Assembly (NCBI GenBank): GCA_027923505.1 | Contig: BROI01000020.1 | Coordinates: 558,001 to 622,000, forward strand | Direction: 5' to 3' | DNA from: Mayamaea pseudoterrestris | Taxonomy: Eukaryota | DNA: 64,000 nucleotides | In this document: positions 1 to 64,000 of the stretch, piece after piece | Position numbering within the stretch: the first letter of the stretch is position 1 | Layout of the letters: the number at the start of each line of letters is the position of its first letter | Translations under genes and position numbers: made by a program | Notes under the pieces: generated by a model | What the model was told of the DNA's origin: nothing | The model's input: the letters and a program-made list of their open reading frames with translations, nothing else | Databases searched by the model: none

Positions 1-1687
1 ATGCCTTCCAGGGCGACCGCTGCCGAACAACAAATGCTCGGTCGTCAATGACAACCCAGCCGGTGAACGGATCGGTAAAGGAAGTGAGCGCCCGCTGCGC
101 CTTGACAGCTCTAGCCGCCGCGTGCGGAAACATGACATCGTACCATGCCGCATCGGCCTTTGACAGGACTCTCGAAACGGCTCCCCACGGTTCAAATTTC
201 ACGTCCAAAATCACGGCACTCCCACCCGGCGTACCATCGGTTCCATTCATCAGCACATAGTAACGATCCACTCCATACGAACCAACGCCCGATCCAACGC
301 GTCTCGCTACATCCACCACTTTATAGTAGTCATCGTCCCACTCGCGGACGCGAAAGCCCATCTTTTGCATCGTGGCTCCGTACTGATCCGACGTGAAAGT
401 TTGCTTGATTCGCTCCTCCAAGTCCGAGTCAATCTTTTCGAGTTTCATTGCCTCCTTCTTGACGAGCCGTCGTTCCATTGTCGAATTGTTCATTTCCGTG
501 TACTTGTCGAGCTGCTTGTACTGGGAATTGACCGATTCAACGTGCTTTAAAAAGTCTCGTAAACTTCCTTGGGAAGTCTTTGGTGTAATTTCGCTCACCA
601 AGGCCACGTCGTTGCCAACGTAGGAAAAGACTTTGGCAACGTACGTGCCAAGAAAGGCGTAGACAATGTTCTTAATGGCGTTTGGCTTGAATCCGTTGGT
701 GTAGGCGTGGTTGTAGATGGAAACTGCGATGCGAATGACGTCAATGTGAAAGTCTGAATGAAGCGAGCAAGAAGCGACGAATTATGAGTGAGTTGCCAGA
801 AACGAGACAGACAATTACGATCGTGTAACACAGTCAAAGCTAACGAAACAATCAGCTTTGATCGTGCAGAGCAGCCATAGCTAGCCAGCCCAAGCCCTTT
901 GCCCCTCCTCCAACGTACCATATATCGCCGCCTCATCAAAGTCATTGACTCCAAAAACAACCTCCCCACCCCGATTCTTCCACGCCCCAAAGTTCGACAA
1001 GTGTTGATCACCGGTGATCCACGTATACAATGACTTTTCGCTAAACGGAATGCCATCCATTTTGGGTTGTATGCCGATACTGCTCAACGTAAAGTTGCTC
1101 CACTTGCCGCCGGCAAAGTCCAGCCAAAACAGTTGCGCCGTGGCGCGGTAAAAGACGCTGTAGTCTTGCGACTGAATGTTGTATTCCTCCACGAGTACGC
1201 TTCGCGGAACGCCAAAGGCTTCGGCGCGCTGCATGAACACGTCAATGACGTGACTGCAGCGCTTGCTGGCGGATGGTGGCTTCCAGTACTTGCGGTTGGT
1301 GGAACCTTCCAATGGAATGGAGGAGGAGAATGATGATGTCTTATCGTGCTTATCTTCTATGGTTGTCGTCGTCATGACTTCAATGGGCGAATCATCGTAA
1401 ACGTCATTGTCAAAAAACCTTCTCCAATCGGTTGATGCTTGCTTTGTTGCTGTCACGCTTTGGAATGATGTTCCATTGGCTTGCGTATGACGGCTGCAGC
1501 GAGTTTGAAGCAGCGCGAGACTTGCAAAAAGAGCAACGACTGCAGCAGCTGCACCGGCAATTGCAGTAGTTTTGCGAGGAGACCCTCTTGGTTCCGTTTC
1601 TGTCAATGTAACTGCTGCTGTCGGAAGGAGGCATTGTCGCTCACCAATAGCATCAGAAGCATCAAGATGCTGATTCGTTTGCCGCAT
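1..1687 (-). CDS. DUF2252-family (kinase-like) protein with N-terminal hydrophobic anchor, copy A, 3' end outside window; intron 754-918
   Basis: Motifs FYRATAQLF, WITGDQHLSNFG and FGVNDFDEA; splicing GT(918)..AG(754) joins AIY-D-FHIDVIRIAVS in frame. Paralogous to 24579-26525. Confidence 0.85.
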
Positions 1688-2152
1688 TATTATGAAAGTT
1701 GCGTGCAGCAAACAGCAAGCTGTAAAATCCTTTTGTCCCTTTTAGTCTATTTAATGCGAGAGATATACCGAGTAGCCAAACGATCCAATCTTGGATGGAT
1801 TTGTCGTCATGGTGGAGCTCATGGTTGCAGTTCGCGATCTTTTATCTTGTCGCTCTGGTAATGGGTCGACTGGCTGGCTCGATGATTGTCACGCCAGCCG
1901 GACGATCGCTCTCACAATTTCTCGACGCTGGAACCGACGTGAGCTTGCTCAGCTCGCTATCCATCGAGCCACATCAAACGCAATGCTTGCGATTCACACT
2001 TCAGGACCATCCCATTATTGCTATATAGACAGCGCTTATAGCTACCATCTAAACACTGCTCGTCAGCTTATTTTTTCTGAACCTTTATACTCCATACTCT
2101 GCTGCTCCCCGATACAAATGACAGTCATTTTCCATCTCAATCTTCAACAATC

Positions 2153-3295
2153 TCATCGCAGGTGCAAAAACCACACCAGCAATAGTCGCGATCCATTCGT
2201 AATCTCCCGACCCGCATGCACCAACGATCCCGGATGAAAGAGTAGCTCACCCCGCTCCAATCGCACCGTCGCATCCAAGTCGCAAAAGTACGTGCCACCA
2301 CCCTGATACTCGTTCGAATGACTCAATAGCAACTGCGCCGTCACATCGCACTTGTCGTGATGCAGCGGCACGCCAGAGTGCGACACGTCATACTTTAACA
2401 CGTGCGGCTGGTTGGTATCCATGCGCACCACCGGAGGCCGCTGGCAGCGAGAGCCCGCGTAGAGCTGCTGGAGCGACCACACCACAAAGTCCGTCAACGG
2501 TTGCGCAAGCGACATGCCTCCCGGAATCTCCGCCAGCGGCAAATCTTGCTTGGTTAAACTGTACAAGTTGGTTTCCCAGCCGTGGCGACGAGCATTGGCG
2601 TGACTCTCGGCGCGCGCCATGATTGGTTCCAGCAGTGGAAGTAGCGCGTCGGGAAGTTGCGTTTTAAAGACGCAACATTGCGGCGGTCCAATCCTCGTGG
2701 CGGCAAACTGGTAGCTGTGTGAACTGGAGGAGGATCGCGATAAAGTCATTTGCGAAAGCTGCAGTGGAGGTGGTGGCGGCGCGCAGCCACCCAAGTCCTC
2801 CATGGCCCGGCACGTCAAAATGGCAATGTCTTCCACCGAGGATGCTCCGCACGTAACGTCTTCCGCGCCGCAAGGAAAGCAGTCGTTTGGTGTCGAAAAG
2901 TCGCCGTCGTGGTTATGCGCTTGCGGTGGTGTGCGTAACGCTGGTGGTGGCTGCAGGGGTCGAGCTGCATAAACGGGAGTCTCCATCAGCTTGCCTTTGC
3001 TCGCCATTTGCTTGGCGGTAGCGTTTGCCATGGCCATTCTCTTGCAAGACGGCAATGGCAGCGGCGGCGGCGGTGGAACAGAGACACTTGCCACTGGCGT
3101 GCCCTGTTCCTGAAAATGTGGCTGCACGCGCGAGGTACCCGCCAAAGCCCGCAGGCACGCTTTCGTTTGGAGGTACAACGGTCGATGCTGCGTTTGACGC
3201 TTGTGCTTGGTGGACGCTTCGTCAAACGGAACATTGTCGTCGTCGTCGTCGGGAATGACGTGCGGGAGTTTGCGATGATTGGAGCGATGGTTCAT
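2153..3295 (-). CDS. 2OG-Fe(II) oxygenase (prolyl/lysyl hydroxylase-like C-terminal domain), copy A
   Basis: HxD motif LHHDKCDVT, then EYQGGGTYF, distal His in FHPGSLVHAG and 2OG-binding Arg in GSRLLLVWF. Confidence 0.88.
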   Translation of the reverse strand: MNHRSNHRKLPHVIPDDDDDNVPFDEASTKHKRQTQHRPLYLQTKACLRALAGTSRVQPHFQEQGTPVASVSVPPPPPLPLPSCKRMAMANATAKQMASKGKLMETPVYAARPLQPPPALRTPPQAHNHDGDFSTPNDCFPCGAEDVTCGASSVEDIAILTCRAMEDLGGCAPPPPPLQLSQMTLSRSSSSSHSYQFAATRIGPPQCCVFKTQLPDALLPLLEPIMARAESHANARRHGWETNLYSLTKQDLPLAEIPGGMSLAQPLTDFVVWSLQQLYAGSRCQRPPVVRMDTNQPHVLKYDVSHSGVPLHHDKCDVTAQLLLSHSNEYQGGGTYFCDLDATVRLERGELLFHPGSLVHAGREITNGSRLLLVWFLHLR

Positions 3296-3850
3296 GCCGT
3301 GTTTGCAGAATTAATGGAGTAGCGAGGAAACTGGAGCTAGAAGAAGTTGGAGATCAAGGGCTGCTGTTTGGGTTGTAACAGCTCCTCCTCCACTTGCAGC
3401 AGCATTGGAGTTGTCCGTTTTCGCATCGTACTTAAAAAGGTCTGATCTCGCCATGGTTTTCGCAGAGAGTCGACACATGGCTAGCGCGATTGTGGAGTGC
3501 GCGTAAGGACGCATGGTGCATGATTATGTAGATGGCAGCATTGCTCGAGGTGTGTCTCGTTATAGGAGTTATTCAGCACTGAGTGGATTTACTGAACAGG
3601 GTGTGAGCGATAGTCCTGCCATTATCGGTGCAGCTATCAGGTGACGGATTGAGTGTATTGAAACAATAAGGTTGGCAATGAGAGGCTAGCTAATGTGATG
3701 ATGTCGTTCCCCACGACTCGATTTTGGTCGCGGATGCGTGACATGCCGATCCTCCATCCACCATGAAGATTTTCGCCGCGTCAGCCGTCGATCAAACATC
3801 ATTGGCTTGCTCGAGAATCTTTAGCGAGCATTACTAAACGATAGTTTATC

Positions 3851-5164
3851 TGAGAATTCTCCTTCCTATTATTTGCCTCGCAGCATACGCCAAGCTATCG
3901 AATGGTCTCGCTTTGGAGAATCCTCGTCGTTTCTCGACTGCTTCCAAAGAAACGCAACAATCTACATTTAGCATCAATCAACCTACATCCAGCAAGCTAT
4001 CTCGTCGCCAAGTCATGAACCATGCAGCAGCTAAGCGTAACGACTGCAGCCTTTGCCGCGACGCGGAGTGGTTTTTGTTCCGTCATGTGCGTTGCTGCTC
4101 GACAAACTCCTCTATTAATGAGAGCTGCCACCACTGCCACCACTACCAAGATTCCCACCGTCTCACTCGGCAAGTCCAAGCTCCAGCTATCACGCTCCAT
4201 CCAGGGCTACTGGCAACTGGCCGGCGGGCACGGCAAGTACCGCAAGTCCGACGCCACGGCGAACATGGTGGCGCACTACGACGCCGGATTCACTTCGCTC
4301 GATACCGCCGACATTTACGGACCGTCGGAGCGCATCGTTGGCAACTTTGTTGGAATGCAATTGCAACAAAAACCAGTTGTTTGCACCAAGTTTTGCTGCT
4401 TTCGCTTTCTGGACGATATTGATCGCGCTGAAGTCCGCGACCGCATCCTCAAGGCGTGCGAGCGACTTCAAGTGAAACAACTGCCGCTCGTGGCCTTGTT
4501 TTGGAGCAACTACGACATTAAACGCTACGTGGATGTGGGACTGTACTTGGCGGAGCTGCAGGAGGAGGGATTGATTGGCGAAATTGGCGCCACCAACTTT
4601 GACTTGATTCGTCTGCAGGAACTGCATAAAGCGGGCGTGCCCTTGGTGAGTCACCAGGTGCAGCTGAGCGCACTGGATCGGCGGCCAATCCAGTCGGGCA
4701 TGGTCGACTGGTGCCACGAACATGACATTAAGATTATTAGCTTTGGTTCCGTGGCGAGCGGCATTTTGAGCGACGCCAGCTTGAACGCACCATCACCACT
4801 GACGAAACAGGAGCAAACGACGGCGAGTTTGCGATTGTACTCGAGCACGGCGGAGCGGTTCGGCGACTGGTCGTTGGTGCAGGAGCTGCTCCACGTCATG
4901 CGTGAGATTGCCCAAGGTGTTCGTAACGACGGCCGCTGCGCGCAGGCAAATATTAGCAACGTTGCGCAGCGCTACGTGCTCGATACTCCCGGCGTGGCGG
5001 CAATCATCATTGGCGTGCGCAATGTAAGCCATTTGGAGGAGAATGTGAGGACGCACTCGTTTACGCTAACAGCGGAGGAAGTGGACGCAATCAATCAAGT
5101 GGTGGCCAAGCGAAAGGGACCGAAAGGTGACGTGTGGGACATTGAACGAGGTTATGTCGTATAA
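3851..5164 (+). pseudogene. Aldo-keto reductase family gene, copy A; start codon lost and leader frameshifted relative to copy B; enzyme domain open from ATG 4022
   Basis: GYWQLAGGHG, DTADIYGPSE, IGATNFD, SHQVQLS and IIGVRN motifs. TTTATC-TGAGAATTC at about 3845-3859 versus TTTATCATCATGAGAATTC in copy B; further indels at about 4030-4125. These could be consensus errors. Confidence 0.7.
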
Positions 5165-5599
5165 CATGTTTATAGTTGTCATGCGAAAGTAAACCTTTTT
5201 TGTTTGAATACAAAATTTAAATATCATGAGCAAGTCACTGATCAAATACTTATTGGCAACAAAGAGATAGCTAATGACAGACTTTGATATAATGATGGTA
5301 CTTGCTATTGCTGCTATTGCTTCTTCTATTGCTTCTCTCTCAATACTTTTGGTCTCTTCACAAGCTTTTGAGAGAAACGTGTTCGCAGCAAACGAAAATG
5401 CGAGCATGCGAAAAAGAGACGTTTCGAACGAAGCGACGACGTCGATGATTACGAGGATGACGTGGCGAGACCCAGTGTGACATATGCAACAACGGTGCGA
5501 CATCCAGAAACGGTACGACATTTACACGTTTTAAGAGCAACGCCAACCACAACGCAACACATTTTTCTTTGATGCAACTCCAGTATTTAAACGGTAACA

Positions 5600-7360
5600 A
5601 TGGGTCGACGCAAGCATCCAAGGAGATCAAACGACTTTAGCAGTGATGTTCAGCAGCAGCAGCAGCAGCAAAATGTAGCTGCTAGCGAAGCGCCCGCCAT
5701 CAAGCGACCATGGCACAAGAAGAAACAGAAGAAGTGGCATCCGCGCACGACGTGGATGGAACAAGTCATTGACAGAAACAACACGAACAAGGGGCAGCCG
5801 CTTGTTATACTACTTGATGATGATGATAATAATAATTATCAAGTAGCCGCTGCTGCTGCTGCTGCTGCTGGCGAGTGCAATGCATCGCCCTGCGCCGCAC
5901 GAGCCAGCGCGCAGCAACTGACGATACTCATGACGCGCGTCTTGCTGGAGGATGATTTTTGGAAACAAACGACTGCAAATACTGCAGCCGAGCAGGCGAA
6001 CGAAACTAAAATGATAGACGAAACTAACATGACGGACGAAAAGGTCGACGAACAAGAAGCAGTAGATGGCGACGGAGCTGCAGATGCACATGAGGAAGGA
6101 TTGACTGCTGCTAATGCTGATGCTGCAACAGTCATGAATTTAACAGTCGACTCGCTCAAATCTACGTCTACAGATGCAGCAGCAGCAGCAGCAGTAGCAG
6201 CAGCAGAACACAATGACAAGATATTATTATTCTGCAAACTAGTCATTCGCAACCATTCCTCCTGCTCCCTTGCTCCTCCACGTATGCCCAAGCACGTGAA
6301 ACTACTGCCGCGCGGAAACAATGGCGATGGCATTCTGAATCCCTATGCCAACATTTCCAGCAAGTTTTGGGCCCAGCGGCATCGCCTCTTCTCCAAATAC
6401 AATAGTGGCGTGCGACTGGACGAGCCGGAGGCTTGGTACAGTGTCACGCCGGAAGCGATTGCACATCACGTGGCGCGTAGAATGCTCGGCGAGCAAGAGA
6501 CTGCTGCTGCTGCAATGACTGGAAACGATCATGACGCTGCTAAAACACCAAAACAACGTCGCCCACTCATTATATTGGACGCCTTTTGCGGCTGGGGCGG
6601 CAATTCAATTGCCTTTGGCCAGCATGCCAACGTGTTGGTGGTTGCCGTGGATTTGCACAGGAGCCGGCTCGAACAGGCGGCGCACAATGCCAAGATTTAC
6701 AACGTACCAGCCGAGCGATTAATCTTGGTGCATGCGAATGCGCTGCAAGTCATGGAACACTATCGAAATGGAAGGCGTATATTGAAAACAGCGCATGAAG
6801 CCGGTAGTCAATCCCATGTGTCAGCATCATCATCAGCTGCTGCAGCAACCATTGACGGCTACCGCATTGGAGGATTGGAGCTACTACCCGACTACATTGA
6901 CGCCATATTCCTGTCACCGCCGTGGGGAGGGCCATCGTACCAAAGGGCGAGCAGCAGCAACTCGGACGACTCGTTTTCGCTGAGCCGCATTCAGATTCAG
7001 AAACAGTTGCTTCCTACTGACGACAGCGAGATTGCCATTGAGAGTGGAGCAGCTGACGGTGCACCCGAACAAATGGTTTGTGGTAGCACTGAAGCATTTG
7101 TCAATGGCGCGGAACTGCTTGCCATGGCGCTGCGTGCATTGCCCATGAAAGCACAATACGACGACCACGAGTCAGCATTAGTGTCAAGCGACGACGATCC
7201 AATTTATACGCCAAAATTTCGTTTGGCCTACTTTTTGCCGCGCAACATTGACGGGGTGAGCGTTGGTCGCGCCGCCTGGCAAGCTGGATATTGTCAAAGT
7301 TTGGAACTGGAGCAGCAATACTTGCAGCACAAGTTCAAAACGGTCACGGCGTACTTTTAG
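5600..7360 (+). CDS. TGS1: Trimethylguanosine synthase (RNA cap guanine-N2 methyltransferase)
   Basis: KFWAQRHRLFSKY, WYSVTPEAIA, SAM-binding ILDAFCGWGGNSIAF, AAHNAKIYNV and catalytic FLSPPWGGPSY. Confidence 0.93.
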   Translation: MGRRKHPRRSNDFSSDVQQQQQQQNVAASEAPAIKRPWHKKKQKKWHPRTTWMEQVIDRNNTNKGQPLVILLDDDDNNNYQVAAAAAAAAGECNASPCAARASAQQLTILMTRVLLEDDFWKQTTANTAAEQANETKMIDETNMTDEKVDEQEAVDGDGAADAHEEGLTAANADAATVMNLTVDSLKSTSTDAAAAAAVAAAEHNDKILLFCKLVIRNHSSCSLAPPRMPKHVKLLPRGNNGDGILNPYANISSKFWAQRHRLFSKYNSGVRLDEPEAWYSVTPEAIAHHVARRMLGEQETAAAAMTGNDHDAAKTPKQRRPLIILDAFCGWGGNSIAFGQHANVLVVAVDLHRSRLEQAAHNAKIYNVPAERLILVHANALQVMEHYRNGRRILKTAHEAGSQSHVSASSSAAAATIDGYRIGGLELLPDYIDAIFLSPPWGGPSYQRASSSNSDDSFSLSRIQIQKQLLPTDDSEIAIESGAADGAPEQMVCGSTEAFVNGAELLAMALRALPMKAQYDDHESALVSSDDDPIYTPKFRLAYFLPRNIDGVSVGRAAWQAGYCQSLELEQQYLQHKFKTVTAYF

Positions 7361-8239
7361 ATTAAATAAGGCTATTACTCAGACTAAGTTTGTACATGTC
7401 GTGCCATTTGAATGGTAATGGCAAGCTATGTTCTATCGACTGTAACGAGGGAATAAGTAGCTCGTCAAACTCTGAGTGTCGCACCGCGGTGCCGATAACG
7501 CTGCGACACACCGCTTGCCATCAACCATCATGGTCAAATTCGACCATGAGGATTGCACGCCATTGATTTCTCCCAAGATGAGACTATGCGTCTCACTAGA
7601 CGACAAAATGGAAGCAGAAGACGTTGTAAATGCTCCTTGACTATATTGCTAGCTTTGATTATCTCTCTAGCAATTCTACTGCTCTGTCTACTGCTGCATC
7701 GGGTTTCACTTGGATCGAATCCTTCATTCACCGAGCAATTTCGAACAAATGGTTTAAAAACGCATCATGGATCTCCACCAGGCATCTTTCTGCTCGGAAT
7801 GCATCGATCCGGAACGTCGGCCTTATGCCGACTCTTGGCGCAAGCCTTTGACCTTGTCCTTGACGATGCTCATGATGCTGATAACAAAGTCAATGCGACG
7901 AATCTCATTGGCGGCCGCTTCGCCAACGCGCAAGGCTACTACGAACGCACCGACGTGGTGTGGCAAAACAATCACTGGCTCGAGCAATTGAACCTTTCGG
8001 CCTTTTCTCACGTCAAGCGACTGCAGAAGGAGCTGCCAGTGAAACTGCATCTGCAAGAACAACAACAAGAAGACTCGATGTTTTTGCCACTGGATGGAAA
8101 TGGAACGCACGTGATTGACTTTTTGATGCGAAGACAAACAAGAATGACTATCAGCAAGAAGCAAGAGCCTTCTCTAATGCAGCAGCGACAGCCATGGCTC
8201 GTCAAGGATCCTCGTTTATCATTGACCCTTCCACTGTGG

Positions 8240-8450
8240 TGTTGAGCATGGATGAGAACCCAAACCGAAGCGGCAGCGGTGACGTCACGAAGACGGTCAC
8301 ATTTAAGTAAGCGCGGTAAGCGGCAACCGAAGGAGTGGATCGAGGACGATCACTTCTTGGAGAAAATAAGTAAAGTGGTTTTATTGACTCTGTTCTGCTT
8401 AATCATTAGTGTCGCTTCAAGGGCGCGCAAGATATATTCTAGATCCAACA
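8240..8450 (+). repeat. 5' LTR (211 bp)
   Basis: TGTTGAGCATGG...AGATCCAACA; identical to the 3' LTR apart from 63 extra bp between two TAAGTAA motifs (8304 and 8367). Confidence 0.97.
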
Positions 8451-8464
8451 TTTTCTCCAAGAAG
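8450..8464 (+). promoter_or_regulatory. Primer-binding-site position, complementary to LTR-internal 8353-8367 (putative self-priming site)
   Basis: ATTTTCTCCAAGAAG is the exact reverse complement of CTTCTTGGAGAAAAT; it lacks the TGG start of a PBS for a tRNA 3' CCA end. Confidence 0.8.
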
Positions 8465-8477
8465 CGAGTGAAAAGAC

Positions 8478-11400
8478 ATGTCTTCGACGAGCAATACTCC
8501 GACGACAGGAGCGGCGTCGAGCGGTGGAGGTGCACCTCCCGCTCCGCCAGCAAGCGAAGGAAACCGACGCAACCGTCATTATCGTCGTGGGAATCGTGCT
8601 GGGAATCGTTCCGGGAATCAAGGCAATGGTAACAGACTCAACGGACCGAGTCGTGCGCCGAGTGGAAATTTCTGGGCGAAGCGAGCCGACGCTCGCTGGA
8701 TTCATCTACGACTATAACGGTTCGCGCGATCCCGATGGATTCATCCGTACGACGAACGAGATCATCACTTTCGTCGGGCGCTCCTACAAGAAATATACCA
8801 AGGAGCTGCTCAAGGGCATGCGCAACGTGGAACTGGAGATTCCTGACGAGCCTGCACGTCCAACGAAGGATGCCGACACGACGGACTCGGACTGGTCCAT
8901 AATGCTCGAGGAATACAAGGCCGACAAGAAAGAGCATGTCGAGCGCGTGCGTGTATACCCGACTTCCTCGCTGGTCTCTACGCCGTGTTGCATGGACAAT
9001 GCACGGAGCGTATGAAGGATCGTGTCAAGTCGCACGCCAAGTTCCGAGACGCCGAGGAGGACACGGACGGAATTAAGTTGCTGGCGATTATCAAGGAGAT
9101 CTCGCATACGTACGAAGGGCGCTGCAAACTTGTGGATCAAGTCGTGGACATTCAAGCTGAGTTGTTCGGACGTACTCAAGGAGCGCGCGAAAGCCTGCAG
9201 AAATATTACGAAAGCATGGTCACGCTGGCAGACGTGGCGAAGGCGGTTGGCGTCACGATGCACAACGAGATTGTGGCGTTGAACATTGCCAAGGATGACA
9301 ATCGTAACAAGGCGAACAAGGAGGATATCAAGGCCGCCGAAGAGCTCGAGCTTGCGATGCTTTTCGTGCGTGGCGCAACGGGCGAATACGCTGGGTATTG
9401 CAAGCACTTGCGCAACTGCTACCTCGACGGGCACGACAACTTCCCGTTGACGATCCACGATGCATACAACATCATGCAGCGTCGTGAGCATGCGGATGGA
9501 GAAGCCACGTTGCCAACGAACGAGGGCGTGGCGTTTCACACGACTGGTACAGCGCGTGACCCTCCCAGATGCTGGACCTGTCAACAGGTTGGTCATGTGC
9601 AGCGAGACTGTCCTACGAGAACGGAGTCTACGGAGAGTGCGCCGGCTGCAGAGGCTAGTGGGGCGCAGCACTTCACGCTGGGTAGCGAGGAAGAAAGCGA
9701 TGACGACGATGAGGTCGGATACATGTTCGCGCAGCCGCCGAAGGTGAACATCTCGAAGAAGGCTGTGCTCTTGGACAATCAGTCGACAGTGGATCTGTTC
9801 TGCAACGCCAAGATGCTGACGAACATTCGCCCGGTGCCAACGTGGATGGTGACGGCGCAACGCTGGTACAGTAAGGACGAACATGATGGGCGACCTGGAG
9901 GGCTATGGTCCGGTGTGGTGGTATCCGCAGGACTGGCGAACATTTTGAGTTTGGCGCAAGTCCGCAAGAAGTTTACCGTGGAGTATCTCATGCACGGCGT
10001 GGATCGTCCAATGTTCGTTGTGGAGAAGCCGGATGGTAAGCAGCGAGAGTTTGTCGAGACTGACTCTGGGCTGTATGTTTGCGAGAGCTTTTCGAAGGGC
10101 AAGCGCAGCGATGTCAAGGATGGAGTGGCGATGTTGACTACGGTAGACGATAACCGTACTAACTACACCAATGATGACTATTTACGCGCTGTTAGAGCTA
10201 GGGAACTGCAAATCAAAATTGGACGGCCAAGCCTCAAGGATTACCTGCGCATCGTTACTAGCAATCAGTTGCCGAACTGTCCTGTGACGAAGGCCGACAT
10301 CCTGGCTGCTGAGCACATCTTTGGACCAGATGTTGGCTCGTTAAAAGGAAAGACGACGCGTCGCGCGTCGCATCTGGTGAAGCCTGCGATTGTTGAGCAG
10401 CTTCCACCGGCTATCATGAGTCGCTATCGAGACGTTACTCTTTGTGCTGACATCATGTATATCAACAAAGTCCCTATGTTGGTGACGTTCTCCCGCAGCA
10501 TTCGTTTTGCTACGGTTGAGGTGATTCAAAACCGTACGCTTCCGGTTATGTTGAAGGCAATCGAGTCTGTGTTGAAGATTTACGCACGCGGTGGGTTCCG
10601 TGTCGTCGCGGCTCTGATGGATGGGGAGTTCGCTCCAATGCTTGGCGCGTTGGCTGATCTCGGAGTGGCGCTCAATGCGACATCTGAGGATGAACACGTT
10701 GGCGAAATTGAACGTTTTATCCGTGTCGTGAAAGAACGGGTGCGCGCGACATACAACACGTTGCCATTTAAGCACGTGCCGGCACGCTTGGTTATCGAAA
10801 TGACGAAGTCTGCCGTGTTTTGTTGAATGCGTTTCCGAACGAGCGTGGCATTTCGAAGGATCTCAGTCCACGCACTATTGTGACTGGTCAGACAGTTGAC
10901 TTTAATCGGCATTGCAAGTATGAATTTGGTCAGTATGTGCAAACGCATGAGTCGCACAGCAATGACATGCAGGCGCGCACGATCGGTGCGCTGGCTCTGC
11001 GCCCGACTGGTAATGTGCAGGGTGGGTTTTATTTCCTCAGTTTGTCTTCGGGCAAAGTTCTGAATCGTGGGCACGCTACGCCTTTGCCCATGCCTGATGA
11101 TGTCATTGAGCGCGTGCATCGTCTCGCTCGTCAACAGAAGGCCAATCCGGGCATCGTGTTCATGGACCGCCACCGTGTTGCGGAGGCTGCTGAGCCAGTC
11201 ATGTGGCACGAAGATGACGCCGAGGATGATGATGACTCTGATTATGATGACGACGCTTCTCGCGGTGACGACGACTCTGCCGGCGGAAGCGAAGGAGTGA
11301 ATGCGACCGATGACGACGACGACGACGACGATGGTGCTGACGGCGCAATCGAAGGAGTGCCGAACGACGAGGATGGTGAGGCCATTGACGGCGAACTTGA

Positions 11401-13319
11401 CGACGCGCCAGCCGTGGATGATGGCGAAATTGAAGGAGTGCCCGATGAAGGCGAAATTGAAGGAGTGCCAGCTGCTGCAGACGAAGAGGATTTCGATGCG
11501 CGCTATGGCCCACGCACTGGTCGGTATGGCCTGCGTGCGCGCAAACCTCGCTCGTTCGCTCATTTGTTCACGCTCGACGCTGCAGAGGAAGTGTCGGAGC
11601 CACTCGTCACGGCACAGATGAATATGCGACAAGGTTTAAAGGCTTTTGGCGATGCTGGAGTGGAGGCAGTGCGCAAGGAAATGCAGCAGCTACACGACAG
11701 GCACGTCATGAAGGCAGTCCCCCAATGCACTCTGACTCCGCAGCAGCGCAAGGACGCTCTGGCGTATTTGATGTTTCTCAAGCGCAAGAGATGCGGGACT
11801 GTGAAGGGACGCGGATGCGCGGATGGACGCAAGCAACGAGCATACACTGCAAAGGAAGACGCAGCATCTCCAACGATAGCGACAGAGGCCATCTTTCTGA
11901 CAGCTATCATTGACGCTATGGAAGGGCGCGAGGTTGCTGTGGTTGATGTACCGGGTGCTTTCATGCAAGCGGAAATGGATGAGTTGGTGCACGTTCGTTT
12001 CACTGGGAAGATGGTGGAGCTACTGTTGGAAATTGATCGCGAGATGTACGAGCCTTGCGTCACAATGGAGAATGGCGAGAAAGTCATGTATGTTGAATTA
12101 CTCATGGCGCTTTATGGTACGCTTCGAGCAGCGCGACTATTCTGGGAGAAGTTGTCCGCAAAATTGCTTGAGTGGGGCTTCGAGAAGAACCCGTACGATC
12201 CGTGTGTGTGCAACAAGATTGTCAATGGGAAGCAAATCACCGTGGGATGGCACGTGGACGATTTGAAGATTTCGCACGTCGACGTGAGCGTAGTGGATGA
12301 GTTCATCGCGCAGATGGATGAGGAGTTTGGCAAGGAGACTCCAATGAATAAGTCACGCGGAAAAGTGCACGACTACCTCGGCATGGTATTGACTATACTA
12401 AGCCTGAGAAGTAGCAATCAACATGGTTGACTATGTGAAGAACATCCTGCATCATGCGCCAGACGACATGGATGGAACGGCAGCTACTCCGGCAGCCAGT
12501 CACTTGTTTCAGATATCGGAAAATCCTGTCATGTTGAGCGAAGCGAAGAAGCAGATTTTTGTGACGATTGTGATGCAGTGTCTGTATCTGAGTCAGCGAG
12601 CGCGACCGGATATTCGCACAGCGATTTCTTTCTTGAGCACGAGGCTGCAGCAGCCTGACGAAGACGACTATAAGAAGGCTGCAAGAGTGATTAAATATTT
12701 ACGCGGAAGCGTGGACATGGTGTTGACGCTGAAGGCGGACCAGTCCGGGATAGTCCAGTGGTGGGTGGATGCGTCGTACGCGGTGCACCCAGACATGAAG
12801 GGTCACACTGGTGGAACAATGACACTTGGCCAAGGATCAGTGTACAGTACGTCGGCTAAACAGAAGTTGGTAACAAGAAGCTCGACGGAGAGCGAAGTTG
12901 TGGGAGTTCATGATGTGCTACCGCAGTTGCTGTGGACAGGATATTTTCTGAAGGCGCAAGGTTTCGGGGTCAAAGACACGAAATTGTATCAAGACAATAT
13001 GAGTTCAATGCTGTTGGAAAAGAATGGCAGAAGCTCAAGTACAAAGCGCACGCGACACATGAATGTTCGGTACTTCTTTGTGAAAGATCGCGTGGCAGCT
13101 GGTGAAGTCAACATTGAGCATTGTCCGACCGGAGACATGGTCGCGGATTTCTTCACGAAACCATTGCAGGGAGCCCAGTTTGGCAAGCTCCGCAACCTGG
13201 TTATGAATCTGGCCTCGAGCAGTAAGTACTACTCGGCCCAAAGGAGTGTGTTGAGCATGGATGAGAACCCAAACCGAAGCGGCAGCGGTGACGTCACGAA
13301 GACGGTCACATTTAAGTAA
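8478..13319 (+). CDS. Copia gag-pol polyprotein, broken into several ORFs by small indels (about 8670, 8958, 9850-9930, 10822, 12390-12410)
   Basis: LHGQCTERMK (gag), CWTCQQVGHVQRDC zinc knuckle, VLLDNQSTVDLFCN protease, integrase D-D-E (CADIMY/MDGEF/HVGEIER), RT VDVPGAF and WHVDDLK, RNase H WWVDASYA and ADFFTKPLQG. The stop codon lies inside the 3' LTR. Confidence 0.95.
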
Positions 13320-13396
13320 AGTGGTTTTATTGACTCTGTTCTGCTTAATCATTAGTGTCGCTTCAAGGGCGCGCAAGATATATTCTAGATCCAACA
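13249..13396 (+). repeat. 3' LTR (148 bp; 63 bp shorter than the 5' LTR)
   Basis: Same termini as the 5' LTR, no substitutions seen, and a single TAAGTAA at the deletion junction. Confidence 0.97.
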
Positions 13397-14133
13397 TGTG
13401 GCTCCTTCACTGGCGAACAGCAATCGCGAATCAGCAAGAATTTCACCTTGCAGATCCTGCAATTATCATTCTTTACAGACATCCAATACAAGTGGCCTGG
13501 GTGAGCCGACGACGATTGCACTACAATCTTGGCGCTGGGTCGTGGGCGAGTATATGAATAAGTAAAGTGGTTTGCGCTGCGGCGATTGACTTGTTCTGCG
13601 GCTGTGTTAATATTGGAGGCATGAACAAGGTCAAGTCGAACCTACTTTCATCCAACGCCGCAGCAGCATCGCCACATGTATCACTGCAACGCGACCAACA
13701 GTTCCTTCCCGACTGCACGCTGGACTACCAGGACCGCGAGAAACCACTTAACATTCGTTGGAAGTATTTAAACTTGACCATGTCTTCGTCGCAGCAAGTT
13801 TTGGACAAGAAGCGGGTCCGACAAGCCATGCTGCTTTACTGCGACATGCAGAGTGGACGGGCCATGCAAGACGACTATGTGCATGGAAACGAATGGAACA
13901 TGCTGGAGCTGGCGTAGCAAAAGAGACGGTGGTTGTGATGCCGCTTGTTTGGCGCTCGGCAATGTTTAACCCTGGCATATTAAACCAGGCACATACTCTT
14001 CGAACCTTGCTGTATCCAACATACTGGCATACGACGATTGTGATTATTTGCCTGAATGTACGTAGTGCTTCAGTCCAGCTCTCATAACTCTAAAATATTA
14101 TATCCCCTCCCCTTTCCTTCTAATTATAGTGCG

Positions 14134-17100
14134 TTAGTCTCGAAGAAACGACGACACGCAGCCCCTCAACAACCTGATGCGACGCTGGCCTTTTGAAACA
14201 ATCGACTGCGAGCTTTCATCGACAACTCCGCCGTGGATCAGGTCGTACTCGTCGTCGGCCAAACTTCTGTCGCTGCAAGTCATTGCCTGATGACGGTACA
14301 GTCGGCGAGGCGTGGCTGTTGTCGCGGCCTTTCGCAAAGCTACATCCGCAAAGGCAGTAGCGTCACTGACCGCAGTTGGCGATGCCTTGCTCGTTTTGGT
14401 AGCTTCGTCCAGCCGCTTTTCAATCAGTGTCGGATGAAGATCAATGGATGACTGCTCAGGAGTACTACTCCAGGTGTTCAAGGTAGAATCAAACGGAGCC
14501 GCGCTAGTCGGCGAAGACTGCCGAGATGATGCAGGTTGTGCATGATTGATACGCGAAGATTCAAGCAAGTTCCTTGACTGCAACTGATTGCGGCCCCTTT
14601 CCGTGACAAGCTGCTGTTGCTTTCTCATCGTTTCGAGTTTTCGAATGAAGGCCTTTCGACTAGCTACAATTCCTGCATTTGACGCGGCATCATCGTCTCC
14701 TTTGGCAATGTGAAAAGGATCAAAGACTTCCGCTGAGCTGCCTGTGACTGGGTTGTCTTTCGCTACACTCCACTGACGCTGCCACTCGCTCGAGCCACAG
14801 TCGTTTGGTGACTTGCTTGGTGTACTGTCGCTGCGAGCTCTTCTGAGCGACGATGGTGTCAGCTTATTAACTCGATGGTTGCTGTCGATTGATGACGTGC
14901 TAATGTCAAGTTGAATTGGTGGATCGCCAAACGTCTTTGTATCTGGCCAAGCTGCTTCCCACGCGTCGACGCTGAAATCTTTGTCAATCACTGCAGATTC
15001 GTTGGCGAAAGTGTTCGTTTCAAAGGCCACAAAGTCACTAGACATGGTTGGATCTGCTTGCTGCAACGACAAACGGCTCCGTTGGGCCCTCGAGGCGCTT
15101 CCTGGAGGAGAGTACGAACGTCGACGATTTCGTAAATGCTCTGGACTGACTGGCCCATGATGGCTCAAATGTCTTACGCTTTCGCCTCGACCAACCGAGG
15201 CAGTACGATGGATGTTCAAAGTATCGTTCATCATGCGCCGCTGCTTCCAGTCTTCAACTCGAGCTTTGCGGAGCGCCAAACGCTCGGCAAAGTCGTCATT
15301 ATCGTGGCCAAGTTTGACTGCCTCGGTGTCGCCACTTTGGATCCCCTTCAACTGCATTGAATCATTAACGACAAGAAAAGTACTCTCCTTGGTGATAGCC
15401 GGTACGTTTGGCATGGACGGACCCGCGGCCTCGCCAATCAAATTGGCAGCATTCTCCGCACCATGCCGTCGCGCCAAATCCAAGTCCTCCTTCCAAGGAG
15501 ATAATCTTGGCTCGGCGCCAAGTCGGGGCTCCATCGATACAAAGTCTCCATTAGATGATCGAAATGACGACTTGAACGCTTCACACGACGGTGCCGCCAA
15601 ACGACTTTGAGAGTGCGACTCGTTACTAGTCGACGCCGCAACGTTGTGAAGCTTGTCCACGCGAGACACTGGAACCGGCGAGCTCGACCTTACTCCAGAA
15701 ACCGCAGACTCTTGGCGCCGCCCTTCCATGGACTCGTCACTCTCCAAATGATCCGAACGGTCGCGGCGATGACTCCTTGTTGATTGTTCAGTCTCCTTGA
15801 CTGCTCGATCGCGCGGCAGGGGCCGATCCGTCCAGGGCGACACGGGTCGTTCCCAGTGGCCGTAACGCACCGGATAGTGGTTGGCACGGCCGTCAAGCGG
15901 TCTCGTCAGGGGAGTGACTCGTCCACTACTGTTAGACGCGTCGGTATTATTTTCCTCCACATGCTGCGAGCTAACGGTAGTCGCAACATTTGGGTCGCGC
16001 CGCCGCTCCCGCACCTGGTCGAGTCCTTGCTGAGCGCGACGATGACTACGTTCGCTCGTCTTGCCCGACGAGGAGAATTGCTCAAACTTTTTGATTGCAT
16101 CGTGCACCCTGACACTGACGGGTGCTGGCGTGGGAGAACTCTCGCGACTCCGTTCCTCCTCCAGGACTTGCTCAAAGCCTTGCTCGTCAGAGTCTTCGTG
16201 AAACGCAAGCTCTAAATTGCAAGCACGATCGTTTACGACATGGAGACTCTCCTCGAGACGCGAAATGGGCGAAAGCATGACGCCGTCAAAGGGATTGGAA
16301 CTATTGAGGCTGTCGTCATTTGGCGCATGGAATTCTACAGACTGGTCGTCGTCTTCTTCGTCTGCAATCTGCTGCTGCGAGTAGCGGAGCGTCTTGGTGT
16401 CATACGCGGCGGAGCGCTCTCCGCTATAGCAATGCTTCATTGCCGCCTCGTTAAGCAACAGCGGCAGCTGGCTGCCATTGCTTTGATAACTCGCGTGAAG
16501 CAGCGTACGACTAGCAGCAGACATTGACGACGACGCATGCGACACCAAACTGCTCACGCTGGCATCCTTTTCCTCCTCGACGCGCACCAAGAATTGCTCC
16601 GTCTTGGTTTCGTCATCACATTCCGCATCTTGTTGCTGCTGCCGCTGCTCGTCATGCTCCAGTAGTACACTCTGCACGTACAAATTGTGCTGCTCACGAT
16701 CCAGCAGCTGCGCCACTTGCTCCAAGTACTGCTGTAAGTCGTCCAGTTGTGACTGCGACTTTTTGCGCAAATTTCTATACTCAACATCAGTGTAATGGGG
16801 ATGCGTGGGCAAGACGTTTGCCAAAAAGTGACGCAAGCGACTGCCAATCAGGTAGGCTTCAATGAGCTCGTCGCGCGAGTCAACGGCGTGCTCCAGGAAT
16901 TGCTCCAGGACCTGCGTAATTGGAGTATCATGGTTAGAAACAGAAATTAATTTTCATAACATGCACTATCATCATCAGCTACTACTGCATTTTGTTCACT
17001 CACGCGATTCGCCACTCCATAGTATTGCTCCAGACTGCCATTGGCGTCGAGACGAATCTGCGAACAACTGCCGTCGCGCTGCAGCAGTCGCTCGCGAAAC

Positions 17101-17249
17101 TGACGGCCCGGCATGCGCCAGCGTTGCTCCGACTCGCAACTTTGCTGCGAAAACGAGCTGGATATGTTCAATGGTAATTGTTGGTGATGAGAAGGAGCGG
17201 GTGACGACGAGTGGTGGTAGGGATGATGGGACAGTGATGGTTGGTCCAT
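14134..17249 (-). CDS. Large, mostly disordered protein with an N-terminal USP8/AMSH-type MIT-like helical domain; intron 16912-17003
   Basis: GTGAGT donor, CTAAC branch and CAG acceptor join LEQYYGVANR to VLEQFLEH...EAYLIGSRLRHFLANVLPTHPHY in frame with the 900-aa ORF. The AY...R...LPxHPxY pattern resembles USP8_dimer. Confidence 0.7.
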
Positions 17250-17845
17250 CTTGCTGCTGAAATTCTTGCAGCTGCTTGCTGCTGCTGCTATATGAATATC
17301 TACAGCTGTGATTCGCTTTCTCGTCCTTGCAAGTCTCTATGAGTATATTACTTGCTGTCGCTATTGCTTGCTCAAGCAGAGAGAGAGAGACGATGTAGAG
17401 ACGAGGTTAACCGATGATGCAAGTGCGCATTGGATGTTTCGAAAGGAACGAGTCGCGCGTGCTGTGACAAGAGAAACGGCTTGGCCGGCTCGCTGGGTGC
17501 CGTTGGTGACTGCCACTGTGATGCGTCCTGCACGCGAGCCGAGATATCAACGGCGACTGTCACGAAATTCTGCACAGCGCTACCGATAGGATGAAATGCG
17601 AAGCTGCACGACCAACAACATTAGGATTCCAACAGCCATTTCCTACGATACATGACGCATCGTCTAGTAGAGCAGACTGCTAGGAGGGAAATTCAAACTT
17701 GACAGGAGCGCTAAGCGTGCTTATTATTTTGTGCTTTTCCCACAGACTTGCGACTTGCGGGCTTTGCTCAGTCGTTTCCCAAACTTGACCATATTAACCA
17801 CACCACTGGTGACTCGAGCGAGCGAGATTTGTTATTATGATTACA

Positions 17846-18541
17846 CTACGAAACGATACACTGCGGAAACAGTAGTGACGCTTGCACTCGCTGCGCCACC
17901 GAAAGAGCCGACGTTTGGCGACTCCACGCGTCAACGATTGCGTCTGCTTCGTTCCACTCCAACGCCAGTTCCTCGTGCGACCCACTGATGCGTCTTCCAT
18001 GGTGCAATACCACCAAATAGGGAAGCTGCGTCACGTTGAAGCAAGCTTGCAGCGTGGGCGTCAAGCGAGTGTAGCCAAAGCCACTGCCGCACAGGCAAGT
18101 TTCGACTGGTTGTGTAGCGCGACGAGAGGTACTACTACTGCTGCTACCGACTTTCTCCTCATGGTCACCACCACCATTGAATGTTTCACTGCTGCTCGCT
18201 TCGGATTCCGATGCAATGACAATGCAAGCTACTTGCTGCGAGTGACTTTCGGCGAGACGCACGAGTGCTTTGCGAATGGCAAGGGAATGCTGCTGGGTCA
18301 AGTCCATGAAGAGCAACACAACAATGTTTTTGCCGTTCACCAGATCCAGCAAGTCTACCATGCATGGTGATGTTACTGAATCATGTTGCTGCTGCTGCTG
18401 CTCCCGCTTTCGTCGCGCACCAGGCCGGAGTCGCTTGGTCGTTTCCGTCCAAACGATGGCATCGTGGGCGTATAGCGTGACTTGATCTGGTAGGAATCGC
18501 AACAGTCCGGGGACTCGTCGTGGTAATTGTTGTTGTTGCAT
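17846..18541 (-). CDS. Thioredoxin-like fold protein without a CxxC motif
   Basis: KNIVVLLFMD strand-helix pattern and FNVTQLPYLVVL (cis-Pro loop) followed by GRRIS; ATG-initiated 231-aa ORF. Confidence 0.6.
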   Translation of the reverse strand: MQQQQLPRRVPGLLRFLPDQVTLYAHDAIVWTETTKRLRPGARRKREQQQQQHDSVTSPCMVDLLDLVNGKNIVVLLFMDLTQQHSLAIRKALVRLAESHSQQVACIVIASESEASSSETFNGGGDHEEKVGSSSSSTSRRATQPVETCLCGSGFGYTRLTPTLQACFNVTQLPYLVVLHHGRRISGSHEELALEWNEADAIVDAWSRQTSALSVAQRVQASLLFPQCIVS

Positions 18542-18905
18542 TTGTTCTTGCAGCAGTATTTGTACAAAGCTGCTTTCTCGATGGTTGTTTATCGTCTTGG
18601 TGGTGGTCGAATGGTCGTACGACGGATCAAGTGAGACGCGTTCCGACTCGATTTCAGTGCCGGATGGTACGAGTCTCAGCTATCCACGGGCTGCCAACCG
18701 ACCTGCGCCGAGTGAAACTGTACAAATCTTTTGTTGAATGTTATAAAGCACAGATTTTGTTTTATTGACTAAATAGTCATAACCTGGTATTAATATAAAG
18801 CTGTGATATTTCATGCTTTAGTATCATCAGCAAAAACCAGCTGGCAACGCACGTCGAGGAAGTAGCAAGAACAAGGATTCCACACAAATCCTTTCGGTAA
18901 ACAAA

Positions 18906-19817
18906 CTACACCGGCATGACGCACTGCGTCCCCGTCGCCACGGGCCAAGTGTTACTGCCAAAGCAGCCGGAAATGGACCCCATCGTTCCGTCGCTAAAGG
19001 TCAATTGAAAGCTCACCGCCTTGTTTGTAGCGCCCGTGAGACTCGCCGCCCAGGTGGCCCCGCTCACTTTATACATTTGCGTCGTGACTGTTCCAATTGT
19101 AATACGCGCCGCTTTGACGCCAGTGACTCCGCCGGCAAACAAGACTTTGGTGTAGTAAGCATTGTTGCCATCCAAAACTACCGCCGCCAGTGGCGAGCGT
19201 TTACAGTTCACCTTGGCGTAGGCCACTGGAAATACGCCAGTGTTGGCACCCGAAATAGCTTGATGCGCCGTTAAGTAGCAGTCAAAGTGTTTCGAGCCGC
19301 CGGCGCCCGAGTCAACCACTTGAATGACGGCGGAACCTGCTTTTCCCGGATCGCTGCCGCCACTGCCACTGTATGACACGCGGTAGCAGCTTCCGCAAGT
19401 GACGCCACTTTCATACAAGTCGTCACTGACGGCGCAGTACATTCCGGGATTGACATAGTTGATGAGCCACGGCGTCGCTCCGCCCGAAATCGCCGTCGAC
19501 GAAGCGTACTCGCAGGATGACCCTTGCACCGTAGTTGGGCTCGTCGTCCACATGGTTAATTGGCCGCCCGTCACGCATTTGGATTGCTGGGGGCACTGCA
19601 ACTGACAAACTTGAAACACCTTTTTGTTGGTGCGCTGATCCACGAGGCGGCACTGCGATTTGATAATGGCTTTGCATGTCAAAAGACTATTGTTGACTTT
19701 GACGCGGGTCGAACCAAAATTGTTGCAGGTTGGTGAAAAGGCGGCGTGAGCAACTGAAACGACGCAGCAAATCAAGAGGAGATTGGTGAGCAGGCTTTGT
19801 GATGAAGAACGCTCCAT
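18906..19817 (-). CDS. Secreted expansin-like protein (DPBB/EG45 + CBM63-like) with a Cys-rich N-terminal extension
   Basis: Signal peptide LLTNLLLICCVVSVAHA; CAVSDDLYESGVTCGSCYRV, VVD and HFD motifs, YAKVNC linker, then a beta-rich domain NAYYTKVLF...GATW. Confidence 0.85.
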   Translation of the reverse strand: MERSSSQSLLTNLLLICCVVSVAHAAFSPTCNNFGSTRVKVNNSLLTCKAIIKSQCRLVDQRTNKKVFQVCQLQCPQQSKCVTGGQLTMWTTSPTTVQGSSCEYASSTAISGGATPWLINYVNPGMYCAVSDDLYESGVTCGSCYRVSYSGSGGSDPGKAGSAVIQVVDSGAGGSKHFDCYLTAHQAISGANTGVFPVAYAKVNCKRSPLAAVVLDGNNAYYTKVLFAGGVTGVKAARITIGTVTTQMYKVSGATWAASLTGATNKAVSFQLTFSDGTMGSISGCFGSNTWPVATGTQCVMPV

Positions 19818-20333
19818 TCTACTTGTGCGAGCCAGGAGCAACAACGAGCTTGACGGAAACGAAATGAAGATTTGCAGCCAGAGCAAATGCTAGTGCCTAC
19901 TGCTATAATGGACGGCTGTGCAATATTGCTCAAACCAACTGATTGCAAGACTCCACAGTCGTGGAGTTTACCAGGTCATGACCAATGTTGCCCTAGTACA
20001 AATAAGCTGTTAGCACCGCCATTCTGATCTTGCTTGTCGTTCACAGTGTTGGTCGTAAAATCGACAATCGATCGTGAATGACATAAATGACTGTGAAACG
20101 TCACACTGTCTCACAATGACCTTGAAACGTCGTGGGGCAATGCAAAGTGTGACCCATTGACATTTTCGTCCGCCGCGCCGCGAGAAAGGCGCGAGTCCCC
20201 TTGGTGCTTCCATGCATGGAACGAGAAGGCGTGAACGGTGTCGCTCATCCTCTCCATCTTTTTTTATACATTACGCTACAATAGCAGGCAAACTAGTCTC
20301 GCTCTCACCAAACTACTAGCTGCTGCACTTACA

Positions 20334-23300
20334 ATGAACGACGAACACAGGGACGAAACGGACGCTTCGCGCAATCACGACGAAAGCTGCAGCAACAGCA
20401 ACGACTACTCCAACGACAGCAGCGATTACGACGACGCCGACGACTCTGACTTATGGGACAGTCAATCCAGCGCCAATGGCGGCAACTCTCCCAATGACGA
20501 CGTGGTTCATTCCGAAGTCCAGCAGCTGAGTCGGCGCGAAACGCGCGCCATTCGGGCCTGGCGAGTGTTTATTCTGCTGCTCATTACCTGCGTCGGAGTG
20601 GGAGTCTCGGTTGGTTTCTGGGTAGTGTTGAGCAACGAGGAGCATGATCGATACATGGAATCGGTATGTGGCAATGAAATGTTGTAGTTGATGATGGATA
20701 GATGTATGCAGACTTTCCATGCTATTCGCGCTGCTTCAACCTTTCGCTCACTACGCGGCCATCATTTTTTCCTTCCTCACATCTGTTTTCCATTTCACAT
20801 ATATTTCCAGTACCAAACCTTTGCCCGCTCCATTCAAGACACGACCAAATTCTACGTCAACAATTTGCACCACGCCACGCGCGACTTGGCGCAAACCATT
20901 ACCGTCTCCAGTCTCGTGCGGAACGAAACCTTTCCCTTTGTCACTGTCGGTTTGTTTGAAACGCTGGCGCGGCACTCGCTGCAGCAATCGGCCATGGAGG
21001 CGCTGCTGTATAGTCCAATGGTGAGTGACGTTCAACGCGCTCAATGGGAGCAATATAGCGTGGCGCATCAAGATTGGATTGCGGCCAGTCAGTCGCAATA
21101 TATGCAAGTGGCAAGTACCGGTAACGGCGGAACTGGAACGTTGCAGTCGGATAGTAGTATCTACACGGATGCAGGTAGTGTACCGATTGCACCTTACATT
21201 TGGAGTGCTACAACGACGACGAACGGCAGTACTGAATCACTGCGCCGCGTCGCGGAACCACCAAACAGCGGACCCTACTTGCCAACGTGGATGGTGTCGC
21301 CTCTGCCACAATCGGGCAACTTTTTCATTAATTCGAATCGATTCAATGCTCCCACGCTCCATGCGCAGTACTACTTTACGGCGGGAGTGGCGCGCGGTGA
21401 GTGTGTATCTGTTGTCATGTTGTTGTCATGTTGGTGCGATAAGATGAAGCATTGCCATGCACGCGTCACTTTTGTCTCACGTCAATTCATTCATTTTCTG
21501 TTGTCGCTTCGTTGACGCAGAAGGAATATTTTCGCACGTTCCCGACTTGCTGCACGAAGCAACGAACGCATCCATTGACTTTGACCATTACAGTCATCGC
21601 GAGATTGACGGCAGCGTCACGGCGGATCGTGTTTCGGACAAGGGTTTGCCGCACTCAATACTCATTGAACCAGTCTTTGACACGCTGAATGAAGACACGT
21701 CCAACGTGGTTGGTTACGTGGAGGGAGTCGTCTTGTGGAACCACTACATGACGGGGCTGGTGCCGGATGGTGTGAATGGAATTTGCTGCGTGCTGCAAAA
21801 CTCGTGTGGGCAGTCGTTCACCTTTACGCTGAATGGAACCAAGGTACGTGTTACAATTGTGAAAAAGTCTTGGCGCATCATTGTCCATTCGACATTCATC
21901 TGCATTTGGCTGTTGCTGATACTCTATTTCCTGCTGCTCTAACAGCCAGAATCCGTTGGAGCCGGTGACTTGCATGAGTCGGCTTACGATGGCACTGCGG
22001 TGTACGTTCCGCTCTACGACTACATTTACCCCAACGCAACGCAACAATTAGACGGCCACTGTGAGTACTACATGACTGTGTACTCGAGCGCCGAGTTTGA
22101 GGAGCAAGCGACGACAAATCTGCCAGCAGTGGTGACGGCGGCGGCTGCCGGCTTGTTTGCGTTGGTGCTGCTAGTGTTTGTGTTGTACGATTGCTTTGTG
22201 GAGCGACGCAACAGCATTTTGCTCGAGGCGGCGGAAAAGTCACACAATATACTTTCGAGTCTGTTTCCGCAAAATGTGCGGGAGCGATTGTTTGCGGAAC
22301 AAAAGGAGGCAGAGATTTTAGCGAAGCAAAATGACGGTCAACGCGCTCGCAACCTCAAAGGGTACATTGACGGCAGCATGAATGGCGTGGTTGAGGAGGC
22401 TGACGATGAGATGGGCTACAAGGGCAAGCCAATTGCCGACTTGTTCTCCGAGAGTACTGTCCTCTTTGCTGATATCGCCGGATTTACCGCTTGGAGCTCT
22501 CAGCGCGAACCAGCGCAGGTATTCACTTTGCTTGAGACGTTGTATCGAGCGTTTGATGAGATTGCAACGAAACGTCGAGTTTTTAAAGTGGAGACAATTG
22601 GAGATTGCTACGTTGCAGTCACTGGCGTACCCGAACCGCAAAAGGAGCATGCTGTCATTATGTGCCGCTTTGCACGAGACATGATGGTATCTACACGCTC
22701 GCTTGTCAAGCGACTAGAAACGACGCTGGGACCGGACACGGGTGACTTGGACATGCGAGTCGGCATACACTCGGGTCCTGTCACAGCTGGTGTATTAAGA
22801 GGCGAGCGGTCGCGTTTCCAGGTATGTATCGAATTCACTTTCATTTTGCTTGAGCTAAGTTGGCTTACACTGGTTTTCTATTAAACGTTCTACAGCTATT
22901 TGGGGATACAATGGTACGTACACTATGCGGGCATGCTTGTATACGCACCTTTAATGATTGTCGCAGCTCAAATCCTTTTGCCTTTTGCAGAACACTGCTT
23001 CACGAACTGAAAGCACTGGTGTGAAGGGGAAGATTCAACTTTCGCAAGAAACAGCAGACCATCTCATCGGATCTGGTAAGGCACACTGGATTGCACAGCG
23101 CTCCGACAAGGTTGTTGCAAAAGGCAAGGGAGAAATGACAACTTATTGGCTAGTTTTCGCGTCGTCAGGCGGTTCTTCTGGGCCGTCGCATGCCAACTCG
23201 TCGGAGCAAGATCCACAGGAAACGAAACTTGAGGTTGAAGAGGAATCTGCTCCCAAGACGGATGCACAACAAGCACGCGTTGCAACTGAGAAGACATCGA

Positions 23301-24451
23301 GACTGGTGGCTTGGAACGCTGACGTCCTGTTGCGGCTACTTAAGCAAATGGTAGCCCGACGAAAGTTGCAGAAACTTCCACTTCGGGGAATTGGGACAGT
23401 AGATGAAAACATTTACCTACAAGACGGCAACTTGATCATCGACGAGGTTAAAGAGATCATTACGCTTCCCACGTATGACACGCATGGCAACGCTGATGAG
23501 CTCGACTTGGATCAAGTGGAGATTGGCAATGATGTTGTGGAGGCGTTGTTCGACTATGTTTCCAACATTGCTGCGTTATACCGAAACAATCCCTTTCATA
23601 ATTTTGAGCACGCTTCGCATGTGACAATGTCGGTCACAAAACTGCTTTCTCGCATCGTCGCGCCTTCCGACATTGAATACAATCAGGCGTCGGGCAAATC
23701 GTTACATGACCACACATATGGTATTACGAATGATCTTTTGACGCAATTTGCGTGCGTGTACAGTGCCTTGATTCATGATGTTGACCACAGTGGTGTTCCA
23801 AATGCCCAGCTTGTTGAAGAGAAGAGCCAGCTGGCGCAACTTTACAAGAATCAGAGTGTCGCCGAGCAAAATAGCGTCGACTTGTCCTGGAACTTGCTAA
23901 TGGACGAGCGCTATTCGGCTTTGCGGCGTACCATTTACACCAACGAAGCTGAATTCCATCGCTTCCGTAAACTGGTTGTGAATAGTGTAATGGCAACAGA
24001 CATTGTAGACAAGGAGCTAAAGACGCTGCGGAATAAAAGGTGGGAGGCTGCATTTTCAAACATCGAAAATGCTGAGAGTATTAATGACGTCCGCAATCGC
24101 AAAGCCACCATCGTCATTGAGCATCTAATCCAGGCCAGTGACGTCTCTCATACAATGCAGCACTGGCATATATACCGCAAGTGGAATGAGCGATTCTTCT
24201 TCGAATGTTTCCGTGCCTGGAAGGAGGGCAGGTCAGCTCAAGATCCCAGTGAGTCTTGGTACAAGGGCGAAATGGGCTTTTATGATTTCTATATAATACC
24301 ATTGGCCCGTAAGTTGAAGGATTGTGGCGTTTTTGGGGTGTCGAGCGAGGAGTATTTAAATTATGCGCAAAGGAACCGCAAAGAATGGGAAGCAAGAGGG
24401 GAAGAAGTCGTCCAAGAAATGATTCTAAAGGCAAAAGAGATGGATTTTTAA
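20334..24451 (+). CDS. Membrane class III nucleotide (probably guanylate) cyclase fused to a cyclic-nucleotide phosphodiesterase; exons 20334-20663, 20811-21396, 21521-21843, 21946-22821, 22896-22913, 22991-24451
   Basis: Two TM helices flank an extracellular sensor region. Cyclase motifs TVLFADIAGFT, FKVETIGDCY, RVGIHSGPV, RFQ|LFGDTM|NTASR; PDE motifs NPFHNFEHA, LIHDVDHSGVPN, MATD, IQASDVSH. All five introns are GT-AG and keep the frame. Confidence 0.93.
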
Positions 24452-24578
24452 CCCAAGAGCTACGCTAACGCTTACTGCATTGATCAATATTCTCTCACGT
24501 TCTACTATTCATGTAATGGTACGACGATTAGTGTAGAATGCCTTCAATTTAACCATCCGCGAACTCATGATGAACCAT

Positions 24579-26525
24579 CTACGAAGCGAAATTTTCCTTA
24601 ACATACTTCTTAAAGCACTTGTAATCCAACATGACTTGATCATGGTAGTTCATTGCCAGCTGCGTGATTGCTTTGCGCCAGGCCTTTCGGTGCCGATACT
24701 CCTCTAGGGCTGCATACAAGACGTGCTTGAATTGCGCCGGAGACTTGCTGACACTTCCTCGAACGTGACTCGTCGCCGTCGCAATGGCTACTTGCTCTGC
24801 AAACATGGTAAAGTCCTCCTTGTCGGTTATAGCGTCCAGATCTGGCGATGCCTTCCAGGGCGACCGCTGTCGAACAACAAATGCTCGGTCGTCAATGACA
24901 ACCCAGCCGGTGAATGGATCGGTAAAGGACGTGAGCGCCCGCTGCGCCTTGACAGCTCTAGCCGCCGCATGTGGAAACATGACATCGTACCAGGCCGCAT
25001 CGGCCTTTGACAGGACTCTCGAGACGGCTCCCCACGGTTCAAATTTCACGTCCAAGATCACGGCACTCCCACCCGGCGTACCATCGGTTCCATTCAGCAG
25101 CACATAGTAACGGTCCACTCCATACGAGCCAACGCCCGATCCAACGCGTCTCGCCACATCCACGACTTTATAGTAGTCGTCGTCCCACTCGCGGACGCGA
25201 AAGCCCATCTTTTGCATCGTGGCTCCGTATTGATCCGACGTAAAGGTTTGCTTGATGCGCTCCTCCAAGTCCGAGTCAATCTTTTCGAGTTTCATTGCTT
25301 CCTTCTTGACGAGCCGACGTTCCATTGTCGAATTGTTCATTTCCGTGTACTTGTCGAGCTGCTTGTACTGGGAATTGACCGATTCAACGTGCTTTAAAAA
25401 GTCTCGTAAGCTTCCTTGGGCAGTCTTTGGTGTAATTTCGCTCACCAGGGCCACGTCGTTGCCAACGTAGGAAAAGACTTTGGCAACGTACGTGCCAAGA
25501 AAGGCGTAGACAATGTTCTTAATGGCGTTTGGCTTGAATCCGTTGGTGTAGGCGTGATTGTAGATGGAAACTGCGATGCGAATGACGTCAATGTGGAAAT
25601 CTGAAGGAACCGAGTAAGAAGCGACAAATTATGAGCGAGTTCTACATGCTTGGTCAAAAACAAAACAAACAACAACTTTGATCGTGCAGAGCAGCCAAAG
25701 CTAGCCAGCCCAATCCCTTTGTCCCTCCTCCAACGTACCATATATCGCCGCCTCATCAAAGTCATTGACTCCGAAGACAACTTCCCCACCCCGATTCTTC
25801 CATGCCCCAAAGTTCGACAAGTGTTGATCACCGGTAATCCACGTATACAGCGACTTTTCCGAAAACGGAATGCCATCCATTTTGGGTTGTATGCCAATAC
25901 TGCTCAACGTAAAGTTGCTCCACTTGCCGCCGGCAAAGTCCAGCCAAAACAGTTGCGCCGTGGCGCGGTAAAAGACGCTATAGTCTTGCGACTGAATGTT
26001 GTACTCTTCGACGAGTACGCTTCGTGGAACGCCAAAGGCTTCGGCGCGCTGCATAAACACGTCAATGACGTGACTGCAGCGCTTGCTGGCGGATGGTGGC
26101 TTCCAGTACTTGCGGTTGGTGGATCCTTCCAATGGAATGGAGGATGAGAATGATGATGAAGAAGTCTTGTCGTGCTCGTCTATTATGTTCGTAGTCGTCA
26201 TGACTTCAACGGGCGAGTCATCGTAAACGTCATTGTCAAGGAACCTTCTCCAGTCGGTCACTGCTTGCGCTTGCGTTGCTGCTGTCACGCTTTGGAATGA
26301 TGTCCCATTGGCTTGCGTATGATTGCTGCTACGAGCTTGAAACAGCGCGAGATTTGCAAAAAGAGCAGTGACTGCAGCAGCAACACCGGCTATTACAGTA
26401 TATTTGCGAATAGACCGTCTTGGCTTCGTTTCAGTCTCTGTCACTGCTGCTGTCGGAAGGAGGCATTGTCGCTCCCCGTTAGCATCAAAGACATCAAGAT
26501 GCTCATTCGTTTGTCGCATTGTCAT
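24579..26525 (-). CDS. DUF2252-family protein, copy B, complete; intron 25601-25738
   Basis: Same motifs as copy A plus C-terminal DVARRVGSGVGSYGVDRYYVLL, ILDVK, DPFTGW and FVVRQRSPWK, typical of DUF2252. Confidence 0.88.
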
Positions 26526-26989
26526 GAAAGTTGCGTGCAGCAAACAGCAAGCTGTAAAATCCTTTTGTCCCTTTTAGTCTATTTAATGCGAGAGATATAC
26601 CGAGTAGCCAAACGATCCTACCTTGGATGGATTTGTCGTCATGGTGGAGTCGGTCTGCTGGTTGCAGTTCGCGATCTTTTCGCTTGTCGCTCTGGTAGTG
26701 AAATCGTCTGGCTGGCTCGTTGATCGTCACGCCAGGCGGACGATCGACTCACATTTTTTCGCGGGAATTGACGAGCTCGCTCAGCTCGCTATCGATCGAG
26801 CCGCATGTCCAATGCAATGCTTGCGATTCATACTTCAAGACCATCTTGATATTGCTATATATACAGCTTTTATAGCTACCACCTTAACACTGCTAGTCAG
26901 AAATATTTTTCTGAACCTTTATACTCCACACTCTGCTGCTGCAACCCCAATACCCGCTACCCACTGACAGTCATTTTTCATCTCACATC

Positions 26990-28129
26990 TCATCGCAAGT
27001 GCAAAAACCACACCAGCAACAGTCGCGATCCATTCGTAATCTCCCGACCCGCATGCACCAACGATCCCGGATGAAAGAGTAGCTCGCCCCGCTCCAATCG
27101 CACCGTCGCATCCAAGTCGCAAAAGTACGTGCCACCACCCTGATACTCGTTCGAATGACTCAATAGCAACTGCGCCGTGACATCGCACTTGTCGTGGTGC
27201 AGCGGCACACCAGAGTGCGAAACGTCATACTTTAACACGTGCGGCTGGTTGGTATCCATGCGCACCACCGGAGGCCGCTGGCAGCGAGAGCCCGCGTAGA
27301 GCTGCTGGAGCGACCACACCACAAAGTCCGTCAGTGGTTGCGCGAGCGACATGCCTCCCGGAATCTCCGCCAGCGGCAAGTCCTGCTTGGTCAAACTGTA
27401 CAAGTTGGTTTCCCAGCCGTGGCGACGAGCATTGGCGTGACTTTCGGCGCGCGCCATGATTGGTTCCAGCAGTGGAAGTAGCGCATCGGGAAGTTGCGTT
27501 TTAAAGACGCAACATTGCGGCGGTCCAATCCTCGTGGCGGCAAACTGGTAACTGTGTGAACTCGAGGAGGATCGCGATAAAGTCATTTGCGAAAGCTGCA
27601 GTGGAGGTGGTGGCGGCGCGCAGCCGCCCAAGTCCTCCATGGCTCGGCACGTCAAAATGGCAATGTCTTCCACCGAGGATGCTCCGCACGAAACGTCTTC
27701 CGCGCCGCAAGGAAAGCAGTCGTTTGGTGCCGAAAAGTCGCCGTCGTGATTATGGGCTTGCGGTGGTGTGCGCAACGCTGGCGGTGGCGGCAATGGTCGA
27801 GCTGCATAAATGGGAGTCTCCATCAGCTTGTGTTTGCTCGCCACTTGCTTGGCGGTAGCGTTTGCCATGGCCATTCTCTCGCAAGGCGGCAATGGCGGCG
27901 GCGGTGGAATAGCGACACTTGCCACCGGCATGCCTTGTTCCTGAAAATGTGGCTGCACGCGCGAGGTACCCGCCAAAGCCCGTAGGCACGCTTTCGTTTG
28001 AAGGTACAACGGTCGATGCTGCGTTTTACGCTTGTGCCTGGTGGACGCTTCGTCAAACGGAACATTGTCGTCGTCGTCGTCGTCGGGAATGACGTGCGGA
28101 GGTTTGCGATGATGGGAGCGATGGTTCAT
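26990..28129 (-). CDS. 2OG-Fe(II) oxygenase, copy B
   Basis: 379-aa paralog of 2153-3295; the catalytic domain translation is identical. Confidence 0.88.
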   Translation of the reverse strand: MNHRSHHRKPPHVIPDDDDDDNVPFDEASTRHKRKTQHRPLYLQTKACLRALAGTSRVQPHFQEQGMPVASVAIPPPPPLPPCERMAMANATAKQVASKHKLMETPIYAARPLPPPPALRTPPQAHNHDGDFSAPNDCFPCGAEDVSCGASSVEDIAILTCRAMEDLGGCAPPPPPLQLSQMTLSRSSSSSHSYQFAATRIGPPQCCVFKTQLPDALLPLLEPIMARAESHANARRHGWETNLYSLTKQDLPLAEIPGGMSLAQPLTDFVVWSLQQLYAGSRCQRPPVVRMDTNQPHVLKYDVSHSGVPLHHDKCDVTAQLLLSHSNEYQGGGTYFCDLDATVRLERGELLFHPGSLVHAGREITNGSRLLLVWFLHLR

Positions 28130-28700
28130 GCCGTGTTTGCAGAATTAATGGAGTAGCGAGGAAACTGGAGCTAGAAGAAGTTGGAGATCAAGTGGCTGCC
28201 GTCTTGTGTTGTAACAGCCTCCTCCACTTGCAGCAGCATTGGAGTTGTCCGTTTTTCGCATCGCACTAAAAATTGGATTCCCGCCATGGTTTTCGCATGA
28301 GAGTCGACCCACATGGCTAGCGCGACGGTTGGAGGTGCGGCGATCGCCATGGTGCATGATTATGTAGATGGCAGCATTGCTCGGAGGTGTGCGTGTCTCG
28401 TTATAGGAGTTATTCAGCACTGAGTGGATTCTTACTGATACAGTAGGGTGTGAGCGATAGTCCTGCCATTATCATGCAGCTATCATATGACCGGATCGAG
28501 TGTATTGAAACAATAAGGTTGGCAATGAGAGGCTAGCTAACGTGACTGATGTCAGTTCCCACGACTCGATTTTGGTCGCGGATGCGTGACATGCCGATCC
28601 TCCATCCACCATGAAGATTCTCGCCGCGTCAGCCGTCGTTCAAACATCATTGGCTCGCTCGAGAATCTTTAGCGAGCATACTAAACGATAGTTTATCATC

Positions 28701-30038
28701 ATGAGAATTCTCCTTCCTATTATTTGCCTCGCAGCATACGCCAAGCTATCGAATGGTCTCGCTTTGGAGAATCCTCGTCGTTTCTCGACTGCTTCCAAAG
28801 AAACGCAACAATCTACATTTAGCATCAATCAACCTACATCCAGCAAGCTATCTCGTCGCCAAGTCATGAACCATGCAGCAGCTGCTGCAACGACTGCAGC
28901 CTTTGCCGCGACGCAGAGTGGTCTTTTGCTTCCCGCTCATGCCGCCGTTGCTGCTTCGACAACCTCCTCCTCCTCATCATTACACCTTGCAGCAGCTGCC
29001 ACCACTGCCACCACTACCAAGATTCCCACCGTCTCACTCGGCAAGTCCAAGCTCCAGCTATCACGCTCCATCCAGGGCTACTGGCAGCTGGCCGGCGGAC
29101 ACGGCAAGTACCGCGAGTCCGACGCACTGGCGAACATGAAAGCTCACTACGACGCGGGATTCACTTCGCTCGACACGGCCGACATTTACGGTCCGTCGGA
29201 GCGCATCGTGGGCAATTTCGTTGGAATGCAACAGCAACCAGAGAAACCAGTTGTTTGCACCAAGTTATGCTGCTTTCGCTTTTTGGACGACATAAATCGT
29301 GTTGAAGTGCGCGACCGCATCACAAAGGCGTGCGAGCGACTCCAAGTGAAACAACTGCCACTAGTGGCCTTGTTTTGGAGCAACTACGACGTTAAACGCT
29401 ACGTGGATGTCGGACTATACTTGGCGGAGCTCCAGGAGGAGGGACTGATTGGTGAAATTGGCGCCACCAACTTTGACTTGGTGCGTCTTCAGGAACTGCA
29501 TAAAGCTGGCGTGCCGCTGGTCAGTCACCAGGTGCAACTGAGCGCCCTGGATCGGCGGCCCGTCCAGTCGGGCATGGTGGACTGGTGCAAGGAGCATGAC
29601 ATTAAGATTATTAGCTTTGGTTCCGTGGCGAGCGGCATTTTGAGTGACGCCAGCTTGAACGCACCATTGCCACTGACGAAACAGGAGCAAACGACGGCGA
29701 GTTTGCGATTGTACTCCAACACGGCGGAGCGGTTCGGCGACTGGTCGTTGGTGCAAGAGTTGCTGCACGTCATGAATGACATTGCTCAAGGAGTTCGTAT
29801 TGACGGCCGCTGCGAACAGGCAAGTATCAGCAACGTTGCGCAGCGCTACGTATTGGATACACCGGGTGTGGCGGCCATCATCATTGGCGTGCGCAATTTG
29901 AATCATTTGGAGGAGAACGTGCGGACACACTCGTTTACACTCAAAGCGGATGAATTGGAGGCCATCAATCAAGTGGTGGCCAAGCGAAAAGGACCGAAAG
30001 GTGATGTGTGGGACATTGAACGAGGTTATGTTGTTTAA
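28701..30038 (+). CDS. Aldo-keto reductase family protein, copy B, with signal peptide, transit peptide and twin-arginine-like leader
   Basis: Intact 445-aa ORF; leader MRILLPIICLAAYAKLSNG-L...SRRQVM...LLLPAHA; AKR motifs as in copy A. Confidence 0.92.
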   Translation: MRILLPIICLAAYAKLSNGLALENPRRFSTASKETQQSTFSINQPTSSKLSRRQVMNHAAAAATTAAFAATQSGLLLPAHAAVAASTTSSSSSLHLAAAATTATTTKIPTVSLGKSKLQLSRSIQGYWQLAGGHGKYRESDALANMKAHYDAGFTSLDTADIYGPSERIVGNFVGMQQQPEKPVVCTKLCCFRFLDDINRVEVRDRITKACERLQVKQLPLVALFWSNYDVKRYVDVGLYLAELQEEGLIGEIGATNFDLVRLQELHKAGVPLVSHQVQLSALDRRPVQSGMVDWCKEHDIKIISFGSVASGILSDASLNAPLPLTKQEQTTASLRLYSNTAERFGDWSLVQELLHVMNDIAQGVRIDGRCEQASISNVAQRYVLDTPGVAAIIIGVRNLNHLEENVRTHSFTLKADELEAINQVVAKRKGPKGDVWDIERGYVV

Positions 30039-30329
30039 CATGTTTATAGTTGTCATGCGAAAGTAAACCTTTTTTGTTTGAATACAAAATTTAAATATCA
30101 TGAGCAAGTCACTGATCAAATACTTATTGGCAACAAAGAGATAGCTAATGACAGACTTTCTGCTTGACGTTTCGTTTGAAACTGGCCAATGGGATCGTTT
30201 TCACGTGCGCAAAACTATCCGTTACTCGCGCCGGCTGGCTTGCAGTGCGTTGAGCGAGACGCACCATGACGACAAAGCAAAAACAAAGCACCGCTGCCGC
30301 AAGTCTATCTACATGTTAGCATTAGTATT

Positions 30330-33281
30330 ATGTATCTACAATCGCAGTCGCATCGCACCAAGACCTCCATCATCATGGTGATTTTGCTGTCGGCGTGGGG
30401 CATGCTGACGACGATACTCGACGATCGCCGGAACCGACAAGTCATGCATCATCAAAGTGAGGGCGTCTTGAAGCATTTGCTAATGGAAGTGGAAGCGACG
30501 CTACGGAAACTGAATGAAACGAATATGAATTCAGCTCATATCAATAACAATAATTATACAGCCATTGAGAGACTCGCCATGAGCTACGAAACACAACCGC
30601 CGCCCTTTTGGCCCAATTTGGCCCTGGAAAAGTACAAGCTCTTTCACTCGGCGGAAGCCTTGCGAAGAGAGTTTGCGGATGCAGCAAAAGCAGCGAGTAA
30701 TAAGAATAATGACAGCAATAACAGCAGCAGCAATCAATATTCACCTCCCCGCAAATACGCCGTCGCCTACTATTGGTGTCCCGATCGATCGGGCAATGTG
30801 CTTCACAATTTAATGTGGAGCATGGCTTGGGCCGTGACGCATCATCGCACGCTGCTTTTGGAGTACGTCGCGCCGCACTTGGCGTATAACGCACAACAAG
30901 ATTGCGATAGCGTCATGCGTCTGCAAGAGTGGATACCCACCATGAGCGAGTTTCATAAGCAAGTGTTTGGTGCCAATAGTAATAGTGACAACGACAGCAG
31001 CAACGACGTGATTGTCATGCCAGTGCCGCTCGACGTGCAGCGACTGCGCTACGACTTGCGGCATAAAGTGGTCGTTTACCCGCAAATACCCGACATGCAG
31101 TCGCTCGTGGATGACCATTATTCATCAAAGGCAGCTTCTGATTCCAAACACAACAATGAAACAACATTCTCATCACTGCCGCTCATATTCAATCGCCGCT
31201 TGTACACGCAGGAGTGGGGCACGGAGCCGCTCAAGTATAGCGCCTACGTGCGTTCACTCCCCGTGTCCATGGAAGCCACCTTTGGCATGCTGCACAAGTA
31301 CGGCACCGACTACTTGGTGGGCATGCTGCTGCGGCATTCCATAATCAATCTATATGAAAAAACGAGTAGTAGTGCAAAGCAGCAATATACGTCACGGCGA
31401 GAACTAATTCATCGCAACAAGCGACGGAGAAGAAAGTATGAACGAAAAACGACCGACGACGCGAAACGCATCAAGCCGTCACTGTTTTCTGCAACACCAC
31501 CAGCCTACTACAAGGAGGACGACCACATTTCCATTGCCTTGCACAGTCGGCATGTCGTTTTGGGCGACGACGGATCCTTCGTCGACCAGGAGAAGCGTTG
31601 TTTGCAGCAAGTGTTGCAGCGCTTTACGCAAGCCCAAAAACAGCAGTGCACAATATATCTAATGTCGGACCGCCCAAAGACGCTGACACTGCTGGCAGAC
31701 TGGCTGCGGGCGTCGACATCCACAAAATGCACACCAATTTACATAGACGCCAGTGACCACTTGAACAGTTCACTGCGACTGACGGAGCATGGTGTACACG
31801 CCGGCCGCGGCTACTGGCAGGACTGGGCCATGGCGACGCAGGCGAAGTCAGCAGTCATTGGTGACACGCGTCGCAGCAGCTACAAGCTGGTCAAGGCGAC
31901 GATTGTCTACGACCGCGTCATGCATGTGTATCAAAAGTATCTAGATGTCAATGTTACGAAATACATGCGTCCACTGGTCGAGTGCGAGTTGCCGAGTCGA
32001 CCAAGTAGTGGTTACAGCTATGGATACCATTCGCCGCAGTTTACGCACTATAGCTTGGCGGCGCCGCTGCAACCGGTGCAAGTGCTGGATAGCTACAAAA
32101 ACAAGATGATGCAGCAGCAGGCGGCGGCGGGTCAGGTGCGAGACGAGGAGGAACACGATGATGGCGGTGAAAGCGTCGACATTGATGACGATGGTAATGC
32201 TGCCACTCCGTCCACCAAGTACTTTATTGCCTACTACGCGTGTCCGTTGAATGCCAAGGGTGACGGGCTCGAGCGCTTCATGAATGGTACGTATTGCAAA
32301 TATTAGCAGTGATTGTATACAATTTTATGCGACCTTGATACTCACGCTTGACTCGTTGCAGATTTGTTACTCGGCGTGGCGACGAATCGCACGTTGCTTG
32401 TCAAGTACTGGGACTATGAAACATGCCGGCAGAGGCAAGGTGCGGGCTGCCAACACAATTTGCGAAACCAGACTGCCTGCGATGAACTGTTGACGCGAGC
32501 CGATTGGATGTGGTCATACGACGATTACTTGAAGGAGCATGCAGCAGCAGCAGCGCAAGGCGATGTCGCGCCAGTGCTAGTCACCAATATACATAGCAAG
32601 AGTTGGCAGCATGCCAATGTTGTCGAGTTTCCGACCATGACTCGCCAAGAGCTGCAACGCTTACTACTAGGCAGTGGCGATGAATCTTCGCGACAAACGC
32701 GGCGCTTGTCGATTGGAGGAGTGGACGTTGACACAACGACCAAACTGTTTGAGCAAGGGCCTGCGTTTCTGTATGGATTACTGTTCCACGAAGCGTTCCA
32801 ACTGAGCCCAATTGTCAGGCATGACGCCTTTGCCAGTGACTTTCCTGGCGCGCAGCAATTCACAAACTCACTGTCAATTGCCATGCTACCAGGCGCAAAC
32901 TCGTTATTTGACAATGAACTCTCTTGCCTAACGTCAATCATTCGCAGCCAACCCGCTGCTCCAACGTGTCATGTCTTAGCCGCGCCAGATCCAGCGGTTG
33001 TTGTCAGCGAGGAGCTGATGGCAAGAGTATCGCAAATGAGTTGCACTGTTTGGACAATCAACAATGCTGATATAACCAACGAGGATCACTTCAGTCAATC
33101 ATTGTCATTTCTTCGGTCCACTCTTCTCGCCTCGTACGCTCGTTCGGGCATTATTGGCATGAATCAACCAAGCATGGCGCTCGACTGGATCGAGTACAAG
33201 CGCCGTGTCGAAGTGTGGAAACTGGGACGGCAACCTCCCATTCTGCCAGCGTTGACGAGATGTGATCCTGCGGATATTTGA
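30330..33281 (+). CDS. Type II membrane protein with two tandem fucosyltransferase-like (GT-B) domains; intron 32287-32361
   Basis: N-terminal anchor. Domain 1 has SIALHSRH, IYLMSDR and QDWAMA...AVIG..RSSY, resembling FUT motifs I-III. The splice joins ERFMN-D-LLLGVATNRTLL, which mirrors MWSMAWAVTHHRTLL of domain 1. Confidence 0.65.
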
Positions 33282-33657
33282 ATAGATGCCAGGGTACCTG
33301 GACCTAACAGTTGGAACCGTTCGTCTGGTGTGCAACCCAGCAACATGTGCTGGTGCTTCTTGCCATGGTGTTGACTGGCGAACCTGAAAAAGTCGCGAGT
33401 TGCCTTGCAACCATGAATAATATCAAAATACTACAGTATTGGTCAGAAAATGCACGTGTTCTGCTTGCATTTTGTATCCAATCACAGCTTGCTAGTAGTG
33501 CAGGTCGCCGTTTGAACGAAAGGCGTAAACTACCCCTATATGATATTCCCATTAATGAACAAAAACAATGCTAAAATCTTTATATGATATATGATAAATA
33601 TGTGTCTCACGTACAATATATACTTTCGTATTCACTTCGTCGCCACCACATTCACTC

Positions 33658-34533
33658 TCACACTTTCCGCAACTTTTTGTTGGTTTGCTGCCACACGAAA
33701 TTGGCCACTTGCGTCGAGCACATGACTAGATTGCGCTGCGCCACTTGCACTGGCAGTTCGGACAGAAAGTTGCGCTGCTGCAGCGCCTCGGGATATATAA
33801 TCACCAAGTGCCGTAGTACGTCGATTGGCGCGCCGTACCGACACGCGACATGCAGTAGATTGTTTTGGTGCCGATCCAGTGGACTAATTGGTGGCGGATG
33901 ATGCAAGAGCAGCGTGTCAATGCCTTTCACAAACTGCGGCGAATACTTGAGCATGACGTGCAGCGACGTTTCCTTCTGGTGGCCGTCCAGCAAGTGGGAC
34001 ACATGGGGCTCCGCCTCCAGTAGCAGTTTAATGATTGCCAAGTCTAGCTTGTGGCGAATCGCCAAGTTGAGTGGATACTTGTAGTTTTCGCAAGTTTGTT
34101 TTGTCACAATTTTTCCCGACACTGGATCGTACGACTTGATCGTCTTGGCAATGCTGCGCGGTCGAGCGGCGGCGGTCGGATCAATGCGAAGTTGCTCGCG
34201 AATGTCATCCACGGAAGCCTTGCCGCTGCAGCAGAGTGAATGGAGTGACGAAGCAGCCACGGTTGACTGCTGCTGACACTTGAGTTTCTTGCTGGATCGT
34301 TCACTGTCGTCAGTGAAAGGTGACGGATGGCTGGACTTTTTGCTGCTGCTGCTTGTTTCACTGACGCTGCCAATGAGCCACGACGGAACGTCATTGTCGT
34401 TGCTTGGCGGCGCAATTTCGTCAAAGACGGACTTGACGAACGAGTCGTGATCATCATTTCCTAGCCATGAATGACTGTCAAACAGGTGGGAGGCGTTCAT
34501 GTCAATGTTCAAGAGATCCGCAGACTCTTGCAT
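33658..34533 (-). CDS. Ankyrin-repeat protein
   Basis: YPLNLAIRH...IIKLLL, ETSLHVMLK, NNLLHVACRYGA..DVLRHLV and RNFLSELPVQVA repeats. Confidence 0.85.
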   Translation of the reverse strand: MQESADLLNIDMNASHLFDSHSWLGNDDHDSFVKSVFDEIAPPSNDNDVPSWLIGSVSETSSSSKKSSHPSPFTDDSERSSKKLKCQQQSTVAASSLHSLCCSGKASVDDIREQLRIDPTAAARPRSIAKTIKSYDPVSGKIVTKQTCENYKYPLNLAIRHKLDLAIIKLLLEAEPHVSHLLDGHQKETSLHVMLKYSPQFVKGIDTLLLHHPPPISPLDRHQNNLLHVACRYGAPIDVLRHLVIIYPEALQQRNFLSELPVQVAQRNLVMCSTQVANFVWQQTNKKLRKV

Positions 34534-35093
34534 CTTGATTGTTTCAAACCAAAATTGTGACGGCCTTGGTTTGGATGCAGAGTATGGTGACTCACGAAAC
34601 AAGCTGACATCGATACGCTCCCGTTTTTATACTCCGAAAGACCAACTCCGCGTCTGTTGATACTCTTTCGTACGGATGAATTCGGCTTCGGAAGAATTGT
34701 GGGTGTCTTTTCAATGTCCTGTTCGCGTTTCGACACATAGGGCATATGTTTTAATCCTGACTATCATACGTGGACAAATTTTGTGCGATGGTGTTCGGTC
34801 ATTTCGTCCGACGAACCACTCCGTCGGAGTCGAACGATTGTGTACATTGTAGGGCAGTCTAGAGTTACTCCGCTCATCGGAGTGTCAAGTCATGTCGCAA
34901 CGTAACTCAGCAGCAAGCGCGGTGCGACCATGGCGCAATGGGTCCGCACGCATCCATGGCGTTCCGTCGCGCGACGAAACAAACGAGAAGCCGCGAGCAA
35001 CGACAAGCAATATTAACGCAATCGCTGTTACGCATCGAAGCAAACATCCAGTAAGCCAGAAGCAGTACAGAGGAAAGTGCAATCAATTTTTAA

Positions 35094-36083
35094 ATGTCAG
35101 GCAACACTATGGAGTCTGCAGCAACGGCAAGCGACACTGCCGAAACGACTACAGATATCAAGCAGCTCCTCTCCGACCTTCACGTCAAGCGCGAAACCAT
35201 TGACACGGAGGCGCAAGCCATTATCGGTGAACTGACCGCTCCCGTTGTGGATCCGACGGACGACTCCAAGACGGTGGCACCCATGGGTTTTGACACGCCG
35301 CTCGTCGACCACGACGGCTATCCGCGAGGTGACATTGACGTCTATCGAGCGAGGAGCTTGAGGCAGAGACTCAACGAGCTGCAGACGGATCGAACATATA
35401 TGACGCAGCAAATGGAGAAATACTTGCAGCAACTACTTTTGCACGAGTCGCCGCAGGCGAGTGAGGAGCTTGAAAAGGAAATGGAGGCGCGCAAAGCGGT
35501 CAAGCCGAAACCGAAGTTCGACAAGGCAACGGGCAAGTGGATCGTGACAACGTGGGATGGGACCATGGCCGTTGGAGGCGATAATGTTGCAGCAAGAGTT
35601 GGAAGCGCGGCGAGTGACGAAGCTGTTGCTGCTGCAAATAGCATGGTTACGTCTTCGAGTACTGACGAGACTACTACCACTCCAACTATTCCTTCCACTA
35701 CCGATGCTACTCGATCAGCCGTTCCCGTCGAAACATCGAAACTTGGTTTACTGGCGCATGCGAGTCCGTTTGCGCGCATTGATTCCGTGGCAAACGACTC
35801 GCCGGCGCAAAAGGCGGGCCTGCAACAGGGCGACTTGATTGTATCCTTTGACGGTTTGACCATCAGCGACGATTTGGATTGGTTGTTCCAGCAAGTGGCG
35901 GCGCGCGTATCGCACGCGGCGGAGCATGTGGAGGATTTGACCGTCATTGTCATGCGCAGCGAGACCAACGGCGGTGATGAGGCAAACGACGACCATGCAA
36001 TCTTCGAGGAGCTGCGCCTTTATCCAGGCGCTTGGGCGGGAAGAGGCTTTTTGGGATGTCACTTGGTGCCAATCAAGAAGTAA
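35094..36083 (+). CDS. PSMD9: 26S proteasome assembly chaperone Nas2/p27 (Nas2_N + PDZ)
   Basis: MGFDTPLVDHDGYPRGDIDVYRAR, PDZ PFARIDSVANDSPAQKAGLQQGDLIV, C-terminal WAGRGFLGCHL. Confidence 0.93.
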   Translation: MSGNTMESAATASDTAETTTDIKQLLSDLHVKRETIDTEAQAIIGELTAPVVDPTDDSKTVAPMGFDTPLVDHDGYPRGDIDVYRARSLRQRLNELQTDRTYMTQQMEKYLQQLLLHESPQASEELEKEMEARKAVKPKPKFDKATGKWIVTTWDGTMAVGGDNVAARVGSAASDEAVAAANSMVTSSSTDETTTTPTIPSTTDATRSAVPVETSKLGLLAHASPFARIDSVANDSPAQKAGLQQGDLIVSFDGLTISDDLDWLFQQVAARVSHAAEHVEDLTVIVMRSETNGGDEANDDHAIFEELRLYPGAWAGRGFLGCHLVPIKK

Positions 36084-36702
36084 ATGCGTTGGAGATTGGA
36101 GAGACAATGTCGTTCGTTATTCGTCGGGAGTCGCTGGATGGCATGAGGCTTGGATTAAACTTCAACTACCGGTAGAAATTGGAATGAGTCACGTCGTTCG
36201 TCGTGCGTTCGTCATCTCGTCTGCTTCTTATCATTCTGCTTGCGTTACATTATCTGCACACGCAATACAAACTGCCATTGCGTGATACATAGCATCTTGC
36301 CATTCCAGCTATCGTGGTAGTAGCAGTGCAAGCAGCGCTTGTAGTAAATGCATGTACCAGAGTTTTGGCAACGAAACCCCCCCCCTTGAACTTCAAACAC
36401 GGTTTTGAGTCAATACTCCAGTTCGGTTTTCTCGGGAATTGATTTTACGCCAGTGCGCATCTCCAAATTGGCAAATGGCCAATATGAACGCGGCGGAAGC
36501 GCGAGTCTCGTGAAACAAGTGGAGAGGCAATGAATGGCGCGGGTAACTGCGCATCTTCCGTCACAATGTTTGCGTTGCAGGTGAGTTCGGAAAAGAATGG
36601 CTTCTGGTTCACTTCTTCAGTCTTGCGCATCTTGCTCCGACTTCCAAGGAGGCAACTCGGCAGACTCATTTTAGTTTCATTCGTCGTAAACACACCTACA
36701 AC

Positions 36703-36918
36703 ATGGAGCAAAAGCAAATTTGCGTGCCCCAGACGCGGCTGGGCAAAGTCGTCACGCCGGCAGCAGACTCTGGAACAGCCACAAGCAATGTTACTGGACG
36801 CGCGGCGGGAGTAGAGTTGAGGCGCATACTGATTGGGACTCTTCAGCAAGTGCTCGAAATCATCTCTACTGCCTTGACAGAGACGGAAGATGTCAGAGAA
36901 AGTGTCCCCGAGGAGTAG
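36703..36918 (+). CDS. Putative microprotein 1 (71 aa), unnamed family
   Basis: MEQK...ELRRILIGTLQQVLEII plus acidic tail; motif shared with 37601 and 40974. Confidence 0.6.
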   Translation: MEQKQICVPQTRLGKVVTPAADSGTATSNVTGRAAGVELRRILIGTLQQVLEIISTALTETEDVRESVPEE

Positions 36919-37600
36919 AAAATTGTACAAATAAATCTATTAAAGCTTTTAGATGCGAAAGTTTGGCGTTGCTTCTTGTGCAAGTGAACGCATTAGATTG
37001 GCTAGCAGGTCAGCAGCCGCAATTGCTTTGTATATATCGTTAAAGCACGTCTCTGCGCTCGCTATTTCTTTTCGAATGCCTTCACGTATTTATAGTTACA
37101 CATATACTATATTATTTGGTTGCATTATCTCAACTAATGTCGCTACAGTCTCCAGTACGCCAGACGCGACCGTTGTATGAAGAGCAATGCTGGCAGGCCT
37201 CACGAACTCACAAAGGCATCTTTAACATCGAGAAGAATCCATTTCATCCGGACTAAGCACGATTTTGAGCCATTCAGACTTTCGATTTCTCAAAAGTAGA
37301 TGCATGAGAATTCGAAGGAAGCGCTGCGAGTCATTGGAAGACTGCATTGGCGGATAAAAAGCTAAAACGCACCTTTTATCGAGAGCAACATGGGAGAGAC
37401 ACGGGAATGATATCTTAGTTCAAGGTAATTTGAGAAAACATTTGCTTCTGTATCTTTTCTATATACGCGTATCTCTTCTTAATCAGTCTTGGCGAACAGA
37501 ACAGTGGTGTTTGCTCCGTCGTCCAGTGATGCGTTTCACCAGAGAGCAAAGACCCGCCCGGCACTAGTTGTTCATAATATATTGGATTAAGCCTTATAAA

Positions 37601-37837
37601 ATGGAGAACAAACACACATATGAACACCAACCTTGGCTTACCGAAGCAGTCCTCGAATCTTTGAGAGAGCAAGAATCCAATTCAGGCTATGTTTCGCGAA
37701 ACACGGAGCCTACGCTCATGCCCAGGACGAGAGAAGAGTTAAAGCGTATCTTGCTTGGCACCATTAGGGAAGTGCTTGAGATGATATCATCAATCACGCT
37801 TGAAACAGAGGAAGAGGACGATATGTTTTCTGATTAA
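37601..37837 (+). CDS. Putative microprotein 2 (78 aa), unnamed family
   Basis: MENK...ELKRILLGTIREVLEMI plus acidic tail ETEEEDDMFSD. Confidence 0.62.
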   Translation: MENKHTYEHQPWLTEAVLESLREQESNSGYVSRNTEPTLMPRTREELKRILLGTIREVLEMISSITLETEEEDDMFSD

Positions 37838-38010
37838 AATGCTAGCCAAAAGATTTATACTTTTGAAACCTATATTTGATTGCGCAGTAGCTTGCGGGCG
37901 CCCGCCGTCTATTCGACTGGTCAGCTGCGTGTTTGCTCACTGGTTCACGTTTCACTAAGGTAGATCGTCTCGTCTAATGGCCACTAATGGTGCAACGGGC
38001 ACTCGCCATC

Positions 38011-40017
38011 CTATCCAAACCACCGTCGCTTCAGCTCGGCCCGAATCATGTCCAGCTCCAAGGTCGAAGCACCGGCAATGGAGCTATTTTCGTTGGCACG
38101 TCGAATCAAGTATGGCATGACAAGCTTCACTGGCCCATAAGGCAGATACTTGTACGCTCGGTATTCCAGCAGTCCGAGGTTGTAGGTGAGGTGATCCATC
38201 ATGCCGTAGAGCTGCGCAAACGAAATGGTCGGACCCTTTCGATCAATGCCAATCTCATTCATGGCGGCAATCGCCTTTTCAACGCTCTGCTGGTTGTGTG
38301 ACGCAACCATGAGTTCCACTTGCTTGTCCGTCGTCTTGGCATGCTTGAGCAAAAACTCTACGGCCCCATTGTACGAAGCGTGCGTCTCTTCAATCGTGTC
38401 ATGAATCGGCGACAGATAGTTGAGCGTTTCCGCCAAAACTCGTTCACTCTCCATGTAGGCGCCCCGCACAAGCTTGGCACCAAAGTGATAGCCGTATCGC
38501 TCGGACCGTTCCACATCCGTCTGCAACCGCGGCAGCGCATCCTTCAAGTAACACTGATAGGTATTGTAAATGACAGGAAACTCGCTGACGCTCGTTGCGT
38601 TAAACTTGCGCTGCAAGGTCCACACCAAGTTGTCAATCGCCGGTTGAAACCGCGCCTGCTCGGCGTCAATCAGTAGGCGCGTACCAACGCGCGCCGCCTC
38701 CTCGGCCAACGTGTAGGCACGCTCCAGCATGCGCTCCATGAGTTCCACCTCCTCGTCGGTCGGTGTCGCTAGTGCGAGCGGACCAACTTCAATGCAACTG
38801 GCAGTCAGCTGCGGCAAGTCGCGCGGCTCGAGTAGCATGGACCAAGCAATGTAGTCTATGGAATTCTTCTTGTGTGAATCAGAAACACTACCACTACTAT
38901 CATGCTGATCATGATCCAGCTTTTCCAACAATTCCCTCAGTTTCGTTTCATCGTTCCGAAAGAACAAGTGAAAGCCCGTTGTAAACTCCTCGTGCGAAAT
39001 GGTACCGTCTCCATTTTCGTCAAACTTGCGAAACAAGTTTTGCGCCTCGACAATTGCTCTCGACATGCGCTCGAGCAACTTTGGATTGCCGAGGGCCGTG
39101 ACTTTAATGGCCGCGTATCCATCCTTTTGCAGACTGGCCACGTCGCGAATGCACTTCAAAAAGTTGTCCAAGTGGGCGTCGCACTTTTGCTCCGACTCGT
39201 AGTCGTAGACGCGCACCTTGGGAGTCATGCCGGCGACGCTATTGACGGTGGATTGGGTTGACATGGTTATATCGTTATTATGTTCGAGTGATTGCTGCTG
39301 TGAATGGGACTTTGCATTGTCATGGCTGCTCGCACTGTTATTACTTTGTTGCTGCTGCCCCGATCCATCATCCTCGGCTGCAAAATCCAAAATGCTGCCA
39401 ATGCCCGCCTGCTCCAGCTTGTATATGACTGGTTGAATGCTTGTTTCGTCCGTTCCCGCGCAAAAGTGTCCAAAGAGCGTCTGCTCCATTAGCTTGTCTG
39501 TAAGAGTGTCGCCCAGAACCTTGCGCGTGTAGCCAAGCAGGGGTTCGGCGCGGCGCACAAAGAATGGAACGCGGCAAAGCCCAAAGGCGGTATAGGCGAC
39601 GAGCAAGTCCTTGGTCGTCTTGGAGCTCCAGGCTGCCGTCGAATAGGAAAAGTCGGGAATGGGATTTGATTCAAATGTAGTAGCTGTAGTAGATGACGCA
39701 TCGGCGTCAAAGGACGCCAAGGATGCAGAGACTCGCTTCGAACCGAGGCTGCTGCTGCTAGATGGGTCGACTGCTGCTAATTTCTCAAGCTCCTTTGCAG
39801 CAGACTCCTCCTCCAAGCGACTCTTGGCCGCCATGGAAAAGCGTTGAAACTTATTGCGTATTGGGGGATTTCGGTGAGCGATACATTGACTCGTCATGAG
39901 GCTGCATGGAGGCGTCAAGCGTCGATGCGAAAATTGTTGATGCAGCTGCCGGCTCGCCGTTCGAATCATGTCGTAACAGCGACTCGATGATCGAACCAAT
40001 GCTAATGCAGTAATCAT
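38011..40017 (-). CDS. PRODH: Proline dehydrogenase (mitochondrial-type presequence) with an EF-hand insert
   Basis: FGHFCAG, AIKVTALG, LLIDAEQ, YNTYQCYLK, GAKLVRGAYM, MVASHN, FAQLYGM, YKYLPYGPV, MPYLIRRANEN; EF loop DENGDGTISHEE. Confidence 0.96.
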   Translation of the reverse strand: MITALALVRSSSRCYDMIRTASRQLHQQFSHRRLTPPCSLMTSQCIAHRNPPIRNKFQRFSMAAKSRLEEESAAKELEKLAAVDPSSSSSLGSKRVSASLASFDADASSTTATTFESNPIPDFSYSTAAWSSKTTKDLLVAYTAFGLCRVPFFVRRAEPLLGYTRKVLGDTLTDKLMEQTLFGHFCAGTDETSIQPVIYKLEQAGIGSILDFAAEDDGSGQQQQSNNSASSHDNAKSHSQQQSLEHNNDITMSTQSTVNSVAGMTPKVRVYDYESEQKCDAHLDNFLKCIRDVASLQKDGYAAIKVTALGNPKLLERMSRAIVEAQNLFRKFDENGDGTISHEEFTTGFHLFFRNDETKLRELLEKLDHDQHDSSGSVSDSHKKNSIDYIAWSMLLEPRDLPQLTASCIEVGPLALATPTDEEVELMERMLERAYTLAEEAARVGTRLLIDAEQARFQPAIDNLVWTLQRKFNATSVSEFPVIYNTYQCYLKDALPRLQTDVERSERYGYHFGAKLVRGAYMESERVLAETLNYLSPIHDTIEETHASYNGAVEFLLKHAKTTDKQVELMVASHNQQSVEKAIAAMNEIGIDRKGPTISFAQLYGMMDHLTYNLGLLEYRAYKYLPYGPVKLVMPYLIRRANENSSIAGASTLELDMIRAELKRRWFG

Positions 40018-40973
40018 GGTCCTTTATAAGAGGTATTCGAGTTGTCTTGTTAAAAAAGCTGCCAAGGAAAGACGTGACGAAGAAGTAGCCTTCGACTTGT
40101 TCGAAGTCGAAAGAAGAAGGATCCGCCGCGACGGCGCGGTTGTGAATGTCTTAGCGTGACATTACATAACCAGTGCGATGCGAGGATAATTTGAAAGATC
40201 CGGGCAGCTAGCGATGAAATATGTCAGTCAATGCTGGATGAGCCTTGGCGGCGGTCTCTATTGCTATTCGTGGACATGCTTGCTTGTAATTGTACCCTCA
40301 TGACTATTCGCCAAGGTGGACACGGCAGGCAGGAATATGGCCGATACTACTGATGTCGACTTTCTAGCCAGTACAGAGTACAGTGCATCACAACTTAATC
40401 GCCTGCTTGGCTCTCGATTTGCAAAATGACATCATTAGATACGCATCATCCTTACGGCATCATACATATGGACTGTTACACTTGATAGCTAGCAAATTGT
40501 CGATTCTTGTAGCTCTCCTTCCATGCAAGAGAGAAACATGACCGAAGCTCGTGACGATGTAACTCGTCGCCCAAACTGCCGTCGACGCAGCCAAACCTTT
40601 GGCACTTTTGGCAAAGAACGGATCGCGGAACTTGAACCGCGAGATACAAAACTCCCGAGAAGATGCCGGCAGAAGAATATGCGTCAAAAGCGATTCCCAG
40701 GAACCGAACCGACCTACTTTGAGGCACCGCTGTACACAATCGTCGCGAGAAAACAAGTAGATGTGCCTGTCATTTCCCTACGTCGGAGTGGCTGTGTTCG
40801 AAGAATTCGAAGAATACCTGTGAGTGCGTGGCTTGTTTTCGCGGAAACGCGAACAACCGTGATCTACGAAAGTGTGAATCACAATTAAACCTCGAGAGCT
40901 CACATCCCACAAAATCCAAGCGCGCTCACTTTCCCACAAAATCTCAATGCCAACGAAAAACACTTGCTGCACC

Positions 40974-41228
40974 ATGGAGCCAAAGACAACCGAAGACCCT
41001 CCGATCTCCCTGATTGGAGCGATGAAGATATCCTCCGCGAGGGATGCACCATGTTACAGAAACTCTCCAGGATCTGATTCTGCTGGCGGTTGGGCCACAT
41101 TTCCAGCGACTTCTACCCTGCGCCGCCCCACTCACAAGCGCCAAAAGACAGCGGCGGACTTGCACAAGATACTTCTTCAGACGCTTGACGATGCCATCAA
41201 GATTGCAACGAAAGATTTGGACGATTAA
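40974..41228 (+). CDS. Putative microprotein 3 (84 aa; upstream in-frame ATG at 40947), unnamed family
   Basis: MEPK...DLHKILLQTLDDAIKIATKDLDD; same amphipathic helix pattern as microproteins 1 and 2. Confidence 0.5.
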   Translation: MEPKTTEDPPISLIGAMKISSARDAPCYRNSPGSDSAGGWATFPATSTLRRPTHKRQKTAADLHKILLQTLDDAIKIATKDLDD

Positions 41229-42318
41229 CGCGGCTGCATGTGAGAGTCGTTGGACATGCCACGTGGTATTTTACGCAGTTTTTACCGGCGGGCAATCATT
41301 GGATAAGTTTTGGATTTGGGAGTCGACGTAATGAATCTTATAGAGTTTTGTTTTGTTATACGGTGATTGCTATGTAAGATTAGCTTGATAATTTGTGCTT
41401 CCAGCCATCGTTGCCGTCGTCTGCCTGCACGACGTCGACACAACTTGTTGCGCTTTGCGCCATACACCGCCACATATCTTTCGCATCGCGACAACGCCTG
41501 GAAGCACTAGCGCTCCACCGCTTCCTGATCCGACTTGCTCGACACTGCATGCTCTAATAGTTACAAGCCTCCGCGAGTTGCCCCATCGACGGGTGGCCCT
41601 CGAGCCCCATGTTTTCCGAGAGAACACACAAGCAGTGCATCGAGATAGTACGACTGATAGTTCGTTCAAAAGGCGAGTCACATACTGGCGTCAGCGAGTA
41701 AAATCCGAAGACGAGACTAGCCACTCCGTTGTTCCCTTTTTCATGACGATGTACATGTTCACCAATAAATCTGAACCAGCCACTCCGTTGTTCCCTTACA
41801 TGACGCGCCAGCTCGCGTTCGTGTTACGCTCCGCGCCCCTTCCGATTGGAACACCCCAATTCGACAATTCGAACTCCCGATCGGAACACCCGATTGGAAC
41901 ACATGGGCGGCGGTTGCCGAAATGATTAGCTGAACCTGTTCAGGACTCAAAAGCTGTTTCGCCTCTTACCAACCTAAAATGAGCTGATTCCAGATTGCCA
42001 AATCTATTCATACCGCAGCCAACACGACGTAATGGCACTTCCAATCCTCTTGCGCTCTTGGCCTGTCGTGTAGTAGCGAAGCTGTTTTGTCGATTATGCA
42101 ATGATAGGAGTGCTGCTCAAGGTTTGCTGGACGAGATTCGCGTCGATCGCCAAAACCGCACGGAAACGGATGTCGTACCGCAACAGATTGTCGTAGCGGT
42201 TCTCAAACTGTCAATTTTTGAAATCGCAATCCATCGATCATCCATCCATCAACATGGTCGGCGTCGTCCCTCCAGTCAACAAGACACCCTCCTGCTTACT
42301 ATATTATCGTCTAGCAGC

Positions 42319-42924
42319 ATGATCGGATTAATATTTAGACCCTTTGCAGTAGCATTCACTGCCTTTGCGGTTTCGAGGAGTCATTTGTTCCATGGATCGT
42401 CGTCGTCAAAGTTCCGTCACCCATCGAATCTTCCAATGTCGACAAGCGCGTTGCAAGCAGCAACCACAACGACATGGTTCATAGACGGAAACAATTTGCT
42501 TGCTTCCCGAGGAGTTCCAAAGGATTTAAATGTCGTTCAGGAGCGACTTGGTTGTATAGAAACCTTGCAGAGTGACGCTACAATCCAAGTGATGCTTGTC
42601 ATGGATGGACCCAAGAATCGACAACTGGCAGAAGCAGCCGAGAGCGTCAGTGAAATGAAACAAGAAAATGACGAGAGTACACCAGTCAAGACACATTCCG
42701 TCGGATCCTGCGTTCGCATACAGCTACCGCCAGGCCAGTCGGCGGACGACTACATTTACGAGTCGGTGGCCGTTCGTTCCTTGAGCAATGGCAATGCGCT
42801 GCAGATTGTCACGGCGGACGGCGAGCTTCGAAGGCGCGTCAGTAGCATGGTAAAGAATGTGGTGCATCCAAGCAAGTTTTGGAAAACGTACTTGCCAAGA
42901 CTGGCGGGTGAGAAGCGACTGTAG
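42319..42924 (+). CDS. YacP-like NYN/PIN-domain ribonuclease with probable bipartite plastid leader
   Basis: Acidic motifs WFIDGNNLL, LVMDG, SADDYI and IVTADGELRRRV; hydrophobic N-terminus followed by a Ser-rich segment. Confidence 0.8.
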   Translation: MIGLIFRPFAVAFTAFAVSRSHLFHGSSSSKFRHPSNLPMSTSALQAATTTTWFIDGNNLLASRGVPKDLNVVQERLGCIETLQSDATIQVMLVMDGPKNRQLAEAAESVSEMKQENDESTPVKTHSVGSCVRIQLPPGQSADDYIYESVAVRSLSNGNALQIVTADGELRRRVSSMVKNVVHPSKFWKTYLPRLAGEKRL

Positions 42925-43931
42925 TTTAAAAAAAATGGAAGGGGACGGCATCTGTTGCGCGTAATATAGTATCAAGCTAGGGATGTAGCGTCAAAGTAGA
43001 CGTCTCTTTATATAGATTAACAGTTGCAAGATCATACGTTCTCACGAAACCGAGACAGCTCATTCGTTCCTCTGTATAGGATTCGTTGTCCGCGTCAAAC
43101 TTGCCGACACCTCTGCTTCCATTTCTGGCTCGTCATGCCGCAATTGCTTCATATCCATCTCCACCGCCGCTAAACTCAACGACTGACAGTCCCAATCCAA
43201 AAAGGCCGACGCAGCGGCTGTCCGCGGCCACGAGTATGTTTGCGGGCACCATTGGGCTTTTAGCCTGCGAGGAAACGGCGGTCCCACTTCCAACATGGAC
43301 AAAGAGCGATGTGACTATAAATATCTGCCATGAGGGCTCAAGCGACGAGCAAAGTGTTGCGCTTTTGTAAACAGCTATGCAAAGAACAATGATGACATAC
43401 GGTAATGTTAAAAAGAGAATTCTAGCTATTGAATCACAACCGATGGAGAGCGGTATCTAGTAAGCATACTTAATCTGTTGCATGGTTACCCAGCACGTTA
43501 GGCCAGGGTAATTAGGCACGGCACGGCCGAAACGCACGTTCATACGGTGCGGACTTTGGATCATCCGAAAGCTCTTTGATCAAGGAAGAGGAGGAAATGG
43601 CTGCAAAAGTTGAGGGAGTAATGAATGCAACGAAAGTGGACAGCTTGCTCTCGTCGAGTGGAAGAGGTACCGGTATGAGCGCGTCATTGTTGCGAATGAG
43701 CCGTTAATGTCACACTCATTCGTGATGCGACACTTTAAGTCTCGGCCGGCGCGCTCCATCCAATGCGCGCGCGCGCGTTTCGTCGCACGGAAATGGACGA
43801 AGCGAGCGAATCGTCCATTGCAGCAGCCGCTCCTTTCATCCATTGCATTCAGCCTTGAACCGCAGCAAGATAATCTACAGATTCTCGTAAAGCAGTCTTG
43901 ATATATAAACAATCAGCAAAAAGCAAGCGCC

Positions 43932-46900
43932 ATGCCAAAGCGTCCTTCGCTCGAAACGGAAGACGACGGCGATGCGTCCTCCTCGCCTCGGGCTTCCAAG
44001 CGGAGGGTTAGTCCGGAGAGTGACGGGGAGGAGTTTGAGTTGCAGGACGGCTTGGAGGAGCAAGAAGAGAACGATGACGAGCAAGAAGTAATGGGTGATG
44101 AGGAACAGGGCGCGTCGTCGACGCCTCGCAACAACGACGACGACGAATACAATCCAGCGACGGAATCTCCAGCAAAGCAAAGTGGCGCCGAGGAAGAATA
44201 CAATCAAGACGAGCAGGAAGATGCTATTGCACAAGAGCTCGGCGACGAGGCGCAAGACATGGATGACGACCATCCTCGCTCCAAGGCTCGTCGAGACAGT
44301 CCACTCGTTCATCGGCCCAAGAACAAACCAAGGGTCAACGTTCCAGCCGAGGCGGGCATCATCAAAAATATTTACCTGGAGAATTTCATGTGTCACCGCA
44401 AGTACGTACATATATGATTGATTGCTCGATTGGAGTTTGAGAGTGCTCAGCGATGGGGAAAGAATGAGCGATTCTAGTTTCCACGTGCATGCAGCATTTA
44501 TTGCTGCCTTTCATGCCCTTTCTCACCAAATCCTCTCTTCACGTTACCTTTTTCCATCACTCCAGACTCTCCATTGACTTTTGTCCCAACGCCAATTTCG
44601 TCAATGGCGCCAACGGCTCGGGCAAGTCGGCCATTTTGGCCGCCATTCAAATTTGTTTGGGCGCCACGGCCAAGCGCACGGGTCGCGGCCGCAACATGCG
44701 CGAGCTCATTCGCGACTACAATTCGACGAATGCACCAGCCTACGCCAAGGTGCGCGTGTCGCTGGCGAATGGAGGATCGGATGGATACAAGCAAGATGTG
44801 TATGGGAATGTGATTACGGTGGAGCGAACCATTAGTAATGGGGCAGGCTTTAGTGGATACAAGTTGCTGGATGCGAATGGAAAGGAGAAGTCGCGGGATC
44901 GGCATGAGTTGTATGAAATGCTGGATCATTTGTAAGTAATGTTGCGATTGGTGCGTGATGGTCAAATGTAGAGGCGACGATTGCATTTGCCAATCTTGTT
45001 CGATTCATTTCTCATGCTTGCATTTTCGTTTCACGCGCCGCTCAGAAACATTCAAGTCGAGAACCCAGTCTCAGTCCTCAGCCAGGAGGAAGCCAAGACG
45101 TTTATTCACGGCAACGAAAAGGAAAAGTACAAGTTCTTTATGAAGGCGACGGAGCTTGAGCGCATTTCCTGCAAGCACGCGGAAACCTCGGACGAAATTA
45201 GCAACTTGACCGTTCAGTGCGACAAGATGAAGAAAATACTTCTCGATGATAATAGTCGCGTCATTGCGCTCAAGAAAAAGTGGGAGCAACATCGAGCTGT
45301 CGACAAACTGGAACTCAAGGTTCAAGAATTGGTTGTCAAGATGGCTTGGGCCAAGTATTGGGATGTTGAAAAGCAATATCAAGGAGCCAAGGCGGACAAG
45401 GAGCGAATGGACGAAAAGGCCAAGAAGAAAATGGCGGAACTCACGCAAGCGGAGGAACTGGCAAGTCAACCCGACACGGAACATGACCGATTGACGGAAC
45501 GCATTCAGGAGCTTGTACGAGAAGGGCAAGCGGCGACCAAAGCGAAACGAGACTTGGAGGATGAGCTGCGCGAGGCGGAAGCACCCAAGAAGCAACTGCT
45601 GCGACAATTGGATCGACTGAAGCGAGCTCGTCTCGATAATGGTAAGAAGCTATCGGCTGCGCAGAAGCGTTTGGAATCCAAGCGCAAGGAAATATTGGAC
45701 AATGCCAATAACTCGGACGAGGCGAAGATTACTGCCTTGTTGCAGGAAAAAGAGGCGGAACTTGCCAATGCCAAGGCGCAGTCGGATCAGTTGAATGAAT
45801 CGTTGAATACGAGTCGACGTGAGTACGAAGAGGCGGAACCGCAGGTGGAGCAGGCTCGGGCCATGGTTTCCAATCGCGAGGAAGATCTACGTCGGGTGAG
45901 CCAACGGTTGGAGGGTTTGAATAGAGCTGATGGTGACGAGTTTGCCGCTCTTGGGCGCAACGTCAAAAAGGTGTTTTCGCAGGTGGTGCAGCTGCAAAAG
46001 CAAGGCAAGTTTCAGGGTCATGTTGTCGGGCCGGTTGCCAAGTACTTGAAAGTTGCGGCCGGCAAGGAGGCGTATGCAAAGCTTGCGGAAAGGGCTCTTG
46101 GATTTAAGGCGTTGGACAAGTTTATTGTCACAAACGATCACGACCGCGTTTTGCTCCAGAAAATTCGAGTGAACTGTGGCTGCTCGCAAGACTGCGAAAT
46201 TATTCAGACTTACAGTAATGCTCGGTTTAACGTTCCAGCTTCGCCAGCCGCTGGGATTGAGACGGTGGCGACTGTCTTGAGCATTTCCGATGATCTTGTC
46301 TTCAACACACTTGGTACGTTGATTGTAATGACTGCGTCAGTTGCATGTCAATGCCAATGATGCTAAGCTGACTTGCAAAATGTGTTCTTTCGGTAGTTGA
46401 CATGTACAGCATCGACCAAAAGGCGTTGGCTCTCGACAAGAAAGCCAGCGAAGAAGGTTTATTGATTACGCAGGCCAACGGCCAGCAATCGATCAAAGGC
46501 AACATAAACGAAGTTTACTTTGCGCCAAGAGGAGATATTTGGACAATTCGCGGAGGGTTTCTCTCTCTCATGTCAAATGAGCGGCCTCTCACTCTCACGA
46601 TCGGCACGGACAAGTCTGCTGCCATTGCTAGCACTAAGGTGGAAATGACTACTATTAATGAAGAGCTGAAGAAAATTCGACACGACTTGTCCCGGTTAGA
46701 TGCGCATCATACAGAGCTACAGCGCGTTTGGAATACTCACCGAAAGCAACAGCAGGCGAACGCGAAGGCGATTGGAAATCTGACGTCCAAGATTGCGGAA
46801 CTCAAGGATGACTTGGATTGCTTGGACAATGCTGCTATTGACACCAGGATTGAGGAGGAAGAGGTGGCTGAAGCCGAGAGTGAGATTGAACAGATTCGCG

Positions 46901-48246
46901 CCGACGAGGAGAAGACGCAAGCGGAACTGGAAGATCTGACGCCTCATCTTGAAGAAATTTCCAGCCGACTTGCGGAGTTGAACCAGCGCAATGATCATAT
47001 TCTCAAAGATATGGGAGAGACGCAGAATCGGCTGACGAACTTGCTGGAGACCCAGACCCAGCAGCAAGGAATGGTAGACCGATACAAGCTTAAACTTGCT
47101 CAGTATGAGGAAATGTTGGCCAAGCACCAGGATGCAATTGACAAGTGGAATGAAGAGCTGCTCAAGGCATTGTACAAGGCCCGAATCGTGCATCACCAGT
47201 ACGCGAAAATGGTGGAAGGCAACGCCGAGGCGATGTTTACACTATCGCAAGCGCCACCAGACGACGAGGTGCTTGAAGAAATTGAACCGGTCCCAGTGGG
47301 CGACAAGGGTGTGGAGTATTACCGCAACAAAGTCAAGCGCGCTCAAGAAAAGGTTGACCAGGAACGAAAGAAGCAGCGTATAAATGACGAGAATCCTGAG
47401 GAGGCCCATCAGAAATATATTCAGGCCAAGGAGAACCTCGGTAAGTTCATTTTCGAAGCTGACTGGTGATTGACTGTGAGTTATAAGAGTTCATGCGTTT
47501 ACTCACTAGATTTCGCGACTGTTTCATAGTGGAGAAGACAAACAAGATTAAAGCAATGGATGAGCATATCAGTTGCCTGACCAAGGATATCTTGAAACGA
47601 AAGCACCTTTGGCGTGAATTTTTGTTTCACTTGAAAACTGTCACCAAAGCTCATTTCCATTCCATGCTGAGCATGAACAACTACAGTGGTACGCTGGAGT
47701 TTGATGACGGTGAGCAAAAATTGGATCTCATTGTGGAGAAGAGAGAAAACACGGGGGCTTCGCAGCGTGATATGAAGGGTCTCAGTGGAGGAGAGCGTAG
47801 CTACACTACTATTTGCCTGCTCAATGCTCTCGGGGAGAATCTAGAAACTCCATTTCGCATCCTGGACGAATTTGACGTCTATCTTGATCCGCAGAACCGT
47901 CAACTTGTTTTGGGCGTCCTGATCCATACGGCTAAGGTGCTCTTGCATCGCCAATTTATCTTTATCACGTACGTCATGCGCTAGACAGACACGGTGCACA
48001 CACGATGTCAGTTTTGTAAATCGTTTTCTTACTCCGATCCTTTTCTTGTCGTTGGCAGCCCTCAGGACTTGTCGAGCATTAAGGTTGACAACCTCGTTCG
48101 TATTTTCAAGCTCGACGCGCCGGTATGTTGCGCTCAAGTTTTGTCGTAGACGTTTACGACTCTACTCTAACGTATGCTCTTCACTTTTCGCTCTCTAGGA
48201 ACGTCGGGATAAAGCCGGCGGACCTGTTCAACAGACTCTGGATTAA
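43932..48246 (+). CDS. SMC6: Structural maintenance of chromosomes protein 6; exons 43932-44401, 44566-44931, 45046-46313, 46397-47440, 47530-47968, 48059-48122, 48199-48246
   Basis: AGIIKNIYLENFMCH, Walker A GANGSGKSAIL, NIQVENPVSVLSQE, coiled coils and hinge, LSGGERS, Walker B ILDEFDVYLD, QFIFITPQD; six frame-preserving GT-AG introns. Confidence 0.95.
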
Positions 48247-48810
48247 GATTGTTGCCAGCCTTTCGTATAGTGGACGGTATATTAGGCAAAGTGCGCGACG
48301 ATTACTTGTCGCTTTGTCTATCATAGTATCAAGGACAAGGCCTATTATAGTATGGCGCACCATCTAAAATAAAACAGCATCACTTTTCTTTATCGTCCGT
48401 GTAGTCGTGCAGTATTGCTTATGGCGCGAATTTTTGATGAGTCGCAAGCAGCTTTTGTGCCAGCAGCTGCAGCGACAATCGAACAAAATGCAGAGCAACA
48501 CGCTGAATTGTGAAAATATGGGTCCACTATGTTTACAAACCTCACAATTCACGTGGTCTGGTCGGCTTGGCTCATTCAATTGGCTACGATCTACAAGCGT
48601 CTCAAACAGCCTACTACAAAACGCACGAGACGCAGGTTCGATAGAAGCTGCGACAAGTCGGAGCGAACATAGTATAAAACACCTATAGTATCTTTCAATT
48701 TATTTTCATCGCGTGCGAAAGGCTCCATTCGTCGGCGACTGCGGAACTCGTCCGCAAACGATGCATCCTTCTCAGGCGTTTGGTATTCACCGCTTAGCCA
48801 CTAGACCGAC

Positions 48811-49597
48811 TCAGTTATAGTATGGATTGTTTGGATCATCATTCTCGTAAATATCATCATCATCCGACTCGTAGTCATGCACTTGTCCGCCGCCAGGCTG
48901 CCGTTGATGCAATCCACTGCCACTAGTTGCTCCCGCTCCACCACCACCCTGCGAGTAATACGTACGACTGCATCGCACAATCGCCTTGCCGACTCTACCA
49001 ATCCAGTCATCCTTTTCGCTTTCCGTATCGGCATACAGCAAGTAGCATGTATCGGGCGTGGAAATTTCAAACGAGTGGCGCTTGTGCGACTTTAAATCGG
49101 CCGACTTGACCGTGGTGCAGTGCGCCAAATCCATCATGCCGTGCGGCGCGTTGTATTCGTTCTTGGCGAAAAAGAGTTTGGAGCCTTTCAAAATAAAGTA
49201 GCGGCGGCGCCATTCCTGTGTAACAATGTGCGGATTGAATAGAATGATGAGATTTGTCACATGGTAATAAATTCAGTAGTCAAGCTTGTCGTTTCTCCTT
49301 CCCATCGTTGCAAAATTAATCACGTCTTGCATCATTTCCTACCTTGATCCAGGAACTCTGCTTGGTCAGCCAGCCTTCATACTCGGCATTGTCAGTATCA
49401 TAGATGATATTGGTGGTTGGATCAACGTACGGGGGTCGCATGATGCGAGGGCGCTGCATGGAAGTTTGCTGCGGCGGCGGAGGAACTTGCTGGAGCTGCG
49501 GCTGAGAGAATTGCTGCGGCTGCTGATGCTGCATATAATGCTGCTGCTGCTCTTGGCCATGACTGATGGTAATGGATGGATTGCTACTCTGCATCAT
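48811..49597 (-). CDS. Small PH-domain protein with Gln-rich N-terminus; intron 49216-49342
   Basis: The splice joins YEGWLTKQSSWIK to EWRRRYFILKG; FEISTP...LYADTESEKDDWIGRV. Confidence 0.92.
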
Positions 49598-50701
49598 GAT
49601 AGCGATTGTTAATACAGATTAGATATGGGTACAAGAAGGGTGGATGTTCATGGTGGTCGCTGGACGAAGCGCGACAGCGCGGGGGCCGCGCCGCTCAGTG
49701 TCGCATTTAGTCCCGGTGCGTCTCTGATCCTAGCTATGTGCTGTATCTTTTGAGATACAAGTTTGATAGCGACTTGCGCTTCTACTATGTATCATAGCCA
49801 GGCAAGAAACGACGCTCCTATCGTCTGACTCAGCAACCATCGTTAAAACTATTCAAATGACATGCGAACGATACGTTCATGGCAGCTGCGCGTTACAACT
49901 AGCTGTCCATGTGCGCGTCGAGCTGCGCCGTTGGCGACGTCATGCAACTGTCCCGTTATCGGACGAAGGGTGCGCCGTCATCGGCGAGCAAACGAGTCAA
50001 AGGTCTGCAAGAAGGTATCCAAGTTTGTTTCCAACATGGTCGAATGGTTACCTCGCGCTGCTCGACGACAGCCCTTTTGCCAGCGCTTGGCGCGTCATGT
50101 AGCTGAAAAGGCGCTCATAACCACAATTCGAGTGCGTCATGCTTGCACTTTGTTTGACGCTTTGCAACGTCACGAGCAACGGTTATCGTAAGGTTATTCG
50201 AGCTAACACGCACGCGACCACATGCAAGCTCAGCGAATGACAGTTGCCAAGGGCGCATCTCGAGAGGATTCGGTCTTGAGTGCGCCACGAACCACAGCCC
50301 CGCGAAGCTCTCCGATGATTGTTTCCAAGGACTGACATTTTCACATGCCACGAAACGTCCAATCCACGAGCAAACGTACGTAGAATGTGTTTTAACCACG
50401 CCAGTGCCTCCCATGTGACGCCGATCGACAAGTACCAAAGTCCACGGCACACTTACGTAGACCCGGCACGCGCGGAACATTCGGGTCTCTATACCTCGTG
50501 ACTCCCAGGAAATTTCCTTTCACTTGCATGACATCATCAAAACATATGCCTTTCCACTCCGACCCTTCCAGCCGCACAGACAGAAACGACGAGTTGCATG
50601 TGCTTGCGTCGCACACTCTGCCAATGCAACAACCACAAAAATTCGTCGAGGCCGCCGAAGCATCGATATATATCAATTCAAACCAAAGCTTTTCGTCGAC
50701 C

Positions 50702-53081
50702 ATGGTATCTCTCTCGTCATTGCCTTCATTATCAAGTAGCAGCATTAGCTACTCGAGCAGCAGTAGTCGCTTTTCCTTGGCGCGTCTCGTTTGTGTCTTG
50801 CTCGCGTGCACTACCAGCATTGCAGCAACCGCCAATGAAAACGCCCAAGCTGCGCCATCCTTGCGCTCTCGCTTCCTCGCCGCCAATGACCCCGATCACG
50901 ACGGCTCCATTGTCAAGCTGCATGAGATTGAGCATGCCAAGTTTCACGGCCGCCGCGTCATGGAAACCGTCGGCGTTGGCTTGCACGTATGGGTCGCCTA
51001 CCGCAACCCCGATGGACAGGCCCATGTGCAAGGCAACTTGACGAGTATTGGATATGAACTTGATTCGTACAAGACGGTCGCTGGCGTCTTGCCGTCCATG
51101 GATCACTTGCTGAACATGCTGGATGACGGAAACATTGACTGGATCGCCGAAGACTCGATTCTCAAGGCGGCCGTCTCGGAGACGGAGCCGTACGGCGTGC
51201 AGTTTGTCTCGCAGAATGGCTACCGCCCCAATCAGTCGGTGGCGCAAGGATCCTCGGCGAGCTGCAGTGATCCGAACGTATTCAAGGTTGGAATCATTGA
51301 TTCGGGCATGTCTGTATTGTAAGTAAATGTAAGGAGCTGTAATGACGAGCAATGCTGCGAGCGCTCAAGATGAGAGGTCCATGGTGGCTCGTGCTTGGCG
51401 ATTCACTTGCATCTCACAATATACTTGCTTCTTCATATTTTCTCTTTTGTTAACTCGCTTTACAGTCACCCTGACTTGATTTGCAACAATGTTGGAACGG
51501 CGCAGTCGAATTGCCTCGGAGCGAGCTTTGGCCTTGACTCGAGCTTGAGCTGGTACAATCCAGTCGCCTACCATGGTACGTTCTTCATTCGCAGCATTTG
51601 CATTCTTGCGCTTGGGAAATGCGATTAATTGAGAGATGAAACAGCGATGAAAGCATGTCGAGAGTATACATGCGCGCATCGCGATGAATGTTTAACGCGC
51701 ATGTCTAGCGCGAGCTTCGAGGAAGGGCGATGGAACGAGTCACTCGCTTGCATTAGCTAACCTGATTCATTCCATTCTCACATTGGCTTCTTTCACTTCA
51801 CTTTATCACAGGAACTCATGTCAGCGGCATTATTGCGGCTCGCAAGAATGGAAACGGAGTCGTCGGACTCATTCCGGATGACAATCTCTGCATCCTCACG
51901 GCTCGCGTACTGGACGACCACGACTTTGGCCTCTTTTCCAACATTATGGCCGGAGTCAACTGGGCCGCCGACAATGGCGCCAAGGTCATCAACCTCAGTT
52001 TAGTCGGAGGAACCTATTTGCCGGCCATTAACCAAGCCTTTGAAGACTTTTACCAGAACCGCAACATTTTGGTCTTTGCCGCCGCTGGCAATGACGGCAG
52101 CTCCAACTATGCCTACCCTGCTTCATATCCATCCGTCATTTCCGTCGGAGCCGTCGACATTAACAAGCAGCATACCTGGTTCTCCCAGCGCAATAGCATG
52201 GTTGACCTTGTCGGACCCGGCCAAGACATTCTGAGTACGCTTCCACTCGGTGTCGGCAATGTCATTGCGACATTGTCGGTCGGCAACGGCCAAGGCTTTT
52301 CCGGCATGTACGCCCAAGCCTCACCCCAGACCAACATTCAAGGAACCCTCATTCATTGCGCCGACGGTTACACGTGCAATGGACCTGGTCGTCACATTTG
52401 CTTGATGCCAAGGTGAGTCTTAAAAGGGTGGCGTGTCTTACTCGCTAGCGGTAGTCGCCAGTAGTTTATTGCTTCAATGACAAACAACTCACTTCATTCT
52501 TCTAACACTTGTTATTCTTGCAGTGGAGGATCACCGCAAGCTTGCCAGATGAGCGGAGGTGTCGCCGTTGTCATTTACAACACCAACGCGGAGCGCTTGA
52601 CCGACTACAGCTACTCTGGCGCAAGCCTCACCGTCATGATGGTTTCCAACGCTGATGGACAGATCCTTGCTGGAAGCTACATTGGCCAGTACGGTCAAGT
52701 TGTTGCGAACGATGGCTACGGGGTAAGTTGTTTTGTTGTCGTAGATCAATTTGTCAGTTGTTGCCGCACGTCTTGGACCCAATGCATCGCTGCCGCCCAT
52801 CCTTGACTCAATGCACCTTCTAACACCTTGATACACCTCAATACACACCCTCAATCGCAAAAAAGTTTATGTTTGGGACTTCGATGGCAACGCCTCATGT
52901 GGCTGGAGCGGCCGCTTCCGTTTGGCGCGCATGCCCAAATTGTGGCAATGATCAAGTCGCGGCCTGCCTCACCGCCACCGCCATGGACCTTGGCTCGTAC
53001 GGCAAGGATACCTTGTACGGAAGCGGCATGGTTCAAGGCAAGAGCGCCTACCAGTGCCTCCAGCGCTCGGGCTGCTGCTAA
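50702..53081 (+). CDS. Secreted subtilisin-like serine protease (S8) with PA-like insert; exons 50702-51318, 51466-51575, 51812-52412, 52524-52722, 52866-53081
   Basis: Catalytic triad GIIDSG, YHGTHVSGIIA, GTSMATPHVAG; oxyanion AAAGNDG; hydrophobic leader and propeptide; frame-preserving introns. Confidence 0.93.
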
Positions 53082-53459
53082 ATGAACTGCAAGCGCCGCT
53101 TGTGACTGTGTGAATATACCCCTGTACTACTATTATCATCAATATCCGTGTAACATTGGACGCTTTTTCTCGATTCTTGATTGTTGAATGTGGCTGACGG
53201 ACCCTCTGTTGGATGCACATTTGACGTTCGCTCAAGGATTGAACTTTCTCATATTGGATGGAACCATATCATCATCAAATCATCTCTTGCAGATACATAG
53301 CTTTTTAAATGCTGCCATTGTAATACAATATGTTTCAATTACCAACTCAACTAACGTTTTGTTGTAGTGACTGTATCGTAGCTGTCGGAATAATGAACGA
53401 CCTTGTGTGCAAGTTCACGAAGCCGGCAAGCCGTGGAGCAACTCTGGGTACTGAATTGT

Positions 53460-53691
53460 CGCCGCAATTTCGGCATGCGCGCCAAAGGGATGCGGCTTGT
53501 CCAACCACATGAGGAGTCGACCCACTTGTAACAAAGATAAAAGTGGTGGCAGCACAGCGCATATCAATTAGCAGCCCCAACGCTGGAGGCACTGTCAGGC
53601 GCTCTTGCCTTGACCCATGTCGCCCCGTACAAGGTATCCTTGCCGTACGAGCCAAGGTCAATGGCGGTGGCGGTGAGGCAGGCTGCGACTT
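53460..53691 (-). pseudogene. Inverted, rearranged fragments of the subtilase last exon
   Basis: 53568-53691 is a reverse-complement copy of about 52954-53081 with small indels. 53460-53514 encodes PHVVGQAASLWRACRNCG versus PHVAGAAASVWRACPNCG in the gene. Confidence 0.85.
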
Positions 53692-53959
53692 AATGACTGC
53701 TATATACACAAAAGCAACCAAGGTCTGTGGCCTGCGTCAATGGATTGGTATGACAGCGATGGGACGCAGCAACAAGTTGCGCAATTGGAAAGTTGGAGCA
53801 AGCGACAACATAATATGTGCGCTCTTCGCTACCCTAACGCGGTCGGCAGGCTTGCCATGTACGGCGTATCAATTCATATGAACAAGTTTTGCGAATGGCA
53901 AGTATATATTCTTCCTCTAATCATTTTATAGTTGATTAAAGTCATTGTGAGTGTCCGCA

Positions 53960-55294
53960 TCAGTTCTGATCGACATCCTCTTCTTCCGACATCTGGTAAT
54001 GAGGATATAGGCCATCGATCAACTCTTTTAGCTTGTCCCTGGCCCGAATCGTAGTACTAGTCCACTCCTCAATTTCTTCGCAATCTGGCCAATTATATGT
54101 CCGATCGATCAAACGTCCCAAATGTTGGTAGGCTGATCCCAGTAGCTCTTCCTGCGTCTCGTCATCCATACTACCGGTCAAAATACGAATGCGCTCTTCT
54201 TGCGCATGCTCAAACTCGAACCGATGAATGATGGAGCGTTCCAGAGTCATCTTTTGCGACAACTTGCTACGTGTCCACGCGGCCTTTTTGAAACGCGGAG
54301 GATGTGGCGTTGAATAAGCTTTGAGTTCGCACCAGACACTGTAAAGACTCGGATCATTTACCAACTGTCGACAAAGGGCATCGTCATGATACATTGATGG
54401 CACCAAGTACCACCGATGAATCACTGGTGGTTGTAAACCAACTGGTACATCCTCATCTGGAAAGTGGATGATCCATGCTGGCGTCCACTGGATCTTGCAT
54501 ACATTCTCAATAGGTGGCAGCAGGTCCAATTCATCCTCAAAAGCGACAATGTTTGTGTAGCTCGCTTCGCCAGCGACGAATGCGCAAATTGGTGTTGCGG
54601 CGGCGGCCGTGGACTTGCATGCTTCGTGCGCCAACATCTCGCTCTTGGCGTAGCAAACATGCGCCGCAATCTCGTCGCAGTCGGGCCACTTTTCCAACAG
54701 TGAAACAATCTTTTGAAGCTTTTCCGTAGCAAGCTGTGATGCTCGACGCAACGACTTACTTTTGGGATATTTCGAGTAAAATTTGCGGACGCGGATTGCC
54801 TGGCGAATCTCAAACGTCGCACGCTCATTCAAGGCACGCTCCAAAGTAAGTTTATGGGAGCGCTTGCGATCGTCTTCTAAGTCCGTTTCCGACTTCTCCA
54901 ACGGTTTCAGTGCAGCAGGTTTCTGCTCAAGCTCACGCGGAGTCGTGGACGGCAATTTCTTACCGCTAGCGAATCGTCGCAACGCAACGTAGAGATCCGC
55001 GTCATCAAACAACTGAAGCCAAAATTGCAAGCAAATGCCGAGACAAACGTGCATAAAATCTTGGTGAATAATGACAGACGTAAAGTCTTTCGGCGGCGTC
55101 AAATTGTCGTTGAAATCAATGTAGCAGGGAACGGGAAACAATCCATCATTCTTCATGTCAGCATGCCGCGCTGCTGCAGCTGCAGATTCCTCATGCGTAT
55201 CTTCGTCACTCATGCCGCTATCCGAATCGTCCATCATGGATTCATCAAATCCCATTTCGGATGCAGCGTCTTGAAAGCCTTCATCGCTGGACAT
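53960..55294 (-). CDS. Hypothetical protein (444 aa): acidic N-terminus plus two copies of an unknown domain
   Basis: Long ATG-initiated ORF; SHKLTLERAL...KWPDCDEI and SQKMTLERSI...NWPDCEEI are internal paralogs. Confidence 0.75.
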   Translation of the reverse strand: MSSDEGFQDAASEMGFDESMMDDSDSGMSDEDTHEESAAAAARHADMKNDGLFPVPCYIDFNDNLTPPKDFTSVIIHQDFMHVCLGICLQFWLQLFDDADLYVALRRFASGKKLPSTTPRELEQKPAALKPLEKSETDLEDDRKRSHKLTLERALNERATFEIRQAIRVRKFYSKYPKSKSLRRASQLATEKLQKIVSLLEKWPDCDEIAAHVCYAKSEMLAHEACKSTAAAATPICAFVAGEASYTNIVAFEDELDLLPPIENVCKIQWTPAWIIHFPDEDVPVGLQPPVIHRWYLVPSMYHDDALCRQLVNDPSLYSVWCELKAYSTPHPPRFKKAAWTRSKLSQKMTLERSIIHRFEFEHAQEERIRILTGSMDDETQEELLGSAYQHLGRLIDRTYNWPDCEEIEEWTSTTIRARDKLKELIDGLYPHYQMSEEEDVDQN

Positions 55295-55619
55295 GGTATG
55301 ATTGTTGGTTTAGTACGGCGTACAATGATTCGTCGGAAGTCGGAAGAGTGCAGCAGTGCAGCCATGCGGTCTCGATCGACGAAAAGGATTCCACGGCGGA
55401 AAGCGTCGCAACGGGACAGACTCGGTTCGGCTTTGCATGTTCCCGGTAGATACGATTCAATTCAATACTACGTATAGCAGATAAAAAACGTTTTACGCAT
55501 GGCAAGAACATTCTTCTTCTACAATTTTTACAGTTGATATAAGTAACTATGAGTATCCTCATTGGTTCTGCCAGTTCAGCAGGTCCTTGCTTGTGTTGAA
55601 AAGTGGCACAGTATCTTAA

Positions 55620-57218
55620 CTGAGACTGGTGACAACTTGTCACCAATCACATTGCTGTCTATTAGGACACCCACTAGGCATACCATCTAGTAGCTCAGAC
55701 TCAATAACGATGATGGCACCATTCTGGTGTGATTTGGGTGTATACATGGCTTGCTGTAGGGGCGTTAAAATTTAAGGCATCTGCCGGCTGAGACTGGTGA
55801 CAAGTTGTCACCAGTCACATTGCCGTCCCCTGAGACACCAGCCAAGCCTACCATCTTGTAGCGCAGCCTCAATAATGTTGTTGGCACCATTCTGGTGTAG
55901 TTTGGGCACCTACAGGGCATGCTATAGGGGCGTTTGAATGTCACGGCATCTGCGGGCTGAGACTGGTGACAAGTTGTCACCAAATACATTGCCATCCCCT
56001 GAGACACCAGCCAAGCCTACCATCTTGTAGCGCAGCCTGAATAATGATGCTGGCACCATTCTGGTGTAGTTTGGGCACCTACAGAGCCTGCTGTAGGGGC
56101 GTTTGAATGTCATGGCATCTGTGGGCTGAGACTGGTGACAAGTTGTCACCAAATACATTGCCATCCCCTGAGACACCAGCCAAGACCACCATCTTGTAGC
56201 GCATCCTGAATAATGATGTTGGCACCATTCTGGTGTATTTTGGGCACCTACAGGGCTTGCTGTAGGGGCGTTTGAATGTCACGGCATCTGAAGTCAGAGA
56301 CTGGTGACAAGTTGTCACCAATTACATTGCCATCCCCTGAGACACCAGCCAAGCCTACCATCTTGTAGCGCAGCCTGAATAAGGATGTTGGCACCATTTT
56401 GGTGTAACTTGGGCATCTACCGGGCCTGCTGTAGGGGTGTTTGAATGTCACGGCATCTGTGGGCTGAGACTGGTGACAAGTTGTCACCAAATACATTGCC
56501 ATCCCCTGAGACACCAGCCAAGACTACCATCTTGTAGCGAAGCCTGATTAATGATGTTGGCACCATTCTGGTGTATTTTGGGCACCTACAGGGCTTGCTG
56601 TAGGGGCATTTGAATGTCACGGCATCTGCGGGCTGAGACTGGTGACAAGTTGTCACCAAATACATTGACATCCCATGAGACACCAGCCAAGCCTACCATC
56701 TTGTAGTGCAGCCTGAATAATGATGTTGGCACCATTCTGGTACATTTTGGGCACCTACAGGGCTTGCTGTAGGGGAATTTGAATGTCACGGCATCTGCGG
56801 GCTGAGACTGGTGACTTGTTGCCACCAAATACATTGCCATCCCCTGAGACACCAGCCAAGCCTACCATCTTGTAGCGCAGTCTGAATAATGATGTTGGCA
56901 CCATTCTGGTGCATTTTGGGCACCTACAGGGCCTGCGATAGTTGCGTTTGAATGTCATGGCATCTGCGGGCTGAGACTGGTGAGAAGTTCACACCAGTCA
57001 CATTGCCGTCCCCTGAGACACCAGCCAGGCATACCATTTTGTGACGCAGCCTAAATAATGATGTTGGCACCATTCTGGTGTAATTTGGGTGTAAACATGG
57101 CTTGCTGTATAAGTGTTAAATGTCAAGGCATCAGCTGGCTGAGACTGGTGACAAGTTGTCACCAATCACATTGCAGTTGCCTGAGACACCAGCTAGGCAT
57201 ACTAGCTTGTAGTGCAGA
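55620..57218. repeat. Tandem array with a 169-bp unit (168 bp in units 1 and 9), about 9.5 copies
   Basis: Unit starts (CTGAGACTGGTGA; CAGAGAC in unit 5) at 55620, 55788, 55957, 56126, 56295, 56464, 56633, 56802, 56971 and 57139. Confidence 0.98.
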
Positions 57219-57487
57219 TAAATTCTAATAGCCCTCTTTTTTACATTTGACCAGCAAGACTGCCAAGTTACGCGAAGTAGTGGCCAATTAAGCGTGGCAA
57301 ACAATTGGAATATTGCTCAATATGATACTCTACTTATGTGCTTGTCTGTATCTATATCTGCTCTTCTGGACCAGTGGCTGTTCGTGGCACTACGAACGCT
57401 AAATTTTTCAGCGAAAGCTTTGTCACCTTGCGCATGGCAAAGGCGAAAACAAGACTTTCTCACGCGGCACGGAGTAGCTTCTTGTTG

Positions 57488-58369
57488 CTATACATTGGTA
57501 CTGCTTTTTGATTCGCCAGGAGTTTGCAACCTCTCTTGCTCTAGCGCTTTCATTTCATACGGCCGTCCACCCAAGATTGGATACTTGAAGCAACCCAGGA
57601 CGCCCGTGAACAAGACGAAGCCAATGACAAAATACCAGAACGATAGACTCAGTGCCACTTCCACTGCATACGAAACCAAAAAGCGATACGACTCGGCATT
57701 GGGTGTATACTTGATCTCCAATTTGGTCGCCACTTCCTCAGTTTGCTGGTTCGATTCCAAGGTTGCTCGCACCAGCACAATCAATGTTGATCCAGTCACA
57801 ACCACCAAGACGATTAGCATAATGACATAGAATCGTATTCGATCGTTGCCGCCTTCATTCTTGCCAAAGCACTTGCACGACGCCAAGGTCCAAATGAGTG
57901 CGTCGTAAAAGGCGTTCAGTACGCCTCCAAGCGTCCACAGTACAATCATGCCATTGGTCACATTGATTTGCGTCAATTGACTATCAATGTTTGTAAATCC
58001 CGTGACGGTGTGGTTCGTTTGTATCGAGTAGTACGAGGCGTCGTACTTTGAATTGTCAATGACAAAGGCCACGTAGATAATGTTGGTAATGGCCAAGCCA
58101 AAGGCAAGACTGCCGACGAAGAACAGTAGGCGCAATTTGCCGTTAATGGGATGAAGCTTGTGGCTAAAGCAAATGCCAAGGAGCGGGTGTGTATTCAAAA
58201 AGTATTGGCGCAAGTCTTGCAGGTAGGAATTGCCTGGCAAGTGGTAGGCGCCTTGCAAAAGGCGTTCGATAATGACGGCATCGGCCTCGTTGGCGCTCGT
58301 GATTTTAGACGATTCGGAGGCTGCTGCTGCAGCAGTACCTTTGCGAGAACTTGCGGTAGACGCAGACAT
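57488..58369 (-). CDS. Multi-pass membrane protein of unknown function
   Basis: About four hydrophobic segments after YHLPGNSYLQDLRQYFLNTHPLLGICFSHKLHP; ATG in an ACCATG context at 58369. Confidence 0.75.
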   Translation of the reverse strand: MSASTASSRKGTAAAAASESSKITSANEADAVIIERLLQGAYHLPGNSYLQDLRQYFLNTHPLLGICFSHKLHPINGKLRLLFFVGSLAFGLAITNIIYVAFVIDNSKYDASYYSIQTNHTVTGFTNIDSQLTQINVTNGMIVLWTLGGVLNAFYDALIWTLASCKCFGKNEGGNDRIRFYVIMLIVLVVVTGSTLIVLVRATLESNQQTEEVATKLEIKYTPNAESYRFLVSYAVEVALSLSFWYFVIGFVLFTGVLGCFKYPILGGRPYEMKALEQERLQTPGESKSSTNV

Positions 58370-58737
58370 GGTGGACTCTTGCTTGCTTGCATAAAATGCA
58401 GGATTACCGTAGTCGAGTGGCGGTCGAGTGGATGGAGTCGGGCCTTGCGAATGGACGAACAAAACCAAGGATGGGTCGTGCTTCACGTCACACACATGCA
58501 TCGCGAATATTGCCCCATGGGCCTGCTTGCAAGCCGGGCGGGCGATTCATGAAGCGTCGCTCCGGTTGCCGAGACAATTTTAACTGTTACTCGTACAACT
58601 TTAAAGCTACATTATACGGAATGGAAAGCAAAGCTACAAGGACGCAAGTAACCTTAGCAAAATCGGAAGCATGTATTCGACAACACAAGCAAAAAAGAAA
58701 GCAAGCTTCCAGCAGTTACGAGCTACCGAAACGACAT

Positions 58738-59475
58738 TCATTCCTTGGCGTTGTTCACTGCCATTTCCAACATGTAAGCCAATTCCTGAACCTGCGCGTC
58801 GTCCTCGCCCTTTAGCTTTGTGTATATGCATATCGCTTGCTCCAGCTCCTGCGCTGCCTGCACGTAGTTTCCCAAGTGGTCGTGCATGGTACCAAGCTTG
58901 GCGTGCAGCTCGGCCCGAATTTGTGTTTCGACAATGTCAGCGCCTTCTCCCGACACCAAGCTCTTGGCTAGATTGAGAGTTTCAATGGCTTGTTCAAAGT
59001 CACCCTTGGATTCCAGTACCGAACCTAGCTTGCTGTAGGCCGTTGCCAAGTTCTTGTTGCATGCGCCGTCGCTTCCGCTGCCACGCTGCTTCCAAAGTTC
59101 AATGGCATTTTGATGCGCCTTGATGCTTTCCGGATAGTTGCTAGCCTGAAACATGGCGTCACCTATCAGTGAATGAGTCGATGGATCGTTGGCATCCAAA
59201 GCGAGTCCCTTGCTCAATTGTCCAATGGCCTTTTCTGGTTCATTCATGCGCGTCCACAAGGCTCCAATCGTTTGACAGCATTCCAGTTCTGCTCCACCAT
59301 CCAGTTTGGCAATGCGATTCCACAACATGATTTGCAGCTGCAGCATTTTGGACTCCTCCGGTGAGTTTGGTTGCGTCAACTCGCGAACGGAATGTGCCGC
59401 TGTGCGCACCTCGGAAACATCAGACGATTGCAAAACTTGCTTAATGTGAGCGGCGTCAATCACTGGAGTTGTCAT
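58738..59475 (-). CDS. Tetratricopeptide-repeat protein
   Basis: Repeated A..(Y/H)..LG.....G....A....A patterns, e.g. ATAYSKLGSVLESKGDFEQAIETLNLA and AELHAKLGTMHDHLGNYVQAAQELEQA. Confidence 0.88.
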   Translation of the reverse strand: MTTPVIDAAHIKQVLQSSDVSEVRTAAHSVRELTQPNSPEESKMLQLQIMLWNRIAKLDGGAELECCQTIGALWTRMNEPEKAIGQLSKGLALDANDPSTHSLIGDAMFQASNYPESIKAHQNAIELWKQRGSGSDGACNKNLATAYSKLGSVLESKGDFEQAIETLNLAKSLVSGEGADIVETQIRAELHAKLGTMHDHLGNYVQAAQELEQAICIYTKLKGEDDAQVQELAYMLEMAVNNAKE

Positions 59476-59997
59476 TTTCGTAGTGTAGCGATTAGTAGCA
59501 GCGAAGGCAATGATTACAAATCACTTGATCGATGGCTCGAACAGTTTCGTTTTGGGCTGTTGTGACTTTGTTGTTTCTTGACGCCAAGTTGCCGCAAGGA
59601 ACGAGCATACGCACCGTCGTTGAACCGTCGTGCCAAAAGATTTCGAGTCATAAATCACAAACGACATTTCTCAAAATGACTCGTTTTTAGTATAGCCCAA
59701 GTACCGGTGCGTCGCTTGCAATCGTACGACGACGGGACCGCCACCTTCACGTCGTTGTCATTGTTACTCTTTCATTTATCGTAGAGTAAATCTTCTAGTA
59801 GCAAGCATGTCGTCTCATCCAACTGCAAAAAGAAAGTTATGATATTGTTGGTGAGGTATGCCAAGGCCCTGTACAGCAAATATAGATAGTAAGTAAAAAC
59901 ATAGGATTATTTTAAACATCTACATCATGTAAAGCTCACCCAGTTTGGTTCAATGTCAACAACTCCTTCTCCCTTTTGAATGAACGATTATGGGTCG

Positions 59998-60993
59998 TTA
60001 CGATGCGCAACACATGCATATCTGCCGTACTTGGTGCATCCATCTGCGCAGCCTCAGGGTGATAACTTGGAAGTTGCTCATCAATGCCCGACAGCATCTC
60101 GCGATAAGATATATATATATATGAAACGGATCCCCTTCGGCGAACAAATCTTCCAGATGTGGTCCAATAAACATTGATTTGTTTTCGAACTTCGACACGA
60201 CCAACCAGAAACTCGAATTTTCCAACGAATATAGCGTTGAATCTAATTCCTCGATAACACGATCTAAAGCAGCGTCCAACTCCTTTCCTTTTTTCTCGAC
60301 GGGCTTGATAATGTTGATTTGCTGAAGGACGTAGGCACGCCGATCCGTGCGCGGAAGATTAGGGTTGGGTGCAGAATCAGAACTCCCAGCAGGATCGATG
60401 AGAGCCGGCAGACCTTGTTCGCAAGCTATGAAGACGGCCTGCCAAAAATCAAAATGCATCTGTCGCAACTTGGTGAGAATTTTATCAATGTCCTTTATAA
60501 GTCCGTCCAAAAAAATTTTGGAGGCCCTGGCTAGATCTGAATCAATGGTGGGCACCTCCGCCTGCTTCGCCACCGCCGCTTCCTGCGCCGCCTCTTCCTC
60601 CGCCTCCGCTACCTCCAGAGGATCCTGCGCCGCCTCTTTTTCCGTTTCCTTTGCCGCCGCCGCCGCCGCCCGCGCCTCCGCTTCCAAATCCTCCGCCACC
60701 GCCTCTTCCTCCGCCTGCTGCGCCTGCTGCGCCTTTGCCAGATGCTGCGCCTTTGCCAGCTTCACATGGTACATGAATGCTATTGGGTCGATCATGGCTC
60801 GGAAATTTAGGATCCTGCACGAGACTTCTGAGAATTTGATGGGTATTTTATACAGCTTATCCTCGCCATCCTTAGCAGCAAACGGATTAGTCAAGTCGAG
60901 GGGAAGCTCCGTCTTTTGGTTGTCCTGCGTACCAGGCGCACCCTGTTCATTCGGATGCGCGCCTGTGATATTGCCTACCGGTGGTTCAGTCAT
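59998..60993 (-). CDS. Hypothetical protein with an Ala/Glu-rich coiled-coil insert; C-terminus uncertain near an (AT)n run at about 60109-60123
   Basis: 331-aa ATG ORF with a low-complexity EA-rich middle; no family recognised. Confidence 0.55.
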   Translation of the reverse strand: MTEPPVGNITGAHPNEQGAPGTQDNQKTELPLDLTNPFAAKDGEDKLYKIPIKFSEVSCRILNFRAMIDPIAFMYHVKLAKAQHLAKAQQAQQAEEEAVAEDLEAEARAAAAAAKETEKEAAQDPLEVAEAEEEAAQEAAVAKQAEVPTIDSDLARASKIFLDGLIKDIDKILTKLRQMHFDFWQAVFIACEQGLPALIDPAGSSDSAPNPNLPRTDRRAYVLQQINIIKPVEKKGKELDAALDRVIEELDSTLYSLENSSFWLVVSKFENKSMFIGPHLEDLFAEGDPFHIYIYLIARCCRALMSNFQVITLRLRRWMHQVRQICMCCAS

Positions 60994-61148
60994 GGTTCCT
61001 CAACTCGATGATCAAGAGCTTCGAAGCAAAATAATAATGGAGCAGAATTCTTCCCTTTGCTTTGCTGCCGCCGTCGACGACGGATTTTTTGGTCACAACC
61101 CCCGCTCCTACGCTAACCCCTGAGAGGGTGGTCACGGGATTGGATTGA

Positions 61149-62040
61149 TTGAGTCGTGCCGCACCCCATGCGAAAAAGCGCGGCGGACGCTTTCCGGGTT
61201 GGTTTGGTCGATTTTCATGGCATCGCCATTTTCGTGCTGGATTTGCGGGACCAAGGAGTCATTCCATTGTAACCATTAATACGTCGTTGGAGCAACAAAG
61301 ACGCAGGGAATTTGAATCCGTTGGAACTATTGACGCGGGACCAATATTGAGTGAGTGAGGCGCCTCCATATCAATTGTCACTGACGTTTGCCGCGCCAGC
61401 GAAACGCTTCGTTCCATCATTGCCCGAGACGTTTTGCCGCTTCTACTGGATTTCTTCATTCGTGACTTTGAAAACGACCGGCACTACGCGAGACTGTTTG
61501 CAAAAATGCTTGGCGACTTGTTGGAGCGAGAGGATCCTGGTGGCGATGTTCCGGCTGCTGCTGCTGTCGATGACGGCACGAAACGTGTCAAGGACGAGGC
61601 AGCTTGCGACACGAATGCAGCAGACTGGAAGACGCAAGCCAGTGACGACACTCTTGCCACTCCAGGCTTTTTCGATGTCATCATTGCCTTTGCCAGCGCC
61701 GAATATATTGACGAGCGACCAACGTCTGTCAAACTGGCAACCTCCATTGGCGACGAGCTACAGAAACGTTGCTCGCGTCGGCGCCAATTCGTTGCGTTGC
61801 ATCTGGCGATGGCGCTCCGTAACGTTGGAGTAGTGGTGAAGGAAGATGAAGATTCCATCGAATCGAATGAGTCTGACGAGTATTCAGTGGACGAAACGGT
61901 AGATGCCGTCAATTCGAATGCTCTGACGAGTATGCATCGGGTTCCTACGAGGACGTTGACTTCTACTACGATTACTGCATGCTCGGTTTGGGCTCGTAAT
62001 AACGACGCGCTAGTCTAAGCATTCATGTTGCATCAGTCCT
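61149..62040 (+). pseudogene. Possible decayed gene of unknown family
   Basis: ORFs 61149-61358 and 61434-62018 share a frame and are separated by one TGA (61356-61358). The translation is protein-like and acidic, with no clear ATG start. Confidence 0.3.
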
Positions 62041-62221
62041 CGCTAGCGCTGAGTAGCAACTCGATCAGGTAGTAGACTATTAACTGACTATCCACACTAT
62101 TTACATCGTCGGCGAGCATTGTTCGCATCATTGTCGAGCCGATCGGGCTAGCATCCAAAATCGCTTCGACCAGCAGGCCACTACCAACTTGCTTGAGTCA
62201 CTTCCATCATACTTATCGCTG

Positions 62222-62725
62222 CTACTGCCCTCGCAGTGCTTGTCGTTGACGTCTCCTGGTTCTCGTCGAATGTTTTCGCTCATACTCATAGTACTCCTTC
62301 AACTGCTCATCATACACTTGCGTTTCTCGTCGCAGCTGCTCCACCATGGCGCGCACCACCGTCAGTTGCGCTTTCGTTTGCCGCGTCTCCTCCAGTTGGT
62401 CGTCCATTTCTTGACTCAAGCTTTGGACGCGCTGACGAACCATGTGCATGCGACGAAACACGTCATTGACCTTGTCGTACATGATTTGGAGACGAAGTGT
62501 TGTCGTTGCAGCTTCTGGTGGTTGTAGTTGCTGGTGATGGTAACCGTTTGCTGATGCGATTGGTAGCGAGTAGCTCTGGACTGATACGGCAACCCCTTGG
62601 AGCGTAATCTTTGGCTCGACTTGCTCTGATGGAGACGCTGTCGAAAGAACATTGGATGGAATCAAGTTCGGATCGTCGTCGTACCAATGGACGCGCTTCA
62701 TTATTGATGGTTGAATACTTGACAT
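62222..62725 (-). CDS. Small coiled-coil protein of unknown function
   Basis: MSSIQPSIMKRVHWYDDD (RVxW, PP1-docking-like) followed by a heptad-rich C-terminal half. Confidence 0.6.
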   Translation of the reverse strand: MSSIQPSIMKRVHWYDDDPNLIPSNVLSTASPSEQVEPKITLQGVAVSVQSYSLPIASANGYHHQQLQPPEAATTTLRLQIMYDKVNDVFRRMHMVRQRVQSLSQEMDDQLEETRQTKAQLTVVRAMVEQLRRETQVYDEQLKEYYEYERKHSTRTRRRQRQALRGQ

Positions 62726-63148
62726 TTCGATTCCCAAGAAGAATACCCGACGATTAGTTCAATTGGATGCTTTTTCAAACTATTCGAGTGTCCACTTGTT
62801 GCTTTGGGAAGCAAAACGGCCTCATCCATCTTCACGGATCCGAGGCGTTGAAAAATGCGATGCGGCTTGCTTGTCGATCGAGCAAGCATGCCCTGTCACA
62901 TACGGTGCCCTTGCGAGCCAGTCCTGTTGTATCCGTTGAACGTTCGAATCAGAATTTCTTCGACCGAAGAATGACGAGCGAACGGCCAATGAGCGTGTCG
63001 TATCGTTACAAGATTAGTCATTGTGACAACCTCGCGGAGTAATCACAATGACCCAGTCAATTTTGTGATCGTGTCAAAATCGATCGACTGACTGCTCTCG
63101 ACGATCAATCGATCGATCCGACACCAGTCGACAATTCCTACGGCAAGC

Positions 63149-64000
63149 ATGAAACATGCTGTGCTGCGGCTGGTCCTGCTGCTTTGTTCCGGGGCAACTT
63201 TACTTGCTGATGCAGCTCGAGATCCAAGAAAGCAGTCGGATGCAGTCGATGACGAGTCGGAAGTGCGAGTCGTTCCAAGCAGAAGCGCAATATTGACGAC
63301 ACAACGCTCCTCGTCGCTAGCAACTGACGATGGCGTTCATAATGGTCAATCGGCAGACGTATTGCCGTCATCGCAGATGCCTTCCAAGTTATCTGATCCA
63401 TTGTCTGATGAGCAGACTCGAATTATGCGGCAAAAAGTGAAGACACTGCCCGACGACAAGAAGCTTAATATTCTCATCATTACGATGGATCAGCTACGAT
63501 ATGACTACTTGCAGTTCATTCAAGAAAGTATGCCGATATATAAAGACAAACTGAAGGTGAAGACTCCCAATATTGATCGCCTCGCCAAGGAAGGGGTTTG
63601 GTTTCGAAATGCCTACGCCCAATTCTCCAGCTGCTCGCCAGCCCGAGCAACCCTACGGACCGGATGCACCATTGAACGACACGGAATTGACGGCAATCAA
63701 ATGCTTCCAAACTATATGAATGATCCGCTGGCCAAGCGCAAAGTTGACTCCGCTCGCACATATGACCAGCTGCTTTTCGAGCAAGGATATCAAGCGGAGA
63801 GTTACGGCAAGTTTCACCTTCCTGAACGATGGTACAGAAACACCAACGACACCCAAAATGCCATTATGTACAACTCGTATGATCTGGAAATGACGACGCC
63901 AATCTTTGTGGCCGAAACACGCAGTGTTGACGGGTATCGCAGTCAGGTTGAGTATTGGATTGCTCAAGACAATATCACACAAAGCCGCCAACCAGGCATG
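63149..64000 (+). CDS. Secreted formylglycine-dependent sulfatase, 3' end outside window (absent from the ORF track)
   Basis: Manual translation from ATG 63149: signal MKHAVLRLVLLLCSGATLLADA, then NILIITMDQLRYD, TPNIDRLAKEGVWFRNAY, CSPARATLRTG (CxPxR) and YGKFHL; the frame stays open to the window end. Confidence 0.93.
   Translation, partial: MKHAVLRLVLLLCSGATLLADAARDPRKQSDAVDDESEVRVVPSRSAILTTQRSSSLATDDGVHNGQSADVLPSSQMPSKLSDPLSDEQTRIMRQKVKTLPDDKKLNILIITMDQLRYDYLQFIQESMPIYKDKLKVKTPNIDRLAKEGVWFRNAYAQFSSCSPARATLRTGCTIERHGIDGNQMLPNYMNDPLAKRKVDSARTYDQLLFEQGYQAESYGKFHLPERWYRNTNDTQNAIMYNSYDLEMTTPIFVAETRSVDGYRSQVEYWIAQDNITQSRQPGM

Follow-up and report, generated by a model that had tools for sequence, protein, structure and literature searches.

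Self-priming of reverse transcription is experimentally established for Tf1 and Tf2 from Schizosaccharomyces pombe and for the Tf1/sushi group. A U5-IR-like stem-loop is reportedly required in Tf1, going by the title of a 1998 article by Lin and Levin. As to the primer itself, bases 1-11 of the Tf1 mRNA pair with its primer-binding site (PBS), with RNase H cleavage falling between bases 11 and 12 (PMC7175516).

Within Ty1/copia, self-priming has been predicted by Neumann et al. (2019) for the plant lineage TAR, which includes Houba and Osr-1, the two elements for which it had been proposed earlier (PMC6317226). In the fungal GalEa copia elements, a so-called 'Conserved Hairpin Site' replaces the PBS; it combines a 9-bp palindrome with a nearby hairpin, and in the account given by its authors no complementary LTR segment was found (PMC5445492). 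The copia elements of diatoms themselves, known as CoDi, have been described by Maumus et al. (2009) in a paper whose main text holds no discussion of the PBS or of priming, the term 'pbs' occurring once and 'tRNA' never (PMC2806351). No report of self-priming in diatom elements was found in the full-text literature, a body of work to which Repbase and most subscription journals do not belong. The original prediction for the locus described here took copia elements to be normally primed by tRNAs or tRNA halves; for TAR, self-priming had already been predicted (PMC6317226).

The element in question lies in a 64,000-nt stretch of DNA (the window, whose numbering is used throughout) and would work like Tf1 without being, on its domain content, a member of the Tf1/sushi clade. 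With Tf1 and Tf2 it shares a PBS that adjoins the 5' LTR and is the complement of the transcript's first bases (a start that is predicted here), the apparent lack of a tRNA-type PBS, and a stem-loop in U5 between primer and PBS. It differs from them in belonging to Ty1/copia rather than to the Ty3/gypsy chromoviruses, in the length of the pairing arm (14-17 nt in its clade, against 11 in Tf1), and in its diatom hosts; moreover, the case for self-priming was made by experiment in Tf1 and is made here from sequence alone. The likeness to TAR lies in being a copia element apparently without a tRNA-complementary PBS for which self-priming is predicted from sequence, although TAR elements are found in land plants (PMC6317226). 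GalEa elements also belong to copia, lack a tRNA PBS, and have a conserved structure whose start is the final A of the 5' LTR (PMC5445492), whereas the diatom clade has a complement of 14-17 nt in the LTR, about 100 nt upstream. With the CoDi elements it has in common short LTRs (163 bp in Blackbeard), recent activity, and insertion polymorphism (PMC2806351).

Anatomy and classification of the element

The features of the element are collected in Table 1. It has the structural hallmarks of Ty1/copia, namely two TG...CA LTRs, 5 bp of duplicated target site, and a polypurine tract just ahead of the 3' LTR. The hexamer GGAGTG ahead of the TGTTG that opens the LTR is also present in four of the related loci described below (L024, L055, L057, and L072).

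Table 1. Features of the LTR retrotransposon in the window
Feature	Position	Strand	Remarks
LTR retrotransposon	8240-13396	+	Bounded by the target-site duplication
Target-site duplication TGTGG, upstream copy	8235-8239	.	Recurs letter for letter at 13397-13401; both copies adjoin the LTRs
Target-site duplication TGTGG, downstream copy	13397-13401	.	
5' LTR, 211 nt, long form, TGTTG...CAACA	8240-8450	+	Matches the 3' LTR at 100% identity over direct repeats D1 and D2
56-nt segment, 5' LTR only	8311-8366	+	Includes the TCA as well as 14 of the arm's 15 bases
7-nt repeat TAAGTAA flanking the 56-nt segment	8304-8310 and 8367-8373	+	
Conserved TCA, adjoining the arm on its 5' side	8350-8352	+	Next bases C and T fit TCAH(+1)W
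Predicted self-primer CTTCTTGGAGAAAAT, first 15 nt of the predicted transcript	8353-8367	+	Perfect complement of 8450-8464
U5 hairpin, 7 bp, bulged base 8413, 5-nt loop	8409-8428	+	Covariation in alignment A2
U5 hairpin pairs	8409-8412 with 8425-8428; 8414-8416 with 8422-8424	+	
Predicted PBS ATTTTCTCCAAGAAG	8450-8464	+	First base is the last LTR base; no TGG
gag-pol coding region (zf-CCHC, RVT_2), four frame changes	8478-13316	+	From reading frames and Pfam
Polypurine-tract-like AAAGGAGTG, adjoining the 3' LTR	13240-13248	+	
3' LTR, 148 nt, short form, without TCA and arm	13249-13396	+	Reads ...TTTAAGTAAAGTGG... without the 56-nt segment

In translation the element shows the zinc knuckle of gag and a reverse transcriptase of the copia type, the latter matched by the Pfam family RVT_2 with E = 2.9e-15 (10772-12427). 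The same domain is found in the protein relatives P0001, P0003, and P0023 with E values of about 1e-16. The top protein match, 98% identical, is a hypothetical protein entered by its source under the name Mayamaea pseudoterrestris, and other named matches come from Fragilaria and Nitzschia. No Pfam match to an integrase domain was obtained in the window element or in these relatives, even at E <= 1. About 700 conserved residues separate the gag zinc knuckle (around residue 240) from RVT_2 (around residue 985) and only about 320 follow RVT_2, a spacing that fits the copia order and is no proof of an upstream integrase.

These structural and protein features mark the element as a diatom LTR retrotransposon of the Ty1/copia type. 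A place in the Tf1/sushi clade of Ty3/gypsy is contradicted by its reverse transcriptase, which is RVT_2, and by its close relatives, all of which are copia-type polyproteins.

Complementarity between the LTR and the predicted primer-binding site

The original prediction for this locus was that the segment of the LTR that begins right at a TCACTT (8350-8355) is the perfect 15-nt reverse complement of a site at the LTR end, and both the coordinates and the complementarity proved exact on re-examination. The two arms, CTTCTTGGAGAAAAT and ATTTTCTCCAAGAAG, are separated by 82 nt. The chance of a given 15-mer finding its complement among some 200 LTR positions is about 2e-7 by our own arithmetic. 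The alignment of the two LTRs and the target-site duplication fix A8450, where the 3' arm begins, as the last base of the 5' LTR. The site at the LTR end does not start with TGG, as the original prediction had it.

The minimum free energy (MFE) fold of 8352-8480 includes the 15-bp helix together with the U5 hairpin (z = -2.0). A longer stem, with 8340-8347 paired to 8481-8488 and 8332-8337 joining further out, appears in the MFE fold of 8311-8520 and was rejected as a coincidence; that fold is no better than those of shuffled sequences (z = -0.78), and in the related families described below pairing beyond the outer edge of the arm is no more frequent than chance (0-12 of 32).

Distribution of the layout among sister loci

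Sister loci were sought in metagenome contigs with an alignment of the INT-RT fragment from the window and 22 relatives. The best 80 of 559 confirmed relatives were taken, which correspond to 78 loci with a best-segment identity to the window protein of 43-73%. These loci were scanned for perfect inverted repeats of at least 12 nt whose 3' arm stands directly after AAC or AACA. The scan returned 48 sites in 46 of the 78 loci, in addition to the site in the window itself. Against these 48 matches in 387,884 nt, every one of 20 block shuffles yielded 0 or 1, and the opposite strand of the real loci yielded 2.

The sites share a common layout. It consists of (C)TCA, an arm of 14-17 nt that often reads CTGGTTTA, a loop spanning 82-151 nt, then (T)TCAACA with the perfect complement of the arm after it, and finally the ATG of gag, where CAAC(A) is the end of the LTR and the ATG lies 2-58 nt past the PBS. 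This layout is present in 49 of the 78 loci, 46 of which hold it on one contig. In the other three (L017, L060, and L076) the contig starts inside the 5' LTR, and the complement of the PBS is found, after CTCA, in the copy of the 3' LTR.

A match to the N-terminal part of gag is likewise found in 49 loci, and 47 of these show the layout; L035 and L046 show it without a gag match. The two remaining loci with gag, L061 and L062, start 46 and 6 nt upstream of the LTR end, have no second LTR, and are not assessable. The other 27 of the 78 loci have neither the gag N-terminal match nor a scan match. Among the assessable loci there is no counter-example holding both regions without the pairing, and the layout is universal in the clade among loci that hold both regions. 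Conservation of the complementarity in sister families had been set beforehand as a test of the original prediction, and with 32 self-complementary pairs of arm and PBS the test was strongly passed.

Covariation of the arm and the predicted primer-binding site

The 46 loci and the window represent 32 distinct arms, each taken as a family. The arms are unrelated between families, with a mean of 6.4 of 14 positions shared. Every one of the 32 matches its own PBS at 14 of 14 positions, while the match to the PBS of another family has a mean of 6.37 of 14 and a maximum of 13.

One representative per distinct arm was aligned with MAFFT (alignment A2). In the 15-pair helix of this alignment 92.0% of the cells are paired, compared with 57.6% in shuffles (reached by 0 of 500), and sliding the helix partner by 1-3 columns lowers the paired share to 37-50%. 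Changes on both sides affect 157 cells, against 53 in shuffles, and involve 14 of the 15 pairs; most of the unpaired cells trace to a small number of rows misaligned by MAFFT. From A2 alone, RNAalifold predicts precisely the helix of arm and PBS and no other.

The same alignment contains a second paired region. A hairpin located in U5 joins columns 101-108 with 136-142 across the 32 families, with 83.6% of its cells paired compared with 64.1% in shuffles (reached by 0 of 500) and 29-49% when slid, figures that are to be read with the fact that the hairpin was picked out of the sequences by eye before counting, so that the test favours it. All 7 of its pairs show double changes. In its place between primer and PBS, this hairpin recalls the U5-IR stem-loop of Tf1.

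The two structures differ in the quality of their pairs. The helix of arm and PBS is almost purely Watson-Crick, with 2 G-U cells in 477, whereas the U5 hairpin has 18 in 207, plus mismatches. The scarcity of G-U pairs and mismatches in the former argues that the PBS is templated from the primer and is not merely a selected RNA structure. In retroviruses, the PBS is copied from the tRNA primer in each cycle. The cDNA of Tf1, in turn, keeps a copy of the PBS at its end (PMC11042837).

Predicted primer site and transcript start

The position of the 3' arm points to a role in priming. The 3' end of U5 is the position that lies opposite the 3' end of the primer in reverse transcription. In 4 of 4 elements in which the LTR end could be fixed independently, by the target-site duplication in the window and by the junction of LTR and flank in L017, L056, and L060, the PBS begins within one base of it. 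TGG opens none of the 32 PBSs; they are mostly A+T-rich and not conserved between families, so that a conserved host RNA, be it a tRNA or a tRNA half, could hardly fit all of them. In several families only 2-3 nt separate the PBS from the ATG, too little for a further primer site. On these sequences, the element's own LTR arm appears to be the only one in evidence that fits each PBS. Searches for alternative primers gave no candidates: no tRNA genes were found in the 64,000 nt of the window or in the 20 of the 78 loci that were scanned, and Rfam returned nothing tRNA-like in 8200-8560, only two rows at chance level (E = 4 and 7.5).

The 5' edge of the arm is marked by TCA, which abuts it in 23 of the 32 families, provides with its A the first paired base in 4, and is separated from it by a gap of 1 nt in 1; the 4 families without TCA have GCA, CCA, or TTA instead. 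In the 28 families with a TCA, it is followed first by T (18 families) or C (10) and then by T (16) or A (12). This resembles the motif TCAH(+1)W, proposed by Kadono et al. (2015) as Inr-like in diatoms, and the sequence CAY(+1)A that flanks FCP genes, in both of which +1 is the base after CA (PMC4686930). The Inr-like motif stems from the visual survey of a single paper, which saw it in 68% of Phaeodactylum tricornutum upstream regions (PMC4686930). The likeness of TCACTT to a diatom initiator, put forward in the original prediction, stands, but the start at A8352 does not: since TCAH(+1)W places +1 after the TCA, the transcript is predicted to start at C8353, the first paired base, as in Tf1, although the motif is weak on its own. 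No conserved TATA box was seen by eye in the 75 nt upstream of the arm, and no poly(A)-tailed contigs, which would map R, were found.

Proposed mechanism and alternative explanations

The clade to which the element belongs most likely starts minus-strand DNA without a tRNA, by self-priming of the Tf1 type. In the proposed sequence of events, transcription would begin within the 5' LTR, immediately behind the conserved TCA (here at C8353). The first 14-17 nt of the RNA (8353-8367) would fold back over the 82-nt loop that holds the U5 hairpin (8409-8428) and pair with a site (8450-8464) whose first base is the last one of the LTR. The RNase H of the element would then cut at the 3' end of the arm, after U8367, and the new 3'-OH would be extended through U5 and R to give the minus-strand strong-stop DNA, which would transfer to the R at the 3' end. 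During plus-strand strong-stop synthesis the PBS would be copied afresh from the primer, and this re-copying would keep arm and PBS perfectly complementary while both drift. Where the transcript starts, where RNase H cuts, and what serves as primer are inferred. The perfect and family-specific pairs, the lack of TGG, and the fact that complementarity ends at the TCA all speak for the self-priming reading of the original prediction.

A different arrangement, in which the arm primes but lies in U3 and transcription starts just after it, is decidedly unlikely. Here the primer would be cut from a second copy of the arm, situated towards the 3' end of either the same RNA or another one packaged with it, once that copy had paired with the PBS; as a variant, a short LTR-derived RNA would act in trans. 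Such a copy is indeed present in the 3' LTRs of L012, L032, L056, L075, L017, L060, and L076, and in the contigs of L017 and L060 the first base is precisely the one that follows the arm, with the contig of L076 beginning one base later and also ending there. These breaks at the 3' edge of the arm could hint at an RNA or DNA end at that point, and they may equally reflect heterogeneity at the predicted point of cleavage and strand transfer. However, contig ends are not RNA ends, and the contigs of L017 and L060 continue into 3' flanks of 348-687 nt, unlike plain transcripts. The edges of the arm also speak against a start behind it: the conserved TCA[T/C][T/A] stands at the 5' edge, where the complementarity stops as a 5' end of the RNA predicts, while the 3' edge has no Inr-like motif. 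In addition, the precedent Tf1 has been described with the primer at the 5' end of the RNA itself.

The inverted repeat could instead be a structure of the leader RNA, serving packaging, dimerisation, or the control of translation, with something else as the primer. Leader structures are common in retroelements, and the pairing together with the U5 hairpin would form a compact leader, in keeping with the fold described above. This explanation is nevertheless about as unlikely as the previous one, as it would leave without a cause the coincidence of the 3' arm with the U5 end in all four testable elements, and it would need a primer site in elements that show no conserved or TGG-type one and, in several families, have no space for another ahead of the ATG. 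The near absence of G-U pairs and mismatches from the helix, unlike the adjacent hairpin, points again to templating. Finally, as in Drosophila copia, the PBS might be complementary to an inner stretch or a fragment of some host tRNA, and the match with the LTR incidental; priming by half-tRNAs is known in several copia lineages (PMC6317226). But the 32 PBSs are unrelated and each is perfectly matched by its own LTR, a variation that conserved tRNAs could not track, and the Rfam result around the window PBS also goes against it. A tRNA fragment as primer is most improbable and close to refuted, and self-priming from the LTR arm is the reading followed below.

State and activity of the window copy

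Apart from one indel, which accounts for the difference between the long 5' and the short 3' form, the two LTRs of the window copy are 100% identical. The 56 nt missing from the 3' LTR are the stretch between the two copies of TAAGTAA, and the right edge of the deletion is the 3' end of the arm; microhomology between the repeats explains the deletion simply. Contigs from the public runs X3 and X6 lead from the internal 3' end (13247) into a long LTR, the PBS, and gag, and the 56-nt gap occurs in none of the matches listed from contigs of four public runs. As the run contigs carry the long form, the short 3' LTR is a peculiarity of the window copy or of its assembly, and the long LTR is the assembled form of the family. 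Under the self-priming model the arm in the LTR comes from the 3' LTR, and the progeny of the window copy would lack the primer, so that this copy would not be a lasting source of new insertions.

The coding region of the window copy is also interrupted. Its four frame changes coincide with indel differences between the window and the run contigs, where eight indels of 1 nt (at 8677, 8958, 9852, 9853, 9929, 10821, 12390, and 12405) set it apart from the contigs of all four runs. The broken frame reflects either a decayed copy or indel errors of the assembly, and the assembled form of the family has a read-through frame.

One contig from run X2 passes straight from 8234 to 13397, the two sides sharing 5 letters, and represents the empty site; the flanks are present in this run too. 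The sequencing depth of X2 is about 1,100 over the element compared with about 20 over the flanks. The family is multi-copy, and the insertion in the window is polymorphic or heterozygous. With LTRs that are identical outside the indel, an allele with the empty site, and the excess of depth, the family looks recently active.

Implications for diatom elements

Self-priming is neither a new mechanism nor new to Ty1/copia; what would be newly added is a clade of diatom copia elements. The fullest form of this proposal is held with middling confidence: a widespread Ty1/copia clade of diatoms, with at least 32 families in metagenomes and a recently active family of about 50 copies in a Mayamaea-like genome, would replicate without a tRNA by Tf1-like self-priming, with the first 14-17 nt of the RNA as primer and a PBS that is re-copied in each cycle. 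If true, this would be a self-primed lineage outside the Tf1/sushi elements of fungi and vertebrates and the TAR elements of plants, unreported for diatoms, and would give self-priming a third, phylogenetically distant home, the second within Ty1/copia. It would also bear on the idea, raised in PMC3601003, that self-priming from a hairpin is the ancestral state of LTR elements. With 32 independent pairs of primer and PBS, the evidence makes for an unusually clean comparative case.

Several practical consequences follow from the proposed mechanism. It would explain why standard LTR annotation of diatom copia elements returns 'no PBS', and the signature formed by TCA and arm, followed by CAACA and the complement, could be used for annotating and delimiting them. 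The families are in addition a natural data set for the rate at which a pair of primer and PBS drifts when the PBS is re-templated in each cycle. For the elements themselves, self-priming would mean independence from the tRNAs of the host. Since the copia elements of diatoms are activated by stress and polymorphic (PMC2806351), their mode of replication would be relevant to the evolution of diatom genomes.

LTR asymmetry and insertion site

The two LTRs of the copia element are identical except for a segment of 56 nt, flanked by two TAAGTAA repeats, that is present in the 5' LTR and missing from the 3' LTR. Because of this absence, the 3' LTR lacks both the TCA and the predicted self-primer arm, whose 3' end coincides with the right edge of the deletion. 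The long LTR form is also found in contigs from the public sequencing runs X3 and X6. In run X2, a contig represents the empty site, and the insertion is therefore polymorphic. Once the element is taken out, a single open frame of 281 codons spans the insertion site, with 690 nt upstream and 153 nt downstream of it, so the element seems to have split a host ORF within its 3' portion.

Features of the element and its insertion site (window positions)
Feature	Element	Host
Element	8240-13396	
5' LTR	8240-8450	
3' LTR	13249-13396	
Segment missing from 3' LTR	8311-8366	
TCA	8350-8352	
Predicted self-primer arm	8353-8367	
PBS	8450-8464	
Junction in empty-site contig		8234/13397
Open frame		7550-8239 + 13402-13555
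17-nt match	8365-8381	13557-13573
Second similar stretch	8384-8399	about 13585-13600
1-nt indels	8677, 8958, 9852, 9853, 9929, 10821, 12390, 12405	

Coding region

Compared with the contigs of all four runs, the window element carries eight 1-nt indels, whose positions match four frame changes in the gag-pol region and which reflect either a decayed copy or indel errors of the assembly. Among the aligned polyproteins of the relatives (P0001-P0083), no integrase or protease domain was detected by Pfam, even at E <= 1. The interval between the zinc knuckle and the reverse transcriptase domain (RVT_2) holds about 700 well-conserved residues, and the integrase of this clade seems to be too divergent for the rve model.

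Contig ends and tandem elements in sister loci

Three metagenome contigs of sister families (L017:1, L060:1, L076:1) start either immediately past the primer arm or one base further on, and one of them also terminates at this point (L076:5899). This break point coincides with the predicted site of RNase H cleavage and strand transfer; the breaks may come from differences among copies, from a genuine nucleic-acid end, or from the behaviour of the assembler. Three other contigs (L012, L054, and L075) hold two related elements in tandem with one common LTR; the repeated stretches measure about 2-3.8 kb and are spaced by about 5.2 kb. These recall the tandem Tf elements described for integrase-independent insertion at PBS homology (PMC11042837).

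A candidate 3'-end module

The LTR and the host sequence share an exact 17-nt match, AATAAGTAAAGTGGTTT, located just past the arm in the former and just past the end of the interrupted ORF in the latter, with another brief region of similarity, ATTGACT.TGTTCTGC, further downstream. The TGGTTT portion is also kept after the arm in sister families. These stretches may constitute a common poly(A)/3'-end signal module. If this module is real, the end of R would fall some tens of nucleotides past 8373.

What the first reader, a model, noticed from the sequence alone, without database searches (positions are those of the whole stretch)
36703..41228. Family of three unannotated microproteins flanking proline dehydrogenase
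Seen: three short + strand ORFs start ME(Q/N/P)K, have unrelated middles, and end in the same amphipathic helix plus acidic tail: ELRRILIGTLQQVLEII, ELKRILLGTIREVLEMI and DLHKILLQTLDDAIKIA. The first two also share an upstream CTTCTT(AA)CAGTCTTG-type initiator-like element (TCAGTCTTG at 36617 and 37483). The similarity is clearer in protein than in DNA, which argues for coding constraint. Inference: a small-protein family with a short helical interaction motif, such as an adaptor, inhibitor or transcriptional co-regulator, that gene callers would miss. Any link to PRODH is positional only.
Basis: partly seen in the sequence, partly recalled or inferred. Interest (0 to 1): 0.7.

Follow-up and report, generated by a model that had tools for sequence, protein, structure and literature searches.

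The report
Diatom microproteins sharing one docking helix
Three tiny, apparently undescribed genes in a diatom-like genome encode floppy proteins whose main conserved part is one greasy-faced helix, probably a plug for a groove on a partner protein, with the histone-methylation subunit Dpy-30 as a weakly supported candidate.

Summary
The three + strand ORFs exist as described: A 36703-36918 (71 aa), B 37601-37837 (78 aa), C best started at 40974 (84 aa). A and B are tandem duplicates, 5' flank included, and their helix diverges like coding sequence (pS 0.81, pN 0.16 over 18 codons). C has a full-length orthologue elsewhere (P0001, 48%; last 30 aa 21/30) and A/B have a motif-bearing relative (P0002), so the genes are very likely real. 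C's kinship to A/B is probable but statistically weak. No further copy was found in the genome and no Pfam or PDB family matched. The shared TCAGTCTTG does not fit the diatom initiator; it lies in a duplicated block that reads like a 5'-UTR intron. Best reading: disordered microproteins with one docking helix for a partner's groove. The lead partner is the Dpy-30 dimer (predicted complex 0.37, best control 0.03: a weak pass, possibly from memory of solved complexes), about 25%. The PRODH link is positional only. The scan had not noted this family on other DNA.

The parts
36574..36664 (+). 5' flank of ORF A, homologous to the 5' flank of B: donor-like GT at 36581 (alternative GT at 36543), pyrimidine tract, CAG ending at 36620 (the 'TCAGTCTTG' element), third short block. 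Candidate 5'-UTR intron of 40 or 78 nt; splicing not shown
36703..36918 (+). ORF A, 71 aa, M-E-x-K start with A at -3 and G at +4, variable linker, helix, acidic tail
36814..36867 (+). conserved amphipathic helix of A (18 codons)
37418..37543 (+). 5' flank of ORF B: donor-like GT at 37425, pyrimidine tract with TATATA at 37460, CAG ending at 37486. Candidate 62-nt 5'-UTR intron, or TATA plus initiator
37601..37837 (+). ORF B, 78 aa, tandem paralogue of A; relative P0002; low RNA-contig cover, strand unknown
37736..37789 (+). conserved amphipathic helix of B
38011..40017 (-). neighbour: proline dehydrogenase with EF-hand insert and Arg-rich N-terminus; separates B from C; not part of the family
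40974..41228 (+). ORF C, 84 aa from the second ATG (93 aa from 40947, weak context); full-length orthologue P0001
41136..41147 (+). basic K-R-Q-K patch of C, kept in P0001; resembles a nuclear localisation signal (label from my own knowledge, not tested)
41157..41210 (+). conserved amphipathic helix of C (within model helix 60-83; pLDDT 91 for residues 61-80)
40792..41135 (-). 344-nt GT..AG intron on the minus strand, skipped by one depth-2 contig of run X3: a spliced RNA antisense to C

Best explanation
A, B and probably C are real genes for 71-84 aa, mostly disordered proteins that arose by local duplication (A/B recently enough to keep 5' flank similarity; C earlier). Selection keeps the M-[ED]-x-K start and one 17-20 residue helix with a wide hydrophobic face (positions 2, 5, 6, 7, 10, 13, 14, 16, 17 and an invariant Thr at 9), followed by acidic residues. 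With no catalytic or folded domain, they most likely work by laying that helix into a hydrophobic groove of a partner protein, as stand-alone competitors or tethers. Shown: ORFs, constraint, relatives, predicted helix. Inferred: translation and groove docking. The partner I would test first is the Dpy-30 dimer of the H3K4 methyltransferase complex (about 25% of my belief), where the microproteins would compete with ASH2L-type helices; other helix-binding grooves share the rest.
For: pS 0.81 vs pN 0.16 in the ORF frame; in the other five frames pS is 0.11-0.46; 1,447 of 200,000 random placements of the 17 differences keep 12 or more of 18 residues. P0001 matches C end to end (40/84; 12/24, 7/30, 21/30 by thirds); P0002 carries the A/B helix (19/50). 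All three starts have A at -3 and G at +4. The allele contig of run X1 over 36624-38073 has 7 differences, none in either helix, no stop, no gap. AlphaFold2: low confidence outside helix 60-83. Hydrophobic arc 40-240 degrees over 5 sequences. For Dpy-30: one Dpy-30 locus in the genome, no RIIa match over cut-off; positions 10/14/17 have the i, i+4, i+7 spacing of ASH2L hot spots L513/L517/V520 (PMC13063893, passages); free ASH2L 510-529 peptides compete for the groove (same paper); predicted complex of B 40-74 with a Dpy-30 dimer scored 0.37, best of 3 controls 0.03, runs agree in at least 84% of contacts, partner pLDDT at least 62. That mark was reached by 51 of 78 solved and 2 of 108 mismatched pairs, but at 0.60 or under by only 5 of the 78 solved and by all 4 mismatches that passed (of 180).
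Against: The A/B block was picked for protein similarity, so the pN/pS contrast is partly selected. The X1 allele differs from the window at 3 residues of A's N-terminal part and 1 of B, with no synonymous change in either ORF: the linkers are weakly constrained. Only 2 relatives among 1.84 billion representatives (E 2e-4, 6e-4), each a singleton cluster. C-to-A/B link weak. A spliced antisense RNA overlaps C. The Dpy-30 pass is weak, used a stand-in (P0045, 42 of 47 identical), the alignments were not used, a like complex is solved (4RIQ) so it may be from memory, and i/i+4/i+7 spacing fits many amphipathic helices. The literal motif formula given in PMC13063893 does not fit the five helices (columns).
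Confidence: 0.55

Rival explanations
1. The helices bind each other: A, B and C form homo- or hetero-oligomeric helical bundles, and the disordered parts or acidic tails do the work.
For: Positions 2, 6, 9, 13, 16 follow a 4-3-4-3 repeat and the face is wide; the only PDB sequence hits to C's helix are designed helical repeats and barrels (E 0.003-9.6); three genes are clustered.
Against: The helix is only about 2.5-3 heptads long and has Thr and Gly/Gln in its middle; no natural coiled-coil family matched. Self-association was not modelled.
Confidence: 0.15
2. One or both of A and B are decaying duplicates; the helix similarity records past selection only.
For: All 4 allelic codon changes in A and B are non-synonymous; relatives are very rare.
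Against: Synonymous sites between A and B are near saturation (pS 0.81) yet both keep start, frame, stop, helix and 5' flank; no stop or frameshift in the allele; C's orthologue is intact.
Confidence: 0.13
3. The helix binds membranes or lipid droplets rather than a protein.
For: Hydrophobic moment 0.47-0.57 and a wide apolar face.
Against: An invariant Thr and Leu at fixed positions in 5 of 5 sequences suggests a shaped partner; no aromatic residues in the helix; acidic tails with 4-7 D/E in the last 12 residues.
Confidence: 0.1
4. They regulate the adjacent proline dehydrogenase (for example through its EF-hand) or the adjacent Nas2/PSMD9.
For: Position only: they flank PRODH and follow Nas2.
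Against: PRODH begins with an Arg-rich, acid-poor presequence-like stretch (9 R, 1 D/E in 60 aa); the microproteins have 1-2 R and 2-6 D/E in their first 30 aa, so mitochondrial import is unlikely (inference). Tandem duplication explains the cluster.
Confidence: 0.05
5. C is a real but unrelated gene; the family has two branches only by chance resemblance (compatible with the other readings).
For: HMM cross-scores at chance level; no 5' flank similarity of C to A or B (1,712 and 1,302 of 2,000 resamples score as high).
Against: Best non-self motif match in the window, same rare start motif, same strand and layout within 4.5 kb, profile-profile E 0.00046 in the same register, P0002 mixes features of both types.
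Confidence: 0.22

Closest known systems
DPY30-binding motif (DBM/SDI helix) of ASH2L/Bre2; also BAP18 and AKAP95 (PMC13063893, PMC4312765, PMC9440282)
   Same: Short amphipathic helix near a C-terminus with anchors at i, i+4, i+7; a Dpy-30 gene exists in this genome; weak predicted docking. A closer residue-level likeness to the ASH2L helix is my recollection and comes from no call.
   Different: Stand-alone 71-84 aa proteins with no SPRY or PHD-WH domain; no sequence hit to ASH2L in PDB searches; binding not shown.
A-kinase anchoring protein (AKAP) helices binding PKA RI/RII D/D domains (PMC8339350)
   Same: Helix-in-groove logic; DPY-30 and PKA-R D/D domains are one clan. Pattern likeness to AKAP helices is recalled, not from a call.
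   Different: No RIIa domain over cut-off in this genome; no Pfam hit; no evident targeting domain.
microProteins in the strict sense (truncated copies of a larger protein's interaction domain; definition from my own knowledge)
   Same: Small, single interaction element, plausible dominant-negative action.
   Different: No longer parent protein with this helix was found in the genome or among 1.84 billion representatives of any length.
Diatom Inr-like element TCAHW (PMC4686930)
   Same: The shared element begins TCA and is pyrimidine-flanked.
   Different: TCAGT has G at the H position and lies 86 and 118 nt upstream rather than 26-61; true TCAHW matches lie 26-48 nt upstream of each ATG, though 68% of P. 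tricornutum 80-nt flanks have one.

Membership tests
ASH2L-type DPY30-binding motif | amphipathic helix of about 14 residues | tested here: met
   AlphaFold2 helix 60-83 of C; wheel; moment 0.47-0.57
ASH2L-type DPY30-binding motif | hydrophobic anchors at i, i+4, i+7 (L513/L517/V520) | tested here: met
   positions 10/14/17 = L/L/I, I/L/I, L/I/A, L/I/V, I/L/T in A, B, C, P0001, P0002; weakly discriminating
ASH2L-type DPY30-binding motif | literal hydrophobic formula of the review (Phi-x-Phi-x-x-Phi-Phi) | tested here: not met
   read against the columns; I could not check the formula against the ASH2L sequence itself
ASH2L-type DPY30-binding motif | binds a Dpy-30 dimer 1:2 | tested here: inconclusive
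   weak pass 0.37 vs best control 0.03, stand-in Dpy-30, like complex solved
ASH2L/Bre2 proteins | SPRY domain (and PHD-WH) in front of the helix | tested here: not met
   71-84 aa, no Pfam domain; not filed as ASH2L
AKAP | a PKA regulatory D/D domain to bind in the same organism | tested here: inconclusive
   PF02197 best E 0.41, under cut-off; introns or divergence could hide it
AKAP | binding to RI/RII shown by overlay or pull-down | not testable with these tools
   bench test
microProtein (strict sense) | homologous to the interaction domain of a longer parent protein | tested here: not met
   no longer protein found, at the low sensitivity a 20-aa motif allows
microProtein / smORF-encoded protein | under about 100 aa with coding-type conservation | tested here: met
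microProtein / smORF-encoded protein | translated (ribosome footprints or peptides) | not testable with these tools
   only unstranded contigs available
diatom Inr-like element | TCAHW consensus 26-61 nt upstream of ATG | tested here: not met
   TCAGT, 86 and 118 nt upstream
diatom Inr-like element | overlaps the transcription start | not testable with these tools
   contigs cannot show starts

The most novel reading that the evidence does not exclude
The cluster encodes natural stand-alone Dpy-30-groove ligands: tiny proteins that occupy the site normally taken by ASH2L-type helices and so tune H3K4 methylation, or recruit Dpy-30 elsewhere, in a lineage where three profile searches did not detect ASH2L. 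C carries a possible nuclear signal and is overlapped by a spliced antisense RNA. They would be the natural counterpart of the ASH2L-derived inhibitor peptides.
Probability: 0.22. Interest if true: 0.8.

Novelty: new variant of a known kind. Interest (0 to 1): 0.47.

Why it matters
It is a credible, apparently undescribed microprotein family (no Pfam, PDB or Atlas hit; paper searches listed nothing on it) of the kind gene callers tend to miss, with a single motif that can be tested as a synthetic peptide. If the partner is Dpy-30 it would be an endogenous regulator of an interface now targeted with designed peptides, and a handle on how diatoms control H3K4 methylation. If not, it is a lineage-restricted small-protein cluster of moderate interest.

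Tried and rejected
Expression: no RNA holder is listed on record. Runs X2 and X3 gave no contig cover over ORF A (bins 36204-37256); a hole in contigs proves nothing and is not counted against A. Homologue searches that were blank: word-based search with B; JGI metagenome contigs by alignment (281 pattern matches, 0 confirmed) and by a 16-codon degenerate pattern (0); ESM Atlas with B and with C 50-84; Pfam (one sub-threshold TraB hit, E 0.043); PDB by sequence and by fold (1 match, E 8.2); Rfam over 36000-42400; earlier scan notes. Own-genome patterns: 5 hits each (3 are A, B, C), 11 (1 is C), 1 (control 3; not opened); the 14 non-family hits lie inside long proteins, in antisense frames or in frames that do not start a small ORF of this layout. 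A wider family without the Thr was not found. ASH2L was not detected by PF00622 (8 of 8 loci read), PF21198 or PF21257; this does not show absence. The shared 9-mer alone is not significant (12% of 3,000 resamples, and 6% for the ungapped-style score); the 0 of 2,000 result used cheap gap extension chosen after I saw the blocks. A D-C fusion by splicing from 40820 is in frame only with a rare GAG acceptor and P0001 starts at the M-E-P-K, so rejected. The sigma-70 scan does not apply to a eukaryote. Whether gene callers have annotated A-D could not be looked up. Supplements of PMC4312765, which may hold the DBM peptide sequences, could not be seen, so the residue-level comparison with ASH2L is open.
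Full report
Setting. The window is G000:C20:558001-622000 of a 30.6 Mb, 41-contig genome. It is diatom-like: GT-AG introns and a Dpy-30 domain whose closest named relatives are diatom proteins. Gene order: ankyrin protein (-), Nas2/PSMD9 (+, 35094-36083), ORF A, ORF B, proline dehydrogenase with an EF-hand (-, 38011-40017), a basic 121-aa ORF D (+, 40523-40888), ORF C, a 201-aa ORF and an SMC-like gene (the SMC label is my reading of the translation).

Observation. A (36703-36918, 71 aa), B (37601-37837, 78 aa) and C (40947 or 40974 to 41228) are present with the quoted motifs. A and B share 11 of 17 motif residues, 9 of them with different codons. Over 18 codons pS is 0.81 and pN 0.16; in the other five frames pS is 0.11-0.46 and pN 0.25-0.36; 1,447 of 200,000 random placements of the same 17 differences preserve as many residues. 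The block was chosen for its protein similarity, so this P of 0.007 is optimistic. The starts of A, B and the second ATG of C all have A at -3 and G at +4; C's first ATG does not. M-[ED]-x-K follows 5 of 612 in-frame Mets of the window, 3 of them these ORFs.

Relatives. A profile of the three C-terminal regions against 1.84 billion representatives gave 2 proteins at E up to 0.001. P0001 (77 aa, JGI) aligns with C from the second Met to the end, 40 of 84 identical, with 12/24, 7/30 and 21/30 by thirds. P0002 (105 aa, Logan) carries the A/B helix and has an internal M-D-x-K at the matching place. Both are singleton clusters and no DNA context could be had, so synteny and inter-species dN/dS are untested. 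A second search with all five found nothing more among 357 candidates. In the own genome, three protein searches found only A and B for each other, and four degenerate patterns found no further member. The family is therefore one local cluster here, and rare in the databases at the sensitivity a 20-residue motif allows.

Is C one of them? Probably (about 75-80%), but not shown. For: best non-self match of 76,450 17-mers, same start motif, strand and layout, profile-profile E 0.00046 in the same register. Against: probability 32.7% in that comparison, an A/B/P0002 HMM scores C at 4.9 bits, and C shares no 5' flank similarity.

The upstream element. The 9-mer alone is matched in 12% of resamples. 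It is part of a collinear similarity, 36574-36664 versus 37418-37543, reached by 0 of 2,000 resamples with gap costs chosen after seeing it. In both copies the block opens with AG|GT and the 9-mer contains CAG| after a pyrimidine tract, the anatomy of a 5'-UTR intron (62 nt in B; 40 or 78 nt in A, against 79-344 nt for the four introns seen). The diatom Inr-like consensus is TCAHW at 26-61 nt from the ATG (PMC4686930, passages), which TCAGT does not fit; matches to it lie 26-48 nt upstream of each ATG. B does have TATATA 25 nt before the A of TCAGT, so a core promoter is not excluded. No contig shows the splice.

RNA. Runs X2 and X3 are RNA, because they skip two GT..AG introns of the downstream gene that X1 and X4 retain. 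All four runs are one study. X3 has depth-2 cover at B's codon 45, and the bin depths fit a contig of about 250 nt over the ORF (inference); strand is unknown and PRODH converges on B. X2 covers parts of D and the end of C. One depth-2 contig of X3 skips 40792-41135, a canonical minus-strand intron: a spliced RNA antisense to C. Antisense RNAs are reported in a model diatom (PMC7445176, search listing only). The X1 contig over 36624-38073 differs at 7 places: three change residues 6, 8 and 20 of A, two change residue 45 of B, none touches a helix or breaks a frame.

Structure. AlphaFold2 on a 5-sequence alignment gives C mean pLDDT 64, with 91 for residues 61-80 in helix 60-83 and 47-61 before it. 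Across five sequences the hydrophobic positions span 40-240 degrees of the wheel, with Leu2, Leu6 and Thr9 invariant. No Pfam, PDB, fold or Atlas match.

Mechanism. A chain with one constrained helix and nothing else most likely acts by binding (inference from established knowledge of helical short linear motifs). The pattern recalled to me the helices that dock on D/D dimers (AKAP on PKA-R, ASH2L on DPY30); that likeness is from memory. Tests: the genome has one Dpy-30 locus, in two exons, and no RIIa domain over cut-off. ASH2L's hot spots L513/L517/V520 have the spacing of positions 10/14/17, the groove also takes BAP18 and AKAP95 helices (PMC13063893, passages and section 22), its contacts are mainly hydrophobic (PMC4312765, part 1 of 3), and free ASH2L peptides compete for it; PMC8339350 and PMC9440282 were read as passages. 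B 40-74 with two copies of a stand-in Dpy-30 domain (P0045, 42 of 47 identical to the own one) scored 0.37 against a best control of 0.03; runs agree in at least 84% of contacts; partner pLDDT at least 62. The mark was reached by 51 of 78 solved and 2 of 108 mismatched pairs, but at 0.60 or under by only 5 of the 78 solved and by all 4 mismatches that passed, of 180. A like complex is solved, so the pass may show likeness only, and a hydrophobic groove may accept many amphipathic helices. The review's literal motif formula does not fit. I put Dpy-30 at about 25% and helix-in-groove docking on some partner at about 55%. ASH2L itself was not detected by three profiles, which does not show absence. 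A PRODH link is unlikely: PRODH has an Arg-rich N-terminus and the microproteins do not.

Verdict. A real, apparently undescribed small-protein cluster (searches listed no paper on it; the library lacks most subscription journals). It is not an ASH2L, AKAP or strict microProtein family member on the tests run, but may work like a free D/D-docking helix. Translation and partner are unproven. Interest 0.47.

Noticed in passing
window 40523-40888 (+): ORF D, 121 aa, very basic (27 R+K, 13 D+E), no Pfam hit, partly covered by an X2 contig (40609-40847); possibly a fourth small gene of another kind. A donor-like GTGAGT lies at 40820.
   Followed up: partly
window 40792-41135 (-): Canonical 344-nt intron skipped by one X3 contig: a spliced antisense RNA over ORFs C and D, upstream of PRODH on its strand; no long ORF in the spliced form.
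   Followed up: partly
window 38011-40017 (-): Proline dehydrogenase with an EF-hand insert (residues 324-349, over Pfam cut-off) and a low-complexity Gln/Ser/His insert.
   Followed up: no
L028 1317-1992 (-) (G000:C17): The genome's Dpy-30 has a long Gln/Pro-rich N-terminus of about 145 aa before the D/D domain, which is split by a 79-nt intron.
   Followed up: partly
G000, whole-genome searches: Dpy-30 is present but ASH2L was not detected by PF00622, PF21198 or PF21257; worth checking whether diatom Dpy-30 has another main partner.
   Followed up: partly
window 35125-35206 (+): Dense allelic differences (16 listed in 82 nt) at the start of Nas2/PSMD9, seen in X1, X2 and X3, with a different 5' flank: a strongly diverged second haplotype.
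   Followed up: no
window 41716-41904: Short direct repeats in the intergenic region after C: a 23-nt pair (96%) and three 18-nt copies.
   Followed up: no
window 42319-42924 (+): 201-aa ORF with a signal-peptide-like start and no Pfam family over cut-off; its FIDGNN stretch recalls NYN/PIN-type nucleases (recalled, untested).
   Followed up: no
window about 5115 and 29989 (+): Two near-identical 17-residue stretches turned up in the motif scan, suggesting a duplicated segment or gene pair in the window.
   Followed up: no
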